This document shows positions 1 to 24,573 of a stretch of DNA of 24,573 nucleotides, in pieces. The position numbers were made by a program, and so were the translations under genes. The notes beneath the pieces are model-generated. The model saw only the letters and a list, made by a program, of their open reading frames with translations, had not been told where the DNA came from and searched no databases. This stretch comes from Armatimonadota bacterium. GTDB lineage: Bacteria > Armatimonadota > Zipacnadia > Zipacnadales > UBA5352. Within the stretch, counting starts at the first letter, position 1. The number at the start of each line of letters is the position of its first letter. The DNA lies in NCBI GenBank assembly GCA_034722055.1, contig JAYENL010000241.1:1-24573 (forward strand), read 5' to 3'.

Positions 1-221
1 GCGTCATGGAGGGGCCGGACTACTGTCCGGCCCGTCGTTCTTCGCCGCAGGCGGGAGAGGGGGAGACGGCAACGGCAAACGGCCGGCGGGCAAGGCTGCC
101 CGCCGCTCCGTACGGCAAAGGCAGCCACGCGAGGCGTCATGGAGGGGCCGGACTACTGTCCGGCCCGTCGTTCCTTACGACAAGGACCAACGGCCCGGCC
201 GGGCCGGAGACCGGTCCCTCC
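1..221. repeat. Cluster of four REP-like hairpins with GGAG foot, arranged as two inward-facing doublets (BIME/REPIN-like); includes an exact 40-bp direct repeat (1-40 and 134-173)
   Basis: GGAG-GGGCCGGAC-TACT-GTCCGGCCC at 8-33 and 141-166. Inverted partners CGGCGGGCA-AGGC-TGCCCGCCG-CTCC at 84-109 and GGGCCGG-AGA-CCGGTCC-CTCC at 201-221. Intergenic, downstream of purM; may continue left of the window. Confidence 0.75.
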
Positions 222-229
222 GAAGGGCT

Positions 230-249
230 GGGCAACGGCGCCGTTGCCC
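230..249 (-). terminator. Perfect 20-bp palindrome just downstream of the purM stop; putative terminator or 3' stabilising hairpin
   Basis: GGGCAACGGC|GCCGTTGCCC begins 4 nt after the purM TAG; no U-tract. Confidence 0.45.
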
Positions 250-253
250 GGGC

Positions 254-1294
254 CTACCCCAGCGCGCAGCCGCCGGGGCCGCCTGCGCGGACCTCGCCGA
301 CGATCAGCGGCTCCTCGCCGGCATCGGAGAGGACGTCGCAGGCGGCGTCGGCGTCCTGTTCGCCGACGGCGAGCACCATGCCCAGTCCGAGGTTGAAGGT
401 GCGCCGCATCTCCTCCTCGGCCACGCCGCCGGTGCGCTGGATGAGGTCGAAGATCGCCGGGCGCCGGAAGCTGCTCATGTCCACGTGCCCGGTGAGGCCC
501 TCGGGGATGCCGCGGCCGATGTTGCCGGGGATGCCGCCGCCGGTGATGTGCATGATGGCGTGGGGGAGAGGGCCCCCCTCGAGCAGCTTCACCAGCGAGG
601 CGGCGTAGATGCGCGTGGGCTCCAGCAGCTCCTCGCCCAGCGTGCGTCCGAGCTCCGGGACCTCCTCGTCCAGCGGCATCTCGGCGCCGTCGAGGAGGAC
701 GTAGCGCGCCAGGGAGTAGCCGTTGCTGTGCAGGCCTGACGAGGGGAGACCGACGAGGACGTCGCCCGCGGTGACCTCGGAGCCGTCGATGATCGCGGAG
801 CGCTCCATGACCCCCACCGCGAAGCCCACCAGGTCATACTCGCCCTCCTGGTACATGTCTCCAAGCTCGGCGGTCTCACCGCCCAGGAGGGCGCAGCCGG
901 CGAGCTGGCAGCCCCGGGCCACCCCAGTGACGATCTCGGCGACGACCTCGGGGATGAGGTCGCCGATGCCGATGTAGTCCAGGAACAGCAGCGGCCGGGC
1001 GCCCTGGCAAACGATGTCATCCACGCACATCGCCACGCAGTCCTGCCCCACCGTGTCATGCCTGTCCAGCGCGAAGGCGATCTTGAGCTTGGTGCCCACG
1101 GAGTCGGTGCCCGCGACCAGAACGGGATCCACGTAGGCATCGCCGAGGCCCATCATGCCGCCGAAGTCGGTGAGCCCGCTGATGACCGCGGGAGAATGCG
1201 TTGACTTCACGGCGGCCCTCATCAGCTCCACGGCCTGCTCGCCGGCCTGGATGTCAACGCCGGCGTCCCTGTAGGTGGGGCCCTGGTCGTCCAT
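254..1294 (-). CDS. purM: Phosphoribosylformylglycinamidine cyclo-ligase (AIR synthetase)
   Basis: TYRDAGVDI, GTDSVGTKL, GGETAE, SSGLHSNGYSL, HITGGG and TFNLGLGM motifs; AGGAGG RBS upstream. Confidence 0.97.
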   Translation of the reverse strand: MDDQGPTYRDAGVDIQAGEQAVELMRAAVKSTHSPAVISGLTDFGGMMGLGDAYVDPVLVAGTDSVGTKLKIAFALDRHDTVGQDCVAMCVDDIVCQGARPLLFLDYIGIGDLIPEVVAEIVTGVARGCQLAGCALLGGETAELGDMYQEGEYDLVGFAVGVMERSAIIDGSEVTAGDVLVGLPSSGLHSNGYSLARYVLLDGAEMPLDEEVPELGRTLGEELLEPTRIYAASLVKLLEGGPLPHAIMHITGGGIPGNIGRGIPEGLTGHVDMSSFRRPAIFDLIQRTGGVAEEEMRRTFNLGLGMVLAVGEQDADAACDVLSDAGEEPLIVGEVRAGGPGGCALG

Positions 1295-1310
1295 CGCACC
1301 CCTCCTTGGT

Positions 1311-2777
1311 TCAGGTCCGGGCCGCGTGCTCCTCGAGGTCGAACTTCGTCGCCATCAGATGGTCCGGCACCGGAATGGGATACTTGTTGTCGAAGCACGC
1401 GGTGCAGAAGTTGGTCTTCGGCAGCCCCACGGCCTTGACGAGGTTCCGCAGGTGGAGGAACTCCAGCGAGTCCGCGCCAACGTGCTCGCGGATCTTCTGC
1501 TTGCTGAGGCGAGCGGCGATCAGCTCCGACCGGCCCGCGGACGTATCGATGCCGTAGAAGCAGGGGTACTTGATGGGCGGGCAACTGATGCGCAGGTGGA
1601 TCTCCCGGGCACCCGCGTCGCGGAGCAACCCGATCTCCGGGCCGGTGGTCGTGCCGCGGACGATGGAGTCATCGACCACTACCAGGCGCTTGCCCGCGAT
1701 GGCCTCCCGCAGCGGAGTGAGCTTCATGCGCACGCCCAGCGAGCGCATCCGCTGGCTGGGCTTGATGAAGGTGCGGTGGATGTAACGGTTCTTGATGAAG
1801 CCCTCCCCGAATGGGATGCCCGAGACCTCGGCGAAGCCCACGGCGTGGGGAATGCCGGTCTCCGGCACGCCCATGACCATGTCGGCGTCCACGGGGGCCT
1901 GCCTGGCGAGCATGTGGCCCATGCGGACACGCGACTGGTAGATCGAGCGGCCGTAGATATGGCTGTCGGGGCGCGCGAAGTAGATGAACTCGAAGATGCA
2001 GCAGGCCTTGCGCTCGGGCTCGATGATCTGCGTGGGATGCATCTCGCCGCCGGCGAAGCTGATGATCTCGCCCGGCTCCACCTCGCGAACGTAGTCCGCC
2101 CCGATGGGGTGCAGCGCGCAGGTCTCCGATGCCACGACCCAGTGGGCGCCATTGAGCCGCCCCACGCACAGCGGACGCACGCCGTGGGGGTCGCGCACGG
2201 CAATGAGCCGGTCCGGCGTGATGATCGCCAGCGAGTAGGCGCCCTTCATCCGGTGCATGGCCTCGGCGATGGCGTCCTCGAGGCGCCTGTGGCTGGAGCG
2301 GGCGATGAGCTGGGTGATGACCTCCGTGTCGCTGGTGGCCTTGAACACAACCCCCTGGGCCTCAAGCTCATCGCGGAGGGCCCTGGCGTTGACGACATTC
2401 CCGTTGTGGGCCACGGCGAAGGGGCCGCTGCGGTGCTCCGCCACGAAGGGCTGAGCGTTCTCGATGACGTTGGAGCCCATGGTGGAGTAGCGGACGTGGC
2501 CGAGCCCCACGTCGCCCTGCAGCCGAGAAAGGTCCTCGTCATCGAAGACCTCGGTGGCCAGCCCCATCCCGGTGTGAACGTTGATCTCCCCGTCGGTGCC
2601 CACCGCGATCCCGGCGCTCTCCTGCCCCCGATGCTGGAGGGCGAAGAGTCCGAAGTAGCACAGCCGCGAGATGTCGTCGGTGCCCGGCGCCTGGATGCCG
2701 CACACCCCGCAGGCATCGCCCCAGGCCCTCTCACGCGGCCATCGAAGGTAGGCTGCGCAGTCCTCGTGCGCGTTCAT
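1311..2777 (-). CDS. purF: Amidophosphoribosyltransferase, B. subtilis-type (propeptide, 4Fe-4S ligands)
   Basis: LQHRGQESAGI, GHVRYST, HNGN, VDDSIVRGTT PRPP-binding motif; Fe-S Cys motifs CIFEFIYFARPDS, PCFYGID, FCTACF. ATGA overlap with purE. Confidence 0.97.
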   Translation of the reverse strand: MNAHEDCAAYLRWPRERAWGDACGVCGIQAPGTDDISRLCYFGLFALQHRGQESAGIAVGTDGEINVHTGMGLATEVFDDEDLSRLQGDVGLGHVRYSTMGSNVIENAQPFVAEHRSGPFAVAHNGNVVNARALRDELEAQGVVFKATSDTEVITQLIARSSHRRLEDAIAEAMHRMKGAYSLAIITPDRLIAVRDPHGVRPLCVGRLNGAHWVVASETCALHPIGADYVREVEPGEIISFAGGEMHPTQIIEPERKACCIFEFIYFARPDSHIYGRSIYQSRVRMGHMLARQAPVDADMVMGVPETGIPHAVGFAEVSGIPFGEGFIKNRYIHRTFIKPSQRMRSLGVRMKLTPLREAIAGKRLVVVDDSIVRGTTTGPEIGLLRDAGAREIHLRISCPPIKYPCFYGIDTSAGRSELIAARLSKQKIREHVGADSLEFLHLRNLVKAVGLPKTNFCTACFDNKYPIPVPDHLMATKFDLEEHAART

Positions 2778-3277
2778 TGTGCCTCCCCGTGCACGCGCCG
2801 ATCAGTCTCGATGACCTCCGCCCTGCACGCGGCGGTCATCTCCTCAAGTCGCCCGGCCAGCTCCGCGTCCTCAATGGCCAGGATGCGAGCCGCCAGCACG
2901 GCTGCGTTGGTGGCGCCGTCGATTGAGACTGTGGCTACCGGCACTCCGGAGGGCATCTGAACCATGCTGTAGAGCGCATCGACGGCCCGCAGGGCAGTGG
3001 CGTCGATGGGCACGCCGATGACCGGAAGCGTGGTCTGGGCGGCGAGGCAGCCGGGCAGCGCGGCGGCGGCCCCGGCTCCGGCGATGACGACCTTCAGCCC
3101 CCGTTCGGCCGCCCCCGAGGCCCACTCGGCCACCAGGTCCGGAGTGCGGTGCGCCGACATGACGCGCATCTCGTACGCCACTCCCAGCTCGCTGAGGAGC
3201 TCGGCGCACGGCCGCATGACCTCCAGGTCGGACTCGCTGCCCATCACGATCCCGACCAGCGGCGCACCGTCACCCAT
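2774..3277 (-). CDS. purE: PurE (N5-CAIR mutase / AIR carboxylase family)
   Basis: IVMGSESD, SAHRTP, LPVIGVP, SMVQMPSGVPVATV. Start placed at ATG 3277, 4 nt after the purD stop, rather than GTG 3301. Confidence 0.95.
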   Translation of the reverse strand: MGDGAPLVGIVMGSESDLEVMRPCAELLSELGVAYEMRVMSAHRTPDLVAEWASGAAERGLKVVIAGAGAAAALPGCLAAQTTLPVIGVPIDATALRAVDALYSMVQMPSGVPVATVSIDGATNAAVLAARILAIEDAELAGRLEEMTAACRAEVIETDRRVHGEAQ

Positions 3278-3281
3278 CGGC

Positions 3282-4552
<1,271 letters not shown>

Positions 4553-4556
<4 letters not shown>

Positions 4557-6007
4557 TCGTAGACCTCAGCTTCCCGGAACACGTCCAGGTTCACGAAGAT
4601 GCGCGAGTCCTCCTTAAAGCCCAGCGTTCGATCGATGGTGCCGACAGGACCATTGCGGTGCTTGGCGATGATGATCTGGACAGTGCCATCCATGTAATCG
4701 CTGGGTTCATCGCTTTCCTCGCTCACGAAAGCCTCTGCCTCCGCCTCCACCTCATCCGCCGACTTCTTTCTGTCGTAGTAGCTGGCGCGGTACAGCATGC
4801 ACACCAGGTCCGCCTCCGCCTCGATGGAGCCGGACTCGGCGAGGTCGGAGAGGATGGGGTGCTTGTCCTCGCGGCGCTCCACGTTGCGGGAGAGCTGAGA
4901 GGCGAGGACTACGCAGACGTCCAGCTCCCGGGCCAGGGCCTTCATGGCCCGCGCCACCTCCCCGATCTCCTGGTGCCGGTTCTCGTACGAGCGGCGATCG
5001 GTGGTCACAAGCTGCAGGTAGTCCACGCAGATGATCCCGACGTCATGCTGGGACTTCATGCGGCGGGCCTTGGAGCGCAGCTCCATGATGGAGATACCCG
5101 GGGTGTCATCGATGTAGATGGGGGCCTCCGCCAGGGCGCCGACCGCCTGGCCGATGCGCCCCCACTCCGGCTTGGTGGCCTGGCCCCGCCGCAGACGCCA
5201 TGAGTTGGCCTGCGCCCGTGCGCACAACATCATCTCGGCGAGCTGCTGAGCGGACATCTCCAGAGAGAAGATGCCCACAGGCACGTCCTCGTCGAGCGCG
5301 GCGTGCATGGCGATGTTGTTGACCATCAGCGAGGTCTTGCCCATCGAGGGGCGGCCCGCGACGATGACCAGGTCCCCCTCCTGCAGGCCGGAGGTCATCT
5401 TGTCGAACTCCGTAAGGCCTGTGGCTATGCCTGCCAGGAAGCCCTTGCGCCGGTAGACGCTGTCGAGGTGGTCGAAGGTCTCGTGCACCACCGGCCCCAG
5501 CTGGGTGTAGTCCTTGCTGGAGCGCTCCTGGGCGATCTTGAAGATCCTCTGCTCGGCATGGTCCAGGGCGTTCTGCAGATCCTCAGGGTTGTCGTAGGCC
5601 AGCGCCTGGATCTCGGCGCCGGCCTGGATCAGCCGGCGCAGGACGGCCTTGTCGTGGACGATGGTGGCGTAGCGGACGACGTGGGCGGTGGTGGGCACCT
5701 CGCCGATCAGCGCGGTAAGGTACTCCCCGCCCCCGACGCCTGCCAGCTTTTCGCGGCGCCGCAGCTCGGCGCCGACCGTCACCACGTCAACCGGGTTGCC
5801 GCGCTCCTCCAACGCCTGGATGGCGGAGAAGATCTCCCGGTGCGCCTCCCGGTAGAAGTCCTCCTCGGTGACGATGGCCATGGCGCGGCTGACCGCTCCG
5901 GCCTCCATGAGCATAGCGCCCAGGGTGGCCTGCTCGGCCTCCAGGTCCTGCGGCGGCAGTCTGTCGGACAGCCTGTCGAGCGTGCGCGTGATGCCGTCGT
6001 CGGACAT
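4553..6007 (-). CDS. dnaB: Replicative DNA helicase
   Basis: PPQDLEAEQATLG N-terminus, Walker A GRPSMGKT, FSLEMS, DYLQL, SQLSR, SGSIEAEAD, AKHRNGP; GGAGG RBS; no intein. Confidence 0.97.
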
Positions 6008-6104
6008 CAGTGCCTCCCGCGATGGAGCATTGCTCGGTCAATGGTGCGCCGCCCGCCTCCCCGGAGTCCGCCCCCGGGCGGCCGGGCGATGCCCATGCAC
6101 GCCC

Positions 6105-6704
6105 TTACTCCGCCTCGTCCTCGGACTCCTCCTCGTCCTCCTCGACGCCCTCCGCATCCTCGCCCTCCGGGGTCTCTTCGCCCTCTTCCTCTTCGTCCTC
6201 TTCCGCCATGTACTCCTCGGCGATCTCCGCCAGGATCTCCTCGGCGCTGCGCTCGTCCGCGAGAGGAACGACGCGCACCGGAAGCTGGCCCTCGACATCC
6301 TTGTAGACCTTGGCGGTGATGAGGTAGTCGCCGATCTCCCTGATGGGCTCCGGGATGTCAATGTCGCGCCTGTCGATGACAATGCCGAGCTGCTCCTCGG
6401 CCGCCTCGCTGATCTGCCCGGTGGTGACGGTGCCGTGCAGCCGGTCGCCCTCCCCGGTAGGGGCCTTCACGATGATGCGCCGGTCGCGCAGATCTTCGAC
6501 CTTGGCGTGGGCGCGCTCGCGCTTGGCCTCGTCGCGGCGCTGAATGGCCTGGCTGCGGTTCTCCAGGTCCTTCAGGGCGCCCGTGGTGGCCCGAACGGCC
6601 ATCTCCCGTGGCTCCAGGAAGTTGCGGTAGTAGCCGTCCGCCACGTCGATGACGTCGCCCTCGTGGCCGACGCGCGGGATGTCCTCAAGCAGTATGACCT
6701 TCAT
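6105..6704 (-). CDS. rplI: 50S ribosomal protein L9 with acidic C-terminal extension
   Basis: MKVILLEDIPRVGHEGDVIDVADGYYRNFLEP L9 signature, LHGTVT, PIREIG. AGGAGGAG RBS directly before ATG 6704 (the ORF-track start 6764 is too far upstream). Confidence 0.95.
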   Translation of the reverse strand: MKVILLEDIPRVGHEGDVIDVADGYYRNFLEPREMAVRATTGALKDLENRSQAIQRRDEAKRERAHAKVEDLRDRRIIVKAPTGEGDRLHGTVTTGQISEAAEEQLGIVIDRRDIDIPEPIREIGDYLITAKVYKDVEGQLPVRVVPLADERSAEEILAEIAEEYMAEEDEEEEGEETPEGEDAEGVEEDEEESEDEAE

Positions 6705-6821
6705 CTGTCTCCTCCTGATCGCGTTGCCGCTGTGGACACGGGGCTTCAGCGGCGTCAACAGCATGTCCGCGCGAGCCGCCGCGTGCGGCCCGCGGAGCGG
6801 TCCGGCAATGCCCGGTTCCGC

Positions 6822-8393
6822 TCAGAAGTCCGTCTGGTAGCGCACTCCGATCATGGGGTCGGTGTGCTTCAGGGCCCGCTCCAACCCCAGCAGCAGGCCG
6901 TACTCGCGTCTCACGGCCAGACGCCACCGCAGGTCCAGGCGCGCGTCATCGGGGTTATACAGCTCCATCTCCAGCGCCCGATCCCCGGCGTACTGCCAGT
7001 CGTAGCCCATCCCCAGCTTGTTGCCGAACAGCCCGCCGCGCACCCATCCAGGGCCCAATCGTTCGTTGTACTGCACGTCCATCGTCTCCACGTCCCCGAA
7101 GTCCCGCACCCCCAGCCGCCAGTAGGGATCCTCCTCCGGGTCGAGCCGTACGTCGATGGCCGCATCGGCTCTGAGCGCGTCTTCCCGCGCCGCACGCACC
7201 TGCAGGCGCATGCGGCTGCGAATCCGGGTGATCATCTCCTGGGTCTGCCGCACTCTGACCAGCGTATTCTCGATGTCGGTCATGACGTTCCCGGCCCGCT
7301 CCATGGTCCCGGTGCTGGCCTCGGCAGTCTCCCGCAGGCTGTGGACGGCGGCCCTCAGGTCCTGGGTCATCTGCTCGTCGCCCATAAGCTGCTCAGCGTG
7401 CTCACTGGTGGCCTTGAGGCTCTCGGACGCCTCCCGCACATTGTCGAGCGTGGCGCGGATGTCGGCCCTCATCTGTTCGTCGCCGGCCAGCTCAGCGGCG
7501 CTCTCGCTCATCTGGCGGACGTTCTCGCTGGCCTCCTGAAGGGTGGCGATCACCTCCTCGACCTGCCGGTCGATGGTGGTGTCCTCCACCCGCTCCCTGG
7601 CGTTCTGGGCGATGGCCGCCAGGTCCTCCGAGGCCAGCCGGATGTTCTCTCCCGCCGCCGCCAGTTGTGCCGGCGCCGGTGTGAGCTCTACCATCCGCTG
7701 CACCTGCCTGGTGGTCTCCTCTACGTCCTCGGAGGCCGCCATGAGGTTGGTCATGACGGCGGCCAGCCGTTCCTCGTTGGCCGCGCTGGCCCTGCCGAAG
7801 GTGTCCACGACCTCGACGACCTTGCCGGTGATGAGCACAGCCTGCTCCGTCGCCGTGCGAAGGTTCGCGACCGTATGCTTGAGATTCTCCTGCGTCTGAG
7901 CGTCGGCGAGCACCAGGTTGGCGGCCTCCACGGCCTCGCGGGCGGCCACGACCAGGCGCTGAGCCTCGTCCATAACGACCTCGGTGCTGGTGACCCCGCT
8001 GCCGCCCACGACGTCGCCGTCCTTGAGTTTCACGCGCTGCGTGACGTCCTCGGGACGGCTGATGGCCAGGTACCTATCGCCCACGAGCGAGCCCTGCTTG
8101 ATCTCGAAGACGTCCGAGGCGTAGAGGATCTCGTCGCGGATCCTCATCTTCACGGCCACCGGCTGGGAGGGAAAGTCGGGGTCCGGCCGGATCTCCACCT
8201 CGGACACCTCGCCGATGCCCTTCCCGAACAGAGTCACCGCCGAGCCGCCTCTCAGCCCTTGGACGTTGGCGAACCGGACCGTTACGGTGTAGGCGCCCAG
8301 GTTCCGAAGGGCGTCGCTGAGGAACACCGCCACCGCCAGCGCCAGCACCGCCGTCACGATGACCAGCAGGCCCACCTTCGCCTCCGCTGACAC
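6822..8393 (-). CDS. mlaD: MCE/MlaD family protein: N-terminal TM helix, MCE domain, long helical repeats, C-terminal beta-barrel-like domain
   Basis: EAKVGLLV TM segment; YTVTVRFANVQGL..GSAV...G..IGEV and SLVGDRYLAI MCE motifs; lies downstream of mlaE and mlaF; ends IGVRYQTDF. Confidence 0.85.
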   Translation of the reverse strand: MSAEAKVGLLVIVTAVLALAVAVFLSDALRNLGAYTVTVRFANVQGLRGGSAVTLFGKGIGEVSEVEIRPDPDFPSQPVAVKMRIRDEILYASDVFEIKQGSLVGDRYLAISRPEDVTQRVKLKDGDVVGGSGVTSTEVVMDEAQRLVVAAREAVEAANLVLADAQTQENLKHTVANLRTATEQAVLITGKVVEVVDTFGRASAANEERLAAVMTNLMAASEDVEETTRQVQRMVELTPAPAQLAAAGENIRLASEDLAAIAQNARERVEDTTIDRQVEEVIATLQEASENVRQMSESAAELAGDEQMRADIRATLDNVREASESLKATSEHAEQLMGDEQMTQDLRAAVHSLRETAEASTGTMERAGNVMTDIENTLVRVRQTQEMITRIRSRMRLQVRAAREDALRADAAIDVRLDPEEDPYWRLGVRDFGDVETMDVQYNERLGPGWVRGGLFGNKLGMGYDWQYAGDRALEMELYNPDDARLDLRWRLAVRREYGLLLGLERALKHTDPMIGVRYQTDF

Positions 8394-8399
8394 CTGCGA

Positions 8400-9305
8400 T
8401 CACCTCTGGGGACTGACAGAGCAGTGCTCGGTCATCGGGCCGGTCCCGACGGCGTGAACGAAGCGGTGGACGATCTCACTGTCGGAGGCCAGAAGCTCCT
8501 GGGGCGTGCCTATCACCTGAACCCGCCGCTCGTGCAGCATCAGCATGCGGTCGGTGATCCCCAGCATGTTCGACACGTCGTGGGACACCACGATGGCCGT
8601 GGAGCCGGTGTCCGCCCGGACCTTCTTGATCAGAGCCGTGATATTGCAGCCCATTACCGGGTCCAGGCCGCTGCTGGGCTCGTCGTAGAGGACCAGCTCC
8701 GGCTCCTCCATCAGCGCCCGGGCGATGCCCACCCGCTTCTTCATCCCGCCGGAGAGGTCGGCCGGCATGCGGTCCTCGGTGCCCCCCATCTCCACCACAT
8801 CCAGCAGCTCCCGCACCCGCCGGTCGATCTCCCCCTGTGAGATGTCCGTGCGGTTGCGCAGGGAGAAGGCCACGTTCTCCGCCACCGTCATGGAGTCGAA
8901 CAGCGCCGAGTACTGAAAGCACATCCCCATCGACCTGCGCACGCGGTTGAGCCCATCCTCATCCAGGCGGGTGATGTCCTCGCCCTTGAAGAAGATGTGC
9001 CCGCTGGTGGGGCGGTCAAGACCGATGAGCAGTCTCAGCAGCGTGGTCTTGCCCGAGCCCGACATTCCCATGATCCCGAAGATCTCGCCCCGGTAGACGT
9101 CGAACGAGATGTCCTCGAGGATGGGCGTGTCGTCCACGCTGTAGTAAACGTGCTGGGCCGACATCAGCGGCTCGCCACTGCGGTCCACCGGCTCGGCCTG
9201 AGGCGGGGCGTGCGGGCGGAGGCCCTCCTCCTCGTCCGGCGCACTCGCGGTGCTGTCCACCGCGGTCTCGCCGGCATCCGCCACACTCTTGTCGGTGCCC
9301 GACAT
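8400..9305 (-). CDS. mlaF: ABC transporter ATP-binding protein, MlaF/Mkl family
   Basis: Walker A GMSGSGKT, FQYSALFDSMTVAENVAF, LSGGMKKRVGIARA, LYDEPSSGLDP, VSHD. Start could be 9305 or 9314; low-complexity N-terminal extension of about 45 aa. Confidence 0.9.
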   Translation of the reverse strand: MSGTDKSVADAGETAVDSTASAPDEEEGLRPHAPPQAEPVDRSGEPLMSAQHVYYSVDDTPILEDISFDVYRGEIFGIMGMSGSGKTTLLRLLIGLDRPTSGHIFFKGEDITRLDEDGLNRVRRSMGMCFQYSALFDSMTVAENVAFSLRNRTDISQGEIDRRVRELLDVVEMGGTEDRMPADLSGGMKKRVGIARALMEEPELVLYDEPSSGLDPVMGCNITALIKKVRADTGSTAIVVSHDVSNMLGITDRMLMLHERRVQVIGTPQELLASDSEIVHRFVHAVGTGPMTEHCSVSPQR

Positions 9306-9332
9306 CTCCACCAACCTCCACGGCCCCGCGGG

Positions 9333-10106
9333 CTACGGGAAGAGCACTACCGTCAGCGCCAGGTTCGCGGCATAGATGAGCATGATGCAGTAGACAACCG
9401 CCCGGGTGGTGGCGCGTCCCACCTCTTCGGAGGCCCTCTCGGTGTACAGCCCCTGGTGGCAGCCCACCACTGCGATGATGATTCCGAAGAAGACGGCTTT
9501 GATGACCCCCGCGGCCACCGTCCACAGGTCCAGGTTGTCCCCGATGCTGCCGAAATAGGCATCCGGCGTCAGTCCGGCGGTGGCGCTGGCCATGATATAG
9601 CCGCCCCCCACCCCGATGATGTCCGCCAGCAGCGCCAGCATGGGGACGGTCGTCAGCCCGGCGATGTACCGGGGGACCACCAGGTACTGAACCGGATCGG
9701 TCGCCATGGTGCGCAGGGCGTCGATCTGCTCGGTGACCTTCATGGTCCCGAGCTCAGCCGCCATCGCCGAGCCCGCGCGAGCCGCCACCACGATCGCCGT
9801 CAGCGCCGGACCCAGCTCGCGGCACATCGTCTCGGCCACAGCCCACCCTACGTACCCCGCCGCGCCCAACAGCGTCGCCTCATCGGCGACGTGGAAGGAG
9901 AAGACCATGCCCGAGAAGAGCATGGTAACTGCCACAATTGGCAGTGAGCTGACCCCAACGTTGGCCATCTGCTCGATGGTGGGCCGCAGCTCCACGTCGC
10001 CCCGCGACAGATGAACCAGAGTCCTCAGATGTAGCTCCGACGCCTCCCCGAAGTATGACAGCACCTTGAGAACGTGTCCGCCGAGGGCGGCGATGGCTGA
10101 CAGCAC
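9333..10106 (-). CDS. mlaE: MlaE family ABC transporter permease
   Basis: RELGPALTAIVVAARAGSAMAAELGTMKVTEQIDAL..M..DP..YLVVPR and VGRATTRAVV signatures; GTG start with GGAG RBS. Confidence 0.93.
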   Translation of the reverse strand: MLSAIAALGGHVLKVLSYFGEASELHLRTLVHLSRGDVELRPTIEQMANVGVSSLPIVAVTMLFSGMVFSFHVADEATLLGAAGYVGWAVAETMCRELGPALTAIVVAARAGSAMAAELGTMKVTEQIDALRTMATDPVQYLVVPRYIAGLTTVPMLALLADIIGVGGGYIMASATAGLTPDAYFGSIGDNLDLWTVAAGVIKAVFFGIIIAVVGCHQGLYTERASEEVGRATTRAVVYCIMLIYAANLALTVVLFP

Positions 10107-10153
10107 GCTGGAGGCTCCGTGATCGGGCTGGTACCCCGGGTGGCGTCAGGCGG

Positions 10154-10183
10154 ATTATACCGTCAGCCTGTGCGGGGAGTCAA
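10154..10183 (-). promoter_or_regulatory. Sigma70-type promoter for the mlaE..purM run
   Basis: Minus strand TTGACT (10183-10178), 18-nt spacer, TATAAT (10159-10154), about 48 nt upstream of the mlaE start; conspicuous against the GC-rich background. Confidence 0.75.
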
Positions 10184-10351
10184 GCTGGGCCCCGGACGGC
10201 GCTGCCGCCCCGCCTGAGGGTCACCGAGCGGCGGGATGCGATGCCAGCCGAGCGTCGTCCCCCGTGCCCTTCCTTGCCCCATGGAGGCCCGAGCCCGCCG
10301 CTGAGGGAACCTGTCTCTCGCGCGCGACACAGGCGATCCCGGAGGTGAGCG

Positions 10352-12061
10352 ATGCGCATCAGCTACGCACACGCACTGGTGTGCGCGGTGGGCCTGCAGG
10401 CGCTGTGCGGCCGGCTCTCAGCGCAGCCGGCGACCATCAGGCCCTATCTGGCTGAGCAGGGGGTGGAGGTGGACGCCTCCGGAGTCCTGCTGCGGCGCGA
10501 CGACGGCCAGGTCGTGGCGACATTCCGGGCCCCGCGCGACGGCGTCTACTCGGTGGGCGTGGCCCTGGAGGGCGAGAGCGTCACGCCGCTGGCGCCGGGC
10601 CTGACGGAGTGCAGGGCGGAGGACCTGGCGGAGCCGCTGGTGCTGCGCTACCCCTACGACTGGACCTACCACGAGAAGCGCAACGTGCTCAATCTTCCGC
10701 GTCTGGCGGCTCCGGGGCTGCTCATCGGGGAGTGGGGCGTCGCCGCCGACACCCACGACCTGTGGTCGCTGCGGCTTGAGGGCACCGACGATGGCCGCGT
10801 GCGGGCCATCCTGCTGGCGCACCGGTACCGCAACGATGGCGGGGATGCTGCCACCGCCGATCTTCACCTCGCTGCCGGCGAGGAGGTCACGCTCCGCATC
10901 CGCACTGCCGAGGGCCAGGATGCCTCCTGGGCGCTTACGCGCAGCGGTGAGAGGCGGCCCATCGACGGCCTCATGATGCAGGTCGCCTATCGGGGCTGGA
11001 CGGCCATTCACTACGAGCCCGAGCACTACCGGCGCATTGCAGAGGCCTGCGAGGGCGTCTACGACTGGATCATCGTGCGCGAGAATGCCACCCGAGACTG
11101 GATCCCGCCCATCCTGCACCAGCGCGGCATCAGGGCGCTGGCCTATCAGTACATCGGGGCGCTCCGCCGCTACTCGCCCCAGGTGACCGAGGCGCTTGAG
11201 GCCGAGTTGGGGATGCAGGGCGCGGGCGGGCAGCTCTATACCGGGCCATACTCGCCGGATGGCCCGTGGCTGCTGGCGGACATCCGCAGGCCCCAGGTCC
11301 GGGAGCTGTTCGTAGCCCGCGCGGCGGAGGCCGTCGAGGCCGGCTTCGACGGCATCTTCCTGGACGGCTCCATCTTCTGGCCCGACGCCACCGGCCGGCG
11401 CGGCGGCATCGTCCCCGGCGCCGAGCACTCCCTGGCCTGGGCGCACTGGGAGCTGCTGTCGGAGATCGTCGGGGCGGTCCACGAGGCCGACGAGGACGCC
11501 GTGGTGGGCGTGCTCGGCAACGACTACTACGACGCGCTGAGCGCGGCCGACTTCGTGCTCAAGGAGCGCATGTACTTCGCCTGGGACCAGTTCGCGCGCG
11601 AGCTTCCTGACAGGAGGACCAAGGTCCGCCAGGACCTGGACGTGGGCTTCGAGCGCGGCGAGGCGCCGCTGGTGCCCACCCGCCTGGCCTACGGCGTGAA
11701 GGGCTATAGCTCCATCTCGGTGCGCACGGCGCGGCACTTCGTCCGCGAGCCGACCGGGCTGTGGTACCTGGGCACCGGAGATCACACGCCCGAGCTGCTC
11801 GACGAGTGGCTGGACGCCATCGTGGCCCACGCCACCGAGGGCCTGCACGTGACGGAGATCGACCCGCCGGACTGCTGGCTGCACTTCGGGGGCCGCGATA
11901 CGATCTGGGCCGACCGGGCCTGCCGCATTGAGCTCTCGGGGCCGGCATGTCTGGCGGACGAGAATGGGACATGTCAGGGCTTGCACGGGACGCCCCTTGC
12001 GCTCGAGGCCGAACGCAGATACCGTCTGCTGCAGCAGTGTCCGGGAGGCGATCAGCAGTGA
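10352..12061 (+). CDS. Secreted hypothetical protein with putative TIM-barrel glycoside-hydrolase-like domain
   Basis: GGAGGTGA RBS; signal-peptide-like N-terminus; 'LADIRRPQVRELFV....AVEAGFDGIFLD' pattern seen in GH-like (beta/alpha)8 domains; native codon bias. Family not assignable by eye. Confidence 0.6.
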   Translation: MRISYAHALVCAVGLQALCGRLSAQPATIRPYLAEQGVEVDASGVLLRRDDGQVVATFRAPRDGVYSVGVALEGESVTPLAPGLTECRAEDLAEPLVLRYPYDWTYHEKRNVLNLPRLAAPGLLIGEWGVAADTHDLWSLRLEGTDDGRVRAILLAHRYRNDGGDAATADLHLAAGEEVTLRIRTAEGQDASWALTRSGERRPIDGLMMQVAYRGWTAIHYEPEHYRRIAEACEGVYDWIIVRENATRDWIPPILHQRGIRALAYQYIGALRRYSPQVTEALEAELGMQGAGGQLYTGPYSPDGPWLLADIRRPQVRELFVARAAEAVEAGFDGIFLDGSIFWPDATGRRGGIVPGAEHSLAWAHWELLSEIVGAVHEADEDAVVGVLGNDYYDALSAADFVLKERMYFAWDQFARELPDRRTKVRQDLDVGFERGEAPLVPTRLAYGVKGYSSISVRTARHFVREPTGLWYLGTGDHTPELLDEWLDAIVAHATEGLHVTEIDPPDCWLHFGGRDTIWADRACRIELSGPACLADENGTCQGLHGTPLALEAERRYRLLQQCPGGDQQ

Positions 12062-15000
12062 CCCGATACGTCGTGCTCGCCGCTGTGACCGCGCTTGTGC
12101 TCCTGGCACTGGGCCAGGCGACGGCGCCGGCCCAGACCATCGCACCTGAGGCCGGCGAGTGGTACGGGCAGACGCGCAACGGGGGCTTCGAGGCGGGGGG
12201 CGAGCTGCCCGAGTTCTGGCATCGCTTCCCGCCGCAGGAGCAGGAGTGGGGCATCTGCCGGCGCGACACCGAGGATGCGCACTCCGGGGAGGCCAGCGGC
12301 CTGCTCGTCAGCGAGGCCAAGCACCCGCCGGGCAAGGCCCCCGTGCAGTGGAACCGCTACGGCCTGCCTGTGGAGGGCGGCACCTCGCTGCTGGTCAGCT
12401 ACTGGGTCAAGAGCGACGGGCGCTGGGAGGGCCGCGCCGGCGCGCACTTCTATGACGCCGACGGCAACCACCTGGGCTATGAGACTCTCGATCCGCGCCA
12501 GGACACCACCGAGTGGACGCACGTGCAGGGCCTCATCCCGGTGCCCGAGCGCGCCGCGACGATGGGCTTCGCGCTCTATGGCGCCGATGAGCAGACCACC
12601 CGCTACGATGATGTCGTCTGCCTGGGCACGCCCTCTGTGGAGGCCGTCCGCGCCGCGCCACGGCTGGATGGAGTGCTCGATGACGGCTGCTGGCCGGACG
12701 AGCGGGCCATCACGCAGTTCATCGTGCACACCGGCGAGCGCCTGCCGACCTCGCAGCCCCGAGCGTGGATCGCCTACGACGACGAGGCGCTCTACGTAGC
12801 CTTCCAGTGCCCGCACCCGGGCGGTGCGGACCTGAAGGCCGACGCCACCGAGCACGATGGCGACACCTGGCTCGACGACTCCATCGAGGTGTTCCTCGAC
12901 CCCTGGCACGAGCACGACGATTACTACCAGCTCTGCGTCAACTGCCTGGGCGTAATCCGGGACACCCACCGCAAGGACACCGCGTGGGAGTCCGGTGCCA
13001 CGGCCTCGGTGCAGCGCCGGGACGACCGCTGGACGGTGGAGCTGGCGATCCCCTTTGATGCGCTGGGCCTGGACATGCGCGTGGGCGAGAGCTGGGGGAT
13101 AAACCTGGTGCGCAACGACCGCGTGAGAGGGGAGACCTCGACCTGGTCGCTGGAGGCCTTTCACCGCCCGGAACGCTTCGGCAACGTCGCCATGTCGCCG
13201 AACGTGACCCGCTACAAGCTGGCGGCCCTGGCGAGGCGCCTGCCGGAGTTGCAGCGCCGCTTAGCGGCGCTGCAGGCCGACGTGGGCCCCCTCCGGCTGG
13301 CGGAGGACGCGCGGGCGGCGGTCGAGCAGCAGCTTGCTGCGGCGAAGGCCGCGCTCACGCGGCTGGGGGAGGCCGCGGCGGAGCCACGCCGGCTCAGCGA
13401 GGATGAGTGGGGGAGCCTGCACGAGAGCTATGCCAGCATCGACACTGCGTTGCGGGAGGCGCGAACCATGGCGCTGCAGGGAGTGCTGCGGAGCGGCCCG
13501 GAGGGCTTCGGCGTGGCCATCGCCGGGCCGCTGCACAAGATCCGGCGGGAGGGCGAGGAGACCGAGGGCATCCTGGCCGACCACGTCGAGATGACCGCGG
13601 CGCGCGATGAGGCGGAGTCCTTCCAGCTCGTGGTGGTCGCCGGGCAGCAGGCGCTGAGCGGCGTGGAGGTGCAGGCGCCGCCGCTTCGCGGGGAGGGCGG
13701 CCAGATTCCGCTCACGTGGCGCATCGTGGACTACGTGGAGACCGCCGACCCCGGCTACGATGCCGAATACGTCGGCTGGTGGCCCGATCCGCTGCTGCCC
13801 GGGGCACCCTTCGACGTCGAGGCCGGACAGCGCCAGCCCGTCTGGTTCACCGTGGAGGTGCCGCCTGACGCCGCACCCGGCGAGTACTCGACGGAGGTCA
13901 CCGTCAGCCACGGCCAGCAGTCCGTGAGCGTTCCGGTGAGCCTGCGCGTGCGCAGCTTCCGGCTGCCTCGTCCGGGCACGCTGGCGACGGCCTTCGGGCT
14001 CTACGCCGGCGGGCTGGCCCGCTGGTGGTGGGAGGGCAAGCCCTACGAGGAGCACATGCCCATCGAGATGTTCCGCGACTGGTGCGAGTTCATGGGCCGC
14101 TATCGCCTCACGCCCAAGAACATCGCGCGGGAGTACCTCAGCCGCGGGACCGGCTTCTACCGCACCGACATCGAGCCCGGCAAGCCCATCACGGTCGATA
14201 TGAGCAATCTGCAGAAGACCGTGGCGCCGCTCGCGAGTGAGTACTTCGCACCGTACTCCTTCTGTCTGCATCGCCTGCCGACTGCCGGCAGCATGGACAA
14301 CTCCGCGCAGGGCACCGACCCGGAGGTCGCGGCGGCGATGTGCAAGGCCTACGCCGAGGAGTGGGAGCGGCAGGGCCTCCCGCGCGAGGTCTACATCTAC
14401 GGCTACGATGAGCCCAAGCCCGATCACTACCCGCAGCTTGTCGCGAACTATCGGGCCATCAAGCAGGCGGTGCCCGACTACCCCATCATGCAGACCATCA
14501 GCGACCCGGAGCCCGAGGAGCTGGTGGGGCTGGTGGACATCTGGTGCCCGCTGAGCCCGCGGGTGCTGGGCGACTTCTACCGACAGCGCCGCCGGGCCGG
14601 CGACACGCTGTGGATGTACACCTGCTGCGGTCCCAAGCCGCCGCACGCCAACTTCTTCGTGGACGAGCCGGCCATCGACCACCGCATCCTGTTCTGGCAG
14701 GCCCGGCAGGCCGGCGCCACCGGCTTCCTCTACTGGTTCGTCGCCTACTGGACCGGCCTGCCAAACGCCTCCGGCGACCAGCCGCACTTCCCGGACGTGC
14801 CCATCCACATGCGCGACCTGGGCACCTACGAGCGGTATAAGGACAACGGTGACGGCGTGCTCCTCTGGCCCGGCCGCGACCGTCAGCCGCTGGCCTCGAT
14901 CCGCCTGGAGTGCATCCGCGACGGCATCGAGGACTACGAGTACCTCGGGATTCTGTCTCGGCTGGTGGAGCGCGCGGAGCAGCTTTCCGCGGATGAACGA

Positions 15001-15165
15001 CCCGACGGCCACCTGCTCGCCGAGGCGGAGGCGCTGTGCATCGTGCCGGAGGAGATCTCGGAGAGCATGACGAGCTTCACGAAGAACCCGCAGGTGCTGC
15101 TGGATCGCCGCGAGGCCGTCGGGGATATGATCGAGCGGCTGGGCGAGGCGATCGCCGCCGAGTAG
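12058..15165 (+). CDS. Secreted multidomain putative glycoside hydrolase (CBM4/9-like + CBM9-like + coiled coil + GH123/DUF4091-like)
   Basis: GTG 12058 overlaps the upstream TGA (GTGA) with GGAGG RBS; signal peptide; NGGFE; LDGVLDD..W/YDDEALYVAF/DSIEVFLDP/WTVELAIPF; ARDEAESFQLVV, WPDPLLP, PVWFTVEVP.DAAPGEY, YDEP, GDGVLLWPG, SIRLECIRDGIEDYEYL. Confidence 0.75.
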   Translation: MTRYVVLAAVTALVLLALGQATAPAQTIAPEAGEWYGQTRNGGFEAGGELPEFWHRFPPQEQEWGICRRDTEDAHSGEASGLLVSEAKHPPGKAPVQWNRYGLPVEGGTSLLVSYWVKSDGRWEGRAGAHFYDADGNHLGYETLDPRQDTTEWTHVQGLIPVPERAATMGFALYGADEQTTRYDDVVCLGTPSVEAVRAAPRLDGVLDDGCWPDERAITQFIVHTGERLPTSQPRAWIAYDDEALYVAFQCPHPGGADLKADATEHDGDTWLDDSIEVFLDPWHEHDDYYQLCVNCLGVIRDTHRKDTAWESGATASVQRRDDRWTVELAIPFDALGLDMRVGESWGINLVRNDRVRGETSTWSLEAFHRPERFGNVAMSPNVTRYKLAALARRLPELQRRLAALQADVGPLRLAEDARAAVEQQLAAAKAALTRLGEAAAEPRRLSEDEWGSLHESYASIDTALREARTMALQGVLRSGPEGFGVAIAGPLHKIRREGEETEGILADHVEMTAARDEAESFQLVVVAGQQALSGVEVQAPPLRGEGGQIPLTWRIVDYVETADPGYDAEYVGWWPDPLLPGAPFDVEAGQRQPVWFTVEVPPDAAPGEYSTEVTVSHGQQSVSVPVSLRVRSFRLPRPGTLATAFGLYAGGLARWWWEGKPYEEHMPIEMFRDWCEFMGRYRLTPKNIAREYLSRGTGFYRTDIEPGKPITVDMSNLQKTVAPLASEYFAPYSFCLHRLPTAGSMDNSAQGTDPEVAAAMCKAYAEEWERQGLPREVYIYGYDEPKPDHYPQLVANYRAIKQAVPDYPIMQTISDPEPEELVGLVDIWCPLSPRVLGDFYRQRRRAGDTLWMYTCCGPKPPHANFFVDEPAIDHRILFWQARQAGATGFLYWFVAYWTGLPNASGDQPHFPDVPIHMRDLGTYERYKDNGDGVLLWPGRDRQPLASIRLECIRDGIEDYEYLGILSRLVERAEQLSADERPDGHLLAEAEALCIVPEEISESMTSFTKNPQVLLDRREAVGDMIERLGEAIAAE

Positions 15166-15187
15166 CCGGTCGGCAGTGACGAAGACG

Positions 15188-15226
15188 AACGGCAAACGGC
15201 CGGGGGGCTAAAGACGCCCCCGCTTC
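15188..15226 (-). repeat. Degenerate copy of the REP-like element at 71-109
   Basis: Exact 16-mer AACGGCAAACGGCCGG shared with 71-86, followed by a GGGGGC...GCCCCC hairpin and CGCTTCG (CGCTCCG in the first copy). Confidence 0.55.
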
Positions 15227-15259
15227 GGACGACTCGCCCGCATTATCCGCGTCGGTCGG

Positions 15260-15316
15260 CCTGCGCCTGAGGGCTTGCGTCAGGCGCAGGTGAGAGCGCG
15301 CTGCAGCGCGCTCTCA
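15260..15316. terminator. Two abutting hairpins between convergent genes (possible bidirectional terminator)
   Basis: CCTGCGCCTGA-N9-TCAGGCGCAGG (15260-15290) immediately followed by the perfect 26-bp palindrome TGAGAGCGCGCTG|CAGCGCGCTCTCA (15291-15316). Confidence 0.5.
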
Positions 15317-15450
15317 GCTTCCAGCCCGCCACACAGTGCTGACCTCTGACGCATCAACGCCCAGTCTCTCACCTGTGACGATAATGTTGACGAGTCCTCC
15401 TGGCCAGGGCAGGGAGAGCGACTGGACACCGGCAGTCCGAGGAGGCGCCC

Positions 15451-15837
15451 CTACCCCAGGACCTCCGCCAGCTCCTCAGCGGCCTCGCGCAGGTCCGGCA
15501 GGACGCTGGAGGCCGGCGTGAGGGCATCGGTCGTGGCGACCAGCACTGCATCGCCGCCCGCGGCCAGCGCGATGACGTGCGCGTCGGGGCCGCGGACGGT
15601 GGCCTCGCGCGGCTCGCCGCCTGTGAGCCCGCGGGCGGCCGTCTCCGCCGACGCCAGCAGGTCGGCGCCCAGCGCCGCGAGCGCCTCGGCGTCGGCCGCC
15701 TCCTCGACATCCCAGGCCAGCGGCAGGCCACTGCGCGTCGCCAGCACCGCGGCCTGCACCTGAGGCGTGGCGGCCCGGAGATCGCGCAGCCGAGTCGCGA
15801 CTCGCTTGGTGGTCTCCTCCAGTATGCCCTCTGCCAT
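15451..15837 (-). CDS. Roadblock/LC7 (MglB-like) domain protein, 128 aa
   Basis: L..L....P.VQAAVLATRSGLPLA......DAEALAAL pattern, V.G....V.....GGDAVLV and a C-terminal helix; ATG overlaps the upstream TGA (TGATG). Confidence 0.8.
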   Translation of the reverse strand: MAEGILEETTKRVATRLRDLRAATPQVQAAVLATRSGLPLAWDVEEAADAEALAALGADLLASAETAARGLTGGEPREATVRGPDAHVIALAAGGDAVLVATTDALTPASSVLPDLREAAEELAEVLG

Positions 15838-16871
15838 CAGCCCTCCAGGGGCAGGTCGATGGTGGCCCCGCCCTGCTCGGCGGACATGTCCATCGCCAGG
15901 CACACCTCGTGGGTGTTGACGGCGTCGGCGATGTCCACGTAGGAGTCCTCGCCGGACTCGATGCAGTCCAGGAAGTGGCTGATCTCGCCCTCAAAGGGAT
16001 GGTGCTCCACGTCGCCGCTGTCAGGCAGGATGGCGGGGACCTCGGCCCAGCCGTCCTGCTCGGGGAAGAGCGAGGTGGAGTAGACCTTGTTGTCGCGGAT
16101 GGAGCCCTCGTCGCCCAACAGATCGATGTTGAACTGGTAGGGCAGGATGCAGTCCACCGACGAGGAGATCTTGCCGATGGCCCCGGACTCGAACTTCACG
16201 GTGCCCACAACGGTGGCGGGGTACTCGTAGCGGTCGTCCCAGCCGCCGGCGTAGGCGCCGGAGACCTGAACGATGTCCGCGCCCACCAGCCAGCGGAGGG
16301 CGTCCACGGCGTGGCAGCCGCCGAACAGGAAGCTGGAGCCGCCGCTGGCCTTCGTGCGGGCCCACTCCCACCCGCTGTACCAGTCGCTGACCCCGTGCCA
16401 GTAGTCGCCCTCGGCGTAGAAGATGCTGCCGATGGCGCCCTCCTGCACCAGGCGCGCTGTGTTCATCAGCGAGGGGTTCCAACGCAGGCAGAAGCTGACC
16501 ACGGTCTTCACGCCCGCCCCGGCGACCGCATCGCGCAGCTCATGCAGGCCGGCCAGGTCGATGGCGATGGGCTTCTCCATGATGAAGTGCTTCCCGGCCT
16601 CGCAGCACCTCACGCCGTGCTCCACGTGGACGTGGTTGGGGCCTGTGATGGACAGCGCCTGCACGTTGTCGTCGGCGAGCAGCTCATCGAGGTCGGTGTA
16701 GATCGCCACGTCGCCCAGTCCGGCCTTGGCCGCCGCCGCCAGCGCGCTGGATTCCCGGCGACTCCCCACCGCCACGACCTCTGAGCGAGGGTCGGCAATG
16801 TAGGCATTGATATGCTCATCTGCGACCCAGCCGGCTCCGAATATCGCGCACCCGATCGTCTCGTTCGCCAT
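15837..16871 (-). CDS. Gfo/Idh/MocA family NAD(P)-dependent oxidoreductase
   Basis: GAGWVA..H Rossmann motif, GPNHVH, GKHFIMEKP, LRWNP, GG....GGCHAVD; GGAGG RBS before ATG 16871. Confidence 0.92.
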   Translation of the reverse strand: MANETIGCAIFGAGWVADEHINAYIADPRSEVVAVGSRRESSALAAAAKAGLGDVAIYTDLDELLADDNVQALSITGPNHVHVEHGVRCCEAGKHFIMEKPIAIDLAGLHELRDAVAGAGVKTVVSFCLRWNPSLMNTARLVQEGAIGSIFYAEGDYWHGVSDWYSGWEWARTKASGGSSFLFGGCHAVDALRWLVGADIVQVSGAYAGGWDDRYEYPATVVGTVKFESGAIGKISSSVDCILPYQFNIDLLGDEGSIRDNKVYSTSLFPEQDGWAEVPAILPDSGDVEHHPFEGEISHFLDCIESGEDSYVDIADAVNTHEVCLAMDMSAEQGGATIDLPLEG

Positions 16872-16937
16872 GGCGTGGCACCTCCGTTGCATCGGCGCCC
16901 ACCGCTGTCACGACTCAAGCGCCGGGCGGTCTTCACG

Positions 16938-17189
16938 TCACATCGGCATTCCGCACTGCCAGCAGGGATTCCTTCCGTGCGCGCCGGCGGCTTGGAGGCG
17001 GCCTGGCAGGAGGGGCCGGAATCCCGGCCACGGACCGGCACACCGGGTGCGGCCTGAGATTGTGAGTTGCGGCCGGGGGCGCCCACAACCCAGTACTGGG
17101 ACGCGGGCGCCCTCGCCCGCGCGTTCCACCGACACTTGGAATCCGCACCCGGCACACTTGCAGGGGACACGCAATACGCGGCACGTCAT
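16938..17189 (-). CDS. Possible small Cys-rich (zinc-ribbon-like) protein, 83 aa
   Basis: CKCAGCGF near the N-terminus and CWQCGMPM at the C-terminus; fills an otherwise empty gap between co-oriented genes. No clear RBS and weak codon bias. Confidence 0.3.
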   Translation of the reverse strand: MTCRVLRVPCKCAGCGFQVSVERAGEGARVPVLGCGRPRPQLTISGRTRCAGPWPGFRPLLPGRLQAAGAHGRNPCWQCGMPM

Positions 17190-17263
17190 CGCGCGAAGTG
17201 AGACAGGTCACCACGCGGGCAGCTCACGCTGCCGTGGGGAGTTGGCCGTCCTTGTGACGGGAC

Positions 17264-17605
17264 CTATCGACCCAACAGGATGTCCAGCCAGCTACGGCGA
17301 CCGCCCTTGCGGGAGCGGCTGGAGGTCGTCGGCCGGCTGGTCGCGCGGGCGGGCCGGCTCTCCTCCTCGCCCTCCTCGGGATCGCTCACCCCGAAGGTGT
17401 CGGGCGCCAGGCCAGCAATCCGGTGGTCGGCCTCCGGATCGTCGGAGACGTGCTCGCACTCGAGCTCCGGGTCCCCGGACATACTCCCGTAAGTGTCCAG
17501 GTCCTCCTGGGTCACCCGTATGTCGCCTATGCCGCGGACGAACACCACCCGTGGCGACGCCGGTGGGCCGAGTTGCGTCCAGCGCACCTTCAGCATCCTT
17601 GCCAC
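17264..17605 (-). CDS. Hypothetical protein, 113 aa
   Basis: GTG start after purine-rich GGAAGGGG; protein-like composition; TACACT -10-like hexamer upstream; hairpin at 17211-17237 downstream. Confidence 0.6.
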   Translation of the reverse strand: MARMLKVRWTQLGPPASPRVVFVRGIGDIRVTQEDLDTYGSMSGDPELECEHVSDDPEADHRIAGLAPDTFGVSDPEEGEEESRPARATSRPTTSSRSRKGGRRSWLDILLGR

Positions 17606-17718
17606 CCCCTTCCACGGCCTCGCGGCCGGCCGCGCCCTGGTCGGCCTGGCCTCCCCCCGGCGATCGGCCTCAGTGTACTACCGTGATACCCGGCGGGGCC
17701 GGGTCTCACGCCGCTGGG

Positions 17719-18405
17719 TCAGTTCAGCTCGTAAGTGAGCAGCTCCAGGGTTGAGGTCACCACGCCGTCCTCGCGCGTCTCATCGCGCACCAACCCCACA
17801 CCCCGCGCGTAGTAGCTTCGGATAAGCACATGCACCGGACTGTCCTCGCCCGGAGGCGTGTCGTCGAACTCACGGTCTACCTGCACGCATCGGAAGGTCC
17901 CCGCCGGCACCTGTATTGTCTCATTAACCGAGGCGGTCGTAAAGGTTACATCCTCGAACTCCGGGTCCTTCCAGGTTTGGCCCTCAATCGGAGGCAGCAT
18001 CAGCAGCGGGAGGTCGTACCAGCGCTGGATGATGCCCTCCTCGCTGCGCACCGCCACTCGGGCGTAGAGCGCCTCATCATCCACGCGGCGGTACTGCTGC
18101 CAGGTGGACTCTTCGTAGCCTTCGCCTGCCTCGCGCACCGTTCGGATCACGTAGTAGGCCTGTCCCTGCAGGTCGGCGGTGCCTATCACCGTCTCGTGAT
18201 ACGCGAACTCCTGGTTCTGGCCGTTCTGCGCGGGTATGAGGTCGGGGGCCAGGGTCATCGTGTAATCCCACGTGTTCCCCACCGCCATCGGCAGGTAGCT
18301 CGTGGAGCCTGGGCTCTGGCCGTCGCCTCCTCCGCCTCCGCAGCCCGCGGTCACGATGACGGCGCTGAGGCTCAGGAGCATCAGGGCGTTGCGCATGGAC
18401 CTCAT
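17719..18405 (-). CDS. Predicted lipoprotein (beta-rich, DUF3108/TapB-like)
   Basis: Lipobox VTAG|C followed by a Gly-rich linker; YLPMAVGNTWDY, ETIQVPAGTFRC and YYARGVGLVR motifs; AGGTGA RBS before ATG 18405. Confidence 0.75.
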   Translation of the reverse strand: MRSMRNALMLLSLSAVIVTAGCGGGGGDGQSPGSTSYLPMAVGNTWDYTMTLAPDLIPAQNGQNQEFAYHETVIGTADLQGQAYYVIRTVREAGEGYEESTWQQYRRVDDEALYARVAVRSEEGIIQRWYDLPLLMLPPIEGQTWKDPEFEDVTFTTASVNETIQVPAGTFRCVQVDREFDDTPPGEDSPVHVLIRSYYARGVGLVRDETREDGVVTSTLELLTYELN

Positions 18406-18478
18406 GAGGGCTGTCACCTGCTCCGTCTGATCGCGCGCGACCTGCATCTTAGACCGATTCGGGACGCTCCGATGTTCC

Positions 18479-21097
18479 TCATTGCTCCGGCATCAGCGCC
18501 CGGCGAGCGTCCGAGTCGGTGGGCTCATAGCTGAACTCCTCGTGCACCAGGGCGATGACGTCCAGGATGGGGCTCTCCAGCGGTCGGCTCTCGCGGCCGG
18601 TGACCCGCAGCGTGTGGGTGCCGGCCTCCAGCTCCAGTCGCACCGGGCCCTCCCACAGCCAGGTGTCGTAGGTCCCGATCCGGTTGCCCAGGCGGATGAG
18701 CTCTTCGGGGTCGTCGGGATCGCGCAGGAAGAAGCTGTTGGAGTTGGTGTCCCTGTACCGCGCGCGGATCCACAGCAGCCAGCGGCCACCCTCGGGCAGC
18801 TCCACCTCGTACTCCGCCCAGTGCTGCGGGCCGGTGTCGATGCTGAAGGGCCCCGAGGGCAGCAGCGCGCCGCCGATGCAGCCATCGAGCGCCAGGCCGG
18901 CCTGCTCGGCGGTTGCCAGGCTTCCCTCGATCCGCTGCGGCTGCCCGGCGTCCACGAACACCATCTGGGGGCGGATCGGCGCGCAGCGCGCCCGCCGCAG
19001 AGCCATGCGGATCTCCCCGCGGCTGATGCCGTCGCAGTGCATGAACACGCGCGTGGTCACCGGCACCACCACCTGGGCGCCGGGCTGGACCTCGACCTGG
19101 TGCGGCTGCCCGCGGTAGTCGGTGAACTCCAGCCGCCCCGGGTCCAGCGAGAACTGGATGCTGGCCCTGCCGGCCACCGGCGCCAGCGATACGGTCGTTA
19201 CTCCATCGTAGCGCTCGGTCATGAAGGCCCGCACGAGGTGGCTGGTGCCGCCGACGTAGGGCATCTCGCGCGCGGCGAGCAGCCGCGGCTCGGTCCCCTC
19301 GCGCTCCACCAGCATGAAATCCTGCCGCGGCTGAAGCAGGCGCTGCTTGACCTCGTCGGGGAAGGTGCCCGCGAACTTGTGGTGCTCGTAGCGGCTCATC
19401 AGGTGCAGGATGGCGTCCAGGCACGGGACGCGCTCCATGCGGTCCACGTTGGTGAGAATGGAGTAGGCGGAGTCGGTGGCCAGCGCCCTGGCGCACAGGT
19501 ACTCTACGTCATCCACCTGTGTGGCTCGAACGTGCTCTCTCGGCGCCCTGAGGGGGAACCAGCCCAGGTCCGCCACCATCAGCTCCCGCTGCGCCCGCGG
19601 CCAGGAGCGCTCCACGGCGTCATCCACCTCATCCTTGTAGCTGGGCGAAACCCAGAAGTAGTCGCGCTGGCCGACGCGGGTCATCAGGTGCCACGAGAAG
19701 GGCGCCGAGGCGGCCATCTGCACGATCTGCGGCTCGCGATCCAGCTTCTCCACCACCGCCATCTGGGCGTTGGAGGTCGTCCACCAGCGCGGTGGATGCA
19801 CGTCCTCGGCGCCGTCGAAGTAGATCCAGTCGAAGCCGGCGGCGTTGTAGGTGCGAGCGATGTCGGACGTGTGCCGGTCGAGCAGATCGGTGGTCTGGTC
19901 GATGATGAAGATGCCCCGGCTCTCATCCGTCTTCACGTGAGCCACCTGGGCGCCGGGCTCGTGATCCGCCGGCTCTGTCCCGTAGGCGCCGCGGGTCACG
20001 CCTGTGAAGCCGAACGGCTCCTCCAGCGACAGCGCGGTGTAGGTCATCAGCTCGTCGTCGATGCGGATGTCTCGCGTGCCCTGGGGCACGGGCCAGTCGG
20101 TCGGCGGCCCGGTGGTGACGATGCGGTCCCCGTCGGCCGGCAGTGGCTCGGCCAGGCCCAGGTGCAGGTCCTCCCAGAAGCTGCCCACGTCCCCCGCCTC
20201 GGTATAGGCGCTGTGCTTGGGGACCTTGGAGGAGAACATGTGGGCGCCGGCCAGCAGCTCGGCCTGGTGGACGCGATCCACCGTCTCGCGGAGCTGATCG
20301 ATGCCCCCGGGGAAGGTGCTTTCCGGCACAGCGTAGTGCCGGCCGAAGTGCCCCCACGTGCCGTGCAGGATCAGGATAGAGCCGAAGCCGCCCCGCTTCG
20401 CCCAGTCGATGACCCTCTCGGCATTCTCGTGCGAGACGCCGCTGATCATCAGGTAGCTGCCCCGCGCGGCGTCGGAGCGCTTGGCCTTCATGCCGACCGG
20501 AATGCCGAACAGCTCCTCGGCCGCGGCGATGCGGTCGGGGATCTCGTCCCACGGCGCGGCCGCCACCGCCACGCGGGCCGGCCCCATCGACACCTCGGCG
20601 TGAACGCCGGCGTAAAGCCGCGGCGTCCCGTCGCCGGTTACCAGGCAGTCCTGCGTCTCCGCGATCATGGCCACTGCGGAGCCGTCATCCGCGCGCACCA
20701 CGTGCCGGTGGCAGCGCAGCTCCCCGCCCTCGCGCAGCGGCAGGCACAGCCAGTCGAGCCGCTCCGGCTCCCCCTCGACGGCCTGGAGCGTGAAGACCGC
20801 CAGCCCGCCGGCATCCTCCCAGGAGAGCAGCGCCGCCAGGTCGCCGCCGAACTCCACGCGCATCTGCCGGTCGCCGCCGCTCACGGCCGTGGCGTCGATC
20901 TGGCCATCGGCGGTGTGCGCCACCGCGACCGGCTCGCCGGGGCGGCCAAGCTCCCCCTCCGCGTGGCGTGAGGTGAGCGATACCAGTCTCCCATTCTCCC
21001 CGATCTCCAGCCGCAGGTCGGCGGTCTCGACGACGGTGGGCTCCGCGGCGGCGGCCGCGGCCAGGCCCAGCAGGACAGGCACGCATCGCATTGCCAT
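18479..21097 (-). CDS. Large secreted hypothetical protein, putative glycoside hydrolase with C-terminal CBM-like domain
   Basis: Signal peptide MAMRCVPVLLGLAAAAAA|E; FPGGIDQLRETVDRVH...AGAH and FDWIYFDGAE resemble clan-D-like TIM-barrel GHs; C-terminal WAEYEVELP..GRW.LWIR...SNSFF...LEAGTHTLRV...LDVIAL jelly-roll. Start at 21097 or 21091. Confidence 0.65.
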   Translation of the reverse strand: MAMRCVPVLLGLAAAAAAEPTVVETADLRLEIGENGRLVSLTSRHAEGELGRPGEPVAVAHTADGQIDATAVSGGDRQMRVEFGGDLAALLSWEDAGGLAVFTLQAVEGEPERLDWLCLPLREGGELRCHRHVVRADDGSAVAMIAETQDCLVTGDGTPRLYAGVHAEVSMGPARVAVAAAPWDEIPDRIAAAEELFGIPVGMKAKRSDAARGSYLMISGVSHENAERVIDWAKRGGFGSILILHGTWGHFGRHYAVPESTFPGGIDQLRETVDRVHQAELLAGAHMFSSKVPKHSAYTEAGDVGSFWEDLHLGLAEPLPADGDRIVTTGPPTDWPVPQGTRDIRIDDELMTYTALSLEEPFGFTGVTRGAYGTEPADHEPGAQVAHVKTDESRGIFIIDQTTDLLDRHTSDIARTYNAAGFDWIYFDGAEDVHPPRWWTTSNAQMAVVEKLDREPQIVQMAASAPFSWHLMTRVGQRDYFWVSPSYKDEVDDAVERSWPRAQRELMVADLGWFPLRAPREHVRATQVDDVEYLCARALATDSAYSILTNVDRMERVPCLDAILHLMSRYEHHKFAGTFPDEVKQRLLQPRQDFMLVEREGTEPRLLAAREMPYVGGTSHLVRAFMTERYDGVTTVSLAPVAGRASIQFSLDPGRLEFTDYRGQPHQVEVQPGAQVVVPVTTRVFMHCDGISRGEIRMALRRARCAPIRPQMVFVDAGQPQRIEGSLATAEQAGLALDGCIGGALLPSGPFSIDTGPQHWAEYEVELPEGGRWLLWIRARYRDTNSNSFFLRDPDDPEELIRLGNRIGTYDTWLWEGPVRLELEAGTHTLRVTGRESRPLESPILDVIALVHEEFSYEPTDSDARRALMPEQ

Positions 21098-21246
21098 CAG
21101 CGCCCCGGGTGCGTCGCAATCGCCGTCGCGGGCCTCTTCGCCGTGGGCGCTGCCGAGGCCTGCCGCCGAGAGAGGTCTGCAGGCCCTCGCGGTGAATCTC
21201 GCGGTGACCGAGGCGCTGACATCACGGGGCGAGGTGACGGCGAGCA

Positions 21247-22338
21247 ATGGGCTTCGAGCTCTACACCCACGAGCGCAACTTCGGCTGCCGGATCAGCGAT
21301 GAGTTCACCTTCCGGGGCATGCGCCTGCTCGTGATGGAGAACGAGCTTGTGCGGGTCACCATCCTGCTGGACAAGGGCACTGACATCTACGAGTTCCTGC
21401 ACAAGCCCACCGACACGGACTTCATGTGGCGGACGCCGCGGGGCGTGCGCAACCCTGAGAAGTCCCTGGACATGATCGCCCCCAGCGTGGGCCCCTTCGC
21501 GGACTTCTACGAGGGCGGCTGGCAGGAGTGTATGCCCAACGGGGGCCGCGTCTGCACCTACAAGGGCGCGGAGATGGGGCTGCATGGCGAGGTCTGGGGC
21601 GTGCCCTGGCGCTGCCGGATCGCCCGTGACGACCCGGATGTCGTCCAGGCCCGCACCTGGGTCCGCACCAACCGCACCCCCTTCCTGCTGGAGAAGACCT
21701 TCACGCTGCGCTCCGGGCGGCCGGTGCTGGAGATCGACGAGACCCTCACCAACGAGGGCCGGGAGCCCATGGACCTGATGTGGGGCCACCATCCCGCGCT
21801 GGGCAGCCGCTTCCTGATGGATGACTGCCGGGTGGACTGCGCCGCGCGCACGGTCGTCTGCGATCCCAGCGTCGGCGATGAGAGTCGTTTCGCGCCCGAG
21901 CAGCGCTTCGACTGGCCGGTGGGCACCACCCGCGGGAGCGAGGAGGTGGACCTCAGCGTGGTTCCGCCGCCCGAGGAGCGCGTGGATGACATGCTCTACC
22001 TCACGGACCTGGAGGCCGGCTGGTGGGCCGTCACCAGCCAGATCCGGGAGCTGGGCTTCGGCATCTCCTTCGACCTGGAGACCTTCCGGCACATCTGGAT
22101 GTGGATGCCCCTGGGCGGCTCCGATGGTTACCCCAGCTTCGGACGCTTCTACACTATGGCGCTGGAGCCGTTCAGCAGCTTCCCGGCCATCCTGTCCAAC
22201 GCCATCGAGGCCGGCACGCAGCTCACCATGGAGGCCGGGGAGCAGCGCAGCGCCTGGCTGCGCGCCGTCGCCTATGATGGCGTGCAACGAGTAGCGGGCA
22301 TCGACGAGGAGGGCGAGGTCACCCCCGGGGCGCCATGA
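21247..22338 (+). CDS. Aldose 1-epimerase / galactose-mutarotase-like protein (DUF4432-like)
   Basis: MENELVRVTILLDKGTDIYEF, GGWQEC.P, GLHGE, WGHHP, ALEP motifs; GAGGTGA RBS. Confidence 0.8.
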   Translation: MGFELYTHERNFGCRISDEFTFRGMRLLVMENELVRVTILLDKGTDIYEFLHKPTDTDFMWRTPRGVRNPEKSLDMIAPSVGPFADFYEGGWQECMPNGGRVCTYKGAEMGLHGEVWGVPWRCRIARDDPDVVQARTWVRTNRTPFLLEKTFTLRSGRPVLEIDETLTNEGREPMDLMWGHHPALGSRFLMDDCRVDCAARTVVCDPSVGDESRFAPEQRFDWPVGTTRGSEEVDLSVVPPPEERVDDMLYLTDLEAGWWAVTSQIRELGFGISFDLETFRHIWMWMPLGGSDGYPSFGRFYTMALEPFSSFPAILSNAIEAGTQLTMEAGEQRSAWLRAVAYDGVQRVAGIDEEGEVTPGAP

Positions 22339-22919
22339 GCGAGGCGAGGGCGGAACAGAGAGATGAGTCCGGGCGACCGCCGCTGGCGCTGCACGTCTGC
22401 TGCGGCCCGTGTGCCACCGCGGTGATTGAGCGCCTGAGGGAGGAGTGGGACGTGCGCGCCGTCTGGCACAACCCCAACATCCAGCCGCGCGAGGAGTACC
22501 TCAAACGCCTGGAGAGCATGCGCCGGGTGGCGGAGCTGTCCGACGTGCCGCTGGCGGAGCTGGAGCGCGACGTGGAGGCCTGGCGCGAGGCCTGCCGGGG
22601 CCTGATGGATGAGCCCGAGGGCGGCGCGCGGTGTGATGTGTGCTTCCGGATGCGGCTGGAGCGCACCGCCCGGTGGGCGGCCGAGCGGGGCATCGACGTC
22701 ATCACCACCACGCTGACCGTCAGCCCGCACACGCCCGCGGAGCGCGTCAACGCCATCGGCGAGGAGGTGGCGTGCGAGCACGGGCTGCGCTTCCTGGCCG
22801 AAAACTTCAAGAAGCGCCACGGCTTCCAGCGCAGCGTGGAGCTGAGCAAGCGCTGGGGACTCTACCGGCAGACGTGGTGCGGCTGCCTGCCCTCCAGGGA
22901 CGAGTCGCGGGGAGCGTAG
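22335..22919 (+). CDS. queH: Epoxyqueuosine reductase QueH
   Basis: LHVCCGPC, NPNIQP.EEY.KR, EPEGGARCDVCF.MRLE, TTLTVSPH, LYRQTWCGC; ATGA overlap with the upstream gene. Confidence 0.92.
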   Translation: MSEARAEQRDESGRPPLALHVCCGPCATAVIERLREEWDVRAVWHNPNIQPREEYLKRLESMRRVAELSDVPLAELERDVEAWREACRGLMDEPEGGARCDVCFRMRLERTARWAAERGIDVITTTLTVSPHTPAERVNAIGEEVACEHGLRFLAENFKKRHGFQRSVELSKRWGLYRQTWCGCLPSRDESRGA

Positions 22920-22957
22920 CGGCCGGCCTCGCATCGGCACCTCGATGGGCGCTCACG

Positions 22958-22978
22958 GCCCGGCCATCATGGCCGGGC
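22958..22978 (+). terminator. GC-rich inverted repeat after queH
   Basis: GCCCGGCCAT-C-ATGGCCGGGC; no U-tract. Confidence 0.35.
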
Positions 22979-23096
22979 TGGTGTCATGTACGCAGGTGCC
23001 CATGCCGCCCTCCGGAGAAACCGTGTAATGCTGGCGCGCCGCACGGTCACTTCAAGGGTGAGGAGATGTCCTCATTCGCATACAGGTGATCCTACG

Positions 23097-23624
23097 ATGA
23101 CGGACGCGCAGGTGGTGAGAAAGGTGCTGGCAGGCGACGCGGACGCCTACGCGCTGCTGGTGGAGCGACACCAGCGCGCGGCCGTGGCAGCGGCCCACCA
23201 CCTCACCGGCGACCGGGAGGCGGCGCGCGACATCGCCCAGGACGCCTTCGTTGACGCCTGGCGTGGGCTGAACGGACTGCGCGACCACTCCAAGTTCGCC
23301 GGATGGCTGTTGGGGATCATCCGTAACAAGTGCCGGGGCTATCTGGCGAAGCTGCAGCCGGACGTCGTTCCGCTCGATGACGCCCCGGCGCCGAGCACCG
23401 ACCCCCCGCAGCCGGAGGGTGGACCGCTGACGGAGATGCTTGGGAAGCTGCCACTGAAGGACCGGGAGATCCTGGCGGCGCGGTACATCGCCGAGATGCC
23501 CTACACCGAGATCGCCCGGGAGATGGACATGACCGTCAACAACGTGCGCGTGCGCTGCTGCCGGGCCAGGCAGCGGCTGCGCGAGCTGATGGCCGAGACC
23601 GGAGAGGAGGGCGAGGGCTCATGA
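23097..23624 (+). CDS. ECF-family RNA polymerase sigma-70 factor
   Basis: GDADAYALLVERHQ, ARDIAQDAF..AW, KFAGWL..I.RN (region 2); LP.KDREIL..RY...MPY.EIA..M.....NVR.R..RAR..L (region 4); AGGTGAT RBS before ATG 23097. Confidence 0.92.
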   Translation: MTDAQVVRKVLAGDADAYALLVERHQRAAVAAAHHLTGDREAARDIAQDAFVDAWRGLNGLRDHSKFAGWLLGIIRNKCRGYLAKLQPDVVPLDDAPAPSTDPPQPEGGPLTEMLGKLPLKDREILAARYIAEMPYTEIAREMDMTVNNVRVRCCRARQRLRELMAETGEEGEGS

Positions 23625-24573
23625 CCGCGGGCAACCCATGTGAGAGCTGGATGGAGCGCATCTCGGCCTGGGAGGATGGTGAGGCCGGGCTGATCGACCG
23701 GGTCCTCGTGCCCCTGCACCTGCGGCAGTGCGGGGCCTGCCGGGAGTGGCTGGAGCAGGTCCGCGAGGATGAGAGCGCCTTCCGGGAGGCCTTCCTGGAG
23801 GCCGCGGATGAGCAGGACGACATCGCCGAGAGCGTGATGGCCCGGGTCGCCAAGCAGGCTCGGACGCAGGAGCGCCGGGAGGCGGCGAAGCAGCGGCGTC
23901 CGGTCTTCACGCTCATCGAGCTTTTCGTGGTTGTGGCGATCGTGGCGACCCTGGGGGCGATCCTCTTCCCGGTCTTCGCGCGGGCCCGCGAGAAGGCCCG
24001 CCAGGCCTCGTGTCAGAGCAACATCAAGCAGCTTACGCTGGGCACACGGATGTTCGCGGAGGACTACGACGGGCGGCTCCCAGCCGCGGCAACCTGGCGC
24101 GACGACGTCATGCCCTACGTGAAGGATGAGGAGCTGTTCGAGTGCCCCTCCGACGAGATCGACAACGTGACGTATGCCCTCAGCCCCTTCGTGGCGGGCC
24201 GGAACATCGAGGACATCGAGAACCCTGAAGAGACCGTGATGATCTACGAGGTGGGGGAGGACGGGCAGCCGGTCTTCCCGCACAACGGCGGCGCGAACTA
24301 CGGCTTCGTTGACGGGCACGTGAGGTGGCTCAGCGAGGAGAATGCGCCGGCGGAGCTGAGGAGCACCGGCTTCGCTCCCCCTACGCAGAGCTACGGGATC
24401 GCCGAGCGGCTGAAGCTGGCCTATGAGGCCTCGGTCGAGGTGGTGGTGGATAACCTCTATCGCGCGGTGCTGCAGGCGGAGGCGGCCGTCCACGAGTACG
24501 GTGGCTTCATCCTCAGCTCCACGCTCAACGGCCGCTGCGGGCAGGCCAGCCTGACCGTCAAGGTCCCCACCGC
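23621..24573 (+). CDS. Partial (runs off the window): zf-HC2/ZAS anti-sigma domain + prepilin-type DUF1559/H-X9-DG module + DUF4349-like domain
   Basis: Translated by hand; open from ATG 23621 (ATGA overlap with the sigma stop) to the window end. MTAGNPCESWMERISAWEDGE...HLRQCGACR; RRPV-FTLIELFVVVAIVATLGAILFPVFARAREKARQASCQSNIKQL; LFECPSD; HNGGANYGFVDGHV; LAYEASVEVVVDN...GGFILSS...ASLTVKVP. Confidence 0.85.
   Translation, partial: MTAGNPCESWMERISAWEDGEAGLIDRVLVPLHLRQCGACREWLEQVREDESAFREAFLEAADEQDDIAESVMARVAKQARTQERREAAKQRRPVFTLIELFVVVAIVATLGAILFPVFARAREKARQASCQSNIKQLTLGTRMFAEDYDGRLPAAATWRDDVMPYVKDEELFECPSDEIDNVTYALSPFVAGRNIEDIENPEETVMIYEVGEDGQPVFPHNGGANYGFVDGHVRWLSEENAPAELRSTGFAPPTQSYGIAERLKLAYEASVEVVVDNLYRAVLQAEAAVHEYGGFILSSTLNGRCGQASLTVKVPT

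Follow-up and report, generated by a model that had tools for sequence, protein, structure and literature searches.

Gene content and extent of the locus

The window (the whole stretch of 24,573 nucleotides that was analysed) is an entire contig, C241, from a 6.1-Mb assembly with 68% GC. At its right-hand end lie an ECF sigma factor gene and, directly after it, the gene of an anti-sigma factor, with the following features:

23024..23051, + strand: predicted ECF-type autoregulatory promoter, TGTAATG-N17-CACT (from motif conservation)
23097..23624, + strand: ECF sigma factor, 175 aa (Pfam Sigma70_r2 at aa 21-86 and Sigma70_r4_2 at aa 111-161; TIGR02937 over its cut-off)
23621..23860, + strand: class I zinc anti-sigma domain, aa 1-80 (zf-HC2; C7, H33-x3-C37-x2-C40 at nt 23717-23740, helix 4 at about aa 61-80)
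23903..23977, + strand: pilin-type membrane helix with a degenerate site V95-F96, Glu+5 (E100, nt 23918-23920) and Pro+22 (P117) (from hydropathy)
23978..24334, + strand: compact DUF1559/H-X9-DG head, predicted to be extracytoplasmic with a type IV pilin-like fold (SBP_bac_10, TIGR04294, structure model)
24413..24573, + strand: start of DUF4349 (Pfam, aa 265-316; the rest is in G000:C329, L001:3-611)

The stop codon of the sigma factor gene and the start codon of the anti-sigma gene overlap (ATGA at 23621-23624), as expected from the translational coupling proposed in the initial annotation, which had also pointed out that the second gene has no stop codon within the window. The gene is indeed cut by the contig end. 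The last 127 bases of the window are the first 127 of contig C329 and occur nowhere else in the genome, and the anti-sigma frame runs on in C329 to a stop codon, which gives a protein of 478 aa in total. Its parts follow each other in the order zinc anti-sigma domain, pilin-type helix, compact DUF1559/H-X9-DG head, DUF4349 and second membrane helix, and its full-length homologues measure 462-480 aa. In assemblies of public sequencing runs, a contig from run X3 covers positions 22800-24366 unbroken and one from run X1 covers the whole stretch and extends beyond it, although the four runs belong to one study and X1 and X2 may be the very source of the window, so that they are weak as independent support. 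The possibility of an assembly chimera or a singleton, raised at the outset, was ruled out by these contigs, which span the fused domains, together with the full-length homologues. Runs X3 and X4 show strain variants at 24367-24436, immediately ahead of the contig end, which may be why the assembly breaks between C241 and C329.

The residues and coordinates given in the initial annotation (C7, H33, C37, C40, F96-TLIE at nt 23906, CPSD at aa 175, H221 at nt 24281 and DG at 24311-24316) are all correct. The HMM scan that it proposed placed zf-HC2, SBP_bac_10, H-X9-DG and DUF4349 over their cut-offs, while the prepilin cleavage model TIGR02532 remained under its own.

The sigma factor and the zinc anti-sigma domain

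The closest relatives of the sigma factor among solved structures are SigW (PDB ID: 5wuq) and the RpoE/AlgU types, with E-values of about 1e-13, and among the NCBIfam matches listed the superfamily model alone exceeds its cut-off. At the N-terminus of the anti-sigma protein, zf-HC2 is found at aa 7-41 with 28.6 bits against a Pfam cut-off of 22.2, and H33, C37 and C40 are conserved in at least 90% of 28 aligned rows, in agreement with the zinc motif recognised earlier. The segment following the motif had been described as a charged linker, a description that does not hold: most of it is helical and belongs to the anti-sigma domain (H38-62 and H68-90 in the structure model of the homologue P0002), and sigma contacts fall at aa 50-80 in the model of the complex.

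This complex, modelled from residues 1-95 and the sigma factor, obtained a score of 0.72, compared to 0.00 for the best of three controls; the mark used for this score is reached by 51 of 78 solved pairs and by 2 of 108 mismatched ones. At least 79% of the contacts are common to the runs, and the pLDDT of the partner is at least 76. In the model, residues 61-80, including the near-invariant V72, contact region 2 of the sigma factor, and both sigma domains contribute residues to the interface, which fits the dual interface described in PMC7406223. The high score may reflect the likeness to ECF/anti-sigma complexes that have been solved. The model places the N-terminal domain on the sigma factor, as was predicted, and as a class I anti-sigma domain it would hold the co-encoded ECF sigma factor. 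In one family (L129, L132, L134, L135 and L138) the anti-sigma proteins have no zinc ligands, and keep the Glu+5 helix and the pilin head.

The pilin-like head, DUF4349 and the C-terminus

The head is recognised by two models, SBP_bac_10 (PF07596) at aa 121-159 (45.3 bits, cut-off 23.3) and TIGR04294 (H-X9-DG) at aa 220-238 (30.4 bits, cut-off 19). A complete DUF1559-like body had been proposed; CPSD and H-X9-DG are present as stated, but the body is a compact form, in which the Pfam match covers 38 of the 268 model positions (2-39). The Cys, Tyr, His and Asp of the head are invariant over 28 rows of 29-76% identity. A model of aa 89-249, built with a 70-row alignment, has a pLDDT of 94 and consists of a 51-residue helix with a small head. 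The top 15 matches of this model among 48,161 chains in VIA-align are all pilins or pseudopilins, the best being PilA4 from T. thermophilus (PDB ID: 6xxd; Z 7.6, rmsd 3.5, 120 aligned residues), where a Z below 8 counts as moderate; pilins also rank first in Foldseek, but with E-values of 0.014 or weaker. The model of the head and its uniform list of matches show a likeness to the pilin fold. Fold searches with the whole protein are dominated by the helical hairpin of DUF4349 (PspA, ESCRT-III and designed bundles, Z 9-11) and give nothing specific, and a search of the ESM Atlas returned leads under 0.9 only.

DUF4349, which had been expected from about nt 24410, was found from 24413 and is completed in C329, where L001:3-608 matches positions 17-210 of 213 of its profile (PF14257). 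A second hydrophobic segment at about aa 437-470 forms the C-terminal membrane helix. With a folded domain at the N-terminus and this second membrane helix, the anti-sigma protein is unlikely to be assembled into a filament.

The compact head is not confined to this setting. In P0165, P0166, P0169, P0173, P0180, P0181 and P0205 it stands in tandem, or behind ordinary signal peptides or non-pilin membrane helices, contexts which make it a mobile outer domain in these genomes. Other departures were seen in single sequences: the anti-sigma genes L007:1495-2876 and L124:1790-3332 are split into two frames within DUF4349 (by a frameshift or an assembly error), and in P0007 a CARDB of different composition replaces DUF4349 from about residue 278, on a single short contig that may be a chimera.

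Loss of the prepilin peptidase site

The hydropathy peak at aa 92-123 is the sole hydrophobic segment in the part of the anti-sigma protein encoded in the window, as had been noted. Class III signal peptides have a short leader ending in Gly-1 before Phe+1; the helix here is preceded by a 95-aa domain and has Val at -1, and TIGR02532 gives 10.3 bits, below its cut-off of 16.3. In type IVa prepilins, Gly-1 is followed by Phe+1 (PMC3584216). Among the 47 pilin motifs found in the genome by a pattern that leaves position -1 free, 44 have Gly and 2 have Ala at this position, and the single Val is that of the anti-sigma gene. The same deviation is seen in the 73 fused relatives (sequences under 95% identity), of which 70 have no Gly-Phe junction. 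Arg is their commonest residue at -1 (20/73), and Gly, Ala or Ser stands before a hydrophobic +1 residue in 9 of the 73. Large residues at -1 block cleavage by prepilin peptidase. The three relatives with Gly-Phe and Glu+5 are L012 (= P0134), P0137 and P0150; two of them exceed the TIGR02532 cut-off, and in the head tree they are not one supported clade. Gly-Phe is present in 130 of 166 pilin-only matches, a set recruited by its likeness to the FTLIE stretch of the window.

Processing of the protein by prepilin peptidase was therefore rejected, given the Val at -1, the TIGR02532 score and the rarity of Gly-Phe in the relatives. The link between sigma release and pilin processing that had been suggested finds no support, as the Gly-Phe junction is absent here and in 70 of the 73. 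The genome itself encodes two A24 peptidases, several PilC/T2SSF proteins and 40 pilin-module ORFs with Gly-Phe, so that the machinery is present, but nothing connects it with this locus.

While positions -1, +1 and +2 drift, Glu+5 is conserved in the anti-sigma proteins. It is kept in 60 of the 73 fused relatives and, once 10 further loci are added, in 66 of 83, compared to only 3 of 14 aligned stand-alone neighbours. In the same 83 rows, of which a few divergent ones have an uncertain register in the helix alignment, Arg+2 is found in 47 and the combination R-x-x-E in 44. The role of Glu+5 may be an R-x-x-E salt bridge, or a contact with pilins or platform proteins.

Distribution of the fusion and linkage to ECF genes

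A search with residues 1-150 gave 13 other proteins matching at least 93% of the region, one of them from an Armatimonadota bacterium. A profile search over 401 Armatimonadota genomes found at least 19 loci, our own included, with a match that extends from the N-terminus across the head; this is a lower bound as four candidates were scored per genome. An ECF gene lies directly upstream in 18 of the 18 other fusion loci, two of these ECF genes being partial at the edge of a locus or contig. Both the joining of a pilin-like module to an anti-sigma domain and its linkage to an ECF gene, as claimed from the window alone, are consequently conserved, the former also in the full-length homologues.

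In a search starting from the sigma factor, 41 of the 401 genomes have a match with an E-value no higher than 1e-27; of the 30 top-scoring loci, which were taken further, 15 were new. In all 15 the next gene encodes an anti-sigma domain. The gene has a full DUF1559 head and no DUF4349 in ten of them, a remnant of the helix with DUF4349 in two, a GspG-like head with DUF4349 in one and DUF4349 with no pilin part in another, and in the last it is cut by the contig end. The GspG-like case (L130:1911-3515) belongs to the same ECF clade and carries a pseudopilin head instead of DUF1559 (TIGR01710, E 2.4e-7, below the cut-off). Nine of the ten closest sigma loci with titles come from Armatimonadia, Ca. 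Zipacnadia, Armatimonadota/Armatimonadetes and Fimbriimonadaceae, and the tenth is titled only as a bacterium; none of them adds to the counts of loci above. When 80 loci related by their sigma factor were considered, the fusion followed the 10 with at least 45% identity and none of the 70 weaker ones, in a test which used profiles trained on Armatimonadota and may miss planctomycete forms.

A profile search of 50% cluster representatives covered the best 150 of 6,370 at E 1e-30 or better. Among 277 proteins, 56 combine zinc domain, pilin module and DUF4349, 8 have zinc domain and pilin module (some of these are fragments) and 13 have zinc domain and DUF4349; the head is truncated in 10 of the 73 fused relatives. 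As some lines have lost the head and some DUF4349, the sigma factor and the anti-sigma domain are the constant parts of the system, and the head, which is missing or degraded in several lineages, cannot be indispensable to all members. Insertion of the pilin module into an older scaffold of zinc domain and DUF4349 was considered as an origin of the fusion and is not established, as head-less and DUF4349-less forms both occur. The tree of the heads, built from 117 sequences over 121 columns and with stars on 16 of its 114 inner branches, is unrooted and gives no order of events; with 14 label changes, of which starred branches force 2, it is compatible with one origin of the fused head as well as with several.

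Promoter motif and candidate targets

The exact motif TGTAATG-N17-SACT is found in 14 of 17 ECF upstream regions, our own included, and variants of it in 2 more, with a spacer of 17 in all 16. Outside the training set, 12 of 15 further ECF loci have the motif at 12 bits or more, a level reached in 0.17% of random 450-base windows of the genome. The site of the window scores 25.7 of 28.3 bits when itself left out of training, and with that score it ranks second in the genome, between a site in C256 (26.7 bits) and sites in C88 (21.4 bits) and C329 (19.2 bits). The C88 site falls inside an ORF.

The C329 site (TGTGATG-N17-CACT) lies directly before the gene that follows the anti-sigma gene (L001:692-1219; 655-1219 with the motif). 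It codes for a membrane protein of 175 aa that likewise has the compact H-X9-DG head and lacks Gly-Phe, and it is the only one of the 62 ORFs of the genome with a DUF1559/H-X9-DG pilin module to have a site of at least 12 bits. No motif of at least 12 bits was found before any of the 40 Gly-Phe prepilin genes of the genome, so that feedback on ordinary prepilins is not seen.

Behind the best site of the genome is a gene for a multi-pass membrane protein (G000:C256:64337-65922; L044:1500-3026 / L084). It retains the signal peptide and the initial residues typical of a DUF2330 protein, while the DUF2330 domain, with which its orthologues begin, is absent (about 500 aa compared to about 840 aa in the orthologues), and there is no ATG, GTG or TTG at the expected start. 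Its C-terminal domain matches no Pfam or NCBIfam model and the DUF1559 profile only weakly (probability 8%); we take it to be GspG-like from a 35% alignment with the corresponding head in L130 and from motifs known for GspG. The promoter motif precedes three of its five closest orthologues (22.1 bits in G285, 19.9 in G307 and 17.8 in G131) and is not found in G041 and G140. The ECF gene is present in G285 and G307, and a search for its orthologue in G041, G140 and G131 found none; the site in G131 thus counts against a tight link between motif and ECF. In G362, an exact site precedes a gene for a membrane protein with a DUF1559 head.

Judging by the flanks examined, 6 of the 19 fusion genomes (G000, G067, G259, G307, G382 and G387) have 1 to 5 clustered genes for uncleavable heads beside the operon. 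Inside the post-operon clusters of G307, G382 and G387 no site of at least 11 bits was found, and the one site in the G259 cluster is on the opposite strand. In four of the six genomes the head of a neighbour falls together with the local anti-sigma head or close to it (SH-aLRT 88-95), a position in the tree that points to local duplication. The neighbour head of the window's own operon does not group with the anti-sigma head of the window, in a tree that is poorly resolved. In L074, L081, L082, L083 and L146, 3 to 5 genes for membrane proteins with an uncleavable DUF1559 head stand in a row immediately behind the ECF/anti-sigma operon.

Relaxed promoter patterns searched over 79 genomes gave counts like those of the reversed control. 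Genome-wide, relaxed motifs are thus at background, and sites away from the locus rest on their position and conservation. Judging from these motifs, the sigma factor appears to drive its own operon and a few genes for membrane-anchored proteins with an uncleavable pilin head.

Comparison with known systems

Like RsiW/SigW of B. subtilis (PDB ID: 5wuq), ChrR of R. sphaeroides and RseA/RpoE of E. coli, the anti-sigma factor is encoded by the +1 gene of the ECF and begins with a helical H-x3-C-x2-C domain; it shares with them a membrane anchor and, in the model, contacts with sigma 2 and sigma 4. It differs in that the anchor and the first outer domain are derived from a pilin, and in having a second membrane helix at the C-terminus. 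Anti-sigma factors with a zinc-binding domain, DUF4349 and two membrane helices, also encoded at +1, have been predicted for ECF25, ECF218s8 and ECF281s3/s4 (Casas-Pastor et al. 2021, supplement of PMC7826278); the group descriptions compared here, from the earlier part of that supplement, mention no pilin or DUF1559 module. The locus is accordingly a variant of the ECF/class I anti-sigma switch, whose zinc-domain/DUF4349 part is already in print as a prediction in which the pilin module was not found. To this our analysis adds the full gene, counts for Glu+5 and for the peptidase site, a promoter, and candidate targets that have the pilin head in common with the anti-sigma factor. A literature search for DUF4349 with anti-sigma factors, DUF1559 with prepilins and a pilin module in anti-sigma factors, with subscription journals mostly outside its scope, found nothing beyond the PMC7826278 predictions. 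Elsewhere, DUF1559 is called a solute-binding-like family (PMC2754498), and a tail-anchored form of DUF4349 is described in PMC10924467.

With the DUF1559 (PF07596)/TIGR04294 prepilin-like proteins, the module has in common the Glu+5/Pro+22 helix, FARAREKARQ-x-SC, the CP motif, H-X9-DG and a pilin-like fold. Unlike them, the anti-sigma protein lacks Gly-Phe, carries a cytoplasmic domain of 95 aa where they have a short leader, and combines a shorter head with a membrane anchor at the C-terminus. Two known regulators respond to pilins: PilS/PilR of Pseudomonas, likewise a membrane regulator (PMC6058289), and AlgU/MucA, which is induced by truncated PilA through a protease cascade (PMC3684759). 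In both, a kinase or protease cascade is combined with a separate pilin, whereas here the pilin module is within the anti-sigma factor, for which pilin sensing would be hypothetical.

Proposed mechanism and alternative explanations

The architecture, the ECF linkage, the loss of the processing site, the fold likeness and the conserved motif lead us to a reading in which inhibition, proteolysis, signal and regulon are inferred. The protein is probably a class I anti-sigma factor that crosses the membrane twice and whose pilin module is co-opted and uncut; it would release its sigma factor upon proteolysis and let it drive its own operon and a few pilin-head genes. According to the complex model, the cytoplasmic zinc domain would hold the co-encoded ECF sigma factor at the membrane. 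The first membrane helix and first outer domain would be a co-opted DUF1559/H-X9-DG module, left uncut by prepilin peptidase and outside any pilus, and followed by DUF4349 and the second membrane helix. Class I anti-sigma factors release their partner through an outer cut followed by an RseP-type cut. The case of MucA is described in PMC3684759. By analogy, a signal in the envelope that acts on the helix or the head of the pilin module would bring about an outer cut and then an intramembrane cut by an RseP-type (M50) protease, such as are encoded in the genome, and so free the sigma factor. Going by motif conservation, the freed sigma factor would transcribe its own operon from TGTAATG-N17-SACT together with a small set of genes for uncleavable pilin-head proteins, in which case the sensor and some of the outputs have one kind of domain in common.

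It is conceivable, though on balance we doubt it, that the module is a sensor of the pilin pool or of the assembly platform, in which the uncut helix pairs through Glu+5 with DUF1559 prepilins or with a PilN/PulM-type protein and thereby controls how stable the anti-sigma factor is or which conformation it takes, in the way that PilA acts on PilS. This would be compatible with proteolytic release and specifies its signal. The retention of Glu+5 in the anti-sigma proteins compared to the stand-alone neighbours fits such a role, as do the pilin heads encoded by the putative target genes, the peptidases, PilC/T2SSF proteins and Gly-Phe ORFs of the genome, the weaker binding of PulM by the E5A variant of PulG (10.1101/2022.09.21.508927) and the direct binding of PilA by PilS in the membrane (PMC6058289). 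On the other hand, the frequency of Arg+2 and R-x-x-E suggests a simpler reason for the retention of Glu+5, a salt bridge within the helix at the membrane edge, the Gly-Phe prepilin genes are without the promoter motif, and no pilus machinery gene was noticed beside the examined loci. An extended form of this idea is equally doubtful: an ECF switch found throughout the Armatimonadota, with an uncuttable pilin-mimic anti-sigma factor that would read the prepilin pool or the assembly platform via the Glu+5 helix and the head, and whose outputs would be membrane-anchored decoys with a pilin head, several of which seem to be copies of the head of the sensor.

The pilin module could also be a borrowed anchor or spacer, with sensing taking place in DUF4349 or in the anti-sigma domain, which we regard as improbable. 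The two-helix zinc-domain/DUF4349 anti-sigma factors predicted for the ECF groups above (PMC7826278) are in line with it, and close relatives (P0161, P0162, P0170, L121, L124 and L131) lose the head and keep DUF4349. The reverse loss is however as common, as seen from the 8 zinc domain-head proteins without DUF4349 (fragments among them) and the 10 of 15 new loci; moreover, the Cys, Tyr, His and Asp of the head are invariant, and L130 carries another pilin head instead. Finally, release of the anti-sigma/sigma complex by a prepilin peptidase cutting at the cytoplasmic face, which would couple sigma release to pilin processing, is very improbable: the peptidase site is near that face (PMC3584216) and a small-residue junction survives in the few relatives mentioned above, including three with Gly-Phe and two over the TIGR02532 cut-off, but the Val at -1 here, the lack of Gly-Phe in 70 of 73 relatives, Arg as their commonest -1 residue and the fact that the three intact members are not one supported clade speak against it, and constitutive cutting would give no regulation.

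Co-option of an uncut pilin module into a class I anti-sigma factor, the reading we prefer, would mean that the pilin fold has been reused as a fixed membrane domain after loss of the processing site. The switch is of a familiar type, and the genomes examined are mostly fragmented assemblies. The DUF1559/H-X9-DG proteins, of which a genome in these lineages encodes dozens, have to our knowledge no known function. With an anti-sigma factor that contains this module, a clear-cut promoter and candidate targets, experiments on the family become feasible in a laboratory host, where a reporter on TGTAATG-N17-CACT would read out whatever acts on the pilin head.

Other genes of the window

Four long ORFs (575, 370, 644 and 829 aa), at 10418-15195 on the reverse strand and 18482-20971 on the forward strand, have no Pfam match; the first three of them are found upstream of an MlaE/ABC/MlaD operon that has the same orientation. 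Between these ORFs and the ECF promoter, at 21247-22919 on the forward strand, are an aldose-epimerase-like (DUF4432) gene and queH, both ordinary.
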